Virus record (IMG/VR): IMGVR_UViG_3300044691_000371
Span: 1-64,000 of that record
Reading direction: 5' to 3' (one strand)
DNA from: a virus
Length of the DNA stretch: 64,000 nt
Shown here: positions 1-64,000 of the stretch, one piece after another
Numbering within the stretch: the stretch's first letter is position 1
Layout of the letters: every line of letters starts with the position of its first letter
Notes under the pieces: model-generated
Databases searched by the model: none
Seen by the model: only the letters and a program-made list of their open reading frames with translations
What the model was told of the DNA's origin: nothing
Program-made: the position numbers and the translations under genes

Positions 1-472
1 CACTATTAAAGTAAAAACCATTACTATTAGGATCTTGTACTTGAAATGTTGTTGGTGAACTACTTCCTAATAAATTAAAAGTAGTAGTAGTTCCCGCGGT
101 TATGTTTACAATCCTGCTTGTGTTTATAGTTCCATTAATATTATAAATATTATTACCAAATGTGACAATATTCCATGCGCTACCGCTCCATTGGTAATAA
201 GTAGTATTGGAGATGACATAGCAAATCATACCCGTTTCCAAGGTGGTTGAAAAACCACCGCCAGCGCTATTGGTTGAAAGACTATCCCTGCCTGCCGTTG
301 TTGTAACGATATGCCATCCACCGTTTAATAAATTGGCGTAACCTGTTATCGTATTATCGGCGGGATTGTTTTTAATTATTGGTGTAGCAATCTTTATACC
401 TACTGTTTGGGCTTGTAAGTTTACTTTTAAGCCAAAAAGTAAAATAAGCAATAATATTAATTTACTTTTCAT
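1..472 (-). CDS. Partial ORF (runs off the window start): fibre/adhesin-like protein with Sec signal peptide
   Basis: Manual translation from ATG at 472: MKSKLILLLILLFGLKVNLQA-QTVGIKIATP..., open to position 1. T/S/N/G-rich. Absent from the ORF track because it is truncated. Confidence 0.7.
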   Translation of the reverse strand, partial: MKSKLILLLILLFGLKVNLQAQTVGIKIATPIIKNNPADNTITGYANLLNGGWHIVTTTAGRDSLSTNSAGGGFSTTLETGMICYVISNTTYYQWSGSAWNIVTFGNNIYNINGTINTSRIVNITAGTTTTFNLLGSSSPTTFQVQDPNSNGFYFNS

Positions 473-473
473 C

Positions 474-1352
474 TTAATTTGTAGTTATAGCGTAATTTGA
501 ACTTGTAGCGGCATTAAGGGTGTACACAAAGTAATTTTGAACGTATCCCGATGCATTCGTAACACTTACTGTTGTCTGATTAAAAGCACTTGTCACATTA
601 AAGCCATTCACGTCAAAAATATTATTGATAGCGCCCTCACTTGATGGGTAAGCGAAATACGGATAATTACTTCCGCTTGCTGTAATTACTAATCCGGTTT
701 GCGCTTTGCTTGCTGATAACGGATTACTGCCCCCGGCTACCGCTAAAATTATAGTTTGATTGGGTGTTGCTGACGCTGATCGTCCGTAATAAAATTCTGG
801 TAATCTATTATAAGTTGTGCTTGCGGTAGCTATTTTACTGTCTATAGTTGTAACCGTTTCTGTAAACGTTATCGAACCTGTTGCCGGAATTGTTACCGAC
901 TGTGTGCCGCTAATAGTCCCCGGTTGTGATGGTTGGCTACCGAACACATTTAAACTACCCGGATTGATAACTGCGCTGGCTATTGTTGCCGTAGCCGATT
1001 GCCTGCCGTAACTCCAATTTAATGTACCAGATGAACTTGAAGCTGATACTTCTAAGTTCACACCACCACTTAACGAGGCTGTAGGCGGTTGACTTTGATT
1101 AAATAATTGATATATTACACTTTGTGGCGATCCAGTCGTTATTACAAGCCCAATTGTTGGTATACTGGTCACTGTAAACCCATTTATAGTTGAACCACCT
1201 CCTAAATCTGAAAGTCTTACAACATCATTGGGGTTTACCGGTGTTGTTAGTACTTGAGTTTCTTTTTGAAAAATATAAGGTTGACTAATTATAACTTGAG
1301 CATCAACCTTAAAATAAACGATTGCTAATAGCAGAAATATTATTTTTTTCAC
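474..1352 (-). CDS. Beta-rich fibre/decoration-like protein with N-terminal signal peptide
   Basis: MKKIIFLLLAIVYFKVDA-Q; S/T/G-rich; PVNPNDVVRLSDL fibre-type motif; lies downstream of baseplate genes. Confidence 0.6.
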   Translation of the reverse strand: MKKIIFLLLAIVYFKVDAQVIISQPYIFQKETQVLTTPVNPNDVVRLSDLGGGSTINGFTVTSIPTIGLVITTGSPQSVIYQLFNQSQPPTASLSGGVNLEVSASSSSGTLNWSYGRQSATATIASAVINPGSLNVFGSQPSQPGTISGTQSVTIPATGSITFTETVTTIDSKIATASTTYNRLPEFYYGRSASATPNQTIILAVAGGSNPLSASKAQTGLVITASGSNYPYFAYPSSEGAINNIFDVNGFNVTSAFNQTTVSVTNASGYVQNYFVYTLNAATSSNYAITTN

Positions 1353-1398
1353 TTTTCACCCTCACTTTAATCGCAATAAAAATAATACAATTTTTCAA

Positions 1399-1776
1399 TT
1401 AAATAACAATTTCATTTCCTTGTGTATTTATACCTCCAATTTGACCAACCGAAACTGCTATTATTTGTAAAACTGAATTTATGGCATTCCCCGGCGTAGA
1501 TGTTCCTACATCTAAAAACCAATCTAATGTAGTTGTTCCGCCACTTAATACAACATTGAAAGTATCATTCAAATTATAAAAAGCGCCATTTATTTTTAAT
1601 GCTCCTGCTGGATTACTCATTGATAAAGTAATAACTTTAAAAGTAACACTTGCTGTTCCAGTTCCATTTACAACTGTATGCCATGATGCTGTTTGTCCAG
1701 TTGTAGCATATTGCGTATTACTGAAAAAAAATGTATAAATAGATGATGAAAGAGCTTGAAAATATCTTTTTATCAT
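1399..1776 (-). CDS. Tail-associated hypothetical protein
   Basis: Coupled to the upstream gene (TAATG overlap); beta-rich composition. Confidence 0.5.
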   Translation of the reverse strand: MIKRYFQALSSSIYTFFFSNTQYATTGQTASWHTVVNGTGTASVTFKVITLSMSNPAGALKINGAFYNLNDTFNVVLSGGTTTLDWFLDVGTSTPGNAINSVLQIIAVSVGQIGGINTQGNEIVI

Positions 1777-2585
1777 TATGCTGTCTGACTTAATACATAT
1801 GAAACTTCTGGTAACCCTAATTCATTTATTCCTGCATAAATCATCGTTAATAAATTTGTATTATTTTGAGCGTTGCTTAACTGACCACTTTCTTTTAAAA
1901 TTGTTTGTCCTGCTCCTGCTGTAATTGTTAAGGTAATTCCTGATCCAAAAGTAAATTTTAATCTCTGAATAACGCCTGGCACCGCTCCTGCAAAATTAAA
2001 TGTTATCGTACAATTTGATGGTGCTGATGCAAAAAACACGGCTTGATCTTGTGTGAATGTTGCAACATATGATGTACCCATTGATGGAATTTGTACGTTA
2101 TGTAGTGCTGTTGCAGATTGCAATGCTGTGATTTCGGCTTGTTGAGACACAAGCGTAGCTAATAAAGTTTTATTATCAATGCGATATTGATTCATGTTTC
2201 CTGAAAATAACGGAGTATTTCCAGTTGGTGAACCTGATGTTGTAGCATAATTTACATCATAAATATCAGCAACTACAGCATCATTAAAAGTATATGGCAT
2301 TATACCTGTAATATTTGGGGTTAAATATTGTCCCTCATTAAAGTTTGAGGCTATATAATACCACGTTCCATTCAAATAAAAAAATCCTGGTGTATAAAAA
2401 TTTGGCGTTCCTGATGTGTAAACAAGCCCTCCAACTATTGCAAAGTCGGTTGTGCCTAATCCTGCACATGCTGTTATAGCGTCTAATATTTGCTGATTTG
2501 CTGCGGTTATATCCTGAATGTAAAGCGGATTATCTATTAATGCTCTACTTTGTCTTATGAAAGGAAATTGAATCAAACTTGCCAT
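1776..2585 (-). CDS. Putative tail fibre/baseplate-attached protein
   Basis: Position after wedge genes; short coiled coil (LVSQQAEITALQS) followed by a beta-rich C-terminal domain. Confidence 0.55.
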   Translation of the reverse strand: MASLIQFPFIRQSRALIDNPLYIQDITAANQQILDAITACAGLGTTDFAIVGGLVYTSGTPNFYTPGFFYLNGTWYYIASNFNEGQYLTPNITGIMPYTFNDAVVADIYDVNYATTSGSPTGNTPLFSGNMNQYRIDNKTLLATLVSQQAEITALQSATALHNVQIPSMGTSYVATFTQDQAVFFASAPSNCTITFNFAGAVPGVIQRLKFTFGSGITLTITAGAGQTILKESGQLSNAQNNTNLLTMIYAGINELGLPEVSYVLSQTA

Positions 2586-2607
2586 TTTATTTTTTTCTTA
2601 TACCCAT

Positions 2608-3114
2608 TTAGAACGTGATTATAGTGTAGGACAACCCTTCTAATGCCATTTGTGCAACTGTTGCCGTTAATTGTGATAAATTAGCCGAATATGGAACATG
2701 TATTACTGCATTTACAAAAAATTGTGGTTCATTAAAATTCCGTGCAAAAGCTATCGGTAATTCTCCAAAATTTCGTGCAAATAATATCGGTTGTTCATTA
2801 AAATTTCGTGCAACTGTTTGTCCGTTTCCTGCTTGTGTTATAAAAATACGGTTAAGTACATTATCATACAAATAATTCAAAACATTAGTCAATTGACCTA
2901 CTTGGAATTTACTATTTGCTATCAATCCATTTATTACCCGTTCTGCTTCGTATTGCTGTAATGGCCCTACTAAAGGCTGTAATAGGCATGCACAATATTT
3001 GTATAGCCAATTAACTTTACCGGCTGAATTAACGCTGTAATAAGCCCGTAAGGTTTCATAAAGGCATTTGCCTACATCCAAATGACGAAAACGTACAGTA
3101 GGGTTGTTTGCCAT
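2608..3114 (-). CDS. Putative baseplate wedge subunit (P2 gpI-like position)
   Basis: Synteny after the J-like gene; QVGQLTNVLNYLYD...RIFI pattern; internal 12-aa triple repeat. Confidence 0.55.
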   Translation of the reverse strand: MANNPTVRFRHLDVGKCLYETLRAYYSVNSAGKVNWLYKYCACLLQPLVGPLQQYEAERVINGLIANSKFQVGQLTNVLNYLYDNVLNRIFITQAGNGQTVARNFNEQPILFARNFGELPIAFARNFNEPQFFVNAVIHVPYSANLSQLTATVAQMALEGLSYTIITF

Positions 3115-3118
3115 TTTA

Positions 3119-3913
3119 TTACGAAGTTACAGGATTGAAGACTACCCCTGTCAGTACAGCAGGGTCGTAATTAAAATAACCGCTTCCGAGTGCTACAAAA
3201 TCAGAAAAAGGAACGCTATCTAATGTTGTTCCATCTATAAAAAAGCTTCTCATTCCAGGCACGTTGGTTTGCATGTACTGTTCTAAATCTGTTACGTAAA
3301 ATTCCCCGTTCAATGCAAAAGTATTTTGAAACGTTGTCAAAGCGTTTAATACATTGCTTTGTAAAGTTGGTAAATCGAAACTTGAAAGATAAGTTGCTGT
3401 TGATGTGAAAAATAAAACGTTTCCCGGTACTGAAATTATATTTAATGGCAAATCAAGTATTTCAAAGTTCAACATGTAAGCCTGAAAAGCTGTCAATTGT
3501 GGTGCTGTCAAAGGCGCTAAACCTCCGCTTATTCCGGTCGTTGCAACTTTCAAAAAGAATCCTGATTGTTGAAATGCTGCCTGTGAAATTATCTGTTTTG
3601 TCGTGTCAATAACTGGGTAAATCAAGTTTAAATATGGTGCGCCTGTTACTGGATTTATTGCTTCGTTTATAACTAAGTTATCACCATACTGAAAAGCAAG
3701 TGCAACCCCTGTATAATAAAGTGCTTTTCCGTATCCTTGCTGTGAAATTAAAAGGTTTGTAATTATGCTTTCTGAATTGGCTATTTCGGCAATAACGTTA
3801 TCTAAAACCTGACCAATGGCAATGGCAATTTGTTCATCAATAGCGGTAACGCTTAGATTGGTGAACCCAAGTGCGGCCAAATTATTGTTGATTTGTTGTA
3901 TCGATGAAGCCAT
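3119..3913 (-). CDS. Putative baseplate wedge protein (J-like)
   Basis: ALAFQYGD, LKVA...PLT..QL.AF..Y, NGEF....LE and SGYF motifs resemble Bacteroidota myophage wedge proteins; synteny. Confidence 0.65.
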   Translation of the reverse strand: MASSIQQINNNLAALGFTNLSVTAIDEQIAIAIGQVLDNVIAEIANSESIITNLLISQQGYGKALYYTGVALAFQYGDNLVINEAINPVTGAPYLNLIYPVIDTTKQIISQAAFQQSGFFLKVATTGISGGLAPLTAPQLTAFQAYMLNFEILDLPLNIISVPGNVLFFTSTATYLSSFDLPTLQSNVLNALTTFQNTFALNGEFYVTDLEQYMQTNVPGMRSFFIDGTTLDSVPFSDFVALGSGYFNYDPAVLTGVVFNPVTS

Positions 3914-4293
3914 TAGTTATAATTATTGATTACATCCATTCTTATGTTGACTATCCCTGAAAAGTTTCCGCTTGTCCATGTGAAATAAACCGTTCCTCCT
4001 GCTATAAAATATTGTTGTGCTGTGACTATAATAGTATTCGTTATTACAAGGTCGCTTAATATTTCCTGGCCATTTGGTGTAGTTCCTATCCGTAAAGTCG
4101 GTGCTGATGAGATATTCGTTATAGAAATAGTTGTTACCATAACATTTGCGCTTAAATCCTGTGAAAAGTTTTGGTTTGCATCTACATATTTAAACGGTGG
4201 GTTTATCGTTCCGTACAACTCGAAAAACATGCTGTTAAGCGCGTTACGAACGTTGAGTCCACTTTCTAAATTCGCTATGTATTGAAGTCCCAT
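3913..4293 (-). CDS. Virion structural protein, hypothetical
   Basis: N-terminal ESGLNVRNALNSMFFELY fibre-type motif; LRIGTTPNGQEI. Confidence 0.5.
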   Translation of the reverse strand: MGLQYIANLESGLNVRNALNSMFFELYGTINPPFKYVDANQNFSQDLSANVMVTTISITNISSAPTLRIGTTPNGQEILSDLVITNTIIVTAQQYFIAGGTVYFTWTSGNFSGIVNIRMDVINNYN

Positions 4294-4305
4294 CTATTTC
4301 CCTTT

Positions 4306-4980
4306 CTAATTATCAAGCCACCTGTCGGTATCGATCCATTGGCTTGGATCGTCCAGCCAGTAGCCATACCGCAATATCCATAAGTCTGCCCCGCTAAGTT
4401 GTTCAAAAATAGCATTTATTTGTTCATAAATATCCGCAATAGAAAAATTGTTAGCTGGATAGCTGTTTAAGGCTCTGAAATTGTTTAAGTTAAGGTTGGC
4501 TGATGATGGTATTGCAACCTTTTGACCTGCATATAAGGTCGGTGTCCAGTCATTAAAACTATTTGCGTCAAGTATGCTTCCCCAATTTTGAATATCACCT
4601 GTTGAGTTCATTACTACATCTCCAATTGTGGAAAGTGGCGTAACTATAAAATATGTATTTGTATCAATCGTTGGTAAACTTGCAATCGGTGTATCAACTG
4701 GAATGGCATTTTCTAATAGTAAAAATATTGCGTTTATCTGATCGTATATGTCCGGTATTGAATAGTTATTAGCAGGGTATTGAACTAAATCAGCAATGTT
4801 TCCAACGTTGGTATCAGTGCTTACTGGTATCTGTAAAACTTGGCCGTTGTAAAGTGTAGGTGTCCAGTCTGATAAAAAGTTGACGTTAAGGCAATCAGAC
4901 CAGTTTGTCGAGGTAATTAAACCGCAATTGTTGAGTACAAAATCCCCAAATGTTTCCCCAGCACGAATTTGATATTGCAC
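4306..4980 (-). CDS. Tandem LysM/tail-X-like baseplate protein
   Basis: Two ~100-aa internal repeats (Y.I..G.T.GD.V.N...NW...L..N...DWTPTLY.GQ...IP). Confidence 0.6.
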   Translation of the reverse strand: MQYQIRAGETFGDFVLNNCGLITSTNWSDCLNVNFLSDWTPTLYNGQVLQIPVSTDTNVGNIADLVQYPANNYSIPDIYDQINAIFLLLENAIPVDTPIASLPTIDTNTYFIVTPLSTIGDVVMNSTGDIQNWGSILDANSFNDWTPTLYAGQKVAIPSSANLNLNNFRALNSYPANNFSIADIYEQINAIFEQLSGADLWILRYGYWLDDPSQWIDTDRWLDN

Positions 4981-5020
4981 CCTTTATTTTTTTATTGCGT
5001 AAATATAAATAATTAACAAT

Positions 5021-5074
5021 AAAAAAAACAGATAACTAAACCTCGCGTTCTGTTATCTGCTAACCAATTATCTG
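5021..5074 (-). ncRNA. Candidate ~55-nt small RNA (promoter directly followed by terminator, no ORF)
   Basis: Promoter at 5078-5108, then AUCAGAUAAUUGGUUAG, an 8-bp stem CAGAUAAC/GUUAUCUG and U8. Confidence 0.55.
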
Positions 5075-5077
5075 ATG

Positions 5078-5108
5078 TAAAGATAACTATTGTTTTCGTA
5101 TTTGCAAA
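5078..5108 (-). promoter_or_regulatory. Bacteroidota sigma70-type promoter with conserved spacer
   Basis: TTTG-19 nt-TATCTTTA; copy of the repeated AAATAAAGTTTGCAAATAC(A/G)AAAAC element. Confidence 0.75.
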
Positions 5109-5125
5109 CTTTATTTGAAAATAAT

Positions 5126-5449
5126 TTAAAAATATTCTACAGAGGCAGCGAAGTCGAATTGTATGTTTGGTGGATTAGTAACACGATTCCATGAAGCTTG
5201 GCCACCGTCCGCGCCTACCTGTTGCGCCCACCGATTAAGTTGAAAAGCTGCTTGTGCTTCATCTCCACCCTGCACCTGCGAATTAAATCCTATTCCGGCT
5301 GCTGGGTGTAGTATATTCATAGCTCTTGCTTCAAGTAAAATTGTCCCACACTGGGTGCTAATAATACTTTGTGAAGCTGTATTTTCAAAGTCCCCGTTTG
5401 GGGCAAAGATCATATCTCTTTTGATGGGGTCGAAGACTAAAAATGCCAT
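5126..5449 (-). CDS. Putative baseplate gp25/Mu gp46-like protein
   Basis: Size, position after spike gene, D+..(N)GDF and HP..GIG motifs. Confidence 0.55.
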   Translation of the reverse strand: MAFLVFDPIKRDMIFAPNGDFENTASQSIISTQCGTILLEARAMNILHPAAGIGFNSQVQGGDEAQAAFQLNRWAQQVGADGGQASWNRVTNPPNIQFDFAASVEYF

Positions 5450-5457
5450 ATTTTTAT

Positions 5458-6027
5458 TTATTGAGTTATTACCGTTGATTGGATGTCGCTTGCTTTTGTT
5501 ACTGGATTTATCATTCCTGTTTCCTGGCTTACTGTTGCTGCTGCTGTACCTGTACCTGATGATAAAGCAAGTATATGGGTATGGCCGTTATATTGCTGAA
5601 TTAAATTATTAACTAAGTTTTCAAGTGCATTTATTTTTGTTACCAATGGATTGACTAAAACTAAACCGCCATTATTTCCATCGTTAAATTGCGTATTTTT
5701 TGCTGAAATAAAAAGATTGTTAATTGGCTGAATATAATAATCGCTTACTTGGTCGAAGCTGTCTATCTGGGGTAGTCCGCGATGGTTATCCCGCCATTTT
5801 ACAAGGCAATGCGACCCTATTACTGGAATTTCAAAAATAGTCGCTTGTGAGCCTTTTAAAACGCTTGTGGTGACATTTGAATAAGTTACTTCATTGATAG
5901 TTATATCGACCGTAAAATCATTATTAACTGCGGTTACAATTCCATCTATTAATACAGTTGCCCTTAATTTATTTTCTACAAACTTGTTTAATGCTCTTAA
6001 AAAAGAAAATGAAGTCGTACTATCCAT
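5458..6027 (-). CDS. Baseplate spike (gpV-like); start corrected to ATG 6027
   Basis: OB-fold-like N-terminus (IPVIGSHCLV), NDGNNGGLV, and YNGHTH iron-binding HxH motif. The track's longer start runs through a terminator. Confidence 0.75.
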   Translation of the reverse strand: MDSTTSFSFLRALNKFVENKLRATVLIDGIVTAVNNDFTVDITINEVTYSNVTTSVLKGSQATIFEIPVIGSHCLVKWRDNHRGLPQIDSFDQVSDYYIQPINNLFISAKNTQFNDGNNGGLVLVNPLVTKINALENLVNNLIQQYNGHTHILALSSGTGTAAATVSQETGMINPVTKASDIQSTVITQ

Positions 6028-6054
6028 AGTTGTAAAAGTACAAGTTTTTAAAAT

Positions 6055-6082
6055 AAAAAAAGTCCTACATTTCTGTAAGACT
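6055..6082 (-). terminator. Intrinsic terminator after DUF932-like gene
   Basis: AGTCTTACA-GAAA-TGTAGGACT followed by a T run. Confidence 0.75.
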
Positions 6083-6087
6083 AATTT

Positions 6088-6113
6088 ACCCTGAAAACGT
6101 ATCAAGGTGAAAC
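6088..6113 (-). promoter_or_regulatory. 3' UTR hairpin antisense to its own gene's initiation region
   Basis: 6094-6105 is the exact reverse complement of 7054-7065 (12 nt), plus a GAAAC match just after the ATG. Confidence 0.6.
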
Positions 6114-6124
6114 AAGGTTTCTTT

Positions 6125-7051
6125 TTAAACCAATTCCAAAATTGATGAAAGTGCTTTGTTATCTATTCCTAAAGCTGAACCGGTGTACTTACTTTCAATC
6201 CTGGCGTTTTCTTTTTTAGATATTGGCATTTTGTGGGTTGTGTAGTGCGTAACGCCTGAAAACAATCCCCAAAGTGTTTGGCCTTTGCTTTTCATTTCAG
6301 TTGAAATACTGCCTAACAATTCCTGTGAGCGGTTAAGTGCGTAACCTGAATATTTTTCTTTTGCTTCTGCAATTCCCAAATTCATATCAACCCCGGTCAC
6401 TTGGTTTACAATCATTCCGATGTTTGCCTTTTTAACGGATATTTCAGAAAGTGTAATGAACTTTTCAAAAAGGCTTTTTTCCTGTTCGATAATTCCGTTA
6501 ATACTCATTATTGATTGCTCAACTTTAGCGTGGATTGATTGTGTATGACGTGCGCTGTTTTTAAGTTCTTTTTGTGCGTATGCAAATGTGTTACGGCAGC
6601 AAATTGTGAAGTTTACGGCTCCCCATTTTAGTGATGTTGTGCCGTCATGTGAATTAATTCCGGTTACAAACCCTTCAACTGTAGTTCCGTTTTTGCCTAA
6701 ACCTTCTATTGTGTTTCCGGTTTTCAATTGTAAGTAAACTTTACCGCCGTCATTGAACTTGCCGCCTGAATGAAGTTCATAGCCTGTTTTTTCGCAAACT
6801 CTTAAAAGCAGTTCGCCTAATTGATAGTTTTGGAAAGGCTCATAACCGTCTTTACAGGTTGAAAATGTTGTTTGAGTATCATCTCTTACAATGCCGAAAA
6901 ATCCGGTTTCTTTTTGATTAGGTAATAACAAAGGCAGTTTTGATACTTTCCAGTTTAAACCGTAGGTATCTAACATTTCATTGATTAGACTTTCATCACT
7001 AAAGATGTTTGATAAAATTTGATCTGCGAAGTTTGTTTTTGAAGTTTCCAT
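6125..7051 (-). CDS. DUF932 / TIGR03299-like phage-plasmid protein
   Basis: GLNWKV, YEPFQN, G.F..GGKVY, NSHDGTTS, C.NT, TLWGLFSGVTHY..H motifs. Confidence 0.8.
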   Translation of the reverse strand: METSKTNFADQILSNIFSDESLINEMLDTYGLNWKVSKLPLLLPNQKETGFFGIVRDDTQTTFSTCKDGYEPFQNYQLGELLLRVCEKTGYELHSGGKFNDGGKVYLQLKTGNTIEGLGKNGTTVEGFVTGINSHDGTTSLKWGAVNFTICCRNTFAYAQKELKNSARHTQSIHAKVEQSIMSINGIIEQEKSLFEKFITLSEISVKKANIGMIVNQVTGVDMNLGIAEAKEKYSGYALNRSQELLGSISTEMKSKGQTLWGLFSGVTHYTTHKMPISKKENARIESKYTGSALGIDNKALSSILELV

Positions 7052-7091
7052 TTTTGATACGTTTTAAATTTCTTTGTCTGAATTGACGATT

Positions 7092-7122
7092 CAAAGATAT
7101 AAATAGTTTTTACAAATACAAA
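7092..7122 (-). promoter_or_regulatory. Sigma70-type promoter of the DUF932 cassette
   Basis: TTTG-19 nt-TATCTTTG. Confidence 0.8.
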
Positions 7123-7148
7123 CTTTATTTTAAAATAATTTATCAAAC

Positions 7149-7180
7149 AAAAAGCCTTTGATATAATCTCTGGCTTTTTT
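7149..7180. terminator. Probable bidirectional terminator
   Basis: AAAAAGCC-N15-GGCTTTTTT. Confidence 0.55.
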
Positions 7181-7212
7181 GTATTTTTATACCGACGAAA
7201 ATATAAAATACA

Positions 7213-7773
7213 ATGACAAATATAACAGAAAAACCTATCTATGTTAGCCGTGAAGAAAAAAATGGTGTTACACAAGAATTAGTTAAACAGCTTTTTGATT
7301 ATCGAGACGGTTTTTTATACTGGAAAGTATCACGAAGTAATGTTGTAAAAGTTGGCGATAGGTCAAGTTTTATAATGCAAGCATCAAAAAATTCTAAAAT
7401 ATATTATGGTACATCTATTAATAGTGTATTATACAGGTGCGCAAGAATTATATTCTTTTATCATCATGGATACTTTCCAAAATTTGTAGATCATATAAAC
7501 CGTAATACTTTAGATGATCGAATCGAAAATTTGAGAGCTGCTACATATGAAGAAAACATGAGAAACGTTACCCCTAAAAAAAATAAACCATCACAATATT
7601 TAGGCGTTTTTTTAGCAGAAGGTAAATATTGGGTAGCTCAAATACATGTTAATAGAAAAACAATAGGATTAGGATATTTTAAAACTCAAGAATTAGCGGC
7701 TTTAGCTTACAATCGTGCTGCGGTAAAATATTGGGGCGAATTTGCTAATTTGAATATAATACAACCTAAATAA
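7213..7773 (+). CDS. HNH homing endonuclease with C-terminal AP2 domain
   Basis: VDHINRNTLDDRIENLR...EN..N; S.Y.GV...W.A.I...LGYF....AA.AYN.AA....GEFA.LN. Confidence 0.9.
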   Translation: MTNITEKPIYVSREEKNGVTQELVKQLFDYRDGFLYWKVSRSNVVKVGDRSSFIMQASKNSKIYYGTSINSVLYRCARIIFFYHHGYFPKFVDHINRNTLDDRIENLRAATYEENMRNVTPKKNKPSQYLGVFLAEGKYWVAQIHVNRKTIGLGYFKTQELAALAYNRAAVKYWGEFANLNIIQPK

Positions 7774-8925
7774 TTAGGTTTGTACAATTCCACTGCTTTT
7801 AATTGTTTGGCCTTTTAAAAATGAATATTCTGGAACATTAAGCCATGCTACTTGAATTTCACGGTGAAAACCACGTTCCGACAATTCAAAAAATACCCCA
7901 ATAATATAATATTGACCGTTCTTTTCGGGGTAACGACGATCTAAATAATTGACTATGTAAAAAAGATCACATTGGGGATATAAAAGCAATTCTAACTTTC
8001 CATGATAACGATGCTGTTTTGCTTGTAACAAAGCTGCATTCGAAAGAATATCATAAGTATTGCCAACATTATTTACATTATAGAACCAACATTCCTGTTG
8101 TATGCCGGATGAATCTCCGACTTCTACATAGTTTCTCGTTCCATTAGTCGCTTCGAACCAACATTTTAATCTGATTTTTTGAAAAGATGCTAAATTGGTC
8201 TGTAACGAAGATTTTATAACATTCCTGCCAGTATCTAAATTTATTGCGCCGATTGTATTTGAAGCAATATTCACATATAACTGATTGCCAATGAAGCTAA
8301 TATTCAGTCCTAAATTTTTTTTGAAGTATTCGAGAATAGATGCAGGTGACATATTTATGAACGTCAAATTTACCAGCGTCATGTCCAAAGTCGGCAATAC
8401 TAATTCGGCATGTGGCGATGAAGTCCCAAATTTTGCGTTCTGTAAATCTATTTGAGTGTTAGCAAACGCGACTAATTGTTGTAAAAGGTCGGTAAATTGA
8501 ACTGATTTGTAATTAACTCCCGTCCCGCTGTTCTTAATTTTTGTGCCTGCCTTGTTGGTTGTGTGAACCTGTTTATCTCCAAAAATTCCTAAGTTGAAAA
8601 AGTAAATATAATCCAAGCACTTTATTGTTAATGGCATCCCAAGTATGAAATCAAAAACGTAACCTTGAAATATTTGTATTGGTGGATAACCTACGTAATT
8701 AGCTGTTATAGTTATAGGGCTGCCTTGTGGGAAAGTATCGGTTCTTATCGCGGTTAAATATACCTTAGTTGTGTTTGGATCGCTATAGCTGATGTATGAG
8801 TTCAACGGGACAATTATATCAGCCCTTGCACCTATGTTTTGAGCATCGTTAGACGTTTTAACCTCAACTACTGTAGTTAATAGCTGCCCGTTAATAACCA
8901 CTGAAAGCTGAGTGTCGAAATACAT
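7774..8925 (-). CDS. Baseplate hub / late control D-like protein
   Basis: Size and position; G..I.I...Y.GY....F.GYV; C-terminal GQYYI..V......GF.R.I. Confidence 0.7.
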   Translation of the reverse strand: MYFDTQLSVVINGQLLTTVVEVKTSNDAQNIGARADIIVPLNSYISYSDPNTTKVYLTAIRTDTFPQGSPITITANYVGYPPIQIFQGYVFDFILGMPLTIKCLDYIYFFNLGIFGDKQVHTTNKAGTKIKNSGTGVNYKSVQFTDLLQQLVAFANTQIDLQNAKFGTSSPHAELVLPTLDMTLVNLTFINMSPASILEYFKKNLGLNISFIGNQLYVNIASNTIGAINLDTGRNVIKSSLQTNLASFQKIRLKCWFEATNGTRNYVEVGDSSGIQQECWFYNVNNVGNTYDILSNAALLQAKQHRYHGKLELLLYPQCDLFYIVNYLDRRYPEKNGQYYIIGVFFELSERGFHREIQVAWLNVPEYSFLKGQTIKSSGIVQT

Positions 8926-8954
8926 ATTGGCTATAAATATAGCTATTAATCAAT

Positions 8955-8981
8955 AAAAAAAGCCCCTAATAAATTAGAGGC
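8955..8981 (-). terminator. Intrinsic terminator
   Basis: GCCTCTAAT-TT-ATTAGGGGC followed by T7. Confidence 0.75.
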
Positions 8982-8987
8982 CGATTC

Positions 8988-9018
8988 CCGCATTAAACTT
9001 TTGCGAGAAAATATGCAG
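8988..9018 (-). promoter_or_regulatory. 3' UTR hairpin antisense to its own gene's initiation region
   Basis: 8995-9004 is the reverse complement of 10021-10030, and 9008-9012 of 10016-10020; both lie in the loop of stem CTGCAT/ATGCGG. Confidence 0.55.
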
Positions 9019-9024
9019 GTTTTT

Positions 9025-10017
9025 TTAAATATGGCAATCGTAAATGCTCAATAAAGTATCTTCCGGTAATTCATCAATCATTTTATTAAATTCTCCCGAC
9101 CATTCTTTTTGATCTTTTTCGTTTGAAACACAAGCCAACCAACCCATTTCGCCTTTCTCGTACCATTTTCTATCTCTTATAAAAGCAAATGTACTGATTG
9201 TATTATTATAGGCGTTTGTTAAATATTCTTCCCTTGTAATAATAAAATCATCGCAAGAATCAAACATATCAATTATTTTATCTTTTTGAGCTTTTGCCCA
9301 GGCAACTAAACGAGGTTGAGAAAAATAATACGGCCTCGATTTGTCATTGCCGTATCCCATTCTTTCACCGATAGACTTCCACGTTTCATTAACTGGCAAG
9401 TCTTTTAATATTATCATTGCCGTATCGTATTTTTTTGCTGCCTTATCTATGCTTTCATTTCTCATTAAATCAAAATCTATATATTTTTTCAATGATTGAT
9501 CGGCAGTTCCTTTTTTTGCTTCTTTGGTCATTAAGCCTGGTTCACCTCTTTGCCCTAAAACTTCAAGTCCATCTTTAAGTTTAAAAAATCCAGTACAACG
9601 ACCTCCTAATAAATACCAATCCCATTTTGAATTTGGATTTGTCCATGTGCCATATTTGCCCTCTTTTTCATCCCTCGATTTATAACCGCACCATTCTTTC
9701 ATATATTCATCAAAAGTTGAATAAAGTTCTTTTAGTAACATTTCTCTTTGCTCTAAATATTCGGGTACTTTATGAGTATCCGATCCGGTTCCTAAAGTTC
9801 CTTTAATTCTAAATTCATCATCCCATGTATTAAGTATTCTACCATCAGGCATAATTACCTTAGTTGTAGTATCTGTTTCATATTGTGATAAATATTCTTC
9901 TTCATCACTTTCAAAAACCATAAATTCATCAGGACAATCGCCCATGTTATTTTCCTGATAAGGTGCTAATTGTTTTTCTGGGTCATTCCCAATTACTAAT
10001 ACTGTAAAATGTGACAT
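9025..10017 (-). CDS. Acidic phage protein of unknown function; start corrected to ATG 10017 (MSHFTVLVIG)
   Basis: NPNSKWDWYLLGGR, WYEKGEMGW and terminal DCHI motifs; flanked by its own promoter and terminator. Confidence 0.7.
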   Translation of the reverse strand: MSHFTVLVIGNDPEKQLAPYQENNMGDCPDEFMVFESDEEEYLSQYETDTTTKVIMPDGRILNTWDDEFRIKGTLGTGSDTHKVPEYLEQREMLLKELYSTFDEYMKEWCGYKSRDEKEGKYGTWTNPNSKWDWYLLGGRCTGFFKLKDGLEVLGQRGEPGLMTKEAKKGTADQSLKKYIDFDLMRNESIDKAAKKYDTAMIILKDLPVNETWKSIGERMGYGNDKSRPYYFSQPRLVAWAKAQKDKIIDMFDSCDDFIITREEYLTNAYNNTISTFAFIRDRKWYEKGEMGWLACVSNEKDQKEWSGEFNKMIDELPEDTLLSIYDCHI

Positions 10018-10058
10018 TTTGCAAAAGTTTTGATTTGTTAACGACATTGTTAACGCTT

Positions 10059-10090
10059 CAAATGTATAATTATGTTTTTATTTTTGCAAA
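10059..10090 (-). promoter_or_regulatory. Sigma70-type promoter
   Basis: TTTG-20 nt-TACATTTG. Confidence 0.75.
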
Positions 10091-10101
10091 CTTTATTTTA
10101 A

Positions 10102-10761
10102 TTATATTATAATAGTCTGCCCAGGCTGATTTTCCACTACCTTTAGCTTAACAGGAATATTGAGACTTCCTCTTACTGTCGCCGGTTGTATATCCTGAAT
10201 GATTATCGATGATATTTTCAACCCGTTTAAGTAGGTGTTTTGGATGGTTTGAACTGTGTTTACTTCCCAAAGCGTCCACAAGTTATTTAAATTTATTTGC
10301 GGAAAGGGATTATTTATTGCAGGGTTGCCAATTCCTGGCTGTGTCCCGACTGGCCTTATAGTAAAATCAAAGGTTATTTCATACGGCTTTCTACTGATAT
10401 GTTCGAATACTGAAACCCCGTCTATGATATGACTTTCTGCTAAAATCTTTTTCCCATTTAAGGTAATTATCGTGTCTAAAGGTAGTTGAAACCCGTTTAA
10501 GGATTGGATAGTTTGCAATTGAAAACCGTTCGCGCCAGTTCCTTGTGTAGTTATCTGGCCTATAAAAATAAAGGATGGATTATTAGTTAAATCCCTTGGT
10601 ATCGGTACAAAATTAGCCGGTATCTGTGCAGGTGTTTGTCCATTATAGTCTATTGTTGTTGGCACTTGTGGGATAGGTGCAAGCGGTGGTTTCGGTGGTA
10701 TGGTTGTTCCTGCGTATTGTACGGTCGGGTCAACTAATGGTATTCCGTTTATTATTGGCAT
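10102..10761 (-). CDS. Putative tail tube initiator (DUF6046-like)
   Basis: Follows tape measure; K.I....I.G.V.EHIS..PY.I and N.YLN.L.I..I.I patterns. Confidence 0.55.
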   Translation of the reverse strand: MPIINGIPLVDPTVQYAGTTIPPKPPLAPIPQVPTTIDYNGQTPAQIPANFVPIPRDLTNNPSFIFIGQITTQGTGANGFQLQTIQSLNGFQLPLDTIITLNGKKILAESHIIDGVSVFEHISRKPYEITFDFTIRPVGTQPGIGNPAINNPFPQINLNNLWTLWEVNTVQTIQNTYLNGLKISSIIIQDIQPATVRGSLNIPVKLKVVENQPGQTIII

Positions 10762-10770
10762 AGCTTTAAA

Positions 10771-12585
10771 TTATTGAGAATTAGTGCTGTCACTAAAATT
10801 ATTCAACATTTCTGTCATCTTTTCTATTGCTTCATCGGCTTGTGATTTTGATTCTTTTACACCTACATTTTGTTGGAATGGCCCATGAAAATCTATTTTT
10901 ATAATTTTTGCAGAACCTAATCCTCCGCTTGCTCCTGAAAGATTAGATGTATGTGTTGCATCACCTGTAATTCCACTTCCTGGATTGCTATAGCTTAATG
11001 GTTTTATTCCTAATTTTTGCAGTTGCAATTGTTTAGTTTGTAAATCGTGAAGCGTTCTTGTATACCCGCCAATCGTTTTTTGGGTTTCATTTAAAGCCTC
11101 ATTAAGTTTATCGGATGTTTTATTTGCTGCTGATGTTGATGTATAATCCCCCCCGAAACCTCTCGATCCTAAATAATTTAATGATGCTTGTTTTGATGCT
11201 CTATCGTAATCCTGAACCGCCTGCTTTGTTTTAACTAATTGCGGTTGTAATTGTGTTGCTAACTTATCCTGAATTTCTTTTATTTGACTTGAAATATCAG
11301 CATATAAAGCACTTTTTTGACTTTTATCTAAACCGCTTAAATTTGAATAGGCAAGGTCAATTTTATTTTTTGATTCCTGCGATTCCGCAAAAGCATCGCT
11401 GATTTGTTTTATTCCGCTTAATTTTTCTACAGTATCATCTATTTCCTTATTCCATGTTATAAATTTTTCAATCAATAACCCAATGCCTACAACTAATGCG
11501 CCTATCCCAGTTGTTGTTAAAGCTGATCTAAATCCTTCAAATGCAAGCGTACTTCCGTCAGTCATAACAGTAAGTTCGCCCATTGATAAAGCTAAGATTC
11601 CATTTTTTACTGCGACCGCTTCTGTTATTAATGCTACTCCACCCATTACAGCTTTATACCCTATCCAAATTGGAAGTAATTTTATCGCAATAGCAACTAA
11701 GTCTTTTATATGCTCTATGAAAAATTGAATTACCTCTGAATTAAACCCGGTTTTTATAGCGTTAACTATCTTTGTAAATGCAGGTATTAATGATACTTCA
11801 ACCTTTGAAATTACTTCGCCTATTCTGAATTGAAGTTCTTCCCATTGTTTAGAGGCAACTTGTATTTTACCTGCATCTGTTAACGCGAATGCTTGTGCCT
11901 GTCCTCCAAATTCCGTGTTTAATTCCTTTAAAATTATTGCTTGTGCTGCTACTAAATTACCTTGTGCAACATAATTTTTGATACTATCTCTTTGTGTTTG
12001 TGAAAATTCAACCCCCATTCTTTGCAAACGGGTCATACCTTTTAACGGGTCATTTATAGCTTTACCGATCTGTAAGGCTGCATCTGTCATACTTTCTTTA
12101 AAGAACGTAGCGAAGTCGGCGACCGTTTTGGTCGTTTGTGTAAACGTTCCCCCACGTATGTCATGGAATGAAAGTAACATACCTTGCGCATCTAAAATTT
12201 CATCTCTTTTAGCTATAATTACTTTGCTTAATTCTTTGGCTTGGTTCTGGATATCTTCACTGCTAAATCCTGCTGCAAACTTTGTTGACTTTAGAACCGT
12301 ATCGACCCTTGTAACCGCCTTTTCAAGCCCTTCAAACGCTTCTTTTGATTTTTCGATAAACTCCCACCCTTCGAATAATGCAGTTATTCCTAAGCCAGAT
12401 AAAAGCAGTCCTTTGAGGTTTTTGAAGGTCTCCCCCATGCGTTCGCCCATTGCCTCAAAATGTTCTGAAACTTCTTTAGTCGTAACTTTTGCTTTTACGC
12501 CCATTGATTCCAAAGAGGCTTCAACCTCTTTCATTTTGGCAGATACCAAGTTGTTGGCGCTTATGGTGAATCCGTATTCTGGCAT
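10771..12585 (-). CDS. Tape measure protein
   Basis: Long helical A/K/E-rich protein; AALQIGKAINDPLKGMTRLQRMG...QAIILKELNTEFGG; hydrophobic middle segment. Confidence 0.9.
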   Translation of the reverse strand: MPEYGFTISANNLVSAKMKEVEASLESMGVKAKVTTKEVSEHFEAMGERMGETFKNLKGLLLSGLGITALFEGWEFIEKSKEAFEGLEKAVTRVDTVLKSTKFAAGFSSEDIQNQAKELSKVIIAKRDEILDAQGMLLSFHDIRGGTFTQTTKTVADFATFFKESMTDAALQIGKAINDPLKGMTRLQRMGVEFSQTQRDSIKNYVAQGNLVAAQAIILKELNTEFGGQAQAFALTDAGKIQVASKQWEELQFRIGEVISKVEVSLIPAFTKIVNAIKTGFNSEVIQFFIEHIKDLVAIAIKLLPIWIGYKAVMGGVALITEAVAVKNGILALSMGELTVMTDGSTLAFEGFRSALTTTGIGALVVGIGLLIEKFITWNKEIDDTVEKLSGIKQISDAFAESQESKNKIDLAYSNLSGLDKSQKSALYADISSQIKEIQDKLATQLQPQLVKTKQAVQDYDRASKQASLNYLGSRGFGGDYTSTSAANKTSDKLNEALNETQKTIGGYTRTLHDLQTKQLQLQKLGIKPLSYSNPGSGITGDATHTSNLSGASGGLGSAKIIKIDFHGPFQQNVGVKESKSQADEAIEKMTEMLNNFSDSTNSQ

Positions 12586-12589
12586 ATCT

Positions 12590-12830
12590 TTACTCCTTCA
12601 TAAAAGGTGCTTGGAGCAACATTAAATGCTCTGTTAACATTATACTGTAATCTAAATATTCCTGACTAAACGGTGTTATGTCGTTTAGTATACTTTCCGG
12701 TAAAAAAAGGAAAGATCGGAACAATGTTTTCTTATAAAAAACAGCATCCCGATCTATTAATTCTTTTATTGCCTTTTTATGGTCTTCGTAATTGTTGGTT
12801 ATTTCGGAATTAAAACTGCAAAAAAAGGGG
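12590..12830 (-). CDS. -1 frameshift extension of tail assembly chaperone (gpGT-like)
   Basis: Slippery C CCT TTT TTT at 12820-12830. The -1 frame is open to TAA at 12590-12592 (FCSFNSEITNNYEDHKK...LLQAPFMKE), ending 4 nt before the tape measure start. Confidence 0.8.
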
Positions 12831-13188
12831 ATATTTTTTCATTCAAAAGCCACATTCCGAAGATTATAACTGCACCATTATCGTTTAAAAAGTTAATCTT
12901 ATCATTGCCGTTAAAGTTTTCATCAACAACTAAAAGCACGTCAATTGCTTTTTCTGTTATATCGATTAAAGCTTCATGGTCAAGTTGTAATTCGCCTTCG
13001 CCTTTTGATTTAAACACACTCATTAACAATGCCTGTAATTTGCGTTGTTCTTTGTCTGTCCTTGAAAACTCTTTGAATGTTGCGGTTTTTTTTACTTCTT
13101 TTTCGATGTGCATCCCCATTGTTCCGGCGGTTGTATCGAAATAGGCTGGGTCAATGAAAGAAATCTCTTTTTGATAAACTAATGACAT
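12799..13188 (-). CDS. Tail assembly chaperone (gpG-like)
   Basis: Between tube and tape measure; slippery site near the 3' end. Confidence 0.75.
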   Translation of the reverse strand: MSLVYQKEISFIDPAYFDTTAGTMGMHIEKEVKKTATFKEFSRTDKEQRKLQALLMSVFKSKGEGELQLDHEALIDITEKAIDVLLVVDENFNGNDKINFLNDNGAVIIFGMWLLNEKISPFFAVLIPK

Positions 13189-13232
13189 AATTAAAATTTG
13201 GTGCTATTACCCTCACTTTTCACCCTCTTTTG

Positions 13233-13661
13233 TTAAACGCCTAAACCTATTGCAAGCCAATCTAAAGAAACTAAAGTCTCTTTATCTTTCGCTTTTATTG
13301 AACTTGAATCGCTGTTACAATTTACAAACTGATATGACTTAGCAAATCCACCTGTTAAGGCTGCTACGGCCAGTTGTGCGCCCCTTATTTGTATTGATGA
13401 ACTAAATCCACATACAGCAAGTAAAGCGTTTATTTCGCCTAATTGCAGCGATATTTTGCCGTCATATTTATTTTCGTTTGACTGGTTGCCTATCGGGTCT
13501 GCCTGACCTATTGCGTAAATTAATTCACCTGATGATGTATCGTTAAAATCAAAAGTTTGAACAGTTTTTAATGGTACTGCAACAATTCCCGTAGCTGTAG
13601 GTATTGTTATGAAAATACTACAGGTTGCTGAATTTATTACGAGTTGATTAAGATTTGCCAT
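13233..13661 (-). CDS. Tail tube protein
   Basis: 142 aa after sheath; IYAIGQADPIG.Q..ENKYDGKISL pattern. Confidence 0.7.
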   Translation of the reverse strand: MANLNQLVINSATCSIFITIPTATGIVAVPLKTVQTFDFNDTSSGELIYAIGQADPIGNQSNENKYDGKISLQLGEINALLAVCGFSSSIQIRGAQLAVAALTGGFAKSYQFVNCNSDSSSIKAKDKETLVSLDWLAIGLGV

Positions 13662-13662
13662 T

Positions 13663-15051
13663 TTATACTGTTGTGCTAAATGTTACCGTACCTGTTACGT
13701 TTCCTAAAACTGTTGATCTGGTGATTGTCAAAGTGAAAAATACCGCGCCTGTTGCATTGTAAGTTGGCCCTGTTATTACTAACGTTGCCCCTACTATATC
13801 CCCGTTATTTACAAGAGGTACGATGTAGGTTTGATTAAAGGCATTCTGCTGCGTTGCAATCCACGTTGGTAGTAATTGTCCTGTCGATGGCAAAGAAGGC
13901 AATGTAGACCCCTTAAACTGCGTGAAAAAGGCTAATGCGTCTGCGCTCAATGCGTTTGCAACTCGATTGTATTCCTGGCTTGATTCTGCTAAGGCTATCG
14001 ATGTACAAGTTGCCCCGTCATTCCAGTAAAATCCACTTTGTTCAAACTGTGTGCAAAGGAACATGTATTGGCTATTTCCAAGCGTTGTAATCGTTCCGTT
14101 TTGACCTTGTGTTAATGCACCTACTGGTGTCCCACCTGTTACTGCATAACCTCCGTTTGATGTTGTAAATGATGTATGTCCGGCTACACTTGTGAATGTT
14201 TGTCCTGGCTGATAAGTTATACCGTTGTATGTAATCGGTGCAGCTATAACCGTGAAAACATATCCTATTGGTAAGTTTCCACCTGTTCCTGATATAACGT
14301 TTTCTCCAATAAGAACACCATTGGTCAAATATGCCGTTGGGGTTGTTACTGGGCCGTCTGCTACCGCTCCAAATCCATGCCCTACACTAATCCTTGCAAA
14401 ACGACCCAGTGCCAACCCTACACCTCCTACCCCGTTTGGTTGGGTTCCGGTGATACACAAACTTACTGACTGCGCGTTTTGATTCGTCATTGTCGGTAAT
14501 TGTGCAGGAGTTAAGTTAGGGTTCATATTATTACCGTCCAAAATGGCTGACCACTGGAAGTAATTTGTAAACATTGATAATTCTGCTGCTTGTATCGCTG
14601 CTAATGCTGTTAAAACATCAGGTTTAAACGATGTCGATACATTCGGTGTTTGAGGTACTAAATACGCAAAACCGATCATTTTAGCCCTGTTAGCTGGATT
14701 TGATGCGGATGTTGATTGTACTAAACTTGTAAACGTTGTTGACGTTACGTAGGTTGTATAGCCTTGTGTTGGTGCTGTTACCACTAACCAAAGTAACGCC
14801 CCGTCATTTAAACTACCATTGTAAAACTCATTTACGTGGCCGAAAATATAGGTGTTATTCGCTTCATCAAGTGCTTGGCTTATGCCTAATGCTAAACCAT
14901 CGGCTAAACTTGTAAGTAAATAAGCGGTATCAAGTGCTAAAGTGTTTCCGATAGCGTAACCGTGAATAAAAATCATCATTACGCCGTCTGATGAAGCCGG
15001 TATTCCTATTTGATTGTTATTAACGGAAATGTTTATATTGTGGCTTGCCAT
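13663..15051 (-). CDS. Tail sheath protein (DUF2586-like)
   Basis: HVNEFY, VGLALGRFA, G.V.DG, GFYWNDG.T, EYNRVAN motifs; size and synteny. Confidence 0.8.
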   Translation of the reverse strand: MASHNINISVNNNQIGIPASSDGVMMIFIHGYAIGNTLALDTAYLLTSLADGLALGISQALDEANNTYIFGHVNEFYNGSLNDGALLWLVVTAPTQGYTTYVTSTTFTSLVQSTSASNPANRAKMIGFAYLVPQTPNVSTSFKPDVLTALAAIQAAELSMFTNYFQWSAILDGNNMNPNLTPAQLPTMTNQNAQSVSLCITGTQPNGVGGVGLALGRFARISVGHGFGAVADGPVTTPTAYLTNGVLIGENVISGTGGNLPIGYVFTVIAAPITYNGITYQPGQTFTSVAGHTSFTTSNGGYAVTGGTPVGALTQGQNGTITTLGNSQYMFLCTQFEQSGFYWNDGATCTSIALAESSQEYNRVANALSADALAFFTQFKGSTLPSLPSTGQLLPTWIATQQNAFNQTYIVPLVNNGDIVGATLVITGPTYNATGAVFFTLTITRSTVLGNVTGTVTFSTTV

Positions 15052-15054
15052 TTT

Positions 15055-15255
15055 TTAGCTTTTTGATGCTGCTTTGTTGAATCTTGAATAATCTATTTCG
15101 CCGGTTGGTTGATAAACGTCTGATGATTGATTTCGATTAATGCCTTTGACCTGTGTTTCATTTATTGCGGCTCTTTTTAAGTGAGCATTTAATAAATGAT
15201 TTTGGTTTTGGGCATTAATCTTTAATCTCTCTATTTCAGCTAAACTTTTAGGCAT
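15055..15255 (-). CDS. Small head-associated hypothetical protein
   Basis: C-terminal DVYQPTGEIDYSRFNK shared with the upstream neighbour. Confidence 0.55.
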   Translation of the reverse strand: MPKSLAEIERLKINAQNQNHLLNAHLKRAAINETQVKGINRNQSSDVYQPTGEIDYSRFNKAASKS

Positions 15256-15664
15256 TCACTTTATTGAATTTGCTGTAGTCAATTTCACCTGCCGGTTCGT
15301 GAACATCTGCCCTGAAATCAGTTTCACTTTGGCGAATGTTTGTTACGCGTCCGCTTGTTTGATGTACTGATGATTCTTTTACAGCTTCTTCCTGCATTTT
15401 TGATTGCATAAGCATTTGTTTAGCTTGCTCAACCGTCTTTGGCATGTTCGCTTTACTTATTTTAACACGGTACGAGTTTTCTTCATGACCCCTGTTAAAT
15501 TGTTCTGCGTGGTTTTTGCTATGATCTTGCTTTTCTGGCTCCAAAGGATTGAATGTGTAAACCGGAAATATATCGCCGCTTCCATGCAACCAAACTTCTG
15601 GATAACCTGAATTTAAACAATCCCAAATGGTTTGCAAATTGCAGTCGTGAATTTTTAACTTCAT
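15248..15664 (-). CDS. Hypothetical protein after major capsid gene
   Basis: C-terminal DVHEPAGEIDYSKFNK. Confidence 0.6.
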   Translation of the reverse strand: MKLKIHDCNLQTIWDCLNSGYPEVWLHGSGDIFPVYTFNPLEPEKQDHSKNHAEQFNRGHEENSYRVKISKANMPKTVEQAKQMLMQSKMQEEAVKESSVHQTSGRVTNIRQSETDFRADVHEPAGEIDYSKFNKVNA

Positions 15665-15682
15665 TTTTCTTTATTTATTTGA

Positions 15683-18418
15683 TTAAGAAATTATTTCTGG
15701 ACCGTATGCTAAGATCGAAGTCCCGTCACCGTTAGTACGTAAAGGAGTGATACCCATACGAACATCTGCACTCATTTTGTAACCATATGCGGTTGGGTCT
15801 TGAATCATGAACACATCTAAGTTACCGATACCGATACCAACCTGTGATGGTATAAACCCTAAGTTTGCCGATGTTGCAACCGATGGAATGATACCGAAAG
15901 GCGACAATACTTGTGCTGTCTGTGGGTTAAACGCTAACACCCGTGAACGTTGAGTGAAACGTGTATGGGAAAATGCTAACTGATCTTTACCACTATCATC
16001 AACCCAACGAGTTAACAATGATTGGCTTTGGCCTGTTTGTTTTATCAGCGTGTTTGTGGTTGGATCGATAACCAAAATCGGTTTTTCGTTATCCAAATCA
16101 AAGTTTTGTTTGTTGTAAACCAATTCAGGTACTAAAACGTCATTCAAAGTTGGGTTGTTTAACGATCCCTGGAACAATGAGTTATAGTAGAATGAATATG
16201 GGTTATCAACGTTTCCGTTAAGTACAAACTGCTGGGCGGTTGTGTTACCTCCTGTTGGGTTCGGGCTTATACCTGTTGAATATGTAATCGATTTGTGGGG
16301 TACTGATGCGCCTAAAGTGTATAAAAGGAAATCATCAATGTAAGTACCCATTACTGCAAATGATTGCGCCCATCCTGTTGACATTTGATCGTAACGCAAT
16401 TGCGCCATTGTCAACGGTGTCCAAAGTATCGGCTGCATCCAGAACGGTGTTAAGTTAAGGGCAACCGCTGTATCTGTGTATGTGTAGTTAGCAGGGCTAA
16501 CTGGTTGCGTACCCATGTAAATTGTTGGGTTAGCCGCTATGTTTGCCCATATTAAACCGGTGTTATTTTCAGTCGTTTGCGCTCCAAAAATTGGAATATC
16601 GTTTTTCCAGCTTGTGGTTGGGAACAATTTGAATATCGCAAGGTCTAAGAAGTCCATTGCAAACAAATCCGGTGATGCTAAGAAGTTATCAGTTGCTGTA
16701 AGCGTCGATAATGTTTTAGTGCTTCCGTTTTGGAAATTCGTATAGTTGATGTTACCGCCTTGCAAACGTGATATAAGTGCGTCAACCGATTCCCCTGGTT
16801 CGCTTTGGCTATTTCTGCGGAACGATTTGTAGTTCTGCTCTGTAGCGTTCATTACAACACGGGTCTTATCAAATATCGCTTTGTACTTAGGCTCGTTACG
16901 TAAGGCTGAAAGATAAGCTCCTAATTCAACTGCTTCTGTACCCTCTGTATGGCTTTGTACCTTTGCAATCAATTTTTTACCTGAATCATCCGCTTTCAAT
17001 TGTGACATTGTTTTTGGATAACCACCGGTGAATGCGATACGGTTTGAAGGGTTTGGCTTTGCTGCAAGTTTCATTTTATCGGCTGCAACATCCGCTTTTA
17101 ATTCGTCCATTGTTTTGAGTTTAACTTTGCCAGCCGCCAGTTTCGAAGCTAATTCTTCTTTTTCTTTAACCTTTTTCTTAGCTGCTTTCATTTCGGCTGA
17201 ATCATCCATGTCGTCCATATCGGATTCAAGCTGTGAACACATTTCAACAGCGTCTTCAGCTTCTTTTTTAGCCTTTAAAAATTCCTCTTTGTCTTCATCA
17301 GAAGCATCTGCCTTTTCGGCTTTTTCTTTTGCTGCCAATGCTGATGCGGTTAAAGCTGAAGCGTTCATCATTGCGGTTTGCAGTTTTTCTTTAGCTTCCT
17401 GTTTAGCTTTCATCTTTCCAACGCTTTCTTCAAGCTTATTGAAAAGTGCTTTATCAGCTTCCCCGCTATTTTTTACATCATAAAGATTTTTTGCTGGTGG
17501 CGGGTTTAAGGTTGGAGTAGTATCGCCGTAAATAGAATTGTCGCCTGATAATGCAACAACTGCACTCTTAAACATATCTACGATTTGCGAACCTGATCCG
17601 GCTTTTTTCTTTTTGTCGTCTTCCTCTTTTGCTGCTTTAATCACATCTGGAAGTTCGGCGGCTGTTTTCTTTTCAGCGGCTAACTTGGCTGCCTCATCTT
17701 GTTCGGCTTTCAATTTGTCAGCACTTAGTTTATCAGCCTTGGTTTTGTCGGCTGCAAGTTTATCGGCGTTTTCCTTTTTCACTTTGTCTTCCGCGTCTTT
17801 AACCAATTTTTTTGCGGCCTCTAATTCCTGATCTTCCATTGTTTTTAGTTTGCTATTTAAGGTTGTTAACTCTTTTTCTAATGTTTTTAAACTTATCTCA
17901 TCGTAGCATTTTGCGTTTAAAAGTTCCGCGTTTGCTGTTAGATAACTTTGTTTTTGTACCGCATCCATGTTTGATGGAATTGTTACCATGCTTATTTCGT
18001 ATATTTCAAAAGTGGTTGCAACTGCTAAACCGTCTTTGTCTGTCCAAATTTCAGGGGTTTGATTTCCATCTTTATCCCTCGTCATTTTTCCAGTGGTTTT
18101 GAGTTCTTTAAACCCACCTATCGAACAAGCTTTCAAATATCCCGCTTCCCACAATTCGCTTGCTTGGCGGCTTTCTTCTGTGATTTTGTGAAAGACCGGA
18201 ACCCCTGTCCATTCACCATCGTTGAAGTCAATGTCGGTCATGTGACCCAATGGAAGCGATTCCCAATTATGCTGTGATAGAAGTACCGGATTTTTACTAT
18301 ATCTTCCGAAATCTAACACGTCATTTGGGATTCGAAACCCCTGATCGTTTGGGGTGTTTGTGCTAAAAACTATTCTCTTTCCCGACATTTCGGTATAAAA
18401 ATAAATTAAGCGTTTCAT
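15683..18418 (-). CDS. Prohead protease - scaffold - major capsid polyprotein
   Basis: N-terminal HK97-type protease (NPVLLSQH, KACSIGG, YEISMVTIPSN); central K/E/A coiled coil; C-terminal ~340-aa capsid-like domain. Likely start is MSGKRIV (18388). Confidence 0.85.
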   Translation of the reverse strand: MKRLIYFYTEMSGKRIVFSTNTPNDQGFRIPNDVLDFGRYSKNPVLLSQHNWESLPLGHMTDIDFNDGEWTGVPVFHKITEESRQASELWEAGYLKACSIGGFKELKTTGKMTRDKDGNQTPEIWTDKDGLAVATTFEIYEISMVTIPSNMDAVQKQSYLTANAELLNAKCYDEISLKTLEKELTTLNSKLKTMEDQELEAAKKLVKDAEDKVKKENADKLAADKTKADKLSADKLKAEQDEAAKLAAEKKTAAELPDVIKAAKEEDDKKKKAGSGSQIVDMFKSAVVALSGDNSIYGDTTPTLNPPPAKNLYDVKNSGEADKALFNKLEESVGKMKAKQEAKEKLQTAMMNASALTASALAAKEKAEKADASDEDKEEFLKAKKEAEDAVEMCSQLESDMDDMDDSAEMKAAKKKVKEKEELASKLAAGKVKLKTMDELKADVAADKMKLAAKPNPSNRIAFTGGYPKTMSQLKADDSGKKLIAKVQSHTEGTEAVELGAYLSALRNEPKYKAIFDKTRVVMNATEQNYKSFRRNSQSEPGESVDALISRLQGGNINYTNFQNGSTKTLSTLTATDNFLASPDLFAMDFLDLAIFKLFPTTSWKNDIPIFGAQTTENNTGLIWANIAANPTIYMGTQPVSPANYTYTDTAVALNLTPFWMQPILWTPLTMAQLRYDQMSTGWAQSFAVMGTYIDDFLLYTLGASVPHKSITYSTGISPNPTGGNTTAQQFVLNGNVDNPYSFYYNSLFQGSLNNPTLNDVLVPELVYNKQNFDLDNEKPILVIDPTTNTLIKQTGQSQSLLTRWVDDSGKDQLAFSHTRFTQRSRVLAFNPQTAQVLSPFGIIPSVATSANLGFIPSQVGIGIGNLDVFMIQDPTAYGYKMSADVRMGITPLRTNGDGTSILAYGPEIIS

Positions 18419-18448
18419 ATATTAATTTTTATATAATTAACTATATAT

Positions 18449-18676
18449 TTGAAATTAATTATGAATGTTGAACCATACAGAAAAATGAGATCGCGAGAAT
18501 TAAGATTAATGCGTGTCGATTGTAAGATTACACAAGTTCAATTATCTGCTTTATCTGGATTAACACAGTCTACAATTAGTAAAATTGAAAGAGGTATTGT
18601 TTCATGGAGCATTGATAATGAAATCCTTTATTTTGAAACCTTAAAAAAATATATTGATGAAAAAAAAGATAATTGA
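18449..18676 (+). CDS. XRE-family helix-turn-helix regulator
   Basis: LRLMR...ITQVQLSALSGLTQSTISKIERG. TATATTTG box at 18444-18451 suggests a start at ATG 18461. Confidence 0.85.
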   Translation: MKLIMNVEPYRKMRSRELRLMRVDCKITQVQLSALSGLTQSTISKIERGIVSWSIDNEILYFETLKKYIDEKKDN

Positions 18677-20171
18677 CTTTTTAAATTGGATTACATTTAA
18701 AAAACCTATATTTTCAAATGAATTAGAGGCTATTAAAGATTTAAAGTCTTATTATAAGCCTTATGAAAAGATAAATATGTTACAAGGTCAATTCAGTAAT
18801 ACAATTATCAATTATGAAGTTGGGATGTCAAAGCCAAAAACAATTCATAGGTTTTTAGAGAAATTTGGTTATTTTAAAGAAGGCGATGTTTTTATTAAAA
18901 AGTTTTCTGTTTGTAAAAAGAAAAAGCCTATTAAAAAACCTACTAAATTTTAATTAACTAACTATGCAAAAAAGAATCACACACTATTTAATTTCTGTTT
19001 GTTATCTCAAAAACAATCTTGTTAATTTTTACAACTTCATCTTAGAAAAAGATGTTTACCCATCCAGGCGTTCAATTGAAGAATATATTGGAGGTTCTGT
19101 AACAGATTCAAGTAACATTACAGTTTTAGGAATTAGCCCTCAAAATATCGATCAATATGAACAATTCAATGCGTGAAGAAATCAAAAAATGTAATCCGTG
19201 TCAATTCTATGGGTTCTTTTTTCGGGTTGAAGATTTATTCTCTGAAAAAGTAAATGACATTGAAAAAAAGCTTGATAAGGTTATGTATGAAAAAAATACA
19301 ATTGACATTCCTTATGAAGACTTAACTAATCAAAAATTTATTGAAAATGGAAAATAAGATTAAACTTACATGTGTCGGTAATACTTCGCTACTATTCATT
19401 GAAAATGAAAATGGTGAAGTCAATATAACTAAGAATAATTATCAAGATATTGCGGTGTTATCATTAGAAAATATAATTGAATTGCATGATTTCTTAAATA
19501 CCTTTAAAATACTTCAAAATGGAAAATCAATAAGATATTGTAGAACATGCCCTAAATTGTGGAATGGTAAACCTTCTTATCTTTATCTTACAAAACCAAA
19601 ACGTATTGATTAATGTTCATTTTGCAACTAAACCCACAATTGAAAGTGAAAACTCCTTTAGGTTTCGGCTGGACTTTCTTTCTCATAGATTATGGACAGG
19701 ACACAAACCCGGTTTTTGTTGTTCGTCTTGACGTTGACGGTCAAGTTAAAAACTTTGATAGTAATTCAATTCAAATCGAAGGGAATCCTATGATTGGATT
19801 GCCATTTTTAAAATAACACTTTTATTTTTATGGAATACAATACAATTATCCAAATATATGATAGGTTGGTAGACGTTTCTAATCAACTACATGATGAATG
19901 TGATTTAGATTGTACCGGCTTTGATCGTGCGCTATTTACGCTCCGTCATGCTCTTTTACAATATCAACCAATTAATCTTCACCTTTCAAATAAAAGTCTT
20001 ACACATCAATTAGAAATAGCTGAATCAAAGCTTAAAGAATGCTATTGTAAACGAGATGAAATTTTAAGAGTTAATAACGAACTTATTTCTGAAAATGAAA
20101 ATCTTAAATCTGAAATAAATTCTCTCCGTAAACTTTATCAAAAAGCTTCTGCAAACAAAATGTTAAAATAG
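18654..20171 (+). CDS. Cluster of six small hypothetical ORFs (18654, 18964, 19157, 19341, 19613, 19830)
   Basis: Tightly packed or overlapping plus-strand ORFs downstream of the HTH gene, opposite to the structural operon. Confidence 0.6.
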
Positions 20172-20342
20172 TTTGTTGCTTTAATATGAATCATCAAACA
20201 CTTTCTTTAATATTTCTATTCTTTGCTATAGTATTATATTTTGTGATTGGCAGAACGCCGGAGCCAACGTTTTGGGTAATCGTTATATTAGATGCTGCTT
20301 TATGGTGTGCATTTGTTTATTTCGCTTTCTTAAATCATTAAT

Positions 20343-21149
20343 TTATAAGCCTCCATTGCCTTTTTTCTTATCTATGATTGTAGTTAAATCATATAAAATA
20401 GTTCCGCTTCCAGTTACTGTACTTGAAAATTGAATTGTGCTTCCAGCCTTTACTCTTATTAATGCTGTAGGAAAAGAATAATCATCTTTTATGTTATAAG
20501 TAGTTCCAAATGAATCTCCCATAACATAAAATGTTTTTGTTTTTGTCGCTGAATTTGTGTCAATCCATGTATATTGAACTATTATCGAATCATTACCGGT
20601 AATATTATCTATATTCAAATAAGCTCCTATTATAAATGTTCTATCTACTAAATCAGCGTTTAAATATGTTCCAGCATTGCTTAAACTTGTTGTTTCTCCC
20701 GGAAATGTTATCTCATTTGAAAGTAGTATGTCATTTAATCTTACAACATCATAAATATTAGTTGGTTGATTTAAAATTCGTAATGTATCTTGAATAAAAT
20801 TAGTTCTTAATGTTATTGGTACGCCAAATCCTCCACTTCCAGCAAATTTTGAAGTATCAAAAAAAGTAGTTAATGAATATGAAAATTGATGCATCGTTTC
20901 AGAATTAACTGGCTTTAAACTGCTATCTGATATTGAAATAGTAGGGACATTTAAAAAAAGACTATCAACTTGTGATTTTTGATACCAATAAACAAAACCA
21001 CGGTTACTACCCATGTCTGTTCTAAAATTGAATGTATCATTTGATCTTTGCAATGAATTTCCAACATTTTGCCATGATGCAATAACATATGCTCCCCATA
21101 TAATTCCAGGTAAACATAATAGTATTGGCAATAAATATTTCTTTTTCAT
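20343..21149 (-). CDS. Fibre/decoration-like protein with hydrophobic N-terminus
   Basis: MKKKYLLPILLCLPGIIWG; YQKSQVDSL and QPTNIYDVVRLNDI fibre-type motifs. Confidence 0.55.
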   Translation of the reverse strand: MKKKYLLPILLCLPGIIWGAYVIASWQNVGNSLQRSNDTFNFRTDMGSNRGFVYWYQKSQVDSLFLNVPTISISDSSLKPVNSETMHQFSYSLTTFFDTSKFAGSGGFGVPITLRTNFIQDTLRILNQPTNIYDVVRLNDILLSNEITFPGETTSLSNAGTYLNADLVDRTFIIGAYLNIDNITGNDSIIVQYTWIDTNSATKTKTFYVMGDSFGTTYNIKDDYSFPTALIRVKAGSTIQFSSTVTGSGTILYDLTTIIDKKKGNGGL

Positions 21150-22084
21150 GTTACCTTAATCAAAATATTTTGTGGATCATTTGAAGCAAAACCATAAAGC
21201 CTATTTGGACTAAATGTTTGATCGAATTGATCTGTGATTGAAACTTGATTTGATGAAGCATAAATAACGACTAATCCAATTGGTAATGTTAAAGGTAGAT
21301 ACCAACTGCCATTACTATCTTGTAGAAGATTAGTTTCATTGAAAGTAAATGTAATAGCCCCCCCGCTACCATTATTTGGCTGTGTAAACATAACTCCATT
21401 TGATATAATTGTGGTAAATATAATATCATCTTCGTTAAATTGCGTTACTTGGTCAAATGCGGTGCTATCGAAACCTATTTTAAACCCCATTATTAAACCG
21501 TCCTGATCTAAAGCGTCTGCGGCTGTTATTCCGGTTAATGTAAATTGAAACCCGTAGTTATTGAATATCGTAACCATCGCTTGCGTTAACCACGATGTGC
21601 CAACTACGTACCCATTATTTGTTGAAGTAAAATTTATTGCTTCGGCTACGCAAACAAAGAATGTTCCGGCTGTTAGTGGATTGCCGTCATAAACTATCGT
21701 TCCGTTTATGACTTGATATATTACCCCAATCTTTAGCGTGTCGCCTGGCATAGCTACGCCTTTCCCTAAAGCACCTAATGAAAAGTGTTGTCGTATTCTA
21801 TCAATAAAATTCAATAAGTCCGTAGAAAATCCTGATTGATCGTCACCATATGCGTCTGGCTCCCAATTGTATGAACCAAAATCCCATTTCCAATCGCATC
21901 TTGTAAGTCCACCTGGGTACTGCGTTGTATCTGGTGCAGCATCTAATCCTAAAAGTATAAAGTTTCCGTTATTGTCAGGAGTTTTCTTGGGCAAAAAATT
22001 AGTCTTTAATATCACTGTCGCGCCTGTACTACTTAACAAGGCTTGACATTCTTTTAAAACACTGTCTAAGATTTCTCCGATCAT
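21146..22084 (-). CDS. Putative tail terminator/neck protein with extra beta domains
   Basis: Position after the gpG-like gene; carries an insertion similar to one in the sheath. Confidence 0.5.
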   Translation of the reverse strand: MIGEILDSVLKECQALLSSTGATVILKTNFLPKKTPDNNGNFILLGLDAAPDTTQYPGGLTRCDWKWDFGSYNWEPDAYGDDQSGFSTDLLNFIDRIRQHFSLGALGKGVAMPGDTLKIGVIYQVINGTIVYDGNPLTAGTFFVCVAEAINFTSTNNGYVVGTSWLTQAMVTIFNNYGFQFTLTGITAADALDQDGLIMGFKIGFDSTAFDQVTQFNEDDIIFTTIISNGVMFTQPNNGSGGAITFTFNETNLLQDSNGSWYLPLTLPIGLVVIYASSNQVSITDQFDQTFSPNRLYGFASNDPQNILIKVT

Positions 22085-22559
22085 TTAACAAATATAGTAT
22101 TCAAAACTATATTTTTATTTATTTAAAATCGGCAATCTTTTTTAAGATAGTAATTGCCATATCCTTATCGATTTCTACAATAGGGCTTTTAGGATATAAT
22201 TCAAATGAAATGCTATTGTTACGGACTGTGAAATATAATATTTCTTCTTTTGCGTTTAAAGGCTTTTGCTCTTTGTAAATTGTTTTTACAACAACGCCGA
22301 ATTTATTTTTATATAATTTTGGTATTTCAATTTCCATTATAACAAAGTTTTTTTAGGCGAATTACTATTTTCAATCAATGAACTTAACTTCCTTAATGCG
22401 TCCCATATCTTGCCTTGTTCATATAGGCTATTTATCCTGTCTCTATTGAATAAATTTATGAAGTCTGGATACTTACCTGTCTTAATTATTTCAGTTAATT
22501 CTTGGGCAGATAATGACTGTTTTAAATTAAATGAGTTGTGCTGATTCATATTAGTGTTT

Positions 22560-22904
22560 TTAAGGACATAAACTTATTTCGTAAATTTTAAATTCTTTTA
22601 TATTGCCGTTTTCATCACGATCAATAAAACCTCCTGGTTGTGCATTTACTATAAGTCCTTCTTTATGTAAAAGGTTTAAATATTTGCTTTCATCAGTTAG
22701 CTTATGAAAAATAGGCTTAAACATTAGTCCTTTGTGACTTAATTTTACTTCTGTTACTATTCCTATTGATATTTCTTTCCAATTATGATTAAGTAATAAA
22801 ACTGGATTTAAATTAAACTTTTTAAAGTTAAAAGCTGATGGAGATATTACATCAGAACTATCCCATTTTATTTTAGGCAATTCTATTTTAATCTTTTTTT
22901 TCAT
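22560..22904 (-). CDS. Stand-alone paralogue of the prohead protease domain, probably inactive
   Basis: NPVLLLNHNW, P.FHKLTDES, GGF and YEISL align with the polyprotein N-terminus; KACSIGG is replaced by VNAQPGG. Confidence 0.75.
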   Translation of the reverse strand: MKKKIKIELPKIKWDSSDVISPSAFNFKKFNLNPVLLLNHNWKEISIGIVTEVKLSHKGLMFKPIFHKLTDESKYLNLLHKEGLIVNAQPGGFIDRDENGNIKEFKIYEISLCP

Positions 22905-22920
22905 AATTCAAAGTTAAATA

Positions 22921-23547
22921 TTATTTTGAAAATGCCTTCATTGCTTTTTTTGTTTCGAAATCTAATTTACGCTTAATTGCATTTATCATCTTTGGGTTAG
23001 CCCCCTGCGATTTAGTTGGTAAATATTGACGTTTCGGCATTGACCATGAATGTTCGGCAATTGTATTTTTTTGCGCGTAATTTGCTTTTTTTGCTGTGCT
23101 AAACTTCTTATTTTTGTCGAAATGTAAAACGGCTGTTCGTTCTTTTTGATGGATAGTACCACCTTCATTATGCACTTGGGCGTAAGGCACAATTCCCAAA
23201 TCAACCCCTATAAAAACATATCCGCTCGAAACAATAAATTTAATCGAATTAAAAAGGGCTAATGATTGTCTTAAAAGTGGCTTGCTTGCGCTGTAGACTG
23301 AACCTTTATAATTACTATTCCCCCCTTTTCCCCTATTAGCTGTATATGCTTTGTTTGTGGCGTTTTTTCGTTTAGGCCAAGGTGTAACTCCGTTACCTGA
23401 ATCATATCCCGAGAGTAGGAAATTTTGCTTTACAATTTTCACACTTTCTACCCCAATAATATCAGGTGTCTTTTTCATTAAAGCATCCATTGCAGCTCTT
23501 GATTTCTGGAAGTCACGAATTAGCGCGTCTAAACTTTGCATTAACAA
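22921..23547 (-). CDS. Virion morphogenesis protein (Mu gpG / tail-S family)
   Basis: PW..RK, L....L.NSI, VPYAQVHNEGG, MPKRQYL. Confidence 0.85.
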   Translation of the reverse strand: MLMQSLDALIRDFQKSRAAMDALMKKTPDIIGVESVKIVKQNFLLSGYDSGNGVTPWPKRKNATNKAYTANRGKGGNSNYKGSVYSASKPLLRQSLALFNSIKFIVSSGYVFIGVDLGIVPYAQVHNEGGTIHQKERTAVLHFDKNKKFSTAKKANYAQKNTIAEHSWSMPKRQYLPTKSQGANPKMINAIKRKLDFETKKAMKAFSK

Positions 23548-23640
23548 ATATAATTATTTTACTATATTTGAACTGTGTGATTATTACTTAGGTTTTTTAT
23601 TTGAGCGGCTACTATTAGATAAAACTAAAGTAGCCGTTTT

Positions 23641-25236
23641 TTATTTCTTCAAACTTTTATAATAGTTAAATCCCCTATTTAAGTAATAAGGAAAATTAAT
23701 CATAGGATGTATCATTTCGGCTGTAGCATTTTCAATATGTTTAGTCGTTAATTTTTTAGGTTCAATTACCGATACATTATGATCTATGCAATGAATTTTA
23801 ACTCTATTGTAATCTTCAATTGCTGTCATTTTCATTATTCCAAAATGACCTTTAAGTAATCCATGCATACTCATACTTTCATTCAATTAAACTTTCTGGT
23901 CTATCAATATCAACGTTAAAATTTGAGTAGTCGTTTCCCTCTGCGTTTGAAATTCTCATTGGCCTTTTTGCTTTCCTCCAAAAGTCGTCACTCCATTCCT
24001 GTAAGATAACTTTTTCTTCATCTGTTATTAGTTCATCATTGTAGACCTTTAGAAGTATGTGGTTTTGTTGTGGTGTCATTTTTAATCGTTGCTATCAAAG
24101 ATATATTTTTCTGCTATCTCTAAAACAGTTCTTACTTTTTTAAGGTCAAATTGAAATCTTGTGGTAAAACGCTATCATCTTCGCCGGTTATTGTAACATA
24201 ATTTATCATTTGTGCTATTTAAAAAGTGAATTAAATTCTTGAATTGTTTTAACTGTTCCATTCATACGCTTAACAATATCACCAGTTAGGCATATTGTGA
24301 GTTTATCGGCATCCTTCTTACTTATTTCAGCGAACATTGCTTCTTTTATAAAGAGATTTACAATGCTATTATTGCCTAAAACTGTTAAATCTGCGTATGC
24401 TTTTTGTAAAATCCAACCTCTGAACTTTGTTCTTATGTCAGATAGGTAAACTGAAAATTCATGATTTTTACCTATTTTAAATTTGAATGTAGGATTTGGT
24501 AAATCTTTTTTAGGGTCAAAATCCATTACTGTTACTTTCATCTTTTTATTCTTTTTGTATATAAATATCCATTAAACTCTTTCCAATTCTTAAACAAGCT
24601 ACTTTTGAAAAAGTAGATGTATTTTTCACTGAAAATTATACGGTATTTATTCATCTCTTAAACAGCTTGCATAACCTCTATTCGAACACATTGCCTCAAT
24701 AATATCATCCCTCAACCGTGCTTGATATTTTTCGGCTGTTTCGCCCTCACGTTGCTTTAAATCTTCGTTTCTTTCACTTGAAACAACGTGACTATTGAAC
24801 AATTGCAAGACGTAATTTGCACCAATCATGAAGCAATCGTGATCGCTCAATACTTTTCTTTCGTCGTATTGGTGCTTTTCATAAAAATCTCCTATCTGAT
24901 TTTCAGCATTTAGATAGGCGTTCTTTAGGAATTTTTGATTAGTTGTCATTACGCGGCGATTTTAGATTTAATAAAAGTCATTTGATTTTTTGTGAACTTA
25001 TCGCCGAAAAGAAATTGTGCAAGTCCGTTTATACCGTGTTCTTTGCAAAACTTAATAGTATCTAAAACCCTACGTGTTACGGTAGCGGCTTCGCCCTCTA
25101 CATGAAAGGATACGAAGTCAGGGTCATTATCAATGATGTCATAAAGTGCTTGTGTATCGAAGTTGTTATCTATGATAACGTTTTCAGTATAGTTTTTGTA
25201 AGTGATAACTCCGATTTGTGATACTTGATTTTTCAT
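23641..25236 (-). CDS. Cassette of small hypothetical ORFs behind the 25273-25303 promoter (first start ATG 25236)
   Basis: ORFs 24949, 24647, 24215, 23879, 23641 are closely packed. The track's start at 25302 lies inside the promoter. Confidence 0.6.
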
Positions 25237-25272
25237 TTTTTGATACGTTTTAGCTTGTCTTAATTGACATAT

Positions 25273-25303
25273 CAAATATACACATTGTTTTTGTATTTGC
25301 AAA
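25273..25303 (-). promoter_or_regulatory. Sigma70-type promoter
   Basis: TTTG-19 nt-TATATTTG. Confidence 0.8.
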
Positions 25304-25321
25304 CTTTATTTCAAAATAATT

Positions 25322-25687
25322 TCACAGAACAATAACCCCTACTCTGTACTTTGAAATATTTTCGGTTGCAAAGGCATTAGTTACCTCTCCGTTTAATGTG
25401 CTGACTACATAGCCGTCTCTAATATAGTTCCTGTAAACGTCTGTTTGCTTTTTGGGGTCTTTCCAGTACGACCAACACTCTTGAGGATGCATAATAGTAT
25501 CCGGTATTTTTTCGAAGTCTTTGAGGTTGTTTCGTACAGCGTGGAAACTTTTTGAGGTAAATTTTACGTTTGTTAGAAGTTTAGCACATTGAAATATTAT
25601 CGTGCCTTTTATGTCGCTGTGGTATTGGTGTTGCCAAATATGGTACTCTTCGATGAAGTGGTGAAGTTTGTTTTTATTTACGCTCAT
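25322..25687 (-). CDS. Putative PBECR2-type (Barnase/EndoU/ColE5/RelE-like) nuclease domain
   Basis: IPDTIMHPQECW...RNYI...terminal YRVGVIV resembles the I..T+..P.E.W...Y+...R.G.+ pattern of MuF-associated PBECR2. Confidence 0.5.
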   Translation of the reverse strand: MSVNKNKLHHFIEEYHIWQHQYHSDIKGTIIFQCAKLLTNVKFTSKSFHAVRNNLKDFEKIPDTIMHPQECWSYWKDPKKQTDVYRNYIRDGYVVSTLNGEVTNAFATENISKYRVGVIVL

Positions 25688-26244
25688 GGTTTAATTATGT
25701 TTAATTTAGCAAACTCTTTATATAGTTTTAAAGCTTCTTTATTATATGCCAATGCAGCCTCTTTTTCGGTTTTGAAATATCCTATATGTTTGCCTAAAAT
25801 TGATGATTCCCATGTAGGATATTCCTTAGTTATAACAGTTCCATCTTTTAATATCCATTTTGTTTTTTTCTTATTTAAGTGAACTCCTTTATATTCAGAT
25901 GTTGTGTTTTTATTTGCATTTCTATTCCGATTATTTTCGCTCTTTGTTGCTGCTCTTAAATTTTCAATTCGGTCATTTAATGGATTTCTATCAATATGAT
26001 CTACAAACTCTGGCATGTATCCGTGATGATAAAGGAAAATCAATCGAGAAGTTAAATATCTTTTCCCATATATACTAACTCTGTATCTTTTAGCATTGTA
26101 ATAAACACATATACATCCAAGTCTTTTGCCTATTTTAACATATGGATTTATTTTTTTCTTCCAATATAAATATCCGTCTTTATATTCAGTATATTTAAGT
26201 AATACTTGTTGTGTTAATTGAGGTTTTTCTTTTAAATTTGTCAT
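25684..26244 (-). CDS. HNH homing endonuclease with AP2 domain
   Basis: VDHIDRNPLNDRIENLR...ENNRN; clear paralogue of 7213-7773. Confidence 0.9.
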   Translation of the reverse strand: MTNLKEKPQLTQQVLLKYTEYKDGYLYWKKKINPYVKIGKRLGCICVYYNAKRYRVSIYGKRYLTSRLIFLYHHGYMPEFVDHIDRNPLNDRIENLRAATKSENNRNRNANKNTTSEYKGVHLNKKKTKWILKDGTVITKEYPTWESSILGKHIGYFKTEKEAALAYNKEALKLYKEFAKLNIIKP

Positions 26245-26309
26245 ACTTTTTAAATGTTTTGCGACATAAAAGTATGAAAATCCGGCGATTATATCAAAGG
26301 ATTTTTGTT

Positions 26310-27158
26310 TTAATCTATATTAAAAATATCTCCATTCGCTTCATTTGCACTCGATAAAGCCTGAAAATAGCTATGCCCTTGACGTGGTAAAATTCCCTGA
26401 TTTGCACTATTAAACCTGAATTGAGGGTCTACATGCTCTAATGATACTTTTGCTTCTTCGTTTGTTAAAACAGATTTCCCATTGTCTTCAAGGTACTGAT
26501 CGTCCACTTGTTCGCTTCCGCAATCGCAATTAAATCCATTTTTTGGGTGACAATCGTCCCCTTCTGGATCTCCTATTCGATAGATATTACCAACCAATTC
26601 AAGGTGTTCGATTCTCGGATTTGCTGAATTTGTTTCTAAATATATCCAATAAGGGTATAACTCTTTATTTTCACGATATGATATAAATTGTTGACCTGTT
26701 ATTGCTAATCCTATAGCCGTATCGTATTCTATACGAAGCCATGTTTCTTGAAATATATTTACTACTTCTTTACAATCTCTTTTATATTGGCTAAACCCCT
26801 TACGAACGCCGTCTTCATTGAACAACAATTCTTTCATCATTTTATTTTCAGCAACGCTCTTACTCGCTGAAAATTGGGTTGAGTTCAATAAATAACGCTC
26901 ATATAATGAGGTATCACGAAATAAGTCGAAATCTGATTTGATTTTAGTTTCGTCTTTCAGAATATCGAAAAAGGTATTTGCATATTCTTTGAAAGTAGGC
27001 AGGTATATCCCTGTGCCTCCATCAAATACGAATTTGGCTTCGTCATCTGATTTTTCTGAAAGCCTGTCAATTGTATGATCTATTTTGGCCTTTTGTTTCT
27101 TGGTCGGTTTCCTCGGTTTAGAATCAAGGTTGACGTATTCACTACCTAAAAAAATCAG
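26310..27158 (-). CDS. MuF / SPP1 gp7-like head morphogenesis protein, probably reached by frameshift from portal
   Basis: WLRIEYDTA, YPYWIY, R.EH..L.G, P.NGFNCDC, F.FN motifs. The frame stays open 90 codons upstream of the TTG at 26888 with no ATG. Confidence 0.8.
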   Translation of the reverse strand: MIFLGSEYVNLDSKPRKPTKKQKAKIDHTIDRLSEKSDDEAKFVFDGGTGIYLPTFKEYANTFFDILKDETKIKSDFDLFRDTSLYERYLLNSTQFSASKSVAENKMMKELLFNEDGVRKGFSQYKRDCKEVVNIFQETWLRIEYDTAIGLAITGQQFISYRENKELYPYWIYLETNSANPRIEHLELVGNIYRIGDPEGDDCHPKNGFNCDCGSEQVDDQYLEDNGKSVLTNEEAKVSLEHVDPQFRFNSANQGILPRQGHSYFQALSSANEANGDIFNID

Positions 27159-28588
27159 TTTTTTTTTAAAGCCATCTGAAAAGTAGCATCCGGCTTTACC
27201 AATTTATCCTGCGTTGGTTGTGGCATTGGCTCAAAGAAATCGGGCATCATTCCGTTCTGCTCAAAAAACCCTGGAGTTAACCTGTAACCGTTAGCGTTAA
27301 GGGTCGCCCCCATTACTTGAATGTCAGCTATGGTTAACTGTTTTGGCCTGTAAGCAAACCACCATTTATCTGGATTAGGAATGTTTTTATAGAACTTTGC
27401 TATTTTTATTTTAAAGCCTTTTATGTTGTTTAAAGTCGCTAATATGTAAGGCATTAATTCGGCAACCCTATCATCCAGTGTACGTTCTTCGACCTCTCCT
27501 AAAGCTCTATTACCACCTTTACCGCTTGATTGAGTTAATGAACGACCGAAAACCATTTCCTGAATTTCGCCCTTTTGTTCTTGATTAAACTCTTGATAAA
27601 TTTTATGTAAACTTCCTGTCGCGCCTGTCTTTTCAAATTCTAATTCGATTGACTTTTGCATTTGCCCATCATTATCTAAAGTATATGGGTAAACTAATCC
27701 CTCTTTTGGATTAAGGTTTGAAGCTAATGCAACTGCATCATTTTTGTAATTATTCTTTGGTTGACCGTTTGCATCTAAACTTCCGTCATCTTGTGGGTAA
27801 CCGATTGTAAGGAATGGGAACGCTGTTCTCCGGCCTGCTGCAATCCAGTTGTTATTATTTTCGTTCATTTCCACATAGCTATAGGCTATAGCTTGCATCC
27901 ACCCTAAAAAGTCTTCGTAATTATCAGATGGTTGAACGAATAAAAGATTGTCGTTTTCTTCAAACAATGCCCCGTCATAAAAACTGAATGTATTGGCTTT
28001 TAACATCCTATTTATCGGGTCAATCTGCTGCATTGGGTATTTGTAGCATTCTTCATTCACTGGGTCAAAGTTCAAACCGCTGAATCCCCAGAAGTACGAA
28101 TAAAGAATTTCGCGCCTCATTTTTATTTGCCACTGCTTGCTGCAAAGTTCTTCTGAAAGGTCTGGTATTTCTTCTCCGTTTTCATCAACAATGTAGAATG
28201 GTACCCTGTCCATGGCTGCACCAAGCTTTAGAAACAACGATCTTACAAATGGTGACTTCTCATATACCCAACTTGTTAAAGTCGCGTATAATTGAGTATA
28301 ACCCATTTTAACGGCTTGGTCAGATGCTTCTCTCACGCGGGTTGTATCCCAAGCCACATAATATTGACTTGGGTAGACCCATGACCCTACATTTTGACCG
28401 CTTTGTTTTGGAATAAAGAAAGGGTTTACTATTGGCGAACCGCTTGCTGTTCGTGTTCCAGGCTGTACAGTACCAAAGCCACCCCCACCGGGTGCTTTAC
28501 CTGTTACACCAACGCCTGTAGTATTTCCAAATGGCCCGCTGAATGGCCCCTGATTTGCTAATTTTGATGGTCTTCCCCTCTTTGCCAT
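27155..28588 (-). CDS. Portal protein (Mu gp29/DUF935-like)
   Basis: Position between TerL/gp36-like and MuF; YFWGFS, LGW....A, G..LT..G..G.RALGEV.ER. Confidence 0.8.
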   Translation of the reverse strand: MAKRGRPSKLANQGPFSGPFGNTTGVGVTGKAPGGGGFGTVQPGTRTASGSPIVNPFFIPKQSGQNVGSWVYPSQYYVAWDTTRVREASDQAVKMGYTQLYATLTSWVYEKSPFVRSLFLKLGAAMDRVPFYIVDENGEEIPDLSEELCSKQWQIKMRREILYSYFWGFSGLNFDPVNEECYKYPMQQIDPINRMLKANTFSFYDGALFEENDNLLFVQPSDNYEDFLGWMQAIAYSYVEMNENNNNWIAAGRRTAFPFLTIGYPQDDGSLDANGQPKNNYKNDAVALASNLNPKEGLVYPYTLDNDGQMQKSIELEFEKTGATGSLHKIYQEFNQEQKGEIQEMVFGRSLTQSSGKGGNRALGEVEERTLDDRVAELMPYILATLNNIKGFKIKIAKFYKNIPNPDKWWFAYRPKQLTIADIQVMGATLNANGYRLTPGFFEQNGMMPDFFEPMPQPTQDKLVKPDATFQMALKKN

Positions 28589-28938
28589 TATGAATTATCC
28601 GCCTCGCTTTGCTCTTTGTAATCTTTTATTAATTCAATTAAAGCATCATTATGGAATATTATTTTAACCCCATCTTTTGTTTCAATTTGAAAATTTGAAC
28701 CAACTTTTGAAGTCGTTATATCTTCTTTTCTTATGATGATTATTAAGTCCATTAGTAAATATTATCTCTACGATCTTCCCTTAATTCAATACCACAAAAA
28801 TAATCACAACAGTCTTCAATCCAATAAAATGTATTTTTACCTGTAATTATATAAACTGGTATAAATAACGCTACTGATATTAAACATACTGGAATAAAAC
28901 CTAAAGCTGCTAAAACTCTTAATATTCGTATTTTCATT

Positions 28939-29379
28939 TTATCCTATCGTTCTAAAATTCATTGGTACTGTAAAAGCACTCGATTCAACTTTGCAGTTTG
29001 CCTCGTATAATGGCAGATTGAAAGTCCCGTTTTGGGTTCTCATTATAATATCATCTGCCCAAATGTAGTTGTCTTTCGTAACCTCACCTATCCCGGCCAT
29101 ATTGCCTAAAATGTCCCTTATTGCCAGTATTGCGGTTAATTTTACAACTAATTGTTGACGTGGGCCAGAAATCATATTGAACTCTCTTTGCACATCATAT
29201 TTAGTATAAAAATAGCCTATCATTTCTGAATAGGCATTATCCGCGCCTTGTTGTATCTTTTGGTTTGATACTTCCCACTGCTTAATTAGTGTTTGATAAC
29301 TGGCATATTGTGCAAGGTCATACCCCTGCAAGTATCCCAAATTAAGTGCATCGAATTGAGCGTTAGTTAAAGTTGCCAT
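28939..29379 (-). CDS. Head-tail adaptor (Mu gp36/DUF1320-like)
   Basis: A.SE+.GY+..+YD+..EF...R...+V...+...Y..A......G pattern. Confidence 0.65.
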   Translation of the reverse strand: MATLTNAQFDALNLGYLQGYDLAQYASYQTLIKQWEVSNQKIQQGADNAYSEMIGYFYTKYDVQREFNMISGPRQQLVVKLTAILAIRDILGNMAGIGEVTKDNYIWADDIIMRTQNGTFNLPLYEANCKVESSAFTVPMNFRTIG

Positions 29380-29656
29380 TAGTTCGCTGAAATTACTTTT
29401 GAAAATATCTTAAAAATGCCTTTAATGTTTCCATCGTACTCAATCCTATAATTGTTAAGTGCAATTCCTTTTATCCTTATCGGTTGATTTGATGGGGTTA
29501 ATTCTATCATCAATTTGCAATTATATTCGATTTATAACAAAAAACTTTTTTATTGAAACAGTAGTTGAAGTCAACAAATGCATGAAACCATGTAAAATTA
29601 AATTCATTGATGTTCATACACTTTTCCGCTCTCAATTCGATCATTTCAATAATACT

Positions 29657-29676
29657 TTTTTATTGCGCAATAAAAA
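29657..29676. promoter_or_regulatory. Perfect 20-bp palindrome, candidate operator
   Basis: TTTTTATTGCGCAATAAAAA upstream of the head genes. Confidence 0.45.
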
Positions 29677-29707
29677 TAGGTAATATTAATTTAATTTTTC
29701 ATTTAAA

Positions 29708-29735
29708 TAAAAAAGCCTCAATTATTAGAGGCTTT
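29708..29735 (-). terminator. Intrinsic terminator
   Basis: AAAAGCCTC-TAATAATT-GAGGCTTTTTT. Confidence 0.75.
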
Positions 29736-29760
29736 TAATTTATTAAAATTCTGTTCGGTG

Positions 29761-30381
29761 TTATTTTATTTCTTTTGCTTCTTCAACCGCTAATTTAACA
29801 ATTTCACGGCTTTCAAATTCATTAATACCCATTAACATTTCATATATAGCAATTTTTATTTTGACATTATATCCTTTCGCTATCTCTAAAAATAATAATA
29901 AATGAACAAATGTGCTTTTTTGTCCTAAAGTATTTGAAATAACTTCACCGTATTTTTTCTTTAACTCATCAATAAAACATAAATTTTCACTTGTGTTTAA
30001 AGCTATAGGTATCGATGTTTTAAAATTTGAATTGACTTCATTCAAAAGTTTATTTATTGCATTTAACTCTATAAAATAATTTGATTTTATAACTTCAAAT
30101 GTTTTTCCTAATATTTTAAATTTATATGTCAAATTGTTTATTCCTATTGAATAATCAGCTATTAATTTCAAATCATTTTCAGTTAATATAAACCATTCGC
30201 CTGCAATATGAGATTTAAAAAAGCAATTATGAAGTATAGCTTCGCAATCCTTATCAATAATTAATAAAATTTTACAATCACCTTTAATTTGATCTATTTG
30301 TAAAAGTCTTTTATATGGATTTTTTGAACGCCCAATTTTAATTAATCCAGTTCTGTTGTTTTTAATTATGTATGTTTTCAT
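29761..30381 (-). CDS. T5orf172/GIY-YIG-like domain protein with possible KilA-N-like C-terminus
   Basis: TYII...IKIGRS.NP.KRL..I; E..LH..F.....GEWF; TFVHLLLFLEIA. Confidence 0.7.
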   Translation of the reverse strand: MKTYIIKNNRTGLIKIGRSKNPYKRLLQIDQIKGDCKILLIIDKDCEAILHNCFFKSHIAGEWFILTENDLKLIADYSIGINNLTYKFKILGKTFEVIKSNYFIELNAINKLLNEVNSNFKTSIPIALNTSENLCFIDELKKKYGEVISNTLGQKSTFVHLLLFLEIAKGYNVKIKIAIYEMLMGINEFESREIVKLAVEEAKEIK

Positions 30382-30398
30382 TTTACTAAGTTTATTTA

Positions 30399-32840
30399 CT
30401 ATCCAAGTTTTGGTTTTACTCTTTGGGTTTTAGTTGTGCCTCCTGCTTGCGGTAATCCACGTCTGCGTTGTAGAAATTGCGTATATTCATCTTTCAATGC
30501 TGTTGTGATAAAGTAGCGGCTACAGTTATGTACTAAAATTCCATTTGCAAAAAATTCGTGTTCATCTTCAATTTCCAAATCGTAAACGTTTTTTACATTC
30601 TTTTGAGCATGTTTTTGTTGGGGCGTATTTATACACTGTAAATTCATTGTTGCAAATTGCGCATATTCTTTGTGTGTTTTCAAGTCCCAATTTCCGCCTG
30701 TATGCTGATTTGCAATTGTTAGAGCAAAAACGTTGTTCGATTGTTTTTTTTGTAAATTCCTTATTGCATACTTCGCAATTATATTGTCCATATGTAAGAT
30801 GTCCAAACCCGATATTTTTTGCATGTTGTTTACACCTTTCCCTCTCTGCTTCACTTCGTTCTCGTTTAGCTGCTGCTGGAATTGCTTTTTCGAGAAGATT
30901 TTTAAGCATTTTTGCTTTTTGTTCATCAGTCCATTCTTTACTATGGTCTGACATGTGCTGGCTTTTGGTTTTAAGCTCAAAATTGCTTGTTTCGTTATTT
31001 TCAGGATTGTGATCAATGTGGTGAACAACGTACCCTTTAGGTATTTCCCCGACTTCGCATTCGTATTTATAAACATGTAATCTTGTTTTTCTCCAATTTC
31101 CTTTACTGATTTTAACCCATCCTGAATAATATGGTTGGTCTCTTTTAGTTCCTGTGTACTTAATAAATCTAAATCCGTTATAGGTGATAATTTCTTTTCG
31201 CATACTAAATTATTTTCATCTAAAATACAAAAAGTACCGCAAACAATCAAATATATTTCTATAAAATCTTTTTCCTTAGTGTAAAATTTATGTTCTGGTG
31301 TGCATGTTACTTTAACATCACCTATTTGATATTCTTTAACCTGTCTATATCCATTATTCCAAACATTTAAAACTTTTTTATATCCATTTCTTGTCAAAAC
31401 ATTTTCACCTATTTTAATTTCATCAATTCTTTTATTTCCATTATCGGTCATTATAAAAGTTTCCCCGACAAAACAAGATAACATATGTCCGTACTTCTCA
31501 TAAGTTATACCTGTTTGTTTATCGGTTACTTTTTTAATAATGATTCCACCGTCTACATCTTCCGGCACCATTAAATAATCTTCAATCGATTTGTAACAAG
31601 TTTTATTTATAAAAATCTTCCATCCTAAATATTGCGTTTCTAAAATTTCGTTTATAAATGCCCCGCTTTGCGTTATACTTGGTGCTGACTTTCCAACTCT
31701 ATCAACAACTTTAAATCCTGCATTTTCTAAAACTCCTATGAATTTATCAAAAAATGATCTTCCATTATCATCTGTTGTTGATCTTGCGTTTGCAGATGGA
31801 TCGCCAAATACATTTATAATATCGTTATAATCTTCACGATCTAAATATTTAACTAATTCCATTGCTGCTTTTGCTGCTGTATTGTTTGGTGCAATACATG
31901 GTAATTCACCAATTTGTAATAATGCTTTCCCAACTTTATCAATCATCCAAAGTTGAACTGATACGTATGGGCTAACGTTATTGTCACAACTTACACAATA
32001 AGTAAATCCACGCTGTTTTAGCCCCGGTATTAAGTTAAAATCTATTGTGTGAAGGTTTGTATCAAAACATTTATAAAACGGATTTCCAGGCTTTCTAAAC
32101 CCCCAATTCCCAAGCGTAAACACATTGTAGTAATATGCGTTATTTTTTGATGTTCGATAACTCTCATATAATGCAATACGTTCGTCACTACAGTAAGGAT
32201 TATCTTTATACGTGCCATGGGTTGATCTTACCTTAAATTCTATTTTCCCTTTTGGTGTATCAATTTCGCGTACCCATTTAAAGTTTTTTTCTTCTGTATG
32301 TGAAAACCAATCCTGCCATAGCCAAAAATCAGTATAAGTAACGTCACATTCAGGATTAAAACTAAAATATGTTTTTACTTTTCCTTCGTTTGAACGCAAA
32401 GAGGTTAATATTACTATAAAATCATCCGCTGTTATCTGATTTGCTTCTTCTAACCATGCCCATGATGGATTCGCAAATGATTTTATTTTCTGAACGTCAT
32501 CTAATCCCCTGCCATAAAACGCCCCGCCATTGATACATTTAATTTCTAATGGTGAAGTTGTGAATTTAAAAAATTGTTGCAATCCCCAATTTTCAACTAC
32601 AATTTTAATCATCCCAACCATTGATTCAGAAACTGTATTATAGGTTTTCCTTATTAATAGCCCGCGAAATTTAGGATTAGACATACATTCGATTATGCCC
32701 ATTTGTGCTATCTGTCTCGTTTTGCCATTATCCCTGCCTCCCCAGAGGAAGTCAATATCAAAAACTTCTGGGTCATCGATTAAATGGTGGTAACATGGAA
32801 GGAACTTATCGCGACTGACTGTTATGTTTATTTCTGACAT
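30399..32840 (-). CDS. terL: Terminase large subunit containing an intein
   Basis: Walker A GGRDNGKT, Walker B WLEEA, SFNP, TYKDNPY, RNase H-like C-terminal domain. Predicted 496 aa after splicing. Confidence 0.92.
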   Translation of the reverse strand: MSEINITVSRDKFLPCYHHLIDDPEVFDIDFLWGGRDNGKTRQIAQMGIIECMSNPKFRGLLIRKTYNTVSESMVGMIKIVVENWGLQQFFKFTTSPLEIKCINGGAFYGRGLDDVQKIKSFANPSWAWLEEANQITADDFIVILTSLRSNEGKVKTYFSFNPECDVTYTDFWLWQDWFSHTEEKNFKWVREIDTPKGKIEFKVRSTHGTYKDNPYCSDERIALYESYRTSKNNAYYYNVFTLGNWGFRKPGNPFYKCFDTNLHTIDFNLIPGLKQRGFTYCVSCDNNVSPYVSVQLWMIDKVGKALLQIGELPCIAPNNTAAKAAMELVKYLDREDYNDIINVFGDPSANARSTTDDNGRSFFDKFIGVLENAGFKVVDRVGKSAPSITQSGAFINEILETQYLGWKIFINKTCYKSIEDYLMVPEDVDGGIIIKKVTDKQTGITYEKYGHMLSCFVGETFIMTDNGNKRIDEIKIGENVLTRNGYKKVLNVWNNGYRQVKEYQIGDVKVTCTPEHKFYTKEKDFIEIYLIVCGTFCILDENNLVCEKKLSPITDLDLLSTQELKETNHIIQDGLKSVKEIGEKQDYMFINTNAKSGKYLKGTLFTTLITILKITKQAILSLKPKASTCQTIVKNGLMNKKQKCLKIFSKKQFQQQLNENEVKQRGKGVNNMQKISGLDILHMDNIIAKYAIRNLQKKQSNNVFALTIANQHTGGNWDLKTHKEYAQFATMNLQCINTPQQKHAQKNVKNVYDLEIEDEHEFFANGILVHNCSRYFITTALKDEYTQFLQRRRGLPQAGGTTKTQRVKPKLG
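30525..31475 (-). mobile_element. Intein (317 aa, TerL residues 456-772)
   Basis: Block A CFVGETFIMT, block B CTPEHKFYT, blocks F/G VYDLEIEDEHEFFANGILVHN, followed by Cys+1. Confidence 0.95.
30568..31203 (-). CDS. HNH endonuclease with zinc-finger repeats, nested out of frame inside the intein
   Basis: RLHVY.Y....GEIPKGYVVHHIDHNPENN..SNF......H...H; CEVC, FCSNNC, CAIC, TCSKEC. Frame differs from TerL (offset 1637 nt). Confidence 0.9.
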   Translation of the reverse strand: MRKEIITYNGFRFIKYTGTKRDQPYYSGWVKISKGNWRKTRLHVYKYECEVGEIPKGYVVHHIDHNPENNETSNFELKTKSQHMSDHSKEWTDEQKAKMLKNLLEKAIPAAAKRERSEAERERCKQHAKNIGFGHLTYGQYNCEVCNKEFTKKTIEQRFCSNNCKSAYRRKLGLENTQRICAICNNEFTVYKYAPTKTCSKECKKRLRFGN

Positions 32841-32856
32841 AGAAAATCAAAAATAC

Positions 32857-32888
32857 AAAAAAAGGCAATCATTATTATTGACTGCCTT
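32857..32888 (-). terminator. Intrinsic terminator after Ro60 gene
   Basis: AAGGCAGTCA-N6-TGATTGCCTT-type hairpin followed by a T run. Confidence 0.75.
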
Positions 32889-32912
32889 AAAAACTGGTTT
32901 TAGTTTGAACGA

Positions 32913-34364
32913 TTAGAACGTTACCGCCTTTATTTCGTTGATTAACGCTTGTTTGTCGGTCTCTAACATCGCCATGGTTTGGAATATTTTGTCGCTGAAA
33001 CCGGCTAAACAAAATACTTTACTTTCAGGAAATTGCATTGTGCCTAATCCAGCAAGATCAAACGAATATATGAATGGATTTGCGCCAAATTTTTTATTGT
33101 ACTCTGATAATGGCACTTTAGGTGAATAGTAACCAATCCATCCTTGCATATCGCTAAAGATTAAAACACGTTCATATTTTTTATTAGCGTTTTTAAATAT
33201 GGAATGAAAGTTCGTTCCGTGTCCAACTTTGTTTTGACGTGTAAAATTAGCTGCGAAATCCATTGAATGTTGCGATAACTGATAATGAATGTAACGTGCA
33301 AAGTCTCCAAATTCCATTATATCAGCATTAATTGCCTTTGCTAAAACTATCCCAAACAAAGCCCCTAATTCCGATTTTTTCATGTGCTTTGAGTTTGAAA
33401 CTAAGCTATCCATCGACCCGGAATTGTCAACTGCAACTAATGTATTGCCGTCAAAGTTCAGCGTTTTAATGTTATTACAGCTTATATCGACCGCCTCACT
33501 TAATGCCTGTGTTATTTGACGTGCTTCTTTAGTGCCCAATGCTGAAAACTGTTTGTAAGCTATCAAATATTGAAACGGAAATATCAGCGACTTTTTAATG
33601 AACGATTCGCTTGTCAATGATGCCAATGCCTCTGTTAAAACTTCCGGTGCTTGTGTCATGATGTTTGACAGGTTACGAAGCAAAGCCAAATAACCTATTT
33701 TCTTTTCACGTACAAGGTTAATCCAAACTTCTTTTTTGGCGTTCTCAACATTATCACTTTGCCCCGCTGCTGTTAAACCTGATTCCCACGTATCAACTGA
33801 TTTCAGCGTACCGTTTACTAATGCCTTAATTGCTTCGGCGTTTTTTTCAACTGGTGTAGGGTGAACGATATTAACAACGTCAACAAGTTTTATTGCGTTC
33901 TTTTCGCCGCGGTATTTTGCCAGCTGGTATCCATCAAACTTTTCAAACGCCAATGCAAAGCCGCCTTTCATAGCGTTGGTTACTTTCCCGTTGTTGGCTT
34001 TGTGGTACGACAAAATTTCTGTCATATCATCCGGCCTGTAAATAACTGCATTGTAAAAAGCCTTTGCCCAATCATAGCCGCCGACCTGTATAGCTAATTC
34101 AGATGCAGCAACGTGGCTGATCGAACGCATACCGTATTTTGTACGTGCGTAAACGGCGGCTTGTGCAACGAATTTAGGATTGCATTGAGTAATTAAAGTT
34201 TTCAATCTCGTTAATGTATCGTTTGATTTTTCGTAAAATCCATCGCTTACAAATGAAGTAAGCAATATTGATACTAACTCTAATTCGGCAGATTGCTTGT
34301 GTGATTGCCCACCTGCTTTGTTTTCTACAAGTGCTGTAGATTCTGTTTTTGTGTTAAACTTCAT
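32913..34364 (-). CDS. Ro60/Rsr-like TROVE + vWA RNA-binding protein
   Basis: N-terminal N.AGG, YAR...MRS, FD.YQLAKY, TWE..L, YLALLRNL, FPFQY, vWA MIDAS DNSGSM, GT, SDMQ, GFSDK. Confidence 0.92.
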   Translation of the reverse strand: MKFNTKTESTALVENKAGGQSHKQSAELELVSILLTSFVSDGFYEKSNDTLTRLKTLITQCNPKFVAQAAVYARTKYGMRSISHVAASELAIQVGGYDWAKAFYNAVIYRPDDMTEILSYHKANNGKVTNAMKGGFALAFEKFDGYQLAKYRGEKNAIKLVDVVNIVHPTPVEKNAEAIKALVNGTLKSVDTWESGLTAAGQSDNVENAKKEVWINLVREKKIGYLALLRNLSNIMTQAPEVLTEALASLTSESFIKKSLIFPFQYLIAYKQFSALGTKEARQITQALSEAVDISCNNIKTLNFDGNTLVAVDNSGSMDSLVSNSKHMKKSELGALFGIVLAKAINADIMEFGDFARYIHYQLSQHSMDFAANFTRQNKVGHGTNFHSIFKNANKKYERVLIFSDMQGWIGYYSPKVPLSEYNKKFGANPFIYSFDLAGLGTMQFPESKVFCLAGFSDKIFQTMAMLETDKQALINEIKAVTF

Positions 34365-34394
34365 GATTATTTGATTTTAAAATTTGTTTAAAAT

Positions 34395-34430
34395 AAAAAA
34401 GGCAGTCACTTTTTAGATGTACTGCCTTTA
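34395..34430 (-). terminator. Intrinsic terminator between RNA array and Ro60 gene
   Basis: AAAGGCAGT-N14-ACTGCCTTTTTT. Confidence 0.75.
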
Positions 34431-34436
34431 AATGTT

Positions 34437-34520
34437 ATTGACAAAGAAAATTCAAGAGGGTTTACTGGGTTTCCCCACGAGTTAGAAAGTCGATGTAGCC
34501 CACTTATAACTATTGTCAAT
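34437..34520 (-). ncRNA. Y-RNA-like unit D (84 nt)
   Basis: AUUGACAA UAGUUA UAAG UGGGC UACAUCG [insert with GGG-GAAA-CCC hairpin] AA ACCC UCUUG AAUUUUCU UUGUCAAU. Confidence 0.75.
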
Positions 34521-34524
34521 GTCA

Positions 34525-34597
34525 TTCAGGAGAAAATTGCGGCACGGTATTTTTTTGCATTTTCGAAGCGAAGTAACCGTATTGCTAACTACCTGAA
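34525..34597 (-). ncRNA. Y-RNA-like unit C (73 nt)
   Basis: UUCAGG UAGUUA GCAAU ACGGU UACUUCG [12 nt] AAAAAAAU ACCGU GCCGC AAUUUUCU CCUGAA. Confidence 0.78.
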
Positions 34598-34603
34598 ATA
34601 TTT

Positions 34604-34744
34604 ATTGTTGGAGAAAGGCTAAAAGAGTATTTTTTCTGTCCTGGGTACTACCACTATACTATACCCGAATTAATCGGATAAGAAGATTCGAACTCCTGTC
34701 ACAGGTTTGGTATCGAAGTAACTCTAATTATAACTACCAACAAT
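34604..34744 (-). ncRNA. YrlA-like Y RNA (unit B, 141 nt) with circularly permuted tRNA-like domain
   Basis: Same scaffold plus 34640-34705: CCUG UGAC, T arm AGGAG-UUCGAAU-CUUCU, closed acceptor stem UAUCCGA-UUAAU-UCGGGUA, UA, D arm GUAU-AGUGGUA-GUAC, C, CAGG. Confidence 0.85.
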
Positions 34745-34749
34745 GATTC

Positions 34750-34818
34750 TGTAAGGGAAAGTTTTGATCGCGTGTTTTTTCATTTACATCGAAGTAACGC
34801 ATTCAATAGCCACTTACA
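34750..34818 (-). ncRNA. Y-RNA-like unit A (69 nt)
   Basis: UGUAAG UGGCUA UUGA AUGCGU UACUUCG [9 nt] AAAAAAC ACGCG AUCAA AACUUUCC CUUACA. Confidence 0.75.
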
Positions 34819-34860
34819 AATTTTTATATCTTATCAAAGAACTATGCCCTAAATCGTTTT

Positions 34861-34893
34861 CAAATATAAAAACTTTTATCATTACAAAACAAA
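34861..34893 (-). promoter_or_regulatory. Promoter of RNA array / Ro60 operon
   Basis: TTTG-21 nt-TATATTTG, 42 nt upstream of unit A. Confidence 0.65.
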
Positions 34894-34923
34894 TTTATTT
34901 TAAAATATTTTTACTTTTGTTTA

Positions 34924-35493
34924 ATGAATGAGCAAAAGCTATTAATCAATATCTTAATCAGAACAAGTAATAGACCTTTATCCTTTGCAAAATGTTTGCA
35001 ATCAGTGGTAGATCAGGATTATCCTAATATTCGAATAATTATTGGAATAGACAATCAAGGGGCTTTACGTTACATTCCAAAAGGATTAGAAGTTTACCCT
35101 GTAAGTGCTGATAAATCGGTAAAATATTTTTATGATCTGTATATTCCACAACTATTGCAATATGTAGAAGACGGTTACGTGCTAATTTTAGATGATGATG
35201 ATCGGCTTAATCCAAATGTGTTATCTAAATTGCAATTAGAAGGCCCAGGATTAATCGTTCAACTTCAAAGACAAAATACTATCGTTCCAAAAGATTTATT
35301 CTTTAAACGCGGTGGAATTGGCTTTCCTTGCCTTATCTTCCATCATTCATTGAAAAACGAATATCCTATTCATGGTGAAGGTGCAGGAGATTACTATTTT
35401 ATAAAATCCGCCTTATCAGATTTTCCGTTTCCATTTTTCCCTATCATTGTTGTTTATAGCCCATCTAAAGGCAATGGTAAATGTAATGGTTAA
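34924..35493 (+). CDS. GT2-family glycosyltransferase
   Basis: INILIRTSNRP...CLQSVVDQDYPN; ILDDDD; GDYYFI. Confidence 0.8.
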   Translation: MNEQKLLINILIRTSNRPLSFAKCLQSVVDQDYPNIRIIIGIDNQGALRYIPKGLEVYPVSADKSVKYFYDLYIPQLLQYVEDGYVLILDDDDRLNPNVLSKLQLEGPGLIVQLQRQNTIVPKDLFFKRGGIGFPCLIFHHSLKNEYPIHGEGAGDYYFIKSALSDFPFPFFPIIVVYSPSKGNGKCNG

Positions 35494-35665
35494 AATAATT
35501 CTTTAATATTTTCCTTCAACCGTTTTTTATCTTCTAGTTTCAAAGATGTTTCGTCAATTGAGTTTAATAAATTAACTGCTTTTTGAAACTTCTTATTGAA
35601 TTGTTCAGCCTTATAACTTTTATAAGATGGCTGTATTTTATATGAATATCCTTCGTCTAACATCA

Positions 35666-35998
35666 TTAAATCTTTTTCATTATTGATAAATCAAGGTGCC
35701 AATCTGAATATATTGAAAGTGTGTAAGTAATTCGATTGTGAGGTTTTTCTTCTGGGTTCCTAAAATGATGATCTTTCCAAACTGTTTCTCCTATACAATC
35801 AGAAATTGCTCTTACTAATTCTAATTCGGAACAGGCGTTTTCAACCCACGCAACTGCGATTATATCCATGTCGTTTGCCATACTTCCATGCAAGGCTAAT
35901 GTCCATCCTAAATCTAAAGCTACATTTCTGAATTTGGGCCAAAGAACTGTGTAAAATACTGCTTTGCCATTATGCGTGACTTCTGATCTTTCTTTCAT
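35666..35998 (-). CDS. Small nucleotidyltransferase-fold-like phage protein
   Basis: LALHGSMANDMDIIAV (GS...DxD). Confidence 0.5.
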   Translation of the reverse strand: MKERSEVTHNGKAVFYTVLWPKFRNVALDLGWTLALHGSMANDMDIIAVAWVENACSELELVRAISDCIGETVWKDHHFRNPEEKPHNRITYTLSIYSDWHLDLSIMKKI

Positions 35999-36621
35999 AA
36001 AGTCTTTTCAATTTCTAACCATGCTAATTTATCCTGTGCGATTATCTCCTGAAAATTCTTTAGTTTTTGGCAAGTCTGTGAGCCATTATGCCAGTGTTGT
36101 GCTATTAAATTAGCTTTAACAATTGTTCTATAACCGGCTTTTCTTATTTTTGTGTATGCCCATAAATCTCCGAACCACACGAGAATACTTTCTGGAATTG
36201 GGTAAACTAACTTTGCCATTTCTTTATTTAATTGGATGAAGACGCCAGGAGTTCCATTAAAAACTATTTCGTCCTGTTTATGCGTACCGTCACTTGGGAT
36301 TGCACTTATGTTATCTTCCAAATGTTTGCTCCATCCTGCCGTCATAATAAGATCGCTATTCATTATAATTAGTTGATCATAGTGGCTTTTCAAAAAGTAA
36401 TCTATTATTTGATTCCAAGCCGCATTTACGTAGATGTTACGCTCATTCTGAATTACCTTGACGTTTGGATATTCAAACCACATTTGCTTTATAGCTTGCT
36501 TTACATCTATTTCAGAACCGTTGTCAATTATTAACAGGTCAGTCTCTTGTATAACTGATTTGAAGGCTTTTAAACAGGTTTCACCGTTATACAAAACCGG
36601 AATTCCGCAAAGTATTTTCAT
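35995..36621 (-). CDS. GT2-family glycosyltransferase
   Basis: IPVLYN, LIIDNGS, N..VNAAWNQ, IMNSD, WFGD.W, H.HNGSQT. Confidence 0.85.
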   Translation of the reverse strand: MKILCGIPVLYNGETCLKAFKSVIQETDLLIIDNGSEIDVKQAIKQMWFEYPNVKVIQNERNIYVNAAWNQIIDYFLKSHYDQLIIMNSDLIMTAGWSKHLEDNISAIPSDGTHKQDEIVFNGTPGVFIQLNKEMAKLVYPIPESILVWFGDLWAYTKIRKAGYRTIVKANLIAQHWHNGSQTCQKLKNFQEIIAQDKLAWLEIEKTL

Positions 36622-37722
36622 GATTGTGATTTAATATTGGGAAACATTGTTGATAATACATGTAATTGGTGCTTTTCACATATCCAAACTAATGTATTAC
36701 CAAATTGAAATATTTTGCCACCCTTTCTACATCCTTCATAATCACACATATGTCCTATTGCATAAATTGGTTCTCCGTCTTCATTTTTTACGGGTTCTTT
36801 CATTTCATTTACTGACATTCTATTTCATCCATTAAAACTTTAACCATTTCACAAGCCCTTTTATGAATATATTCGAGTTCGTTCTTTTCGGCAAAAAACA
36901 TAAGCCGTACAAACCCCATAAACCGTTGCTTTAATTCGTGTCGGTCTTTGCTGATATAAATTACATCCGGTGGTTCCATGTTTAATAACTTGGTTTATGT
37001 GCGTATTCTCTTTCGGCTATTTGTGGTTCACTTTTTTTAGCTTCATCCCATGCGTATTTTGGCATGTCTGCAATATCTGGTTTTGATTTAACCGAACTCA
37101 TTTTTAAGTTTGCCGCGTTGTCGGTATCGGGTGTTTTGTTGTAGTATTGATCGTAAATATTTTTCAAATCTATTTCCAATTGAGCGATTTGTTTTTCAGT
37201 GCTAATCCTGTTTGAAAAGTTATCGCTTAATCCTTCGATTAGTTTTTATCTTTCGTGGTTAAGCCGTCTTACAAATTCTTTCTTTTCCTGAATTGCGTTT
37301 TCGATTACATTGATTAATTCTTGCATGGTTGTTTTTGATTAATTATTTTGAATTGTATGTGATGAAAATCCGTCTCCTGCGCTTTCTGCATCTAATGCCT
37401 TTTCTAACTTTTCTGTAAAGTCAATTAGTGGCATTAAAACATATCCGGTCGTTTCTGTTATGCACTGCAATAAGTTCAAACTATCAGTTGTTTTCTTTTG
37501 CCATGCTTTTTTGTCGCCGTTATAATCAGCTAATTTTGATTTAAACCTAATTTCATCTCCTGTTTGAATTATGCACGAATACGATGGATTAAGCTTATTT
37601 AAAAACTCACTATATCCCGGCGTATGAAGCACAACCATTGCACCTATGTCATGCTTTGCAAGGATAGCTTTTATTTCTTCCATTGCGGTTTTTAATTTTG
37701 GGCTGTATTGCATTTTGTGTGA

Positions 37723-38226
37723 TTAAATATGTTCATTAATAAATTTATCAATATCAGGACTTAAAAGCAAGTGAACATTTCGCGTTATTCTTTCGTCATC
37801 CCAATCCCACCACGCTATCTCTAAAAGGCTATTTATCTGCTCTGTGTTGAATCTTTTTCTTTTTACAACATTTGCCCCGACTACAATAGAATAAGGCTCT
37901 ACATCCTTTGAAATAAAGCTCATTGCCCCTATTACCGCCCCGTGTCCTATGTTTACCCCGGTTGCTATGTAACTTCTCATTCCGATTGTTACATCTGACC
38001 CAATTATTATATCACCTCTCATTTGATTATACCCTGCATCAATATGTGAAGCACTTGGCCAAAGGTTTTTAAACGGGTATGTAGTAACTAAATAAGGGTC
38101 ATGTGATTGACCGCCATCAAAAACGTTCGCTTCGGCTATGCTTGTAAAATTTCCAATGATAACGTTATTTCCGTTACCGTATTGGTGAACCTCTCCATAG
38201 GTGTATTTGCCTTTAGTTACTGCCAT
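37723..38226 (-). CDS. CatB/Vat-like hexapeptide-repeat O-acetyltransferase
   Basis: IGNFTSIA, TTYPF, GDIIIGSDV.IG, IGHGAVIGA, KDVEPYSIVVG, LLEIAWWDW. Confidence 0.88.
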   Translation of the reverse strand: MAVTKGKYTYGEVHQYGNGNNVIIGNFTSIAEANVFDGGQSHDPYLVTTYPFKNLWPSASHIDAGYNQMRGDIIIGSDVTIGMRSYIATGVNIGHGAVIGAMSFISKDVEPYSIVVGANVVKRKRFNTEQINSLLEIAWWDWDDERITRNVHLLLSPDIDKFINEHI

Positions 38227-38908
38227 TGTTTTTCAGAATGGTTAACCCGTTATTTTCTTGCGTTTCGTAAAACAATGTCCAGTTCGGATTATCTCTTAAA
38301 AAGTTTTCAATTGCAGGATATAATCCTTCCGGCCCATTCATAAAATCAGCTACACCTGGATACCACGGCTCCGACTTCCATCGATAGGCGTATTCGGCTG
38401 TGTCATGCCATAAAATGTATTTATTTACTTTATGAGCGTGTAGTTTTAATTCTGCTGTAGCCTGATTAAATGAATGGTAGCTATCAACGAGTAACATATC
38501 TGTTTGTTCAATATCGGCCTCTAAACAGTTTTGAGTTATAAATTGAAAATTTTGTCCAGCTTCTAAACACAATTGTTCAACCTCGTCAACATCATCCCAA
38601 CGACCTATATCGTAGCTAACAACTCGCTTTGGTTTCGCTGCAAGTAATGCGTATGTGCTTGTTGGTCGCCTTACTCCAAATTCAGTGCAATGATCGCAAA
38701 GTTGGGCAATCTCAAATATTTTTGGTAGTAACAAATTTATATCGCTTTCTTCGTTGCATTTTTCGAGATACTTTTTCATTATCTCGCTAATCTCTGGTTT
38801 TTGTGGTTGTTCTTTCGGTTGCTCCGCTTTTTCAGTAGTTGCATTTTTTGCAACAACTGCCTTTTCAATCTTTGTTTCGGTCTGTACTTTCTTTGGTCTA
38901 CCTGCCAT
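38213..38908 (-). CDS. Class I SAM methyltransferase (Methyltransf_24-like)
   Basis: TEFGVR..TST.ALL, VSYDI, DMLLVDSYH, ILWHDT, NNGLTIL. Confidence 0.8.
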   Translation of the reverse strand: MAGRPKKVQTETKIEKAVVAKNATTEKAEQPKEQPQKPEISEIMKKYLEKCNEESDINLLLPKIFEIAQLCDHCTEFGVRRPTSTYALLAAKPKRVVSYDIGRWDDVDEVEQLCLEAGQNFQFITQNCLEADIEQTDMLLVDSYHSFNQATAELKLHAHKVNKYILWHDTAEYAYRWKSEPWYPGVADFMNGPEGLYPAIENFLRDNPNWTLFYETQENNGLTILKNNGSN

Positions 38909-39467
38909 TTTATTTTATTTTTTAGTGTGTGATTATTATCCTACTTCAAATCCTTTATCCCATGCTTTTGTTAGGGTCAAATCGTTCATTTTATGTGTTT
39001 CAATAGGGCTTAAAACTATATCACCATCTCCCCGTTCAATGTTAACTGAATTGATTGATAGGTAATCATCTGTTGATTCTGTATAAGCCCACATAAAGAC
39101 TTCGCTTTCCTTGTTTGGCACTTGATTAAGCAACTCTATAAGAGTTTTAACGGTCATTACTCTAAATATTTAATGTTTGTGTATGTAAATTCATAATATG
39201 AATCATTATCGCCTTCGCCTTGATACCATTCACCTGAAATATCTACTAATATCCAGCTCCCATTATTGACAGCAATAAATTGATCGTAGTTATTATCGAA
39301 TAAATCTTTTTGAAGTTCTTCAATTAAGTTTGTGTTTAAAACGCCTTCATAAATATGATGAAATCCATTTAACAAAGGCTGAATCATATCATCTTCGTCT
39401 TTTTCAATCCATATTTCAGCTTGAAACTTACAATCGAATTTATTCATTTAGCTTCTTATTTGAATTT

Positions 39468-39500
39468 CAAAGGTAAACAAAAAGTTTTTGTATTTGCAAA
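39468..39500 (-). promoter_or_regulatory. Sigma70-type promoter
   Basis: TTTG-21 nt-TACCTTTG with CAAATACAAAAAC spacer; precedes ORFs 39157-39447 and 38936-39157. Confidence 0.7.
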
Positions 39501-39505
39501 TTAAT

Positions 39506-40060
39506 TTAAAGGTATTGCGTTCTGATAGCGTTACATTCAGATGGTGTAAGCCAAACATCTATGGCGTGAAACCCTATCGTTTGAAGCTGAAAAACGGCCT
39601 CTACGCTGAACTTACTGCAAACTTCTCGTGGTGCTAAGTTCATTCCAAATTCGTGCATGACATTGCAAATATGATGATCTTCGTTTAACGTTCCGTTCCA
39701 GGTTCCTTTGTCAATTATCTGCATCATTGCTTTTGGATTACGTATTGATAGTCCTCCGTTTCCTCCGTGTTCCTGCCATGCCCATGGCGCACCGCAATAG
39801 TCCCACTCTAAAAAGTCCTCTATCCCTGTTCTAAGCAATCCTGAATCGTGTTGGAATATAAGTACTCTCTCCGATAAAATATTTCGCCACAGACGCTTAG
39901 AAAGCATTAAGCGGTTATAATCACCTATTGAATTGATTGGCTCGTTTTTGATGTGATAGATTTCACAGTCTTTCGGCAAATACTTTTCGTGATTTTCGAT
40001 TATTTGTGTTAATCCTGGTATCTCGCGATTTTCAATAATTAATGCCGAAAAACTTTGCAT
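39506..40060 (-). CDS. DUF5672-like (GT-A-related) protein
   Basis: LIFQHD, WDYCGAPW, GNGGLSIR, NED, FSVE, GFH. Confidence 0.8.
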   Translation of the reverse strand: MQSFSALIIENREIPGLTQIIENHEKYLPKDCEIYHIKNEPINSIGDYNRLMLSKRLWRNILSERVLIFQHDSGLLRTGIEDFLEWDYCGAPWAWQEHGGNGGLSIRNPKAMMQIIDKGTWNGTLNEDHHICNVMHEFGMNLAPREVCSKFSVEAVFQLQTIGFHAIDVWLTPSECNAIRTQYL

Positions 40061-40062
40061 AG

Positions 40063-40818
40063 TTAAAATATTACATCTTTTGGATAATTGAAATGTTGGC
40101 GAAGTATTTCTGGTAGTTGTGTTTTGTCAAAATCGGTTGCTTGTGGCCATAAATTATGCGAAACGAGGTGAAGACCAAGCGGTATTTCCATGCCAGGTTG
40201 CCAGCGTTCATATACGTCTGTTAACCAATTAGGACGAATTTCTGACTTATGGCCGTGAATTAATAGCTTGTAACGCATTATTTCCATTCTTTGAGCGCAT
40301 CCAAAATGATAAACAGTTCCATCTACAACGTCCCATCCTTCGCAATCCCTATTATGTAAATTATGAAACCTTATAGGAGTAAATGAATCGTAGCAGGCAT
40401 GATTAAATGATTTCCAAAAATTGATATATCTGGAAAACCCTATATTTCTTTTAGTTGATTGCCAACACTGTTCAATCTGTTCGTCAATATCACCGAAAAC
40501 TTCATCCGCATCGAAAACTAAAATTCCGTCATATTTACCGTCTTCTGCTATCTTGAATATTTTCCCTCTATGAACACCCTCTTGTCCTGCATCAACATTC
40601 ACCCACTTTACTTTATTTGATGCGCTATAAGCTATATTCATTAAATCGCTTTCGCTTTCTGGGCAACTTATATTCGTTCCATGTCCGTGGCTTGGTTTTG
40701 ATGTATAAAGCACTATTATTTCTTCGCAATATCTTGCCGCTGATCTTATCGCACAGTCCAAATATTCCCCACCATAATGTAAAATTAATTCGCCGAGGAC
40801 ACGTTTATTATTTTCCAT
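40063..40818 (-). CDS. Putative GT-A glycosyltransferase
   Basis: YLDCAIRS...IIVLY; ILVFDADE; VYHFG. Confidence 0.7.
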   Translation of the reverse strand: MENNKRVLGELILHYGGEYLDCAIRSAARYCEEIIVLYTSKPSHGHGTNISCPESESDLMNIAYSASNKVKWVNVDAGQEGVHRGKIFKIAEDGKYDGILVFDADEVFGDIDEQIEQCWQSTKRNIGFSRYINFWKSFNHACYDSFTPIRFHNLHNRDCEGWDVVDGTVYHFGCAQRMEIMRYKLLIHGHKSEIRPNWLTDVYERWQPGMEIPLGLHLVSHNLWPQATDFDKTQLPEILRQHFNYPKDVIF

Positions 40819-41133
40819 TACAAATTATATTCTAAAAAATCAATTGCTGTTTGTGCTGAAACGCGCCATGCATTAGCTTGTTTTTCGGTTAATTCGTTAG
40901 TGAAAAACTGATCTGATTTAGGCAAGTCTTCACCTTTAAATGATTTACTCCCAACCGCTACACAATAATCATCATACATTTTGCGGGCCAATTGTTCTTT
41001 TTTGCTTAATGTGCTTGGCATATTATAAAATTTAATATTTGTTTCTTGTGGTTTTATTTCACCGGCGTACAATTCAGTTACATAAGTCCCATTAGTTTCG
41101 ATGGCTAATTGCTTGAATATGATTGCTTCTTTT

Positions 41134-42069
41134 TTAGTTTCCATTGTATTTGTTATAAAGATTCAAAATTTCTTCGCCCATTTTTTCAAATGAAAATTTT
41201 TCTTGTGCTAATTTATGTCCTAAAAATGCAATTTGTTTTCGTTCATTTTCATGTTGTAGGTAATAGTTAATTTTGTTTTTTAAATCATTTAAATCATCAA
41301 AAACATCTAAATGAGTCCCTATTTCAAAATCTTTTTCAATTCCTTTATATCTATGGCTTAAAACCATTATTCCTACTCCAATCATGCGAAATAATCTATC
41401 GCTACTGTATCTATCACTATCAAAATGACTTAAATTGATTCCTATTTTTGCACCTCTGTAAACTGCTGCTTCGCCTCTTTGATCGCTCATGAATTGTCCT
41501 CCGTCTGGTTGACCGCTTCCAAATGCTTTAAACCTTTCGCTATAGGTTCGCTTTAATTCCTTTACCATTTCACGCCTTAAACCTGACAATGGAAATTGAC
41601 TAAATGTATTACCGAAAAAAACTATCTCCGCTAAACTATTTACCGGCCCAATATTGCTATAAATATCTGGACTTATGCCAATTTGAAGAAAATCTGCATC
41701 ATATCCACATTTCCGCATAATGTCAACATCTTCGGTATTGCTAAATGTAGATAAATCAAATCCCCATTTAGCGTAATTAAAATAACATTCCGGTAGGATA
41801 TTTCTCTTATCTCCGCTCCACCCAATTACATATCCACCATTATCTTTTAAAGCTTTAATAGCTTCTGGACTAATCCCTTCTGATTGGATTTGCACCCAAA
41901 TCAAATCCGGATTATACGTATTAGCAACATTAATTATTTGAAAATTCAAATCCAGTGATTGAGATGCTATTTCTCTGTATTCCCAACCTTGTGATTCAAA
42001 TGCTTTCTTTAATCCTAATCCATGATGATCTGGAATGCAACTCATTCCTATATGTAATGCTTTTTTCAT
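41134..42069 (-). CDS. GT-B glycosyltransferase (CgeB / Glyco_trans_1_2-like)
   Basis: IVFFGN, VYRGAKIGINLS, SDRLF, KINYYL.HENER..IA..G. Confidence 0.85.
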   Translation of the reverse strand: MKKALHIGMSCIPDHHGLGLKKAFESQGWEYREIASQSLDLNFQIINVANTYNPDLIWVQIQSEGISPEAIKALKDNGGYVIGWSGDKRNILPECYFNYAKWGFDLSTFSNTEDVDIMRKCGYDADFLQIGISPDIYSNIGPVNSLAEIVFFGNTFSQFPLSGLRREMVKELKRTYSERFKAFGSGQPDGGQFMSDQRGEAAVYRGAKIGINLSHFDSDRYSSDRLFRMIGVGIMVLSHRYKGIEKDFEIGTHLDVFDDLNDLKNKINYYLQHENERKQIAFLGHKLAQEKFSFEKMGEEILNLYNKYNGN

Positions 42070-42833
42070 GCGTAAATTAAAGATGTATAATTTTTATTTT
42101 GACCTCCTAATTGTGCTCTTAAAGCTGAATAGGTTATATCTTTTTTAAATGTATAACTTTCATAAGCGTCTTTTAAGCTATCGTAATAAATGCCATTTTC
42201 AAGATTAATAATCATCTTTTTTAGATGATTTCCTATTTTATGTTTGCACTCTTCTGGCATTATTTTACCAATGTTGCCTTTGCTTATTTTGCTTTTTGTT
42301 TCTTGCGAATGCTTTCTGCCTAACATATAAGTATTACCATTATTTCTAATCAATAATGCTTTTCTTGCTTCATCTGAAAAAACATGTCCCCTTTTACCAT
42401 TGCTTATATTTAATCTCGATTCTTCTGACATTTTATGTCCAGTTTTTGATTGGCTTATTTTTAAACTTGTTTCTTTAGAAACAATTTTTCCTTTATGAGC
42501 TTTGCCTATTTTTTCTCTTGTTTCTTTTGAAGGGCTTCCATTTGCTCCGCCTTCTTGCAAATTTAATCCATGATCTGTATTGAATGTTTTATAAAATGCT
42601 ATCCAATAAATCTCACGTTCGTTTAGTTTTTCTTTACTGCATTCTTCAATGATTTCAAAAATGTGATTATCTGGCCCATATTTTAATAAAGAATTATAAA
42701 TTCTAGATTGACTTTTGCATCTTAATTTAAGATAATCTGAAAATCTTCCAATAATATTAAATGCTTGACCAATATAGATATTCCCGTTTGGACTTGTAAT
42801 CTTGTAAATGCCACAAATTTTCTTTCTTGCCAT
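42066..42833 (-). CDS. GIY-YIG homing endonuclease with NUMOD3 repeats (likely start ATG 42833)
   Basis: CGIYKITSPNGNIYIGQ; repeated S.ET+.KIS...G units. Confidence 0.92.
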   Translation of the reverse strand: MARKKICGIYKITSPNGNIYIGQAFNIIGRFSDYLKLRCKSQSRIYNSLLKYGPDNHIFEIIEECSKEKLNEREIYWIAFYKTFNTDHGLNLQEGGANGSPSKETREKIGKAHKGKIVSKETSLKISQSKTGHKMSEESRLNISNGKRGHVFSDEARKALLIRNNGNTYMLGRKHSQETKSKISKGNIGKIMPEECKHKIGNHLKKMIINLENGIYYDSLKDAYESYTFKKDITYSALRAQLGGQNKNYTSLIYA

Positions 42834-42842
42834 AACAAAATA

Positions 42843-42932
42843 CCCGATCAATACAAAGGCAGTCCAGTCGCACGAAAGTGCTAAGGCAATGTATCAACCG
42901 GGATATTTTTAGTTTTTTCATAACTGAACTGC
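42843..42932 (-). promoter_or_regulatory. Structured 5' leader of the GIY-YIG gene
   Basis: Interleaved helices GCAGUUCAGU/ACUGGACUGC and CCCGGUUGAUACA/UGUAUUGAUCGGG, with inner hairpin GCAC-UUUC-GUGC. Confidence 0.55.
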
Positions 42933-43656
42933 GATACTAAATTAAAGTTTTTATATTAAATAGCAAATATTTGTTTTGATACGTTTTTTAATCACTTCAA
43001 AACAACTTCTTATTGTTATTGAATTTATACCTTCAAAAATTATCGTTCGTTATATCGCTTTAAAATGCGTTAAATAGTGAAAGGCATTTAAACGCTATGT
43101 AAATACCTAAAATTATAAATGTTAGTACTGAGGCTTTTGATTTTCGTTCGTAAACAACTTCAAATATCCCATCTAAATAAGCAAATGCAAAAAACATTAA
43201 AATCAATTTTAATATTTCAATTTCTATTCTCATTTTCTTGTCTTTGAGCTATCCCTAATCTGATTAAAAGACCATCAGCGTAATCAACTGCACAATTTAT
43301 GTCATCTTCCATCGGCCTTTCTGATTTTCCGTTTGCAATTAACGTATTTAAAAACTGTGTTGACAAATTCAATCTCATTTGCGCGATGTTTGCCTGTAAT
43401 TGCTGATTGATTTGATCTTGTGTTGGCTTTGCTTGTGTTGGCCGTCTGTCTGCAAACTGGCTTGCATTAGGTAATTTATTACTCATATTGTTGTTTTATT
43501 TGATTTCTTCCCAAATTGTTAAATCATCTTCTGATGTTGGCTTTGGATTAGCTATTAACTTAAATTTTGTTTTACACCTCTTACACCAAGCTTTTGTAGG
43601 TAATGAAGTTGCATTAAACCTCAAATCATGTGTGAATAGTCTACAAATTATATTTT

Positions 43657-44265
43657 TCATAATGCTATCGGTGGTAAAAAATGATATGGCCGTTGTATTC
43701 TTACACTCCCATCATAGCTTTTCTCCCCGGCGTGTAAATGATAACTTTTTATTGTCAATGATGGATTTGATATTTGGTATCCAACATTCATTAATTCCCA
43801 ATTCTGGCGATTATCACATCCTGGGATGCCGAGCCAATGATCTGTGAACTTTGGTATTCTTATTTTTCCTTTGAATAGCCAGCTATCCGTACAATCCTTT
43901 CGGCCAACAAATGTAATTGGCCCATTTTTACTTACATCATATCGCGTTAATGCCCAACATTCATTCTCTTTTGGAAACATTGTCAATTCGTCAAAGTAAA
44001 TATCTGAATTTGAAACACAATTTATATCTGCATCCCCTGTAATGTTATTTATCGCATTAAAGAAAGTTCTGAATGTCGGCCTTACGGTTACAGGCAACAA
44101 AACTATATTCGTTAATTCTTTAGGAATAAATGTTATGTTTTCCGATTGCTCACCCAAAACAAATATCGTATCAAAAACATTTGAGTTTCTTTTTAAACAC
44201 TCAACCAGTTCGTTTACTCGCTGAATGTTCTTTTCAGGATATAGGGATATGTAAAGATTTATCAT
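43657..44265 (-). CDS. Putative GT-A-like protein
   Basis: R.NEL..CL..N, SNSDIYFD, WALTRYD, DSWLF, GIPGCDNR, NPS..I..YHLH. Confidence 0.6.
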   Translation of the reverse strand: MINLYISLYPEKNIQRVNELVECLKRNSNVFDTIFVLGEQSENITFIPKELTNIVLLPVTVRPTFRTFFNAINNITGDADINCVSNSDIYFDELTMFPKENECWALTRYDVSKNGPITFVGRKDCTDSWLFKGKIRIPKFTDHWLGIPGCDNRQNWELMNVGYQISNPSLTIKSYHLHAGEKSYDGSVRIQRPYHFLPPIAL

Positions 44266-44782
44266 TTCAATAATATTTCTCTTTAAATTCCTTTAATTCA
44301 TCAAATGCTTTTCCGAAATCGTAATTGGGATTCATTATATTATTTAAAGGCTTTTTTAGCTCTTTAAGTATTTTAATGAGTTGGCGTTCATTTTCTGACA
44401 TACAAGAAATAACTAAATCATAATTTGGACTCTCAATAACATCGTCTATTTTTGCCCAATTCAATCCAAACCCCTTTTTACTAAACTTTTTATATTGAGA
44501 TTTAAATATTTGATCTTTTGTTTTCATGAAAGTAGTTCTATTGTATCCCCCAAATCATCTACATTAATAATTTCATCCCCTTCAAAATCGCACACTATTG
44601 CGTTTGGGTCGCAATCTTCTAAAATGTCTATTAACTGTTCAACGGTCATTTTATTTCTTTTAAAATAGGTTCAACAAATCCAGCCCAAACTAATTCAAAT
44701 TCCTTTTTACATTTATCACATTTGAAATCTAAATTCTCCAATTCTATTAAAAACAATTGACAATGTGGGCATACTGGTTTTG

Positions 44783-45103
44783 TCATTCTATTCGAATATT
44801 AATTGTTTGTTTCCCTTCAATTTCGATATCTTGGCGTGGTGCCCCGTATCTTGAATCCATTAAAACTTTATAAGCTTGTGAATCTGATTCCCTCGCTGCT
44901 CTTATTTGGGCTAACGTTATCAAATCTTCTTGAGATAACATTTCTTCAACTCCGCTTAATGGATTCTTTGCCTTTATTTCAACGTCAAGCCACTTTTTAG
45001 CTATCGTTGCCCTGTTCTTTACTCCTGCTGGTCTTCCATTTTTTTCCGGTTGGTTTTCAGGTGTAAATACTTTTCCTACTTTATTACCCTTTTGAAATGG
45101 CAT
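44783..45103 (-). CDS. Terminase small subunit candidate (DUF5681-like)
   Basis: F.KGN...F...QP..NGRP.G..N; D..A...L.D..YG.P.Q.IE. Confidence 0.7.
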   Translation of the reverse strand: MPFQKGNKVGKVFTPENQPEKNGRPAGVKNRATIAKKWLDVEIKAKNPLSGVEEMLSQEDLITLAQIRAARESDSQAYKVLMDSRYGAPRQDIEIEGKQTINIRIE

Positions 45104-46431
45104 GTCGTTACTGTGTCGTTTTGTGTAGCTTCAAAGTTAGTATTTAAATATGCAAACTTGCAATTTTATTTTTGTTTTACTTTTATCGTTTCCTTTGTTG
45201 AAGGCATTCAATTCTATGAATTTTGTCTACTTGTTTAATAAATCTGATATAGGTTGATCTAAATAAAATTCTTATTGTACCTATCGGTATATTATGTGAA
45301 TATGCTGAATGTTTTTGCATTTTAAGTTGCTATCGCTTTTAATATTTGATTGTGATGGGTTCTGTATCTTGCATTTGCTTTTCTTAATTCTTGATGCTGC
45401 CATCTATCTTCGCCTGTAAGTATCTTTAAAGCTATTGTTACGTTGTATTCTTCAACTGAATACCTGCTTCTACAATACCTCCATTCAGGCCCATAAACTA
45501 TATTTGTTTTGGTGTCTATCATCTCTGAATAGCCGTGAACGTTTGTGAATTTAAAACGCTTTCTGAATTTTTTAAGCAATTTAGTTTTCATTTGTTTAAT
45601 TAGTTAGTCTTCCCACGCATATAATTCGTCAAACTCTTTTTCATCCATTTTTGTGTACTCAATCCCTGTAACCTCTTTTCGCGGTATTTCAAGTGATTTC
45701 AATATCCCTTTTATTTCGCCCTCTTGTTTATACTGTTCGGGCGTTAATATCAATGTATTATAATTTAAAAAGGTTATTTTGATTACATCTATTTGATTCA
45801 TAAGCTATTAAATATATATTTCGCCTTTTAGCTTTTTTAAAGTTTAACCCTTTTGTTAGTTGGCATCCATGTTCTTGTGCTATGGTTTTTAAGGAACTTA
45901 TTAAATTCGTTTTCCTTTGCCTGTAATTCTTTATCGTAATCCCAATTTTCGCTTAATTTGTCTTGAAAAAGTTCTGAAATATTTATTTCGCCGAAGCTCG
46001 TTTCTTCACATAAAACTAATCTTAATTGATCGATAGTTATCCAATTATTAGAATTTTCAATATCGCTATTTAAATCTTCTAAATAATCTTCAATTTCGTC
46101 TTGGCTAAAAAAGTATTTATCATCGCTATCGTATAGATGAAGGCAAGCTTTACCGTCCCATTCAACTAATTTAAGCTTTTCGAAATTTTCAGCGTCTTTC
46201 TTATTTTGGCAATCGAAACAATATTTTTGATATGTATAATCTTTCTCAAATTCAATTCCGCAATCAATACAGTCTGCGTGTGTAGCTAATTGATCTTTAC
46301 TTATCCTATCAGCCCAATATGTTATCCCATTAGCTGTAAACGTGTTTTGTTCGCGTTTTTCTTTACCTTCAATAATATCTTTTAGATTTACTTTAGGATT
46401 TGGTTCTTTCAATTGTGAATTTTTCATCTTC

Positions 46432-47001
46432 TTATTCTTTCGGTTTCTTTTTTCCTAACCAACAATTAAACCCCTCTTTTTTAAGTCTTTCGTATAAAAC
46501 TTCTTGGCTTGCAAGGCTATCAAATTCAACTGTTAACAAAATATGTTTCGGATTTGTGGCCTCAAAATTTACGCTTGTTGTTGCCTTTTCTGGTTCAGTT
46601 TCCCATAATCCAAATAACGATATATCGCCCCAATTTTCATTGAGTTGCGTCCAATCCCAATCACCACTATTAACATTATCGCGGATGGAGTACTCTTTTA
46701 GCTTCTCTACTGTCGTTTCGGGTGGCAATACAAAGCATAACACCTCTTTATATTTTAAGTCCTTATACAGCCCCAGACGTTGGTTACCAGCTATCACAAC
46801 ATAGTTATCTTCAAAAGGATAAACTAATAAGCATTTCCATTCGGCTATCTCCGGGCTTTCTACAATTGATTTTCGTAATGCATCTTTTGCGCCGCTCGTT
46901 ATCTTGCGTGGGTTTTTAGGCAATCCAGATATCTGCCCATTATTACCCTTTAGCTTAGATATTTTTATTAATTGTTGCTGCATCTTAATTATAATTTTCA
47001 A
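46432..47001 (-). CDS. ParB/Srx-like nuclease-domain protein
   Basis: KNPRKI...L.KSI, VIAGNQRL, IRDNVNSGDWD. Confidence 0.8.
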   Translation of the reverse strand: MKIIIKMQQQLIKISKLKGNNGQISGLPKNPRKITSGAKDALRKSIVESPEIAEWKCLLVYPFEDNYVVIAGNQRLGLYKDLKYKEVLCFVLPPETTVEKLKEYSIRDNVNSGDWDWTQLNENWGDISLFGLWETEPEKATTSVNFEATNPKHILLTVEFDSLASQEVLYERLKKEGFNCWLGKKKPKE

Positions 47002-47234
47002 TTTTGTTTAAAGGCTTAATTAAAAGCTTATGACGCTCTTTTTTGCCTTGTTTCATGAACTGATATTCGATTGAACCAACACAATAGGCAACCGAAGCAA
47101 ATAAGGTTGTAATTACAAATAACTCTCCTAAATCGGCCTGTTTTCCTATCGCTAAAACTGTAAACATTATCAGCAATGTTTTGCCAATGTACTTTATCGT
47201 AAAAATTATTTTCATTGCTTCAATAGTTTAATTG

Positions 47235-47976
47235 TTAGTTTTTACTTGCTGTTTTTGCTTTGGCCGGTTTAGCCTTTAATTTATTTTCAAAAATGATAGC
47301 TGATTGTTGGTAAATGCTGTCTAATTTATCGCGAAGTATTCCGTCAATATGCAGTTGGTGAAGATTTTGTTGGATAATCAATGAGTTTCGGTAAATGGTT
47401 TTTACCTCATTGGAATCAAATTTAATTGAATCGCGCTTAACCTGGGCTGTTACTGTGAATGTTAAAAGCAGGATAGTAAGTAATAGGATTGTTTTTTTCA
47501 TATTAATAATCGTTTATTTTTATTGTTTTACCTTCTTTTATTAATATACAGGGTTGCACTTCTTTGCCATTTATGGTATAAAATCCATCGATCAAGCTGA
47601 ATGAACCCCACGACGACTGCCAATACGGCGGCGTCATTTTAATAATATCTTTCTTTACTATTGTGATTTTCTTTCGCCAATCCCAATTTGAAGCCTCAAT
47701 ATAAGTTCTCTTTAAACCCTTGCATAGGTGTTTTTTATGACTGCCGATTTCAATCCATACAGAACAATTACATGTTTCTGTAACTATTTTATAAGATGTA
47801 CTGTCTTTGCCATCAAGTGAATAATACTTGGTAGTTGTATCTCGCCATTTTTCATACCCGCAGTATCTCCAATGTTGTTTTTGCCCAAAACAGCATATTG
47901 CCAATATCAGTAAAATGGTTGTTAATATGATTTTTTTCATGTTTAAAAGATTAAGTAAATCAATAAATAAAGGCAA
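47235..47976 (-). CDS. Two small exported proteins with signal peptides (47235-47501; 47503-47940)
   Basis: MKKTILLLTILLLTFTVTA-Q and MKKIILTTILLILAICCFG-Q. Confidence 0.6.
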
Positions 47977-48556
47977 ATAGTTAATAAGCTACCAACTATA
48001 ATAGTTGAGGCCGCACATGTGTAGGGATGTTCCATATCGTTAATAATTATGCGTTATCTGCTTATAAATCGCAATTACTACCAGGGTTATAGCCGCCAGT
48101 ATTAAAAAGTATTTTGGCTTCATTATTTTAATAGATCAATTCCAAAAATCATTTTATCTGGTACATGAAACATTTCTTTCCAGCTTAAAACAACGTCCTT
48201 TTTGTCAGTTTTCTCCTCAATTATCCAGGCAGGTATCCAACTTTTAAAATAAAGCTTTGCGCTTATTCCTGTTGATGTTACCTTGATAACGATCTTTTGC
48301 TGTGGTGTTTTCACTTTTAATATTTATCAAAGTGGATAACTCCGAAATGAGCCATAGTAATTAGTGTAATAATAATTATTATCATGCCAATGATAAATAC
48401 CCTTATTTGGGTCTTGTTGTCTGCGTTTTGTAATTTGTTAATTGTTTTCATGATGTAATATTTTAAAATTGTTGTTTGCTTTTAGAAATAGTACGCTGCA
48501 CTTGCTTTTTATTGCCGGACTTCCGCGTACTATCTTTTATTCTTTGTTTTACGAAT

Positions 48557-48587
48557 CAAATGTATAAATAGTTTTCGTAATTGCAAA
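48557..48587 (-). promoter_or_regulatory. Sigma70-type promoter
   Basis: TTTG-19 nt-TACATTTG. Confidence 0.75.
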
Positions 48588-49654
48588 CTTTATTTTAAAA
48601 TATTATGATTTTTTATTTCCAGATGGAATAATGTTTCGTTTTCACTGAAATTTTGAAGTTTTTTATTTTCACCTGAAAATAGAAAATGATAGGTATTACT
48701 GAATTTAAAGGGGTCTTCCCAATCAAGTTTTAACTTGCTATCAATATATTCGTTGCTCAAAATCCTAACTCCTTTTCATCGATAAATTCAGTGATGATAT
48801 ATCCTTTGTCTGAATCGTTAGCTATAATTAAGTTATTAGAATAGCCTTTTTTTTCGATATTTATTAAGTCTTGCTCCTGAATATCTTCAACGTTTAATTT
48901 AGGTTCTTCCATAATTAATTAAATATAAAAACTTCTTTATTCTGCTGCTTAAACTCTCTTTCGCGTATTCCTGATGCTAATTTTAAATAAACCTGCTTAT
49001 TATCTATTGTCGATGTAAAATATATTTCCTAGGCAATATCTTCAATCTCAAAACATTTTTCAATTGGCTTAGTAGGTTTGTGTTTAATCCTTTTGCCGTC
49101 TTGATATTGGATTAGTCTATTTCTGTGATCTTTCATAGCTTATTTGTGTGCTTCAATAAATTGGTCAAGTTTAAACTTTTTAGGATTCCAAAGTACGTTT
49201 TTATAAATGTACATGCAATCATTTAATGCAGTTGTCATGCAATATGATAAGTCTAAAACCGGCTTTTGTCTCTTTACGCTTTCTTCCCAATTTAGACATG
49301 CTACAAGTTTTTCACCTTTGTATTCTACCCAATTCATTGAAGGGCAATCATCTGGTAACCAATGTGGCGGTTTCCAATTTTCAAAGTTAAGATCAAAATT
49401 TTCTATCTCTTTATTTGTCATCTTGAGGGTGTTTATTTAAACCTGCTGCTTCCATTGCTCTATAAAGTTCAATTATTGCTTTTCTAACACGTTCATGTTT
49501 ATTTGTATTTCCTCCGCTCATAGCAAATCTACAGGCAAGTTTTTTAAACTTTGGTTGACTTTCCATAAGGATAATATACGGATCGCTATTACCGCCCCAT
49601 TCCATCCAAAAATGACAATCAGTTATATCGCAATCATCTGTTAGTAATGCCATT

Positions 49655-50251
49655 TTATTTCCAAGTTAAGTTTAAATATGAATATGCTTTAATTAATTCC
49701 TTATCGGTTAAAAACTCTTTTATCTTCTCAAAGCGATTTAAAGCGATTTGATACACTTTCATTTTTGACCGTGTATTTGCATCTGAATCATATTTATCAT
49801 GGCACTGGCAGCCTCCTAAGAATCCTGCACCCATAAATAAGATATTATCTTCATTCATTGCTATCGATTTGAAATTGCATTTTTCAAGAATATGGGCGCA
49901 GCAGCTTCTCTTCGCAAACTTATTAAATGCTTGTAATGGTTGTCCGCAGTTTTCGCAATTATAAGGCATTCTTAAAGCTATTCGGCTATAAAATTCATCC
50001 AGTTTTTGCTTATCAGTCTTTTCTTTTTCGGTTAAAACTTTAGGCTTACTTGTGATAGTTGAACGTCCCTTATTTACCTGTTTTAAAGCTTCACGTTCAA
50101 TCCAAACAAATTCGTCACCTTTAGTTACATCTCTTGTTTTTTGATAGCATACAAACACACAATCGCCGTTCTGATCGAGTTCTACCCAGACAGGTATTCC
50201 ATTTGCTGAAAGCTCTGTTCCACGTTTATATTTGGTTACTTGTGTTATCAC
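49655..50251 (-). CDS. Zn-binding HNH-like nuclease (NinG/recombination-type)
   Basis: CENCG...CAHIL.K......NEDNI....C.CH..YD. Confidence 0.6.
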   Translation of the reverse strand: MITQVTKYKRGTELSANGIPVWVELDQNGDCVFVCYQKTRDVTKGDEFVWIEREALKQVNKGRSTITSKPKVLTEKEKTDKQKLDEFYSRIALRMPYNCENCGQPLQAFNKFAKRSCCAHILEKCNFKSIAMNEDNILFMGAGFLGGCQCHDKYDSDANTRSKMKVYQIALNRFEKIKEFLTDKELIKAYSYLNLTWK

Positions 50252-50893
50252 CTTGTTAACTTTTTTATAAAATCCTTAATTAAATCGCCGTTAATGAATG
50301 ATTTGCTACCTCCTGCATAATCTTCATCAAAAATCTCATTTGCGTGAAGTTTATCTTTATAATTTTTTATATCTTTTTCAAGCATCAATAAAGCATCTTC
50401 ATATCTTACTCTTTGGTTTTTCATACCTTGTAAACTATTCCTTTCTGGTCAAGTATCCAGCTTTCTATTTCCGCTTGCTTTGTGGCTGGATTGTACCCAA
50501 AAAATGTAGTTTCAGGCACATAAAAAGTTCCTTGATCTTTAATGTGTAAAACCCTTGAATTACCGTACTTTACAGGCTTTTCAAGTAATGTTATCTTAGC
50601 TTTATTGCTCATCAATATCTCCCTTTATAATTAACTGAATCGCCGTATTTAGCTACTAAAATCCCTCTGTTAGCATTCTGGTCGATGCAAACCGGCGTTC
50701 CAAACTTTGCCCAGGCTTCCCAATATTTTGCTTTCTTTTTTGGGTGAAGTTGCTTAAAGGCTATCTTCTCTGTCTGATTGTATGTTTTCATCGTTCATCC
50801 AGTTTGGCTCGCTGTTATCAAAATATGATTTATTAAAACCTTTGCGAATCTGATTCACAAAAAGTATAAGTAAAATGAGTAAGGCTAAATTTA

Positions 50894-51784
50894 TCATGGT
50901 TTTTTATGTTTTTCGTTAATTATCATTGGGGTTGTGTTTACCCATTTTATTGAATGATGTATTCGAGGATGATTGCTGTTCATCATTGATACCTTTACCC
51001 CGGACGGATGCATCATAACAGTTGTAAACGCTTTACAGTATGTTCCAAATCTTAAATACATATCCGTAATGCCTGATTTGTTTGATTGTGTTGCGGTTTG
51101 ATTTAAGGCAACAAAGCAGATATTTAAAAACATATCGCCCCGGCTACCTAATGTTATATAAGTGTTCACATCTTCGTTCATTGCACCGATAAAATTAAAC
51201 GGCCTTTCAGTTGAGCAAAAAAATGAGTTCATACACTTTCTTTTCGGAAATCTGTATAGTTGTTTCCCGTTATCAAATCCGCCTATGAAGTCTCCGTTTT
51301 GAGCAAATGCAATAGATAAAAAGTTGTTTTGTTTGTAATAATCTAACAGTAACTTAAACATTTTATCTAAGTTTTTTATGATAAAAAGGCTATTATTTGT
51401 TTCGACTAATTTATATCTAAAGTCGGTATAGTCGTCGTCTAATTGAACAAAATAAGTAATTCCTAATTCTTTAGCTATTTCAAAACATGCATTTCGTGCG
51501 TGTGTTATAGTTCGGAGTTCATCGAAATTATTTCCTTCGTCAACTTTATCAGCATGATATTTTTTATCGAAAATCTTTACATTTTCAATCCCAAAACTTT
51601 TTATGTATTCATCGACTTTTTTATCTTCATTGTCAACTATGAAAAATATTCTGCCTGTATAACCGCATTTTTTTAAAGTAGGTAAGGTCTTAATATTATG
51701 TGGCCTCCCGTGTGTTAAAATGAAAACTGCAAAGTCGTTATTCTGCTCCATATTCTTCCATGTATTGCGACTTAATATCATCAC
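50894..51784 (-). CDS. GT-A glycosyltransferase of the GREB1-C/TAGT-like phage type, possibly DNA-modifying
   Basis: FILTHGRP, ARN, FVQLDDDY, MNSFFC, NEDV, GITDMY, RIHH..W. Confidence 0.65.
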   Translation of the reverse strand: MMILSRNTWKNMEQNNDFAVFILTHGRPHNIKTLPTLKKCGYTGRIFFIVDNEDKKVDEYIKSFGIENVKIFDKKYHADKVDEGNNFDELRTITHARNACFEIAKELGITYFVQLDDDYTDFRYKLVETNNSLFIIKNLDKMFKLLLDYYKQNNFLSIAFAQNGDFIGGFDNGKQLYRFPKRKCMNSFFCSTERPFNFIGAMNEDVNTYITLGSRGDMFLNICFVALNQTATQSNKSGITDMYLRFGTYCKAFTTVMMHPSGVKVSMMNSNHPRIHHSIKWVNTTPMIINEKHKKP

Positions 51785-52199
51785 ACAATCTTATATATCC
51801 GTATTCGATTGCCTTATTAAAATCAATTATTACAAGTGCTGAACGTTCCATTAAGTGTTGCATTTCTTTACTTGAATGAGCGTAATAATCAGCAATCTTT
51901 TCGTAGTGAAAAACGTTATGCCTTTTTGCCGCTTCTATCAAAAATGTTTTTTCATCTTCGCTAACATTTGAAGTCTGAATTTCCCTGATTATACGCTTTG
52001 TTTTGCTATCTTCTAAAAGTTCTAAAAGATGTGGCTTTACGTTTTTAGGTTCGTAAATCGGTGCTTCAATCTTTGATGAATACTTTTTATCTTCTTCTTT
52101 TTCAAGATGATCGTTACCGAATAAATTAACTTGCTTCATATTTTTATTTAACATATATCGTACTGAACGGCCACGATTCTGTTTTGCCATCTCTTTCAA
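51738..52199 (-). CDS. Partner protein overlapping the glycosyltransferase gene
   Basis: KYSSKIEAPIYEP, AA.RH..F.Y..IADYYAH, ALVIIDF.KAI; likely start MKQVNLF. Confidence 0.6.
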   Translation of the reverse strand: MKEMAKQNRGRSVRYMLNKNMKQVNLFGNDHLEKEEDKKYSSKIEAPIYEPKNVKPHLLELLEDSKTKRIIREIQTSNVSEDEKTFLIEAAKRHNVFHYEKIADYYAHSSKEMQHLMERSALVIIDFNKAIEYGYIRLCDDIKSQYMEEYGAE

Positions 52200-52437
52200 C
52201 TATCACAGAACTTGCTGAATATTTCCCTATGCCAGTTATATCCATTTTAACCTCACCTATTGTCCATGATTTTAAAGTTGCTTCGATCAAAGGTGTGCGG
52301 TAATTTCTTTCGCAATAAACTTGCATCCCATCAAATAGTTCACCGCCATTATGATGAAATATAGCTAATGATTTGAGGTTTTTTCTATCTGGAAAGGTTA
52401 CTTCTTGGTATTCCATTTTCTTTAATTTTTAGTTCTG

Positions 52438-52469
52438 TAAATGTATAGTTTAGTTTTTGTATTTACAAA
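52438..52469 (-). promoter_or_regulatory. Sigma70-type promoter with near-perfect operator copy
   Basis: TTTGTA-AA-TACAAA; TTTG-20 nt-TACATTTA. Confidence 0.65.
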
Positions 52470-52840
52470 CTATTTAATATAATTATTTATGCAACTTGTA
52501 GGTTTTTTTCTTTTTTAAGTTTGTTGATTAGTCCTAAAACTCTTTTTTGATCTGTTTCGTCAAGTTGCAAAACGGCATGTATTATTTCTTCGAGCTTATC
52601 AACTTCGTCGTCTGGCGTTTTTAAATCAACTCCTATTCGTTTCAAATCTACTGCTATGAAATTAATATATTTTGTGACAATGTTACAAGCTTCTGTAGTT
52701 TTTGTCTGTTTGCTTTTTTCTCCTTTTATTCCTAACTCAAATAATTCACTTAACCCAAATGCGTACTCTGAAAATATCTTTCCTGATATATAGGCTCCAG
52801 CACAGTAATGAAACCTTTCCATAAGTTTTTCGTAGTCCAT

Positions 52841-53674
52841 TTATTTCTTTTTGAATAAGTCTAACTGCTTTATAATTCCAGGTTTATCAGGATATAATTG
52901 TTTTTCAGGTTTGATATTTAAGCCACACATTTCTTGGCATGTTGAACATTTTCCAAAATATGTTTTAGGATTAAATTTACTCATTAAAGTGTTTTTACCT
53001 AAAAACTTTGACTTTTTTACGTTAATTATTCCGTTTGTAACAAGTTCATTATGTGGATTAACTCTTAAAACCGTGTCTAACGTAGCTTCGTTTTTAAACA
53101 GTTCTGATTGAACTTTAGCTAACTTATGGCCTATTTCATTATCCATATTAAAATCAGCTGATACAACCCTTAAAACTGACTTACAATAGCTTTTAATCCT
53201 ATTATATTGCTCAATGCTATTTTTCAATAATTCCGGCTTATCAAGTGCTGAAACACTTGTGTTGATACAAACGTTTATTGTACTTAAAAACTGTAAATGT
53301 TCATCAGTTAAGTTGGTCCAGTGCTTTGTTATTATTACAATTTCCTTGTTTGCGTGACAAATTATTTTACAAATATTAATCGTATGCTCCCAGTTTTCTG
53401 ATGGGTCGCCACTACATCCTATCCTAACAAAATCAAGTTTTATTTTACTTATTTGCTGTATAACCTGTCTTTCGTGCCTTTTATTGTCGAAATATCTTAA
53501 TACTGTTTTGCTGAAATCGTACCCGTATAATTTAGCTGATTTTGCTGCGTAACAGTCATTATAACAGCCACCTTTTTCATTTGACATTCCACTTTCACAA
53601 CCAATTGTAGTGTCTAAGCAGTAAACGCCACGGTCATTTTTAGATAAGGCTATTCGACTTGAATAAAGTTTCAT
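52841..53674 (-). CDS. Radical-SAM-like / Fe-S protein
   Basis: GC-x9-GCYNDCYA, RIG.SGDP, IITKHW, C-terminal C..C.EMCG. Confidence 0.6.
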   Translation of the reverse strand: MKLYSSRIALSKNDRGVYCLDTTIGCESGMSNEKGGCYNDCYAAKSAKLYGYDFSKTVLRYFDNKRHERQVIQQISKIKLDFVRIGCSGDPSENWEHTINICKIICHANKEIVIITKHWTNLTDEHLQFLSTINVCINTSVSALDKPELLKNSIEQYNRIKSYCKSVLRVVSADFNMDNEIGHKLAKVQSELFKNEATLDTVLRVNPHNELVTNGIINVKKSKFLGKNTLMSKFNPKTYFGKCSTCQEMCGLNIKPEKQLYPDKPGIIKQLDLFKKK

Positions 53675-55113
53675 AACCTGCCTATTGATGGGTACGACTC
53701 TTTAATTTTAGTCATATCACCTTTATAGGCAACGATTATTTTTTGTTCCTGCTTTGGAAATTTGCGATAATGAAGTGTTTTTTTAGCGTGTGATAATCTG
53801 GTAAATGCCCCCTCAACGTAAACAATTTTATTGTAAACAAATAGCCCGTTGTTTTTAAAAAACAATTCGTGTTCTGATTCGCAACAATAATAAGCCCCAT
53901 CTTTATCGCGGCTATCTCCTGTCATTATAACAAAAAAACAATTATCGTTTAATACCTCAATTGCTTTTTTATAACCGGCAAATAAAGTATCTCTAAACTC
54001 TTCGTAAGTAGGGATTGAATTTAATTCCCCTATGGGCGGTTTGCCGTCATAGTCTAAATATTCCTCAACTTTATAGTAAGGGGGGCATGAAAAAACAAGA
54101 TCGTATTTTTTGTCTGGTTTAAAGGTTGAGCTATCCGATTTAAACCATTTTACATTTTCAAAATCCTGGCATAACGCATTGTTAGCATCGCATTGGTTTT
54201 GCCTTATTTCTGATGAAAGATATTCATATCCGTTTGCTCCGGTAACGAAACCCATTTGAACACCACCGCCAAATGGATTATAAACACTTGTGCCGTTAGT
54301 TGGCATAAAGAAGCGTAATATAACCTCACAGGCAACTGGGTCAAGTACGGAGGCGTTGCCGTTAAACGATTTGCCTTTGTTGTGCTGTACGTTGCCATCT
54401 TCATCAATTGTATGATTGGCTAAAACAACGTTTGACATACCATTTTTACCCTGCCAACATCCATCCCGTGAAGCAAACTTTGGATTTTCAATATTATATT
54501 TTGCCCCGGCTGCTTCTATTTTTTCGTTCCATTCTTTTTTCATTTTCAACCAATCGCCTTTAGTCGAGTTCCATACATTTGTCATTGTTGCATGGGCTAA
54601 CCTTTTCATTCTTACTTGTTCTAATTGGCCGTAAACCATGTAAGAATAACCGCTTAAATTGAGATACTCTTTAAACCCGATGGCAGCAAATACTTTTGGA
54701 TTTTCGAGGTCATGTTTTTGACTTACGGTCATAATCATAGGATAGCCAAAGGTATTTTGCTTTATGATTTCGCCGACCATATCGCTATAAATCGCTTTGT
54801 ATTTTTTGTTTAAATCCATAGCCGATTGAAGCAAGCAAAACTCTTTTGCTTCGTGGTTGATCTGATATGTGAAAAACCCTGAAAAAGCATCATTCAACTT
54901 AAAAATAATAGCTGAATGTATCTGCATGTTTTTACGAGCAGCCCGGTAAGCAACCCCGTCCTCAACTGCTAATTTAGCAACCTGTTCTTCATACCCTGAA
55001 CCTATGACAGATTCTACATTTATAAATTCAATTTTATCGGCGAACATTATCGTTTGCTTTTTATTTATAGGCTCAATAATTATTTCGTCTTCGAAAATTA
55101 GTTGTTGTTTCAT
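53671..55113 (-). CDS. DNA amino-methyltransferase-like protein with extra N-terminal domain
   Basis: SVLDP...E, YNPFGGG (motif I), FSCPPYY (motif IV); N-terminal ~170 aa possibly GNAT-like. Confidence 0.75.
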   Translation of the reverse strand: MKQQLIFEDEIIIEPINKKQTIMFADKIEFINVESVIGSGYEEQVAKLAVEDGVAYRAARKNMQIHSAIIFKLNDAFSGFFTYQINHEAKEFCLLQSAMDLNKKYKAIYSDMVGEIIKQNTFGYPMIMTVSQKHDLENPKVFAAIGFKEYLNLSGYSYMVYGQLEQVRMKRLAHATMTNVWNSTKGDWLKMKKEWNEKIEAAGAKYNIENPKFASRDGCWQGKNGMSNVVLANHTIDEDGNVQHNKGKSFNGNASVLDPVACEVILRFFMPTNGTSVYNPFGGGVQMGFVTGANGYEYLSSEIRQNQCDANNALCQDFENVKWFKSDSSTFKPDKKYDLVFSCPPYYKVEEYLDYDGKPPIGELNSIPTYEEFRDTLFAGYKKAIEVLNDNCFFVIMTGDSRDKDGAYYCCESEHELFFKNNGLFVYNKIVYVEGAFTRLSHAKKTLHYRKFPKQEQKIIVAYKGDMTKIKESYPSIGRL

Positions 55114-55156
55114 TTATTATGATTTGTTTTTTATTTTATGTTTGGTAAAATGTGTC

Positions 55157-55810
55157 TTAACTTTTGAGCAGTTTATTTTGTTCATGAAGTCCCTCTAATC
55201 CCAAAACATTTATCTTGTGTTGGATAGCGTTTTCGATTTCGCTTTTTGCTTCGTTAACTACTATATCCATTGTTTCTTGAAAACATTTAGCGAAAAAAGG
55301 AATGTTACTTGCTACTTCCTGGGTTAACCATTCAACTGTGAAATTAAGTTCTTGTTGATCGGCTTTTGAAAGTGTTTTTTTAGCTGATAAATCTTTTACA
55401 CGCGCTTGCTTTACTTTTAAAGTTTTAGCAAATTCACGCATTCTGTCATCAAATTTACGGTGTATAAATTCCTTTCTGCTTTCTTGCTCTGGCAAATGTT
55501 CAACCATTTTTCTATCAAAAGCCTCAATAGTGCATGGAATGCCATCGCCCCTATTCATTGAGGTTATCATTTCAGCGAATTGATTCGAACTCATTCTTAT
55601 TTGAATAATCGGAGTATGATTTGAAGCAAAATACCTATCACAAGATAAATCTCTCTGTATTTCAGATTGATAAACTTTCATTTGGATATAATTATCCTGT
55701 TTCAGTTCACTGCCGTAAAAGTTTGTTCCTGTAGAATTTATACGGCTAAATCCAATTTGCCCAAAAGATGGGTGTTTATGCCTTTCATCTTCGTTCTGAT
55801 CTAAACTCAT
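55157..55810 (-). CDS. Hypothetical phage protein
   Basis: HPSFGQI.FSR, MS..QFA..I.S.N.G.G.PCT; helical C-terminus. Confidence 0.6.
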   Translation of the reverse strand: MSLDQNEDERHKHPSFGQIGFSRINSTGTNFYGSELKQDNYIQMKVYQSEIQRDLSCDRYFASNHTPIIQIRMSSNQFAEMITSMNRGDGIPCTIEAFDRKMVEHLPEQESRKEFIHRKFDDRMREFAKTLKVKQARVKDLSAKKTLSKADQQELNFTVEWLTQEVASNIPFFAKCFQETMDIVVNEAKSEIENAIQHKINVLGLEGLHEQNKLLKS

Positions 55811-56080
55811 TTTGTGTGTATTTAAAGGTAATTTACTTTTTTTATTTTACAAGTTAACTAACAAAAACTTGATTAGTAGCTTCTTTTGTTTTTCGTCAAG
55901 AAATATTTCATCGGTCAAGTCATCGACTTTAACCTTGATATGCAATCCATCGTAAATAGAGTTCTTAATGGTTATTGTGCTATTTTCTTCGCACACTATA
56001 TTAAATTCGTCGTGTATGTTCATGATTTTGCTTTTTGTATTTGATATAACGCTTGCTGAATTTAAATAGCTTATTTTTTT

Positions 56081-56146
56081 GTGGACGTAACCGGTAACGA
56101 TCCGGCGATCTCCATCTGGACTGGGATCAGCAGCCTCTTTACGCCC
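56081..56146 (-). ncRNA. tRNA-like RNA lacking a D stem, with G3-U70 and A73
   Basis: GGGCGUA/UACGUCC-A acceptor stem; T arm GCCGG-AUCGUUA-CCGGU; central hairpin GAUCCCA-GUCCAGA-UGG(A)GAUC. Confidence 0.6.
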
Positions 56147-56149
56147 TTT

Positions 56150-56331
56150 AAAATAAGCATCCGTTCTGATCGCCGTCCCGGATGCTCAACCTAAACCTAT
56201 CACAATGACCGAATAGAACTTCGATCTACTGCTAAAAGCCAAATCCTTTTGAGAGTTTGGCTTGCGTAGACGGGTTTACGCATTTTTTCCGGTATTAGCA
56301 GACCGTGAACTATCTCACGGAACACGGTGGG
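56150..56331 (-). ncRNA. GC-rich structured 3' UTR / ncRNA
   Basis: Hairpin CCGUGA/UCACGG; three-way junction CUGCUAA/UUAGCAG enclosing UGCGUA/UACGCA and AGCCAAA/UUUGGCU; final hairpin AGCAUCCG/CGGAUGCU. Confidence 0.55.
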
Positions 56332-56550
56332 TTAATTTACTACCGTAGCATCTTCAAAATGAAGTATGCCAGCAATCCAAATTTTAGCGGGTGTTTTAAG
56401 AATGTCGGAATTATCAGCAAAAATAACTTTATAGCCTTTTTCGTAGCCTAATTCATCGGTTTTAATTACCTGTATGTTTTGACCTATATAAAGGTTAGAC
56501 CAGGCATGAACATTTTTGCTTCTTTTGATTGTTACTGTTAGAGTGTTCAT
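56332..56550 (-). CDS. Small hypothetical protein, first gene after the 56591-56621 promoter
   Basis: A-rich leader and AAAATG start. Confidence 0.65.
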   Translation of the reverse strand: MNTLTVTIKRSKNVHAWSNLYIGQNIQVIKTDELGYEKGYKVIFADNSDILKTPAKIWIAGILHFEDATVVN

Positions 56551-56590
56551 TTTGAGATAGTTTAAAATTACTTTGTCGATATTGACAGAA

Positions 56591-56621
56591 CAAATATAAC
56601 TATTGTTTTTGTATTTGCAAA
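56591..56621 (-). promoter_or_regulatory. Sigma70-type promoter
   Basis: TTTG-19 nt-TATATTTG. Confidence 0.8.
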
Positions 56622-56655
56622 CTTTATTTTACTTTTTTGAAATTATTTTTTAAAA

Positions 56656-56688
56656 TAAAAATGCCTTACATTTCTATAAGGCATTTTC
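56656..56688 (-). terminator. Intrinsic terminator
   Basis: AAAATGCCTTATA-GAAA-TGTAAGGCATTTTT. Confidence 0.75.
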
Positions 56689-57963
56689 GAGGTGAGTAAT
56701 CGTTCCGTGCTTCGTCTTTTTTGCGTCTATCGTAGAGGGTTGTTTTTATCAAGCTGCAATAAGCTTTTTATAGCTATTTTTTAAAGTTTCTAAATGACCT
56801 ATGCGGGTATCTATCTTTTTACAGGCGTAGTTAACAAGTTCTTTAAATACATAATCCCTATTTACATGCTTATTACAAAGTGCAAAAAATACTTTTCCAT
56901 CATCGTAAATAACTAATTTTTTTCTGTAAGGTGTATTTAAATAGTAGGACTTATTAAGGGTGATAATTTCATTCGAAAGTTCGATTTTGATTTGGTTTTT
57001 ATCCTCAAAAGGAAATCTGTTCCCAATCTCGTACGAAATTTCAGGTAAACCGGTTTTGCCCGTTTTTAAACTGTATGAAATGTTTTTCCCGATCACAATT
57101 AATTAAATTCATTGTACAAATATACTAAGTATTTTTAAAATCAAAAACTATACCAATTTTATTAGATTAATTGAGCGTGGATAATAATAGCTGGCAAAAT
57201 AGGTGTAACGTCAATAATTACTTTCATAACCGTAGCCTTTAAACCTTTGTGGTAAATCGTGGTGTTTAATTCAGGTGTGAAGCTCAACTTAGTGTTTATT
57301 GGATTAGCCTGGTTGGTTATTTGACCTTCTTTGTTTTGGATGAATATGATTGTTGGATGCATTATTAAAAAGGATTTATTCTTTTAAAATATTTGTAATC
57401 ATTGGTTATTTCGAAATCATAATGATTCTGATTGATATATTCTTTACAAATGTCTGTAAATAATTGAGGGTCACGTTTTCCAGTTAATTCAATTTCAATC
57501 GCGTTACCAGGTTTCATTCGTGCGAAACATTCAAACCAATAATCTAATTGTTCCTGAAAGTTTTTAAAAGTTGTTTGCATCTGATATATTTTTAAGTTGT
57601 TTTTTAAAATCTGAATTTTCAACTCTTAATAATTGTATTATAGTGACTAATTCCCTATTGAATAGCTTTAAGGATTGGTTATAATACATTATTTGGTTTA
57701 ATTGGGTATTTATACCTAAAAGTGTGATAAGTCGTTGCTTAGAGGCTGTAACTCTTGCAGATGGCTTGCTTTTTTCAAATTTTATTATCTGTTCTAACAT
57801 TTCTAACAAATAATGATTTTGTTCATTTAAAAGCTTTGTCGGTTTTAATGTATCTTGAATTTCGCTTTCAAGTAATCCTAATTCAAGGTTTTTAATATCA
57901 AAACCGTCTTCTAATTTTTCAATTTTTTCCTGTAATTCTTTAAAATACTCTTTTGCCATAACT

Positions 57964-58911
57964 TTAAAATAAATCTGTTTCTAAAACTTTAAATCCTTTT
58001 TCATGCTCAAATGCATAATAGTCAAATGGTGCATCAACTTCGTAATATCTGTTTTTTTTCCAATCAAAAAATAGTGTACACATACCTTTATTTGCAACTC
58101 CTTTTGGCTTTGCCTTATCTATAAAAATTTGTACTTCATGTGATTGATATTGTGAACCGCTTTCGCCTACTAAATTAGCCGGTGGTCTCCAAAGTGTTAT
58201 CCATGTCATTGCCTTTCTAAATAAAGCCTGCCCACCTGCTGCCTGACGTGGTAATGGTTTTGGGTAATAAGTAATATTATCTTTTGTAACAGGTATTGAA
58301 CTTGCTGGATGTATTGATAAGAAAAAATGTTTATTTTCTTTTTTACAGCTACGGCGCAAATAACTCATTAAGTTTTCAATATATAAATCCTGGCGTGAAC
58401 CGAATTTTGACATATCGTGTTCTAATTCATTATATGGCTCACCTACAATAATATTAATTTTCTTTTTATTTTCTTTTTCCCATTTTTTAGAATAGTCAAA
58501 AAGATTTTCTATTGAATACGCTCTATCATCTGTATCAACAAAAACAAAGTATTCAGTAAGCCATGCAATCACATCGTAAAATTCTTTATCGGCTAAGGCA
58601 AAGTTTGAATTTTTTAACATTTGTTTCCCGCTGTATTTATGCACTAATTCAGAAACTACCTCTTCAGCCGATCCTGTTTCAGGTGAACAAATTAAACTTC
58701 TTTGTCCATATTTTTTTGCCTGATTCAAAACCATTTCAAAAATAAATTCTGATTTTCCATGGGTTGGCTCTGAATAAACAATTGTGAATGTGCCTAACTT
58801 GATTGAATATAAGCTATCAAGGTTTTTAAAGCCTGTATTTTGGCCCCTTATTATCCCTTCATTTCGCAATTTTTCAATTGCTGGCATCATATCAAGTATA
58901 GTTTTTATCAT
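57964..58911 (-). CDS. SF4/DnaB-like replicative helicase domain
   Basis: TGFKNLDSL, Walker A variant SEPTHGKS, SPE, EPYNEL, IHP, KAKPKG. Confidence 0.8.
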   Translation of the reverse strand: MIKTILDMMPAIEKLRNEGIIRGQNTGFKNLDSLYSIKLGTFTIVYSEPTHGKSEFIFEMVLNQAKKYGQRSLICSPETGSAEEVVSELVHKYSGKQMLKNSNFALADKEFYDVIAWLTEYFVFVDTDDRAYSIENLFDYSKKWEKENKKKINIIVGEPYNELEHDMSKFGSRQDLYIENLMSYLRRSCKKENKHFFLSIHPASSIPVTKDNITYYPKPLPRQAAGGQALFRKAMTWITLWRPPANLVGESGSQYQSHEVQIFIDKAKPKGVANKGMCTLFFDWKKNRYYEVDAPFDYYAFEHEKGFKVLETDLF

Positions 58912-59612
58912 TAGTTACTAACGTTTGAAAAATCCAACTTATAATTATTTTGCTGCTTAAAATCTGTTTTCTTATCCCCTTTATTCCAATTAGATAATCT
59001 TAATGATAAATCCCATGTTTTTTCAAATTCAAATCTCATTTTAGTTTTTGATTGATTAGGCTCAGTCCAATATTTGAAAAAATCATTGAGTAAATCTTTA
59101 TTATATTTTGAAAGAAAAGGAGAAAGGGCATTTTTAAATGCCTCTCTACGATCTTTAATATCTATTTTATTTACTTTATTATTCTTTATAGTATTGCGTT
59201 CGCTTTCTTTTGGTAATGCGAACGCATTTTTATCGTGTGCGTTCGCATTTTTATTTTGTTCATTCGCATGTTTTTCCCATCTAAATATAGCCGATTCTTT
59301 AGCCTTTATTGATTTTGCATTACGTTTATTTAATCTATCATTTATACTATCAGACCAGAAATATTTCCCATCATTTTTAAATAAATCAAAATCATTTATC
59401 AATGATAAAATACAACCTTCTGTTGTTCGTAATGCAAATGCATAATTATCACATTCTGAAAGTAAAAGCTTGCCACCCTGTTCATAAATTATTTCTATTA
59501 AATCCCAAAAAACACTTTTACCTTCATGCCCTAATTTCATTAGGACTTTTTGCAATTTAGGATCATTCCTTGCACCAAAATCATGGCTGAAATAAAAAGA
59601 TTCTTTAGCCAT
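58911..59612 (-). CDS. Replication initiator (DUF4373/Lin1244-like)
   Basis: YFSHD..ARND.K+..+....G.EG...FW.L+E; C-terminal F..YWTE...KM+FE..KTW....RL..W. Confidence 0.8.
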   Translation of the reverse strand: MAKESFYFSHDFGARNDPKLQKVLMKLGHEGKSVFWDLIEIIYEQGGKLLLSECDNYAFALRTTEGCILSLINDFDLFKNDGKYFWSDSINDRLNKRNAKSIKAKESAIFRWEKHANEQNKNANAHDKNAFALPKESERNTIKNNKVNKIDIKDRREAFKNALSPFLSKYNKDLLNDFFKYWTEPNQSKTKMRFEFEKTWDLSLRLSNWNKGDKKTDFKQQNNYKLDFSNVSN

Positions 59613-60277
59613 TATGCAGATATGGGGAATAATGTAAAAGGCTTTTCTAATAATTGATGTTCATTATTAATAAGCAATTCAAATTCTTTTATTATAAGTT
59701 CACTTTTTTTAAACCATTCTCCATTAATCCTTAATGAATTAAATTTAACATGTAAATCCTTTTCTAAAGTACCGAAAGGGTCTTTTATTTTATAAATGAT
59801 TTTACATTTATATGGATTGTGAGTTTGAATACTTTTAAGCCTCGATGATGGATTATTACTAAATCCTATTTTATAAATATCACCGGCTTCTATCAGATAA
59901 ATATAAGTTTGTTTTAATATTTTATTTTTTGTTTTTTTATTTGTTTTATCTGTAAATAATTTAAAATCTTCAATATTTTCTAATCTATAAAATGATTTTG
60001 TTAATGTTTTATCTTTAAAACATTTATTAGTTTTTACTATTATTTTAGGTAATCTGAAAAAATCTGAATCATTATTATTTTCTATTAAAATTTCAGTTAT
60101 TAAATAAGGATAATGCTTTTTTTCAGATAAAATATTATCTCCATCTTTGTATTTAAAGATATAATCTCCTACCTTAAAACCGAGTTTAATTAAATGATTT
60201 TGATATAATAATATCAAATCTTCGTATAGGCAATTTATTTTATCTATACAAATTGAATCAATTTCTTTGATTGTCAT
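59612..60277 (-). CDS. Protein with C-terminal T5orf172/MUG113 GIY-YIG-like domain
   Basis: YIYLI....YKIGFS.NP..RL..IQT.NP; E..LH..F...R+.GEWF. Confidence 0.75.
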   Translation of the reverse strand: MTIKEIDSICIDKINCLYEDLILLYQNHLIKLGFKVGDYIFKYKDGDNILSEKKHYPYLITEILIENNNDSDFFRLPKIIVKTNKCFKDKTLTKSFYRLENIEDFKLFTDKTNKKTKNKILKQTYIYLIEAGDIYKIGFSNNPSSRLKSIQTHNPYKCKIIYKIKDPFGTLEKDLHVKFNSLRINGEWFKKSELIIKEFELLINNEHQLLEKPFTLFPISA

Positions 60278-60328
60278 AGTGTGATTAATTTGGTCAATGT
60301 AACAATATATAAAGCCGACAAAACCGGG

Positions 60329-60499
60329 TTAGTCTAATAAAATTAAAACGCCGCCCATTATTTCAACTGTATTTACTTTTTTTGATTTAACAAGATCGTT
60401 TACACGTTGTCGAATTAAATTATTTCTACGGGCATATTCAGCCTGAGTAATAAGTTTTGTTCTATCGACTTTTAAAGGAGGTAATTGTGAATTTTCCAT
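60329..60499 (-). CDS. Small HTH-like DNA-binding protein (56 aa, below the ORF-track cutoff)
   Basis: Manual translation MENSQLPPLKVDRTKLITQAEYARRNNLIRQRVNDLVKSKKVNTVEIMGGVLILLD. Confidence 0.55.
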   Translation of the reverse strand: MENSQLPPLKVDRTKLITQAEYARRNNLIRQRVNDLVKSKKVNTVEIMGGVLILLD

Positions 60500-60650
60500 T
60501 GCTTCAAATATATGTTACATTGTCCGAATAAACAATATTTTATTTCATAAAATTTCGATTATTCTTTTTAATTCTTTTCACAACTGGTTTCGAGCAGTCA
60601 ATTTTTATTATTTGGAATGTTGTTTGGTTGCAGTAACTCATTTTTTTTGT

Positions 60651-61295
60651 TTAATCTAAATGAAGTGTTTTAATGAACTGATTTAATATTCTATTTCCGC
60701 TTTCATCTAAATGCGGATGCAATGCTCTACTTAATTCAAATATTCTGTTTTGTAAATTTGTAGTTTTGAAATAGTATTTACTAAGCAATGTTGAGGTTTT
60801 ATCGTTTTTTAATTTATGTAAAAAAGGTGCTTTTTTTGTTTCAATTACTTCGTTCCCATCAATATAAAGTAAACCGGCGTAAAATGGCATTTCATCTATT
60901 TTTAATAGATCTTTGGGGCAAGCGTAGTAAAATTTATTGGGTAAACATTTGCAAATATTCTTAAAATAAATAGACGAACTATCCCCTAATCCAAAATTAT
61001 ATGTTTCAGGATTGTAAATCCCACCATTGCGAATATAGGGCCTAAATGGATATTTTTCTAAAATGTATTCTTTTTTGTGATTTGTAAATAAATGATGTTT
61101 ATCTGTTTTTTTAAAATCAGCTAAAAAATCAGAACGACTTATTTTAACCTCAACTTCTACAGCATAATTACTCGTGGAAACGGCAAAAAAATCACATTCC
61201 CAATTATACATGTAAGCATTAAATAACTTATAGTCGTAATTATGAAAGTGCCGCCTTACTGCCTTTAATATGTCAATACTTTTAATTTCTGACAT
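60651..61295 (-). CDS. PD-(D/E)xK nuclease, MmcB-like
   Basis: ECD....EVEVKISRSDFLADFKK; PNKFYYACP; YAGL. Confidence 0.7.
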   Translation of the reverse strand: MSEIKSIDILKAVRRHFHNYDYKLFNAYMYNWECDFFAVSTSNYAVEVEVKISRSDFLADFKKTDKHHLFTNHKKEYILEKYPFRPYIRNGGIYNPETYNFGLGDSSSIYFKNICKCLPNKFYYACPKDLLKIDEMPFYAGLLYIDGNEVIETKKAPFLHKLKNDKTSTLLSKYYFKTTNLQNRIFELSRALHPHLDESGNRILNQFIKTLHLD

Positions 61296-62220
61296 ATTAT
61301 TGAGTTACTTTTTGCTTGCTGTAAAGTTTAGTTAATAGTTCGTCTGCCCATTGAAGTGCTAAATCAGTTCCTTCGCTGCTGTTGTGTAGATTACCTGTAG
61401 GTGCGTTCTGAATTAATCCTTGCATTGCTAACCCGGCTAAATAAAGCCTGTCTTTGTGCCTTTGATCTTCTTTTTCAAAAAGGTTTGTTTCTTTCAAAGG
61501 CATTTTAAACCCATTAGGCGAACGATCTTGTTTGACAGCCTTCAGGTATTCAAGTATTTCGTTCTGCTGTTCTAAAGCCTTAGTGAAGCCATCTAAAGGT
61601 AAGTTTGGTTGCACTGTCTTTTTGCTTCGCTCTAAGATGTAATTCAACACTGTCAATATTAAGTTTTTATCGACCTGGAATGAAAGCCAATGCCACTTTT
61701 TATCTGTTTCAAGGTCAATTATTTTTAGATCGATTAATGCTTTTTTGATATACTTATTGATCTGAAATTCTTTTATCAGTTCATCGATTGTTAGTTCGCA
61801 TCCGTCCGAATTTGTAATAAGTGACTTTAAAAAGTCCTCGTATTTGTCAAGTACTTTCAGCAAAGGTTTTTTCTCGCGTGTCATGTGTGTGATTATTTTA
61901 AATTATTTTATTCGCTTTAATGGCCTTATAGTTTCCTTTATTTGACCTGCTTTTTTCAATATCAAATAATCACTGCAAACTATCATTCCATTTATCTTGT
62001 AGATATTATTTGATCTGCAAATTAGGCAAACTTCTTTTAGTTGAGTAAATAAATGATTGGTCATCGATTCCATTATTCAGCCTCTCTTTTACAATAATGA
62101 CATATTTGATATTCAAAATCTATTTCATCGTATTCTCTACCACAATGAGGGCAAAATTGGTATCCTTCTTCGTCAAAGTCATCAAAGGATGGGTCTTCTG
62201 GTTGATTATTTTTCATAATT

Positions 62221-62697
62221 TTAAAATGCTAATGCTCGTGGTTTAATAAAAGGCTTTATCTGCCATAGGAACGATTCCTTATCCTTAAATGCAAATGATA
62301 TACCGCCTGCTGCTTTAATGTCCTTAATGCGTTTTATTTGTTCATCTGATAGTTCATCTTTCCCGCTTTTTACCTCAAGTTCGGTATGAATCCCGTCATT
62401 TCTAAAACCACTTATATCAAGAATAGTATTTTTTATATTATTCTTTTTATAATTGATATTAACTTCTTCATATTTTATAACTAATGGCTTTCCGGTCGCG
62501 TCAAATGCATTAATTACTATTGGCTTTCGTGTAATCCTTTGAGATGGAAAATTGTTGCTCCTATGGCATATAAATCCGTTTGCATTTAAATAATCAATGC
62601 ATTCAGAAGTCAAATCGGCTGTAACTTTTTTGCTCTTTCTAAGCTTTTCGTTTCGGCTTAATTGCTTTGGTGTTTTAAATAGAGTTGACTGTTCCAT
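62221..62697 (-). CDS. VRR-NUC-like nuclease / resolvase
   Basis: DI.G......ELEVKSGKDELSDEQ........AGG. Confidence 0.75.
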   Translation of the reverse strand: MEQSTLFKTPKQLSRNEKLRKSKKVTADLTSECIDYLNANGFICHRSNNFPSQRITRKPIVINAFDATGKPLVIKYEEVNINYKKNNIKNTILDISGFRNDGIHTELEVKSGKDELSDEQIKRIKDIKAAGGISFAFKDKESFLWQIKPFIKPRALAF

Positions 62698-64000
62698 TCA
62701 TTTTAATTGCTTTAAAAGTTCTTCTATTCCTCTACCTGCTTTAATAGATTTCCCATTGAAATATCCTGTAAACGGATAGATAGTATTTTTTTTGCCTTTG
62801 AAATTGAAAACTATCTTTTTATCAGTCGTTTCTAAAATATCAACGTCCGTCAAGGTTGTTAATCGTTCATGGGCATAAGCCATTCTTTTTGGCTCTAATT
62901 CTTTCTGCCTTTCAATATTTAATCGCATGTTAATTTACTTTTAAAAATCTATTTGTCATGTTATCAATAGTCGCAAAAAGCTTGATTTCTTCTGATTGTA
63001 AATATTCGTTATAATCAGCTTCTAAATCATTTTGATAATCTCTTTGCATTTGTTCATAATGCTTTTTTTCTTCTTCTCTATGGAAATTATCAATAGCATC
63101 GTAAACATTCATTTGATAGGTTATTTCAGCACATTCAATAGGATTGAAACAATCGCGTCCTATTATTCCTCCGCATGATGGGCATGTTCTCATTATCCGT
63201 AAATCTCCTTTATACGTTTTATGATTACTTCTAAATGATGCTTACTTCCTGGTCCTCGTCCGTTTTTAGCCATATCATTAAAGCATTTGTATTCTAAAAA
63301 CATTGATTGTAATTCTGCAAGATCAGGCGGTATAACTTTTTCACGTTCTTTCTGAATAGCCCCTTCAACATACCTGTTTGTTATCATTAAGAAGTTATCG
63401 CAAAGCTTTTCATTAAGAACGTCTTTTAATCCTTCGCAAGCGCCTGAAAACTTTTCGTAATCTGAAAGTTCTTCATAGTCTTTAGTTTTTTTCATTTGAA
63501 AAGGTCATTAAAAATATTAAATCCGTTACCTCTAAAATATTTACAAACTGAACTTAATAGCCTGTCTTTAGGTTCTCCATTTCCACATTTCCAACGGCTA
63601 TATTCGTCGTAAGTGTCCATTATGATTGTGCCTTTAAACCTTACATCAAAAAGAACTGAATACATATAGTCTTTCCCAAAATAGATAGGAAACGTTTTAA
63701 AGGTCATTTTTGCGTACGTTTCGCTATCGATCAAAATATTTTCATCGCTTTCCATGTCCCGGTAGATTTCCAGTACAAACAAATTTGCTTCCGTATCTTT
63801 TTCGCCGATCATTTGAATAAGCCAATTTTTAGCTAATTCATTGTCTTCTAAACTTTCGGAATAGTAAAGTTCTTTTATCTTTTTGAAACTATTAGCTTTC
63901 GCTTGGTCGGTTGTCTTTTCGGCTAATTCCATAAAGTTTAACTGTTAAATAAGTGCATAAAATCAGGATGCGGTATTGGCCTGTGTTTCGGGTAAACAAT

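Follow-up and report, generated by a model that had tools for sequence, protein, structure and literature searches.

Complementary start regions and 3′ UTRs in three single-gene cassettes of a phage with a Bacteroidota-type host

The DUF932 gene is located on the minus strand of an 84,826-bp single-contig virus record, of which the first 64 kb constitute the window, i.e., the whole stretch of DNA presented here. The host is of the Bacteroidota type, and ORF calls place nearly all genes of the 84.8-kb genome on the minus strand. Across the whole genome, the promoters follow the Bacteroidota-type pattern TTTG plus TAnnTTTG, a Shine–Dalgarno-like motif is found for just 6 of the 140 ORFs, and adenines are enriched upstream of the starts at −14..−10 and at −3. 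Both mRNA structure and upstream nucleotides, A−3 among them, tune initiation in Flavobacterium johnsoniae (PMC6847099). A whole-genome pattern scan identifies one conserved promoter in eight near-identical copies, which head two short non-coding units, three operons (first genes at 25236, 68211, and 72942), and three single genes. Self-complementarity of the 3′ UTR coincides exactly with the three single-gene cassettes behind this promoter, referred to as case 1 (the DUF932 gene), case 2, and case 3; their features are collected in Table 1.

Table 1. Positions of the cassette elements and of the further copies of the case 1 12-mer.
Feature	Position	Strand	Description	Basis
Case 1 promoter (conserved)	7092..7127	-	TAAAGTTTG, spacer, TATCTTTG; one of eight near-identical copies	pattern scan
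Case 1 5′-terminal leader hairpin	7076..7087	-	GUC-AAUUCA-GAC	fold of leader alone
Case 1 helix 1, 5′ strand (leader 12-mer)	7054..7065	-	AAAACGUAUCAA (DNA AAAACGTATCAA); −14..−3 relative to AUG	
Case 1 helix 2, 5′ strand	7044..7048	-	GAAAC, codons 2-3 (+3..+7)	duplex and full-length folds
Case 1 CDS (DUF932)	6125..7051	-	308 aa; phrog_1221	Pfam PF06067, E 1.5e-23; same-length homologues
Case 1 stop codon	6125..6127	-		
Case 1 helix 2, 3′ strand	6109..6113	-	GUUUC, 3′-UTR nt 12-16	sequence, folds
Case 1 helix 1, 3′ strand (anti-leader)	6094..6105	-	UUGAUACGUUUU (DNA TTGATACGTTTT), 3′-UTR nt 20-31	sequence, folds
Case 1 local 3′-UTR hairpin	6088..6108	-	ACCUUGA-UACGUUU-UCAGGGU	fold of 3′ UTR alone
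Case 1 intrinsic terminator	6054..6082 (hairpin 6082..6061)	-	9-bp stem, GAAA loop, T-run	terminator scan and fold
Case 2 cassette	8961..10095	-		motif scans, folds
Case 2 promoter	10059-10095	-		pattern scan
Case 2 leader 10-mer	10021-10030	-	AAACTTTTGC, −13..−4; pairs with GCAAAAGTTT	
Case 2 CDS	9025-10017	-	330 aa, phrog_10079	
Case 2 3′-UTR hairpin	8987-9019	-		fold
Case 2 AUUUU segment	9008-9012	-		sequence
Case 2 anti-leader	8995-9004	-	GCAAAAGTTT	sequence
Case 2 terminator	8961-8982	-		terminator scan
Case 3 cassette	56308..56626	-		pattern scan, sequence, folds
Case 3 promoter	56591-56626	-		pattern scan
Case 3 leader 10-mer	56553-56562	-	AACTATCTCA, −12..−3; pairs with TGAGATAGTT	
Case 3 GAACAC	56543-56548	-	pairs with GUGUUC	
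Case 3 CDS	56332-56550	-	72 aa; no family found	
Case 3 GUGUUC	56320-56325	-	3′ UTR; followed by CG and the anti-leader	
Case 3 anti-leader	56308-56317	-	TGAGATAGTT	sequence
12-mer, operon leader	25240..25251	-	paralogous leader (first gene 24949-25236); possible trans target	
12-mer, fourth same-sense copy	42976..42987	-	upstream of a degenerate promoter copy, outside any start region	
12-mer, leader beyond the 64-kb window	68213-68224		paralogous leader; gene at 68211, 54 aa	

The closest homologues of the DUF932 protein (P0002-P0011) share 70–95% identity with it. In the leader of its gene, the 12-mer is followed by AA, the ATG at 7051, and GAAAC at 7048..7044. When this leader is folded alone, its sole hairpin is GUC-AAUUCA-GAC, and the start region is open. 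Past the stop codon, the 3′ UTR reads GUUUC, ACC, and the anti-leader UUGAUACGUUUU, and then enters the terminator. The 12-mer is complementary to the anti-leader (helix 1) and GAAAC to GUUUC (helix 2); in the predicted folds, AAAUG (7049-7053) is unpaired and forms an internal loop between the two helices. An earlier note on this DNA had described the 12 + 5 nt of complementarity around the AUG, with which the sequence agrees in every detail, as well as a hairpin just before the terminator, which is reproduced by folding the 3′ UTR alone. The loop of this local hairpin presents 7 nt of the anti-leader, and the hairpin is an alternative to the long-range helix.

The same architecture had been claimed for two unrelated genes with different sequences, and these are the case 2 and case 3 genes. 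The self-complementarity comprises 10 + 5 nt in case 2 and 10 + 6 nt in case 3, as compared with 12 + 5 nt in case 1. The case 2 leader folds into a 5′ hairpin with an AAUGUC loop, and the two helices of this cassette are predicted to be separated by a 3-nt bulge, while in the case 3 fold the AUG occupies an internal loop between the two helices. The geometry is common to all three cassettes, such that the leader segment starts at −14, −13, and −12, and the anti-leader at 20, 21, and 15 nt past the stop in cases 1, 2, and 3, respectively. In cases 1 and 2, the promoter motif is upstream and the terminator downstream of both segments, and the transcript ends are placed from these motifs. The 10-mers of cases 2 and 3 have exactly two copies each in the 84.8-kb genome, one in the start region and one inverted in the 3′ UTR of the same gene, and for both 3′ UTRs the cognate start region ranks first of 140 partners.

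A genome-wide comparison of the kind suggested in the earlier note was carried out by scanning −18..+10 of each start against the first 45 nt past each stop, with every non-self combination serving as the reference for the self pairs. The sample consists of the 140 ORFs of the whole genome, 41 of which have a 3′ spacer of at least 45 nt. Exact complements of at least 10 nt occur in three self pairs, with 0.24 expected from the non-self pairs; the corresponding numbers are 4 and 0.83 for complements of at least 9 nt, and 4 and 0.37 for duplex energies of −14 kcal/mol or lower. Random reassignment of starts to 3′ UTRs reaches three such pairs in 0.18% of 20,000 trials (permutation p = 0.0018), and the direct-repeat and reverse-only controls yield 0 self matches. 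The three self pairs of at least 10 nt belong to the DUF932 gene and to the genes at 9025-10017 and 56332-56550. The self-complementarity is therefore real and non-random, as the earlier note had argued, in a sample that is small (three genes and one orthologue). Two further genes were considered as members and rejected: 60329-60499, encoding a small putative DNA-binding protein, has its leader-side arm in the promoter spacer, and 27155-28588 combines a low duplex energy with scattered pairs only.

The case 1 12-mer is present in four same-sense copies in the 84.8-kb genome, starting at 7054, 25240, 42976, and 68213. The copy at 25240-25251 is the one that had been noted earlier in a leader at about this position. 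The DUF932 3′ UTR is complementary to the 68211 start region over 13 nt and, past one mismatch at the A of the AUG, over another 5 nt; the predicted duplex of this start region with that 3′ UTR has an energy of −25.3 kcal/mol, versus −18.3 kcal/mol for the DUF932 start. Both paralogous leaders pair with the DUF932 tail at least as well as its own leader does, which agrees with action in trans or common descent no less than with pairing in cis. Of the earlier description of this tail as self-antisense, the complementarity to its own start stands, but the 12-mer is common to three paralogous leaders and the 68211 start is the better match. Judged by sequence, the DUF932 “self” is one of several possible targets; the tail could act on other mRNAs, or it could have originated as an inverted leader copy of this kind. 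For the leaders of the promoter-headed operons (25236, 68211, and 72942), a comparable partner was not found within 4 kb, and the 9-nt matches 3′ of these leaders are at chance level.

The transcripts were folded from the presumed start to the terminator (1035 nt in case 1 and 361 nt in case 3) at equilibrium, i.e., without ribosomes or folding kinetics. The long-range helix is part of the minimum-energy fold in case 1, with pair probabilities of 0.73–1.0 across 950 nt, and in case 3, with pair probabilities of 0.71–0.99 across 245 nt; taken as a whole, the helix has a probability of about 1.0 in both. In case 2, the 5′–3′ pair probability is 0.25, and a strong local 3′ hairpin competes. The mean unpaired probability of −14..−3 without the 3′ UTR is 0.74, 0.51, and 0.44 for cases 1, 2, and 3, respectively; adding the cognate 3′ UTR lowers it to 0.05, 0.30, and 0.18. 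Swapped or shuffled 3′ UTRs leave it at 0.41–0.77, such that in these models only the cognate 3′ UTR closes the −14..−3 region. Helix 1 overlaps the stretch in which the genome concentrates its upstream adenines.

The comparative evidence is scant and comes from relatives of the DUF932 and case 2 proteins. The DUF932 loci compared, from IMG/VR and JGI metagenomes, share 53–68% identity (best match 68%) and use other promoters; an excess of self-complementarity was not found in these loci, a result that says little either way. For the case 2 protein, IMG/VR and prokaryote genomes contain approximately 100 loci that encode relatives, and all but one of them are within operons that have no 3′ UTR. 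The exception, L093, is a case 2 orthologue with ~49% protein identity encoded in a complete 75-kb IMG/VR phage. Its cassette has the same layout, in which a −7 box and a 5′ hairpin with an AAUGAA loop come before the leader, and a 3′ hairpin comes before the terminator; the leader segment AAUGUUGC is located at −13..−6, and the loop of the 3′ hairpin reads GCAACAUU. Relative to the window, two helix-1 pairs are changed on both sides, from U-A to G-C and from C-G to A-U, and one pair of the hairpin stem is also changed on both sides. These compensatory changes, seen in one orthologue, lend moderate support to a conserved pairing. The predicted equilibrium pairing in L093 is 0.12, with competition from a strong local 3′ hairpin as in case 2, and a genome-wide excess of self pairs was not found in the L093 phage. 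Of the covariation in related phages that the earlier note proposed to look for, the two compensatory helix-1 pairs of L093 are a possible instance.

Searches of IMG/VR revealed no further single-gene cassette with the L093 protein, no relative of the case 3 protein, and 0 matches to the conserved promoter and leader patterns. No close relative of the record was found among GenBank phages, and no Rfam family over 5000-10500. A search of sequencing runs returned no RNA run with the sequence; two DNA runs with a partial match gave 151-nt pieces of CDS, none of them on the UTRs.

The favoured explanation, to which an even chance is assigned, is a 5′/3′-UTR fold-back of the icaR type, in which the finished mRNA would close its own start and translation would take place largely before the 3′ UTR is made. 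The structural core of this explanation is supported on three independent counts: self pairs are enriched, the full-length transcripts are predicted to fold accordingly, and compensatory changes are present in one orthologous cassette. Each cassette would give rise to a short single-gene mRNA in which the 5′ hairpin and an open, A-rich leader precede the gene and a 3′-UTR hairpin and the terminator follow it, with the promoter upstream. Once the 3′ UTR is made, the anti-leader would pair with the start region of the same molecule, forming helix 1 (10–12 bp) over −14..−3 and helix 2 (5–6 bp) at or just past the AUG, with an internal loop or bulge between them. Hosts of this type initiate without Shine–Dalgarno pairing, via an unstructured adenine-rich upstream region; because initiation relies on this region, the helix should block 30S binding. 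Little translation would be expected from the completed mRNA, which may also undergo cleavage of the duplex, whereas the nascent transcript would be open, and the outcome would be a self-limiting output per transcript that involves no protein factor.

The transcript ends, the translational repression, and any timing role are presumed in this explanation; likewise, the pulse timer, the nascent-only translation, and the sRNA feedback proposed in the earlier note are what we infer from the pairing. A bolder version, in which the DUF932 tail also cross-represses the two leader-sharing operons and every autonomous single-gene cassette behind the conserved promoter silences itself by mRNA cyclisation, using an anti-leader specific to its gene, after a brief co-transcriptional burst, is tentative and rather doubtful. 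It would amount to an RNA-only regulon in a host without Shine–Dalgarno recognition or classical sRNA chaperones.

Several known systems resemble the proposed fold-back. In hok-type type I toxin mRNAs, a 3′–5′ fold-back keeps the full-length mRNA inert, and the likeness resides in a completed transcript that is closed by 5′–3′ pairing, with translation restricted. However, hok encodes a small membrane toxin, is activated by 3′ trimming, and has a cognate antisense RNA, whereas the phage genes (308, 330, and 72 aa) carry no toxin signature. Classification of the cassettes as hok-type toxin mRNAs was rejected, the products being a DUF932 protein, a phrog_10079 protein, and a protein without a family, with no small hydrophobic toxin among them. 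The maturation gene of MS2 is translated only on nascent RNA until long-distance pairing closes its start. The phage start regions would similarly be open until a distant complement folds onto them; in MS2, however, the partner is upstream, in the 5′ UTR of genomic RNA, whereas here it is in the 3′ UTR of a DNA-phage mRNA.

The icaR mRNA of Staphylococcus aureus carries a 3′-UTR motif that base-pairs with its own ribosome-binding region (PMC3868564). The phage cassettes share with icaR a short 3′-UTR complement of the initiation region of their own single gene, a block of initiation, which is predicted for the phage, and a possible cleavage duplex. There are several differences between the two. 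The icaR motif, UCCCCUG within a 3′ UTR of more than 300 nt, targets a Shine–Dalgarno sequence, whereas the phage cassettes lack one and the target would be the A-rich −14..−3 region and the first codons. In further contrast to icaR, the phage 3′ UTR is ~70 nt long, the helix is bipartite around the AUG, and a single phage has three cassettes with this layout. The function of the icaR pairing has been demonstrated, whereas the phage pairing is predicted from sequence and folding.

The hbs mRNA of Bacillus subtilis contains a 14-nt 5′/3′-UTR interaction (Braun et al. 2017, as summarised in PMC7821165). It is similar to the phage helices in length (14 nt versus 10–12 nt) and in joining both UTRs of one short mRNA. 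The effects ascribed to the hbs helix in that summary are protection of a 5′ cleavage site against RNase Y and a more stable mRNA, whereas the phage helix is positioned on the start region. OppZ and CarZ from Vibrio cholerae are self-targeting 3′-UTR-derived sRNAs (Hoyos et al. 2020, as summarised in PMC7821165), and they share with the phage cassettes a 3′-end element complementary to a start region in its own transcript, with gene-specific feedback. As described in the same summary, OppZ and CarZ are processed, work in trans on cistrons in the interior of operons, and cause Rho termination; each phage cassette has a single cistron, which is itself the target.

Examples of 5′/3′-UTR pairing within a single bacterial mRNA are documented for icaR, hbs, and RNAIII (PMC3868564 and the summary in PMC7821165), and the statement in the earlier note that this is not known as a described phage regulon was too strong. 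No phage or Bacteroidota example of such pairing was found in the literature. What is unusual is its presence in a phage, the targeting of a start without a Shine–Dalgarno sequence, and the recurrence of one geometry across cassettes. UTR–UTR pairing within single bacterial mRNAs comprises a handful of cases, each found individually; three unrelated genes with gene-tailored sequences and one geometry look like a reusable design rule. The system would offer a clean test of control by mRNA structure on Bacteroidia-type ribosomes, which ignore Shine–Dalgarno sequences. If the explanation is true, phages would have a protein-free means of capping early-gene output, and the elements, which are modular and ~20 nt in length, could, if functional, be used as self-limiting expression parts.

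That the complementarity has no function, arising by chance or as decaying remnants of inverted duplications of a mobile promoter–leader module, is considered unlikely. The module is repeated and mobile in this genome (eight promoter copies and four same-sense copies of the 12-mer), and the case 1 element, read on the plus strand, agrees with the 68211 leader in 18 of 20 positions. The small sample, the weak predicted pairing in case 2 (0.25) and L093 (0.12), and the absence of enrichment in the L093 phage and in the distant DUF932 loci are also compatible with a lack of function. Chance is opposed, however, by the permutation result (p = 0.0018) and by the occurrence of one geometry in three unrelated genes with three sequences, while helix 2 fits the first codons of each individual gene, which a copied leader would not supply. 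The compensatory changes in the L093 orthologue likewise argue against a lack of function. An inverted-duplication origin was examined by local alignment of the whole leader with the inverted 3′ UTR and was rejected, as the alignment stops at the paired core.

Action in trans is judged quite unlikely as the principal role. The hairpin and terminator, or the whole mRNA, would serve as an sRNA whose loop seed pairs with its own mRNA and with the 25236 and 68211 operons. As is usual for 3′-UTR-derived sRNAs, the anti-leader is partly exposed in a hairpin loop that directly precedes a terminator, and self-targeting representatives of this group are known in OppZ and CarZ (summarised in PMC7821165). 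In case 1, the sharing of the 12-mer by three paralogous leaders and the stronger duplex with the 68211 start (−25.3 versus −18.3 kcal/mol) also fit such a role. As a seed, the case 1 element fits three leaders, whereas those of cases 2 and 3 fit only their own; with unique 10-mers and their own start ranking first of 140, these two cassettes have no other target in the genome. Moreover, helix 2 of case 1 (GAAAC) also fits its own coding start, and intramolecular pairing is kinetically favoured over intermolecular pairing.

A third possibility, regarded as decidedly unlikely, accepts the helix as real but assigns it mainly to RNA stability or processing, as a stalk shielding both ends from ribonucleases, a double-strand cleavage site at which the cassette mRNA is trimmed or destroyed, or a means of bringing stop and start together for re-initiation. 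The evidence for pairing is the same as that for the fold-back explanation, and the internal loop of cases 1 and 3 leaves the AUG itself unpaired. Protection from RNase Y in hbs (as reported in the PMC7821165 summary) and cleavage of the icaR duplex by RNase III (PMC3868564) are documented. However, the phage helix covers the determinants of initiation (−14..−3 and the first codons) rather than the extreme 5′ end, which already has a hairpin, as the 3′ end has a terminator, and 12 + 5 bp are short for a classical double-strand ribonuclease site.

A DNA-level role for the inverted repeats that flank these genes, as protein operators for looping or as recombination sites for inversion, is scarcely credible because the pairs differ in sequence (three different proteins would be required), the arms are transcribed, lying within the leader and coding sequence with the interruption always at the start codon, G-U pairs, sensible only in RNA, are present in the hairpin stems, the promoters are outside the repeats, and arms of 10–12 bp located ~1 kb apart cannot extrude; the gene at 60329-60499, where a longer imperfect inverted repeat with a perfect 10-nt core has one arm in an untranscribed promoter spacer, does attest to DNA-level repeats in this genome. 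An invertible DNA segment was rejected in view of the differing sequences of the repeat pairs and the position of the promoters outside them.

On the opposite strand of the DUF932 cassette, read by eye, no Bacteroidota-type promoter motif was noticed. A sigma-70-type promoter scan, whose model is that of sigma-70 and not of the Bacteroidota type, yields several plus-strand matches near the DUF932 leader.

A possible fourth gene whose 3′ UTR complements its own start region lies directly downstream of another gene, and the conserved Bacteroidota-type promoter that drives the three single-gene cassettes (cases 1–3) is absent upstream of it. The 9-mer AGTAACTCA occupies positions −14 to −6 relative to the AUG, and its inverted copy spans nucleotides 11–19 of the 3′ UTR of the same gene. 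AGTAACTCA occurs twice genome-wide, and both copies flank this gene. The duplex has an energy of −12.1 kcal/mol.

The 72-aa gene of case 3 harbors, in addition to its 3′-UTR element, a second 10-nt complement to its own start region, TTCATTTTGA (window 56354–56363), located in the 3′-terminal part of the coding region. The complementary stretch includes the AUG itself, such that the two elements jointly would cover the entire start region. This second complement may be due to chance in A/T-rich sequence.

On either side of the 56-aa gene lies one arm of an imperfect inverted repeat, about 17 nt long, whose perfect core measures 10 nt (CAATGTAACA). Because the upstream arm is positioned within the promoter spacer, immediately 5′ of the TATATTTG box, the repeat has the look of paired DNA operators and not of an RNA element. 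On the basis of reading the sequence, and not of a tool result, the encoded protein is a putative DNA-binding protein.

Features considered in this part, with positions in the window unless marked as genome positions
Feature	Position	Strand
Conserved promoter with short structured non-coding unit, no gene	5000–5113	minus
HNH endonuclease with AP2-like domain	7213–7773	plus
Conserved promoter with short structured non-coding unit, no gene	48480–48592	minus
Imperfect inverted repeat flanking 56-aa gene	60290–60530 (gene 60329..60499)	minus
Candidate case 4, self-complementarity	gene 60651..61295; 9-mer pair 60632–60640 and 61301–61309	minus
Conserved promoter heading operon	genome 68047–68283 (outside window)	
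Conserved promoter heading operon	genome 72631–73001 (outside window)	

The conserved promoter is present in eight copies, two of which precede short structured non-coding units, not genes; the unit at 5078 reaches a terminal hairpin and T-run after ~55 nt. Two further copies, both outside the window, stand at the front of operons. In a comparison that covered the opening of each gene, the 103-aa gene at 72942 and the DUF932 gene share their first 13 nt (ATGGAAACTTCAA).

More distant DUF932 relatives are encoded by lake metagenome loci (L001–L004 and L012–L021). In one clade of these, TGTGTG opens the 3′ UTR directly after the stop codon, and ACACAC is found in the leader and first codons, affording 6–7 nt of complementarity. 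This match is indistinguishable from shared ancestry or low complexity.

The DUF932 cassette is adjoined by the HNH/AP2-like gene, which stands alone on the opposite strand. Its product looks like a homing endonuclease, and a second stretch similar to this gene is present elsewhere on the contig of the source assembly.

Follow-up and report, generated by a model that had tools for sequence, protein, structure and literature searches.

To our knowledge, few cases of gene regulation by bacterial 3' untranslated regions (3' UTRs) are documented, and those described for DNA phages involve local hairpins. In the hok mRNA and related type I toxin mRNAs, a 3'-terminal element closes the full-length message via its 5' region (fold-back inhibition, fbi/tac). 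Their products are small membrane toxins; trimming of the 3' end activates the messages, which also possess an antisense RNA partner. In the Min Jou interaction of phage MS2, one of the long-distance contacts known from RNA phages, a start region is closed by a distant complementary segment. This segment belongs to an upstream coding region, and ribosomes translating through it open it, resulting in translational coupling. The icaR mRNA of Staphylococcus aureus carries a 3' UTR that pairs with the ribosome-binding region of the same mRNA (PMC3868564). In Bacillus subtilis, anti-RBS sequences that follow the ribosome-binding site at a distance of hundreds of nucleotides pair with it in vivo, which prevents initiation and accelerates decay (Gill et al. 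2025 preprint, PMC12697547), and pairing between the 5' and 3' UTRs of the hbs mRNA affects how nucleases reach the message and links its stability to translation (PMC5737220). Bacteroidota ribosomes do not rely on Shine-Dalgarno pairing, and structure in the start region lowers initiation (PMC6847099); in Flavobacterium johnsoniae, mRNA structure and the bases immediately preceding the start codon tune translation (PMC6847099).

The locus described here is part of a window, meaning the whole stretch of DNA that was analyzed, which covers the initial 64 kb of a virus record of 84,826 bp with a G+C content of 33.6%. A soil metagenome is the sole sequencing run containing this record in full, and no RNA run was listed among those carrying this DNA. 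Nearly all genes of the window are encoded on the minus strand, among them a 330-aa gene which, together with its promoter, leader and tail, is from now on referred to as cassette B. Its components are as follows.

10087..10090, minus strand: −33 element (TTTG) of a promoter of Bacteroidota type, belonging to a module that recurs in the genome
10059..10066, minus strand: −7 element TACATTTG (TAnnTTTG), 49 nt upstream of the ATG
10021..10030, minus strand: leader pairing site AAACTTTTGC, positions −13 to −4, followed by AAA and the ATG
9025..10017, minus strand: coding sequence of 330 aa (MSHFTVLVIG...YDCHI), phrog_10079, with start codon 10017-10015 and stop codon TAA 9027-9025
9013..9019, minus strand: 5' stem strand (C)CTGCAT, starting 5-6 nt past the stop, with CTGCAT itself at 9018-9013
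8994..9012, minus strand: 19-nt loop, consisting of a U/C-rich 5' part ATTTTCTC, the anti-leader and then one A
8995..9004, minus strand: anti-leader GCAAAAGTTT, the exact complement of 10030-10021 with 10/10 Watson-Crick pairs
8987..8993, minus strand: 3' stem strand ATGCGG(G), with ATGCGG at 8993-8988
8954..8982, minus strand: intrinsic terminator with a 9-bp stem, a 4-nt loop and a T7 run, the hairpin part being 8982-8961

The leader, loop complement, stem, spacer and terminator described in the initial annotation were all confirmed base for base and position for position when read on the minus strand. A seventh stem pair is formed by C9019 with G8987, and 5 nt separate the 3' stem strand from the terminator. 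The additional AUUUU/AAAAU pairing across a CUC bulge that had been pointed out is also present, although it consists of A/U pairs only and carries little weight. The promoter belongs to a module (AATAAAGTTTGCAAA..AAAAC..TAnnTTTG) found at ~9 sites in the genome, and the leader 10-mer occurs a single time in the genome. No Shine-Dalgarno sequence is found in the cassette B leader, where the site reads AAACUUUUGC, and the loop does not contain a CCUCC-like motif. Searches with Rfam covariance models across 5900-10200 on both strands returned no match at E ≤ 1. The start codon was placed at 10017 rather than 10047 because more than 60 homologues all begin with MSHF and the PHROG profile covers residues 1-330; the ATG at 10047 is also in frame.

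The mRNA of cassette B, with a predicted start near 10052 and a predicted 3' end near 8955, would end in a two-part tail, specifically, a hairpin whose large loop displays the 10-nt anti-leader, followed by the intrinsic terminator. Our leading reading, held with moderate confidence, is that this 3' tail pairs with the translation start region of its own message and thereby limits translation in cis. Once the tail has been transcribed, the loop would pair with the leader across ~1 kb. The new helix would abut the 3' strand of the hairpin and both could therefore stack on each other in a pseudoknot-like arrangement. Pairing would cover the A-rich region, devoid of a Shine-Dalgarno sequence, on which ribosomes of Bacteroidota land and which they require to be free of structure. 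The nascent message would stay open until its tail is made, and the finished message would be translated poorly, perhaps with altered decay. The core duplex must compete with ribosomes and with local folds. The complementarity, its geometry, its recurrence in three cassettes and its covariation in one orthologous cassette are observed directly; that the pairing forms in vivo, acts intramolecularly and is repressive is inferred.

The closest known case is icaR, and cassette B may be viewed as a variant of the icaR-type interaction between 5' and 3' UTRs. In both, a single-gene mRNA carries a 3' UTR complement to its initiation region, with blocked initiation and altered decay as the proposed outcome. 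In icaR, a UCCCCUG anti-Shine-Dalgarno motif targets the Shine-Dalgarno sequence, whereas in cassette B, an A/U-rich sequence particular to the gene would be targeted at −13 to −4. Unlike in icaR, the complement of cassette B is located in a hairpin loop, abutting the stem, directly past the stop codon and before the terminator. The anti-RBS sequences of B. subtilis likewise represent distant downstream segments directed against a ribosome-binding site, but these are synthetic or selected-against anti-Shine-Dalgarno-like 8-mers in coding regions, while the cassette B element is conserved, non-coding and structured. Similar to hok, cassette B has a 3' element complementary to its 5' region, yet it encodes a 330-aa soluble protein, its pairing element precedes a terminator that is intact, and an antisense partner was not observed. 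Assignment to the type I toxin fold-back class was rejected given the predicted mixed α/β protein of 330 aa and the lack of an Rfam match on either strand. With MS2, cassette B shares a distant segment complementary to a start region in a phage RNA; its partner segment, however, is found beyond the stop codon of the gene itself, and the phage is a DNA phage.

The two mRNA ends also pair in hbs, where the interaction bears on how RNase Y and RNase J1 reach a structured 5' UTR that carries a strong Shine-Dalgarno sequence, whereas the cassette B start region is Shine-Dalgarno-free. This precedent for a 5'/3'-UTR interaction in stability control (PMC5737220) would be in line with a positive role of the pairing, in which output rises through protection from 5'-end-dependent nucleases or through re-initiation, with pairing bringing terminating ribosomes beside the start codon. 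The hairpin begins 5-6 nt past the stop, and a terminating ribosome would be expected to sit on or melt its 5' strand, which would also suit such a role. Against it stand the position of the paired bases, which directly adjoin the start codon, a place at which structure reduces initiation in this phylum (PMC6847099), and the finding that long-range anti-RBS pairing lowered both translation and RNA level in vivo (PMC12697547). We consider a positive effect to be quite improbable.

The 330-aa gene is located directly downstream of the tape-measure gene and is flanked by two baseplate-hub-like genes. As it has its own promoter and its own intrinsic terminator, it represents a single-gene insert in the tail module. 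The best explanation is that it is an early, host-promoter-driven moron inside the phage tail module. PHROG 10079, a family of unknown function, aligns with the protein from residue 1. Searches of Pfam and NCBIfam returned nothing for the protein, as did a sequence search of the PDB, and the atlas clusters containing it carry no family name. An AlphaFold2 model (pLDDT 95.8) shows a mixed α/β fold for which no Foldseek match to solved folds was found at E ≤ 0.001, the best VIA-align Z being 3.5. The family comprises 1,430 proteins at E ≤ 1e-40. One relative (P0002) has 81% identity to the protein.

According to an inverted-repeat listing, exact 10-nt inverted matches are frequent within 5 kb in this genome, and in a loose 90 x 100 nt leader/tail window, a complement of at least 10 nt was found in 2.7% of non-cognate pairs. 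This abundance would fit an element without any RNA function, arising either by chance in an A/T-rich genome or as a DNA feature, for example the terminal repeats of a mobile cassette or recombination linkers. Because 10-mers are so common, the match by itself is weak evidence, and the plain repeat listing and loose gap-by-gap test were replaced by a geometry-specific test. The geometry was defined by a hairpin starting at most 15 nt past the stop with a stem of at least 6 bp and a loop of 10-24 nt, by a 3' part of the loop that is complementary to a leader 9-mer at an offset of 0-1 from the 3' stem strand, and by this leader 9-mer ending at most 6 nt before the ATG of the same open reading frame. 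On the coding strand of the whole 84.8-kb genome, exactly three cassettes, referred to as A, B and C and containing unrelated genes, show this geometry. With all other hairpin loops serving as non-cognate controls, 0.045 matches were expected versus the 3 observed (Poisson P = 1.5e-5), a P value that is optimistic because the geometry was defined after the cases had been seen and its criteria were shaped by these examples. Reversed-sequence controls yielded 0 geometry matches, and 1.8 Mb of other phage loci analyzed at the same setting yielded 1, which was A/T-only. The significance of the element rests on the full geometry, not on the 10-nt match, and the ~60-fold enrichment of this geometry over background argues against chance.

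The two sister cassettes are organized as follows.

6050..7099, minus strand: sister cassette A, with a DUF932 gene at 7051-6125
7065-7054, minus strand: cassette A leader AAAACGTATCAA, matching its own tail
6118-6088, minus strand: cassette A hairpin, with the anti-leader at 6105-6094 and the terminator at 6082-6061
56302..56598, minus strand: sister cassette C, with a 72-aa gene at 56550-56332
56562-56553, minus strand: cassette C leader AACTATCTCA, matching its own tail
56328-56302, minus strand: cassette C hairpin, with the anti-leader at 56317-56308

The leader and anti-leader sequences of the three cassettes have nothing in common. The earlier observation that cassette B is unrelated in sequence to another such case and yet matches its own leader held up, and its architecture is that of the sister cassettes, with identical spacing in the tails of A and B. 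These two tails superimpose without gaps (6-nt spacer, 6-bp stem, 19-nt loop, 5-nt spacer), and both end in a 9-bp terminator stem, a 4-nt loop and a T7 run. Between them, 15 of 15 stem pairs are kept, 8 of which are changed on both sides; slid controls, in which the 3' partners were shifted by 1-3 columns, were 30-53% paired. The distance from the −7 box to the ATG is 48, 49 and 48 nt in cassettes A, B and C, respectively, compared with 28 to 113 nt for other copies of the promoter module. In all three cassettes, the anti-leader lies against the 3' stem strand at a distance of 0-1 nt and is preceded by 5-8 U/C-rich loop bases (UUUCACC, AUUUUCUC and UUCCG). Among the ~130 minus-strand genes, the TAnnTTTG promoter motif and a strict terminator are found together only in cassettes A and B. 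Unlike in icaR, this frame is reused in the phage with different 'addresses' in three genes. Mobile-element terminal inverted repeats and integron attC-type ends were considered and rejected: the repeats are internal to the promoter-terminator unit instead of marking its ends, no core sequence is common to the three pairs, and the stems depend on G.U pairs. Gene-specific sequences of this type would offer neither a common protein site nor a common core site, which further disfavors a DNA-level role. Homologues of the DUF932 protein do not have a matching hairpin; three loci show no more than a (CA)n/(GT)n match of 6-7 nt, and the 72-aa protein of cassette C has no relatives in IMG/VR.

The cassette A leader sequence is present in 4 copies in the genome, 3 of them directly before an ATG, and its complement is found once, as the tail. 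Four leaders and one complement would fit one RNA acting on several messages, that is, the same pairing in trans. The hairpin and terminator (~70 nt) would then persist as a 3' UTR-derived small RNA whose loop serves as a seed to silence fresh parent mRNA, resulting in delayed negative feedback that ends early-gene expression. An anti-leader displayed in a loop beside a terminator is also the usual build of 3'-derived small RNAs. In cassette B, however, the unique leader 10-mer offers no extra target and no internal promoter motif is found ahead of the hairpin. A cis partner in the same molecule would further have a large concentration advantage. We regard action in trans as unlikely, though a more serious contender than a positive effect of the pairing.

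Homologues of the 330-aa protein were collected from 51 IMG/VR loci, from 38 loci via a YDCHI-stop pattern and from 57 JGI metagenome loci. Nearly all belong to operons in which the following gene begins immediately. The initial annotation had named absence of the pairing from homologues as the observation that would speak against the mechanism. The element is indeed absent from all of ~150 other homologues, which are found in operons or other layouts, but it is kept in the only other homologue with the promoter-gene-hairpin-terminator layout, where compensatory changes maintain the pairing. This exception (G001, locus L045) is a 75-kb phage with 40% G+C that carries the gene in a different neighborhood. 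Both helices are retained, and the cassette is built from the following parts.

Promoter of G001: TATATTTG, 47 nt before the ATG
Leader of G001: AATGTTGC, followed by AAAAA and the ATG
Tail of G001: stop, 3 bases, stem CCCGTAG/CTGCGGG, loop TTTCC followed by GCAACATT, terminator

Compared with cassette B, the leader site of G001 shows two differences, for each of which the loop carries the corresponding change (T-A to G-C and C-G to A-T); one distal pair is lost. The stem differs by a single change on both sides (T-A to G-C) and by two pairs swapped between C-G and U.G, bringing the total to three two-sided compensatory changes and two wobble-compatible ones. This covariation is thin, coming from a single orthologue, and suggests that the cassette B pairing has been conserved. 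The protein ends in YDCHI in both phages, and no other G001 gene shows convincing geometry. On the opposite strand, the U.G pairs of the stem would be A.C mismatches, which points to a structure in the sense RNA and not in the DNA. The cassette is found in different genomic contexts in the two phages and therefore moves, which would be expected of a mobile DNA feature as well; one distant homologue (L011) is also flanked by a 15-nt A/T inverted repeat. Nonetheless, given the enrichment of the geometry, the strand-specific G.U pairs, the fact that the repeats are internal to the transcription unit and the compensatory changes between orthologues, a chance or DNA-level origin is unlikely, and we assign it a low probability. 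The exact cassette B tail was found in IMG/VR at one additional site (L210), which is a chance match because it falls inside the coding region of an unrelated contig; the leader/tail pair of cassette B was thus not found around unrelated genes elsewhere. Taken together, the element is a real and probably selected RNA complementarity.

A blastn search against 50,697 GenBank phage records returned no match. The element is absent from an 18.8-kb fragment of a kin phage identified via its portal protein (G002) and likewise from G004. Contigs from two freshwater metagenomes cover pieces of 150-240 nt at 80-90% identity, none of which spans the leader or the hairpin. Two further features of the leader region were discarded as candidates by comparison with G001: the leader palindrome TTTTGCAAAA, considered as a protein operator, is not kept there, and neither is a local hairpin (AAAAUG/CAUUUU) around the start codon, where the codons in G001 are CAC TTC.

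In isolation, the cassette B tail folds with a z-score of −3.05, and the stem formed at minimum energy is a different one, UUCUCGCA/UGCGGGAA. The covariation with G001 supports the CTGCAT/ATGCGG stem over this alternative as the likely structure. The core leader:anti-leader duplex is short and A/U-rich, with a calculated energy of −9.7 kcal/mol. When the full ~1.1-kb mRNA is folded, the leader:tail helix is part of the minimum-energy structure with a pair probability of ~0.74, compared with 0.95 and 0.93 for sister cassettes A and C. The probability that positions −15 to +5 of cassette B are unpaired is 0.35 with the native tail versus 0.48-0.61 with non-cognate or truncated tails. In silico, the effect of swapping tails on accessibility is modest for cassette B (0.35 compared with 0.49-0.61), larger for A and absent for C; nested folding cannot hold the stem and the loop-leader helix together, and these accessibility and probability figures are therefore only indicative. 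For G001, nested folding assigns the long-range helix a probability of 0.007, a low value due to the stem winning and to the fact that a pseudoknot cannot be modeled.

Limitation of translation in cis by the 3' tail, our preferred reading, would make each tail a combination of a translation control element and a terminator insulating the neighboring late genes, which is why such cassettes could be located inside a late structural operon. If true, this would show a phage capping or timing the output of inserted genes in Bacteroidota. Compared with the icaR type, the novelty would lie in a modular, gene-addressed frame, present in a phage whose host lacks Shine-Dalgarno control. More tentatively, and with less confidence than for cassette B alone, we suggest that the early accessory genes of this phage lineage are set in an mRNA frame that can be reused and addressed. 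This frame would combine a fixed promoter and leader spacing (−7 box 47-49 nt from the ATG) with a fixed tail geometry (spacer, 6-7 bp stem, loop and terminator), each cassette carrying its own 8-12 nt address in leader and loop. It could thus provide a private translation limiter or timer for each gene in hosts without Shine-Dalgarno control, and may travel with its gene between phages. Such a frame might serve as a compact, programmable expression limiter, and the three cassettes, having the same architecture and unrelated addresses, represent a natural orthogonality experiment. Travel of the frame together with its gene between phages is suggested by the G000 and G001 cassettes.

A promoter module of ~38 nt (AATAAAGTTTGCAAATACAAAAAC..TAnnTTTG) is found in about nine near-identical copies across the phage genome. 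These copies probably mark the early transcription units of the phage, that is, those transcribed by the host RNA polymerase, and the self-complementary cassettes, namely cassette A (DUF932 gene), cassette B (MSHF gene) and cassette C (72-aa gene), represent three of the units carrying the module.

Copies of the promoter module
7099, minus strand, window
10066, minus strand, window
25280, minus strand, window
39475, minus strand, window
48564, minus strand, window
56598, minus strand, window
68255, genome position, beyond window
72973, genome position, beyond window
73273, genome position, beyond window

The leader of cassette A, AAAACGTATCAA, is itself repeated, with four copies in the genome, three of which are located directly 5' of an ATG.

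Copies of the cassette A leader
7065-7054, window, directly before the ATG of gene 7051-6125 (cassette A)
25250-25239, window, directly before the ATG of gene 25236-24949
about 42986-42975, window
68223-68213, genome position, directly before the ATG of gene 68211-68047

The complement of AAAACGTATCAA occurs as a tail only once, at 6105-6094. The cassette A tail could thus also act in trans on two other messages. Cassettes A and B have tails (6050-6127 and 8950-9027, minus strand) that can be superimposed without gaps: their spacers, the lengths of their stems and loops, and their T run are identical. As these dimensions agree despite differing sequences, the comparison suggests that a structural frame was duplicated or copied.

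The MSHF protein encoded by cassette B (9025-10017, minus strand) belongs to a very large and mostly viral family that conserves, or nearly conserves, its first four residues (MSHF), a central N..KWDW..GGR motif and, at the C-terminus, the DCH that precedes the final I. An AlphaFold2 model of the protein reached a pLDDT of 95.8, and no solved structure resembling this model was found. The family is thus one with a confidently predicted fold and no assigned function. A second in-frame ATG is located at 10045-10047 (minus strand), 30 nt 5' of the true MSHF start, where it would fall within only a few bases of the predicted 5' end of the transcript; homologues rule it out as the start of the gene.

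Three DUF932 homologues (L081, L082 and L083; 63-64% identity) carry GTGTGT(G) directly past the stop codon followed by a terminator, and in L081 and L082 the leader ends in CACACAC just 5' of the ATG. A hairpin enclosing GTGTGT(G) is absent from all three, and the match is a short echo, of low complexity, of the head/tail complementarity. Loci L011 and L255, which are the same sequence, encode an MSHF homologue flanked by an A/T-rich inverted repeat whose two arms, TTTATAATTATTAAT and its complement, match exactly over 15 nt. One arm is 5' of the Shine-Dalgarno sequence; its partner falls within the opening codons of the gene that follows. This layout is unlike that of the window cassettes.

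In G001, the contig of locus L045 from the related 75-kb phage, gene 9960-9418 (minus strand) is a second possible head/tail example, with leader TAAAATAAC before the ATG and, past the stop, a 5-bp stem whose 3' strand is abutted by GTTATTTTA; this A/T-rich candidate was found only at relaxed settings, which yield control matches too. An unrelated phage gene, a 184-aa ORF in L112 (IMGVR_UViG_3300028840_003063), is followed 4 nt past its stop by a hairpin (stem AAAGCC/GGCTTT) whose loop includes TTTTACAC; positions -9 to -2 of its own leader carry the complementary GTGTAAAA. Arrangements of this kind, counted at the 8-nt setting, numbered 8 in ~1.75 Mb, compared with 1 in reversed controls.

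Within the tail module, an HNH endonuclease gene (7213-7773, plus strand; phrog_99, E = 1e-54) is located between cassettes A and B, on the strand opposite theirs.

Follow-up and report, generated by a model that had tools for sequence, protein, structure and literature searches.

A conserved A-run at the 3′-end of a phage portal gene as a probable programmed slip site joining portal to MuF

In an uncultured soil phage with a genome of ~85 kb (84,826 bases), analysed here within a window of 64,000 nucleotides (the whole stretch studied, positions 1 to 64,000 of IMG/VR record IMGVR_UViG_3300044691_000371), an unbroken run of nine A residues (A9) at the end of the portal gene very probably acts as a programmed slip site, yielding a 477-aa portal protein together with a minority 759-aa portal-MuF fusion. 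A programmed slip of this kind had been proposed in an earlier note on the same DNA, and it is now supported by the layout of 16 related lineages, a linker that evolves as coding sequence, loss of the run where MuF has an ATG of its own, and constitutive portal-MuF fusions known elsewhere. From these patterns we infer that slippage occurs, at what sort of rate, by which enzyme and with what effects on assembly.

All features described here lie on the minus strand. The Mu-type portal gene (28588..27155, 477 aa, defined as the zero frame) was identified from the open reading frame list and from its match to the Pfam family Portal_Mu, PF06074 (54.3 bits, E 1.7e-14, against a curated cut-off of 23.9; model positions 10-331 of 336). 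It ends in GCT TTA AAA AAA AAC TGA, with the A9 run at 27167..27159 and the TGA stop (27157..27155) one codon past it. The run is read as TTA AAA AAA AAC in the portal frame, which holds the heptamers T_TTA_AAA, A_AAA_AAA and A_AAA_AAC, and as AAA AAA AAA in the MuF frame, which is offset by -1. Portal and MuF do not share one uninterrupted frame: the TGA ends the former, and the latter is closed by a TAA at 27206..27204, 36 nt upstream of the run, beyond which it stays open for 297 codons from stop to stop (27203..26310). Between the run and the first ATG, GTG or TTG of the MuF frame lies a start-less, Lys/Pro-rich linker of 90 codons (27158..26889) that begins L-IFLGSEY; the first canonical start, 90 codons past the run, is a TTG at 26888..26886, which aligns with a conserved internal Leu in homologues and from which gene callers derive a 192-aa product, the recorded protein P0004. 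The portal-end sequence with its two named heptamers (T_TTA_AAA and A_AAA_AAC) and A9, the -1 frame lacking a start before 26888, and the TAA shortly 5′ of the slip site had all been described in the earlier note, and both the open reading frame list and the sequence bear that description out.

The open MuF frame has homologues up to 71% identical that cover 96% of its length. Residues 136-228 (26798..26520) match Phage_Mu_F, PF04233, at 30.7 bits, narrowly over the 29.6 cut-off, and PHROG matches include phrog_220, minor head protein. The location rule for the MuF/SPP1 gp7 family places the gene immediately downstream of portal (PMC5576092), which is where this frame is found. Joined virtually, the two frames give a protein of 759 aa; a search for longer protein homologues returned no in-frame portal-MuF relative.

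As a separate observation, a free-standing HNH endonuclease gene (26244..25684; Pfam HNH_3, E 3.9e-15) separates MuF from the C-terminal domain that it usually carries, as its position relative to homologues shows. It is followed by a 121-aa open reading frame (25687..25322) homologous to a PBECR2-type C-terminal domain, with 47% identity to residues 322-434 of homologue P0005 (E 1e-37); relatives carry this domain fused to MuF, and the region is flagged as PF18810 in several homologues.

The candidate slip site read in this one phage is kept in its relatives. A run of A9 to A11 occurs at the same place in all 16 related lineages, which come from different metagenomes and have portal identities of 41-70%, and in each of them the zero-frame portal stop ends 4-15 nt past the run (0-4 codons; 4 nt in the window and in L041). 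MuF lies in the -1 frame relative to portal in 15 of the 16 and in the +1 frame in one; none has the two genes in frame, and variation in run length (9, 10 or 11) never brings them there. What is conserved is the homopolymer of at least nine A residues and, with it, A_AAA_AAA or (in L002, L024 and L041) A_AAA_AAG in the zero frame of every relative, whereas the heptamers singled out by the earlier note, T_TTA_AAA and A_AAA_AAC, are not. The stretches of frame overlap in the different lineages intersect on the run only, and in L065 the -1 frame opens just 2 nt inside it. Synonymous sites are saturated between lineages (pS 0.7-1.0) and yet the run is kept, the chance of three Lys codons all being AAA in 11 lineages amounting to ~6e-7; the run is therefore more conserved than the protein sequence would demand. 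It is present even in contigs of ~50% G+C, where AAA makes up 47-59% of Lys codons. The exceptional lineage, L074/L075, has an A10 run with MuF in +1, identically in both contigs; a simple -1 slip of the ribosome does not account for this arrangement, and either the run has contracted by one A or is in error, or the mechanism tolerates both directions.

Relatives in which MuF has its own start provide a natural counterpart. In the nested L012/L014 lineages, MuF begins at its own ATG, the linker is missing and A-runs do not exceed A6, and homologues P0003, P0005 and P0008 begin with a Met ~30 residues upstream of the junction, in a stretch that is portal-tail-like; their Lys residues permit at most A7. 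These cases bear on the best-surviving alternative, which we nevertheless regard as unlikely: that MuF initiates alone at a CTG, ATT or ATA just past the run, the A-run being an A-rich leader or a site of termination-reinitiation coupling in a host without Shine-Dalgarno pairing, and no fusion being made. Near-cognate codons do stand past the run, both in the window (CTG ATT) and in L001, L043, L067, L004, L036 and others, and may allow some independent initiation; the portal stop is nearby as in coupled genes, and P0009 and P0017 are called with a Met right at the junction. However, no start-like codon is positionally conserved, and near the run L002 (GCG GTC TTT TTA) and L065 (TCA ACC CAA TTA) lack any. 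An enhancer would require A-richness rather than an unbroken run of at least nine A kept against codon bias, the run is gone from those relatives that initiate independently, which do so at ATG, and independent initiation leaves unexplained both the nearly uniform -1 offset and the failure of any run length to restore the frame.

Evidence on the length of the run comes from assembled contigs, not raw reads: three of them span it with no indel, namely a 40.6-kb Logan contig, probably derived from the source sample (0 differences), a 151-nt contig of a different study (1 difference, 0 gaps) and a 319-nt contig (~91% identical, 0 gaps). The A9 is also the sole A/T homopolymer of at least nine in the 84,826-base genome, where a first-order Markov model predicts ~22, so that long homopolymers have been purged across the genome; in five related complete or near-complete records there are 1-4 such runs each, none of which exceeds the portal run in length. 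Because it is the only run of this length in the genome and the same arrangement recurs in relatives, the layout is more than chance. It is very unlikely, in our view, that the frame break lies outside expression, with the DNA truly carrying A10 (a constitutive fusion obscured by homopolymer or assembly error) or the phage population being a mixture at the DNA level, part A9 and part A10. Homopolymers do mutate readily and invite errors, other phages have constitutive fusions, L074/L075 differs by an apparent single-A change, and the A9 length is that of contigs and not of reads; but the three contigs are independent, random length errors would scatter the frames instead of leaving none of the 16 lineages in frame and 15 sharing the -1 offset, and a constitutive fusion would not keep a portal-frame stop always within 0-4 codons of the run.

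Purifying selection acts on the start-less linker as it does on the rest of MuF (pN/pS 0.28-0.62 versus 0.31-0.53), and the linker is also conserved in protein homologues. Compared with L043, the start-less codons (90-91) show 68% identity and a pN/pS of 0.28; this part of the frame thus evolves in the manner of coding DNA. A MuF in decay or truncated at its N-terminus, expressed if at all as 192 aa from the TTG at 26888 with the upstream frame and the run as leftovers, would match the exact product of gene callers (P0004) and a C-terminal domain already lost to the HNH insertion, but is scarcely credible given selection on the 91 codons upstream of that TTG, the alignment of the TTG with an internal Leu of homologues, and a start-less layout kept among lineages with saturated synonymous sites.

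Other signals around the run were sought by folding 80 nt downstream and 50 nt upstream of it in 11 lineages, among which no shared or unusually stable hairpin or pseudoknot was found (z-scores -1.9 to +0.6). No conserved SD-like motif was seen in the junction sequences, and an Rfam search gave no relevant match. One candidate hairpin, an A9...CTGA...T7 pairing at the portal stop, was rejected since it is not conserved. Between portal and MuF no terminator was found, the scan for sigma-70 promoters and terminators giving results at chance level, and the coding strand over 28794-26310 contains no Bacteroidota -7 box (TAnnTTTG), a motif that is not enriched in the window either.

The site thus resembles a classical -1 frameshift cassette in its zero-frame slippery heptamer and in its start-less -1 frame overlapping the zero-frame end, but not in the conserved stimulator (a hairpin or pseudoknot 5-9 nt downstream and/or an upstream SD-like element) of such cassettes; a classical stimulated cassette is therefore unsupported, and slip efficiency may be low. 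The features of a transcriptional slippage site of the Thermus dnaX type, namely a run of at least nine A/T and conservation beyond protein need, are both present. Nine A/T is the known threshold for efficient slippage by bacterial RNA polymerase (PMC5009743), and all 16 lineages have at least nine although a ribosomal heptamer requires just seven. The earlier note had allowed for ribosomal or polymerase slippage alike; the lack of conserved RNA structure, together with the one +1 lineage, tilts the balance towards polymerase slippage or unstimulated poly-A slippage and away from the classical cassette. We favour polymerase over ribosomal slippage by a small margin as the principal contributor, and both may act.

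Under the programmed-slip reading, the default product would be the 477-aa portal, ended by the TGA one codon past the run. In a minority of cases the frame would move to -1, either through RNA polymerase adding one A within the run or, alternatively, through the ribosome slipping back one base on A_AAA_AAA/A_AAA_AAC, and by either route the result would be a 759-aa portal-KKK-linker-MuF fusion. The dodecamer would then be built from a mixture of fused and plain portal subunits. Because the C-terminus of portal points into the capsid, a few MuF copies would be placed inside the procapsid at the portal, and tethered MuF would sit at the site of action of the free MuF/gp7 proteins of other phages. 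These free proteins bind portal, each capsid containing one to a few copies (PMC6316719; PMC5576092), in agreement with the low-copy, portal-associated character that the earlier note attributed to them, and we infer, as did that note, that slippage fixes the stoichiometry of the fusion.

As constitutive fusions show, a portal with MuF at its C-terminus is able to function, and the slip product is thus in principle viable. In-frame Portal_Mu-MuF proteins are found in an IMG/VR contig (L018, 851 aa) and in Porphyromonas phage BK068094, whose 853-aa 'portal' consists of Portal_Mu, MuF and PBECR2, and the portal and MuF genes of Microbacterium phages (subclusters EA3/EA5/EA8 and cluster EB) are likewise reported to be fused (PMC7302621). 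A search for RNA sequencing runs containing the phage DNA returned none. Two contig scans of representative genomes revealed no relative and hence no prophage copy there; among isolated phages, blastn gave no match and tblastn only matches of ~25% identity.

With somewhat better than even confidence, we extend the programmed-slip reading to the clade: the signal would be ancient, predating the ~41% portal divergence, and would work mainly by polymerase slippage on a run of at least nine, so that a set fraction of portals tethers MuF inside the capsid, while other runs of similar length in the genome would have been purged as slip-prone. If so, relatives would tether MuF-nuclease or toxin cargo covalently within the capsid. 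Internal or ejected proteins of phages often carry nuclease or toxin domains, and slippage would offer a simple genetic means of loading a low, fixed number of such proteins at the portal vertex.

Constitutive portal-MuF fusions have been published, and recoding of the gene pair apparently has not: we found no published report of it in a literature search that was incomplete and is not proof of absence. If this clade-wide reading is true, the site would provide the first described case of recoding in a portal gene and a third evolutionary route for MuF loading, beside separate genes and constitutive fusion. Conserved recoding of virion genes has so far been seen mainly in tail chaperones and some capsid proteins, a short list to which portal/MuF would be added. 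Annotation pipelines call MuF truncated (192 aa) or miss it, and recognition of the slip site would correct the gene model throughout this clade of uncultured phages. Given its homopolymer-only signal, genome-wide avoidance of long runs and one lineage of opposite offset, the clade is a natural test case for polymerase versus ribosomal slippage in hosts without Shine-Dalgarno-driven translation.

Among known systems, the portal-MuF site resembles Thermus thermophilus dnaX (tau/gamma) in its unbroken run of at least nine A/T within coding sequence, two products per locus, no need for RNA structure, and avoidance of long runs elsewhere in coding DNA (PMC5009743). It differs in that the long dnaX product is unshifted and slippage truncates, whereas the portal-MuF slip would extend the protein into a second gene, in a phage virion gene pair where slippage is predicted from the sequence. 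With E. coli dnaX and the IS911/IS3-type -1 cassettes it shares a zero-frame A_AAA_AAA/G heptamer and an extension in the -1 frame. Those cassettes combine A_AAA_AAG with an SD-like element and a hairpin; the portal-MuF site, in contrast, has neither element conserved, has a run of at least nine and not seven, and in one lineage requires +1. The G/GT -1 frameshift of tail assembly chaperones (lambda and most long-tailed phages; Xu, Hendrix & Duda 2004, cited in PMC7302621) likewise involves conserved recoding where a phage morphogenesis gene ends, a fixed minority of the protein bearing a C-terminal extension that lacks a start codon; the present site differs in its portal/MuF genes, in using a homopolymer instead of varied heptamers, and in a partner, MuF, that elsewhere is a well-known free-standing gene. 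The constitutive fusions (EA3/EA5/EA8, EB, BK068094 and L018) combine these two domains, likewise in the order portal then MuF, in one polypeptide, but there a single in-frame gene equips every subunit with MuF, whereas here the frames differ and plain portal would be the default. Finally, the order portal then MuF is shared with SPP1 gp6/gp7, Mu gpH/gpF, Bacteroides Hankyphage p00 and Winogradskyella phage Peternella_1, and MuF is there an internal head protein, bound to portal and low in copy number (PMC6316719, PMC5576092). In these phages, unlike here, MuF has its own ATG, which in Hankyphage p00 overlaps the portal stop, and it reaches the capsid by non-covalent binding to portal, where the slip would supply a covalent tether.

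On the minus strand, a 477-aa Mu-type portal ORF (28588..27155; Pfam Portal_Mu, 54.3 bits) is followed in the -1 frame by the next head gene, MuF (SPP1 gp7 family), which reads as 297 open codons to 26310. Residues 136-228 of this open frame match Phage_Mu_F (30.7 bits; Pfam cut-off 29.6), and the frame also hits PHROG minor-head families. The portal end, GCT TTA AAA AAA AAC TGA, with its A9 run (27167..27159), its slippery heptamers and its TGA stop (27157..27155), proved right in every detail as described in the earlier note. Likewise visible in the sequence are the two properties the earlier note claimed for the -1 frame: its earliest ATG, GTG or TTG is a TTG at 26888, 90 codons past the run, and a TAA (27206..27204) closes it just upstream. 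A slip within the run is predicted to yield a 759-aa portal-MuF protein. A T7 run directly after the portal stop (27148-27154, minus strand; A9-CTGA-T7) codes for a conserved I-F-L of the linker.

The start-less stretch itself is, by comparative evidence, protein-coding. Over the 91 codons from run to TTG, identity to contig L043, the closest relative represented by nucleotide sequence, is 68%; pN/pS across relatives is 0.28-0.62 in this stretch and 0.31-0.53 in the remaining MuF, and database protein homologues span as much as 96% of the open MuF frame.

Scanning IMG/VR and JGI metagenomes by protein and by sequence pattern delivered 16 distinct lineages with both genes, whose portals are 41-70% identical among themselves. 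An uninterrupted A9-A11 run occupies the same spot in all 16 (A9, n=1; A10, n=13; A11, n=2), with a zero-frame stop 0-4 codons past it; this stop ends four bases past the run in the window and in contig L041. The MuF frame opens ...KKK-(I/V/L)(L/V)(L/I)G(S/R)EY..., and the gap free of ATG, GTG and TTG after the run spans 7 to 90 codons (>40 in most lineages). MuF lies at -1 to the portal in 15 of the 16, and the two genes are never in frame despite run-length changes among lineages. When lineages are compared, the stretches open in both frames share the run alone, the -1 frame opening of contig L065 sitting two bases inside it. Synonymous sites are saturated between lineages (pS 0.7-1.0), the chance of three Lys codons all being AAA across 11 lineages is about 6e-7, and A10 and A11 are kept in two ~50% G+C lineages, though AAA makes up only about half of Lys codons there. 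Conservation of the slip site held for the run and for A_AAA_AAA, both universal in the lineages, but not for the T_TTA_AAA and A_AAA_AAC named in the earlier note; A_AAA_AAG occurs in three.

The source record comprises 84,826 bases (completeness about 90%, CheckV estimate), its first 64 kb forming the window. Throughout the record the A9 run is the sole homopolymer of at least 9 bases (at most 8 elsewhere), whereas a first-order Markov model built from it gives about 22 A/T runs of this length; long homopolymers are strongly avoided. Five related whole records hold just 1-4 runs of at least 9 bases each, the portal run always being longest or tied. The few other A/T runs of 9-10 bases in related phage genomes (G003:C1:48100-48109; G001:C1:34228-34236 and 36481-36489; G002:C1:37740, 56526 and 93522; G004:C1:4387 and 12901) may likewise be places where slippage occurs, tail assembly chaperone genes being one conceivable setting. 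The A9 length itself stood without an indel in three contigs; as these are assemblies, minor length variants may still exist. A Logan contig of 40.6 kb, which probably comes from the source sample, has 0 differences over 26300-28600; a 151-nt contig from another study differs across 27068-27218 by one substitution, without gaps; and a third-study contig, about 91% identical, is gapless over 26941-27237.

The run is also the sole conserved nucleotide element at the junction. In 11 lineages, RNA folds of the 80 nt after the run and the 50 nt before it were neither shared nor unusually stable; a T7/A9 hairpin is possible in the window but was rejected, the structure not being conserved. Neither an SD-like motif nor an Rfam match nor a terminator was found between the genes, and the coding strand carries no Bacteroidota -7 box. 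A ribosomal slip site requires just seven bases. Bacterial RNA polymerase, according to a comprehensive recoding review, slips efficiently from a run length of 9 (PMC5009743). One phage, identical in two IMG/VR contigs (L074:4014-4023 and L075:1325-1334), has A10 with MuF at +1, the two other frames both meeting stops soon past the run; an A11 shortened by one A, through contraction or error, could explain this, or it may signal a mechanism that serves either offset, as polymerase slippage would, or a lineage relying on a different slip product. Because conserved RNA signals are lacking, all runs have at least nine bases and this +1 lineage exists, we slightly favour polymerase slippage over unstimulated ribosomal -1 slippage; both would produce the same fusion protein, and both may contribute. 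The main rival to slippage, independent MuF initiation at CTG, ATT or ATA past the run, suffers from a start position that is not conserved and is absent in contigs L002 and L065, and it leaves the frame rule and the uninterrupted run unexplained.

MuF proteins frequently bear C-terminal toxin or nuclease domains, and many homologues here carry PF18810, PF03496 or inteins. An HNH_3 endonuclease gene (26244..25684, minus strand; profile match) sits exactly where relatives' MuF runs on into a PBECR2-type C-terminal domain and where the window's MuF frame stops. The ATG of the next ORF (25687..25322, minus strand; 121 aa) overlaps the HNH stop, and its product matches that C-terminal domain (47% identity, E 1e-37), so a free-standing homing-type endonuclease gene has cut the MuF-effector gene in two. 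This insertion, together with the inteins (PF14890) inside MuF of several relatives (the 634-aa frame of contigs L002/L003; database homologues P0046-P0053), shows that selfish elements have repeatedly targeted MuF in the clade.

The model MuF, SPP1 gp7, is portal-bound, and each capsid contains one to a few copies of it (PMC6316719; PMC5576092); a rare portal-MuF fusion would deliver a few MuF copies to the portal vertex, making a separate binding step unnecessary. Our literature search found no report of recoding between portal and MuF, and the word "portal" is absent from the 300,000 characters of the recoding review that were searched (PMC5009743).

In the portal tree, slip lineages form one well-supported clade, within which are nested contigs L012 and L014, whose MuF has its own ATG, lacks about 40 first linker residues and follows a run of at most A6. 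The closest MuF homologues (P0003, P0005 and P0008) begin with a Met some 30 residues before the junction, and their junction Lys residues permit at most A7; their N-terminal piece (FE..PPPP...KK) resembles the window portal's C-terminal tail, and these phages may have a more upstream gene boundary. Outside the clade, portal and MuF are separate genes in Winogradskyella phage Peternella_1 and in Bacteroides phage p00 (ATG overlapping the portal stop), whereas contig L018 and Porphyromonas phage BK068094 each encode Portal_Mu and MuF in one reading frame as one protein (851-853 aa), and Microbacterium phages are reported to have fused portal/MuF genes (PMC7302621). A portal with a C-terminal MuF is therefore a viable protein, and the slip clade stands between the "separate" and "fused" solutions.

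What the first reader, a model, noticed from the sequence alone, without database searches (positions are those of the whole stretch)
32913..34893. Phage Ro60 operon with a tandem array of four modular Y-RNA-like genes
Seen: one promoter (34861-34893) precedes four hairpin units of 69, 141, 73 and 84 nt spaced 4-6 nt apart, then a terminator and a full TROVE-vWA gene. The closing stems differ in sequence but stay paired (UGUAAG/CUUACA, AUUGUUGG/CCAACAAU, UUCAGG/CCUGAA, AUUGACAA/UUGUCAAU). The motifs U(A/G)G(U/C)UA, G(U/C)UAC(U/A)UCG, an A-run and A(A/G)YYUUCY are conserved. Each unit carries a different apical insert at the same position. Established: Ro60/Rsr binds Y RNAs, which tether it to partners such as PNPase, and YrlA RNAs mimic tRNA. 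The canonical bulged-C Ro site (GGUCCGA/UUGAC) is not visible here. Inference: a distinct Y-RNA class with a constant Ro-binding scaffold and exchangeable payloads, letting one phage protein form four RNPs, for example as decoys for host tRNA-cleaving defences or adaptors to host RNases.
Basis: partly seen in the sequence, partly recalled or inferred. Interest (0 to 1): 0.92.

Follow-up and report, generated by a model that had tools for sequence, protein, structure and literature searches.

The report
Phage Ro60 with four Y RNAs
An uncultured soil phage of a Bacteroidota-type host encodes the ring-shaped RNA-binding protein Ro60 and, just upstream, four small partner RNAs (Y RNAs) that share one docking "handle" but have different heads, one of them a tRNA look-alike. 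It is a real but uncatalogued lineage version of a known particle.

Summary
Four hairpin units of 69, 141, 73 and 84 nt lie on the minus strand. Before them is a Bacteroidota-type promoter; after them a terminator hairpin and a genuine TROVE-vWA (Ro60) gene.

A covariance model built only from other phages and MAGs finds exactly these four units in the 64-kb window. Both scaffold helices covary strongly.

The same handle lies beside TROVE genes in IMG/VR contigs, Bacteroidota and Chloroflexota MAGs, and crAss-like phages. It was found nowhere else in whole genomes. In a motif-only retrieval of 80 viral loci, the 6 with a model hit were exactly the 6 with TROVE.

Unit 2 is a YrlA-type circularly permuted tRNA mimic. 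Units 1, 3 and 4 are short, YrlB-like.

No unit reaches Rfam's YrlA threshold. Relatives score 35-38 bits against a cut-off of 69.

Verdict: bona fide bacterial-type Y RNAs with a lineage-specific handle, a new variant of a known kind. Expression, Ro60 binding and the decoy idea are untested. This scan has met similar arrays on other DNA.

The parts
34861..34893 (-). Bacteroidota-type promoter (TTTG, 21 nt, TATATTTG)
   Evidence: Sequence read. The pattern TTTG-N19-21-TAnnTTTG has 10 matches in the window against 3.5 expected, mostly before genes on the minus strand. Relatives carry TAnnTTTG at the equivalent place. Its function as a promoter is inferred.
34819..34860 (-). Leader of about 40 nt before the first unit
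   Evidence: It contains AGTTCTTTGA, which in relatives L002, L004, L005 and L015 is the 3' end of a small ORF lying between promoter and array.
34750..34818 (-). Y RNA unit 1: short YrlB-like unit with an A-rich single-stranded head; the only window unit with GG:CC after the bulge
   Evidence: Fold. R3, built without the window, scores 45.2 bits, E = 8.6e-8. Positional orthologue L001:1920-1991 is 82% identical. Bulged helix shown.
34604..34744 (-). Y RNA unit 2: YrlA-type, handle plus a circularly permuted tRNA mimic. Order is CCUG closing helix, T arm with loop UUCGAAU, a 7-bp closed acceptor stem, UA, D arm with AGUGGUA, then CAGG; about 34705-34640
   Evidence: RNAalifold on 9 homologues predicts the handle plus T, acceptor and D arms, with compensatory changes in 26 of 31 pairs. 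Model R2, built only from relatives, hits it at 79.8 bits, E = 5e-15, over its full length. R3 gives 37 bits. No Rfam YrlA hit at E <= 10 and no ARAGORN tRNA.
34525..34597 (-). Y RNA unit 3: short YrlB-like unit with an A-rich head
   Evidence: Fold. R3 scores 52.8 bits, E = 1.6e-9. Orthologue L001:2263-2332 is 84% identical.
34437..34520 (-). Y RNA unit 4: the head carries a small G+C-rich hairpin followed by GUAAAC
   Evidence: Fold. R3 scores 40.6 bits, E = 9.6e-7. In orthologue L001:2338-2423 (78% identical) the head hairpin is kept with a different sequence.
34388..34429 (-). Intrinsic-terminator-like hairpin (stem of about 9 bp, 14-nt loop) plus U-run, between the array and the Ro60 start
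   Evidence: Fold energy -13.3 kcal/mol, z = -3.65, 0 of 200 shuffles as stable. A hairpin plus T-run sits at the same place in L001, L002, L004, L006, L012 and L013. The simple scan missed it because its loop exceeds 8 nt.
32913..34364 (-). Ro60 (Rsr) orthologue, 483 aa: TROVE ring plus vWA domain with a MIDAS motif
   Evidence: Pfam TROVE E = 1e-16; vWA_Ro60 at 21.8 bits, below its cut-off of 27.7. phrog_850 'RNA-binding protein' at 1e-38. PDB 9KOP/9L5Y, phiLo Ro60, at 2e-25 over residues 17-476. DNSGS motif seen.
32862..32888 (-). Terminator after the Ro60 gene
   Evidence: 10-bp stem followed by a T-run.

Best explanation
This is a phage copy of the bacterial Ro60/Y-RNA system.

Shown:
- A genuine TROVE-vWA gene is preceded on the same strand by four tandem RNA genes.
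- The four share a covarying handle: stem 1, one bulged pyrimidine, two pairs (R-G with C-Y), an internal loop, stem 2, and the near-invariant G-YUAC-UUC-R motif.
- Each unit carries a different head.
- The handle is found only beside TROVE genes.

Inferred:
- The array is transcribed from the TAnnTTTG promoter as one precursor and cut in the 4-6 nt spacers into four Y RNAs. M. smegmatis YrlA and YrlB are made this way.
- The hairpin and U-run stop most transcripts, so the RNAs outnumber the Ro60 mRNA, which is made by read-through.
- Ro60 docks on the bulged helix of each handle, as Xenopus Ro60 does on the bulged helix of Y RNA.
- The head then decides the partner. The A-rich single-stranded heads of U1 and U3 would tether a host 3'-5' exoribonuclease such as PNPase, as shown for D. 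radiodurans and for Thermus phage phiLo. The L-shaped tRNA mimic of U2 would engage proteins that recognise the tRNA elbow and acceptor arm.
- One protein would thus form up to four particles that redirect host RNA turnover or tRNA-handling enzymes during infection.
For: Protein identity.

Handle structure:
- Plain MAFFT alignments not fitted to any structure give 88% and 86% of cells paired, with compensatory changes in 12 of 15 and 13 of 16 pairs. The covariation score is 0.66-0.71 against about 0.26 in shuffles (0 of 500 reach it) and collapses when partners are slid.
- The bulged helix occurs in 29 of 29 units: AG:CU 25 times, GG:CC 3 times.

Leave-out detection: R3 finds U1 to U4 only. 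R2 finds U2 at 5e-15.

YrlA link: L004 units match RF02553 at 38.3 and 34.8 bits with T, acceptor and D arms aligned. Nine homologues fold into the T-acceptor-D order with 26 of 31 pairs covarying.

Linkage:
- 35 of 36 hits at E <= 1 in the window plus 13 viral loci lie on the TROVE strand.
- 22 of 22 do so in MAG loci.
- In three whole MAG genomes of 2.1-7.4 Mb the only hits lie beside TROVE.
- Of 80 viral loci fetched by a motif alone, the 6 with an R3 hit are exactly the 6 that encode TROVE, and none of the other 74 does.

Unit types are older than this phage: each window unit is closest to its positional counterpart in L001 (67-84% identical) rather than to its neighbours (39-70%).

Precedent: Y RNAs lie upstream of rsr on the same strand, are processed from one precursor and mimic tRNA (PMC4201824). 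A phage Ro60 binds two upstream Y-like RNAs and host PNPase (PMC12135203).
Against: - There are no expression or binding data. No RNA run holds the sequence.
- No unit reaches any Rfam model, and the published GNCGAA(N)G motif is degenerate in the window (RG-C/U-U-A).
- The phage has no RtcB, the usual neighbour of rsr in enterobacteria.
- Which conserved element contacts Ro60, the bulged helix or GUUACUUCR, is not known.
- The partners of the heads are pure inference.
- The terminator between array and gene could mean the two are expressed separately.
Confidence: 0.85

Rival explanations
1. The units are cis-acting leader structures of the Ro60 mRNA, for example autoregulatory Ro60 binding sites that control the terminator, and not stable trans-acting RNAs.
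For: The units share a transcription unit with the gene. A conserved terminator hairpin lies between array and gene, and no separate promoter for the gene is visible.
Against: In crAss001, L011, L008 and L051 the units lie downstream of TROVE. In L070 and L109 they lie 1-5 kb upstream. Distinct head types, including a full tRNA mimic, are conserved between phages, which a simple attenuator does not need. Known Y RNAs are cut out of just such precursors (PMC4201824). Autoregulation could exist alongside the Y-RNA role.
Confidence: 0.06
2. The array is a degenerate or unusual tRNA-gene cluster. The shared stems would be processing scaffolds for tRNA-like genes, unrelated to Ro60.
For: Unit 2 has T and D arms. 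In relatives, true or tRNA-scoring cloverleaves sit inside or between units.
Against: U1, U3 and U4 have no tRNA features. U2 is permuted, with a closed acceptor stem and no anticodon arm. The handle is found only beside TROVE genes.
Confidence: 0.03
3. The units are real small RNAs with a conserved handle, but the handle is bound by another factor, host or phage, and Ro60 is only a genomic neighbour.
For: Binding is untested, and the handle sequence differs from published Ro sites.
Against: Handle and TROVE co-occur strictly across proteins of 30-88% identity in phages and bacteria. The helix, bulge, 2 bp and internal loop follow the plan of the Ro site of metazoan Y RNAs (my own knowledge of hY1 and the Xenopus Y3-Ro structure). 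No other gene is constantly adjacent.
Confidence: 0.05

Closest known systems
YrlA and YrlB Y RNAs with Rsr/Ro60 of Salmonella, M. smegmatis and mycobacteriophages (Chen et al. 2014, PMC4201824; Rfam RF02553)
   Same: They are encoded next to Ro60 on the same strand, with several Y RNAs per locus made from one precursor. The plan is the same: terminal stem, internal loop, second stem, YUAY, then the head. Unit 2 has the YrlA order of closing helix, T arm, closed acceptor stem and D arm, with the GG of the D loop and a UUCGAAU T loop. Short units without a tRNA domain correspond to YrlB.
   Different: The handle sequence is lineage-specific: a bulged pyrimidine plus RG:CY, RG-Y-N-A in place of GNCGAA, and an almost invariant GUUACUUCR. 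RF02553 gives no hit in the window and only 35-38 bits (cut-off 69) in relatives. Here there are four units in tandem, five in L001. The hosts are Bacteroidota-type, and no RtcB is linked.
Thermus phage phiLo Ro60 with Yrl1 and Yrl2 (PMC12135203; PDB 9KOP, 9L5Y)
   Same: It is a phage-encoded Ro60 and the best structural-database match to this protein (E = 2e-25). It has Y-like RNAs directly upstream of the gene, for which binding to the protein and to host PNPase was shown in vitro.
   Different: phiLo has two RNAs defined by a CGAA motif in a large bulge, and no tRNA mimic was reported. I did not compare the handles, because the phiLo RNA sequences were not fetched.
Metazoan Y RNAs (Rfam RF00019) and their Ro60 site
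   Same: The 5' and 3' ends pair into a stem that holds a single bulged pyrimidine, followed by two pairs and an internal loop. The head is variable.
   Different: There is no GGUCCGA/UUGAC sequence and no Rfam hit. The units are transcribed as an array by a bacterial-type promoter, not as single Pol III genes.
D. radiodurans Yrn1 and the Rsr-Y RNA-PNPase (RYPER) complex
   Same: It is the model for how a Y RNA head tethers Ro60 to an exoribonuclease. Its tRNA-like elements are in D-then-T order, as in the cloverleaf heads of csAssE-Sib.
   Different: No sequence relation was detected. Tethering of PNPase by the window's units is only inferred.

Membership tests
YrlA (RF02553), for unit 2 | Encoded within 4 kb of a Ro60 orthologue on the same strand | tested here: met
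   U2 ends 240 nt upstream of the TROVE start, on the same strand.
YrlA (RF02553), for unit 2 | tRNA-like domain in the order T arm, closed acceptor-like stem, D arm, enclosed by a helix | tested here: met
   RNAalifold on 9 homologues shows compensatory changes in 26 of 31 pairs. The leave-out model R2 scores 79.8 bits, E = 5e-15, with all arms aligned.
YrlA (RF02553), for unit 2 | Nucleotides for tRNA tertiary contacts: GG in the D loop, a UUCRANY-type T loop, and U-A between the acceptor and D stems | tested here: met
   Read directly from the sequence: AGUGGUA, UUCGAAU and UA.
YrlA (RF02553), for unit 2 | GNCGAA(N)G motif near the 5' end | tested here: not met
   The window units have GGCUAU or AGUUA(U/G). 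Relatives have GGCGAU or AGCGAA at the same position.
YrlA (RF02553), for unit 2 | Score at or above the Rfam gathering threshold of 69 bits | tested here: not met
   No hit at gathering or at E <= 10 in the window. Homologous units in L004 reach 38.3 and 34.8 bits. None of 31 related loci passes.
Y RNA in the functional sense, for all four units | Terminal stem formed by the 5' and 3' ends, containing a bulged helix next to an internal loop, with a variable head beyond | tested here: met
Y RNA in the functional sense, for all four units | Stable small RNA bound by Ro60 | not testable with these tools
   No RNA run holds the stretch. Binding needs EMSA or RIP.
Y RNA in the functional sense, for all four units | Genomic linkage to Ro60 across lineages | tested here: met
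   In the motif-only retrieval, the 6 loci with a model hit are the 6 with TROVE, and 0 of the other 74 have it.
Ro60/Rsr protein | TROVE (HEAT-repeat ring) domain followed by a vWA domain with a MIDAS motif | tested here: met
   TROVE at 61.6 bits against a cut-off of 23. vWA_Ro60 at 21.8 bits, below its cut-off of 27.7, but the alignment to phiLo Ro60 covers the full length (E = 2e-25) and DNSGS is present.
tRNA | Cloverleaf with anticodon arm and free acceptor end | tested here: not met
   ARAGORN finds no tRNA in the window, and there is no Rfam tRNA hit.

The most novel reading that the evidence does not exclude
The handle may be a general Ro60 docking module of Bacteroidota-group bacteria and their phages, including crAss-like gut phages. 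Evolution would plug heads onto it in at least three topologies:
- a YrlA-type permuted tRNA, as in unit 2;
- an intact cloverleaf with an anticodon, as in the units of csAssE-Sib that enclose the annotated tRNA-Tyr(GUA) and tRNA-Lys(UUU);
- an 'inside-out' form with tRNA ends and the handle in place of the anticodon arm, as in crAss001.

Phages would then use arrays of such heads as a plug-in set of decoys or adaptors against host tRNA-targeting defences or RNases.
Probability: 0.25. Interest if true: 0.8.

Novelty: new variant of a known kind. Interest (0 to 1): 0.55.

Why it matters
Ro60/Y-RNA particles are conserved from bacteria to humans, where Ro60 is a lupus and Sjogren autoantigen. 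What the Y RNA heads do, especially the tRNA mimic, is still unclear.

This lineage gives a clean natural experiment: one protein, one handle and several interchangeable heads, each conserved across phages. The handle escapes the Rfam model, so these RNAs are missing from current annotation. In at least one crAss-like phage, parts of them are annotated as ordinary tRNAs.

The same handle occurs beside the early-expressed TROVE gene of crAss001. That phage is cultured and has a tractable Bacteroides host, so binding, processing and function can be tested directly.

Tried and rejected
- Rfam at gathering and at E <= 10: no family matches the array. The weak miRNA and snoRNA hits are noise.
- RF02553 on the whole virus record: none.
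- ARAGORN: no tRNA or tmRNA in the window.
- The sigma-70 promoter scan is not informative for this host type, and its terminator rule misses the 14-nt loop.
- My first stem-finding script was too noisy.
- Sequencing runs: no RNA holder is listed, and only the probable source soil metagenome holds the stretch. Expression could therefore not be examined and read laying was not used.
- RtcB (PF01139) is absent from the virus record.
- Supplementary tables of Chen et al. 2014 are not held and the 2020 Annual Review is not held. I could not check whether Bacteroidota loci were among their 254 species.
- The large head of about 250 nt in L006, L007, L012 and L013 has no Rfam match.
- The 14-base motif scan of IMG/VR returns mostly chance matches (74 of 80). 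It was useful only as an unbiased control.
- Chance repeats, MITE-like or CRISPR-like arrays, and a coding reading (a 55-aa TTG ORF on the opposite strand) were rejected because of the covariation and the TROVE linkage.
Full report
**What is there.**
The window belongs to an 84.8-kb IMG/VR virus record. Only a soil metagenome, probably its source, holds the stretch.

On the minus strand, a 559-nt non-coding stretch (34365-34923) separates a divergent glycosyltransferase-like ORF from a 483-aa gene. The gene is a genuine Ro60/Rsr orthologue:
- Pfam TROVE at E = 1e-16, plus a sub-threshold Ro60-type vWA domain.
- phrog_850 'RNA-binding protein' at 1e-38.
- A full-length match at E = 2e-25 to the solved Ro60 of Thermus phage phiLo.
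- A DNSGS MIDAS motif.

A terminase large subunit with an intein lies downstream.

**The four units.**
They fold the same way alone and within the whole 481-nt transcript.

The promoter at 34893-34861 fits the Bacteroidota consensus TTTG-N21-TAnnTTTG. That pattern is enriched in the window and lies mostly before minus-strand genes. A stable hairpin with a U-run follows the array (z = -3.65), 33 nt before the ATG.

**Is it more than chance?**
GYTACWTCG occurs four times in the window against 0.7 expected, and all four copies are in the array.

I fetched 18 viral contigs encoding relatives of the protein at 44-88% identity. Nearly all carry the same motif 200-560 nt upstream on the same strand.

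Two plain MAFFT alignments of short units, not fitted to any structure, support both helices:
- 88% and 86% of cells are paired.
- 12 of 15 and 13 of 16 pairs show compensatory changes.
- The covariation score is 0.66-0.71 against 0.26 in shuffles (0 of 500 reach it), and it collapses when partners are slid.

Model R3 was built from 18 units of other phages and MAGs, leaving out the window and its closest relative. It finds exactly the four units in 64 kb at E = 1.6e-9 to 6.3e-6; the next hit has E = 0.44.

**The handle.**
Every unit has this plan:
- stem 1 of 4-10 bp;
- one bulged nucleotide, usually U or C;
- two more pairs, R-G with C-Y;
- a short loop reading Y-N-A;
- stem 2 of 5-9 bp, ending in an invariant G-C pair;
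- the near-invariant YUAC-UUC-R motif;
- the head, then an A-rich run;
- the 3' strand of stem 2, a U-rich stretch, C-Y, and the 3' strand of stem 1.

I set the register of stem 1 for each unit and then looked at the two pairs beyond the bulge. They were formed in 29 of 29 units: AG:CU 25 times and GG:CC 3 times. Window unit 1 is a GG:CC case. RNAalifold predicts the same two pairs on its own.

This helix, single pyrimidine bulge, two pairs and internal loop is the plan of the Ro60 site of metazoan Y RNAs (my own knowledge of hY1 and the Xenopus Y3-Ro structure; PMC4201824 and PMC12135203 describe the bulged helix).

In relatives the loop after the bulge reads GGCGAU or AGCGAA, close to the bacterial GNCGAA(N)G motif. 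In the window it has drifted to GGCUAU or AGUUA. The YUAY that starts the variable region of YrlA (PMC4201824) corresponds to the UUAC of the invariant motif.

**The heads.**
Unit 2 is a YrlA-type tRNA mimic:
- a CCUG/CAGG closing helix;
- a 5-bp T arm with loop UUCGAAU;
- a 7-bp acceptor stem closed by a loop;
- UA, then a D arm with AGUGGUA.

Nine homologous units fold into this plan with compensatory changes in 26 of 31 pairs. Two of them (in L004) match Rfam YrlA at 38.3 and 34.8 bits with all arms aligned, below the 69-bit cut-off. Model R2, built only from relatives, hits unit 2 at 79.8 bits, E = 5e-15.

Units 1 and 3 have short A-rich single-stranded heads. Unit 4 has a small G+C-rich hairpin that is kept, with a different sequence, in the closest relative L001.

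Each window unit is most similar to its positional counterpart in L001 (67-84%) and not to its neighbours (39-70%). L001 also has a fifth unit, a second tRNA-like one. The unit types therefore predate these phages, and arrays gain or lose units.

**Linkage to Ro60.**
- In the window plus 13 viral loci, 35 of 36 hits at E <= 1 lie on the TROVE strand. Most are within 600 nt upstream; a few are just downstream.
- In 13 of 15 MAG loci (Cyclobacteriaceae, Chitinophagales, Flavobacterium, Lewinella, Saprospiraceae, Anaerolineaceae, Rhodothermales) 22 of 22 hits are upstream on the same strand.
- Five whole MAG genomes were searched. In three of them (2.1-7.4 Mb) the only hits at E <= 0.01 are those beside TROVE, on contigs of 78-303 kb. 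The other two had none. The handle is thus not phage-specific, although prophages cannot be excluded.
- As an unbiased control I fetched 80 viral loci by a 14-base motif alone. Six have an R3 hit and the same six encode a TROVE homologue on the same strand (30-61% identity). None of the other 74 does.

**Comparison with what is known.**
Chen et al. 2014 (PMC4201824) described the following:
- YrlA-like RNAs near Ro60 in 254 bacteria and 22 phages;
- a second Y RNA (YrlB) in several species;
- processing of both from one precursor;
- tRNA mimicry.

The phiLo study (PMC12135203) showed a phage Ro60 binding two upstream Y-like RNAs and host PNPase. Modularity of Y RNAs is textbook.

What is new here is a lineage-specific handle that the Rfam model does not catch, arrays of four to five units, and head swapping on a constant handle. 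I found no paper describing Y RNAs of Bacteroidota phages or crAss-like phages in the held library. The supplements of the 2014 paper and the 2020 review are not held.

This scan has met similar arrays on other DNA many times, including one note that the same handle occurs in crAss-like phages. I reached the crAss result independently.

**Mechanism and confidence.**
Shown: the gene identity, the RNA family, its structure, and its linkage to TROVE.

Inferred: transcription as one precursor and cutting in the spacers; partial termination before the gene; Ro60 docking on the bulged helix; and head-specific partners (PNPase-type exonucleases for the A-rich heads, tRNA-recognising proteins for unit 2).

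Unit 2 lacks an anticodon loop, so in this phage it cannot act as a decoy for anticodon nucleases. The phage has no RtcB. I put 0.85 on 'Ro60-bound Y RNAs' and much less on any particular partner.

**Verdict.**
This is a real and well-supported feature. It is a new variant of a known kind and not a new class. Interest is moderate, mainly because it opens a cultured system, crAss001, for testing what Y RNA heads do.

Noticed in passing
L036 (phage csAssE-Sib, OR575929.1) 1991-2409: There are three handle units directly upstream of the annotated 'Ro sixty-related protein'. Units 2133-2262 and 2279-2409 enclose the annotated tRNA-Tyr(GUA) and tRNA-Lys(UUU), which ARAGORN and Rfam also call as tRNAs. 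The head here is a non-permuted cloverleaf with an anticodon, its acceptor stem stacked on handle stem 2. They may be mis-annotated Y RNAs, or tRNAs released from a Y-type precursor.
   Followed up: partly
L034 (Bacteroides phage crAss001, MH675552.1) 3899-4803: The 900-nt unannotated gap after TROVE gp96, an early gene according to PMC8375218, holds two normal handle units (3996-4078 and 4090-4166). It also holds two 'inside-out' units at about 4172-4317 and 4424-4567. These run acceptor 5' strand, D arm, then the handle closed by a small loop in place of the anticodon arm, UUACUUC, T arm and acceptor 3' strand. Rfam's tRNA model scores the first at 46.6 bits.
   Followed up: partly
L006:2176-2430, L007:2178-2430, L012:2145-2418, L013:2165-2392: One unit per locus carries a head of 230-275 nt with conserved blocks (GUGAAAAAGYCC and GAGUUUCGGGAGAAUUCUCU) and several covarying hairpins. 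It has no Rfam match and its identity is unknown.
   Followed up: partly
L010:1687-2470: The array has four units with a genuine tRNA-Pro(UGG) at 1938-2014 between units 2 and 3, and a small ORF before the last unit.
   Followed up: no
window 34833-34842; L002, L004, L005 and L015 at about 1890-2050: Relatives have a small ORF of about 50 codons between the promoter and the array. It looks like a ribbon-helix-helix protein by eye, but I ran no search. Its last codons (AGTTCTTTGA) survive as a remnant in the window's leader and in L001.
   Followed up: no
window 30399-32840 (-): The terminase large subunit of 813 aa contains a Hint/intein insertion.
   Followed up: no
L029 (Rhodothermales MAG) 1491-1712 and 2232-2363: A handle unit encloses a partial tRNA-model match (positions 7-64, that is D, anticodon and T arms without an acceptor stem). 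Two further tRNA-model hits lie upstream.
   Followed up: no
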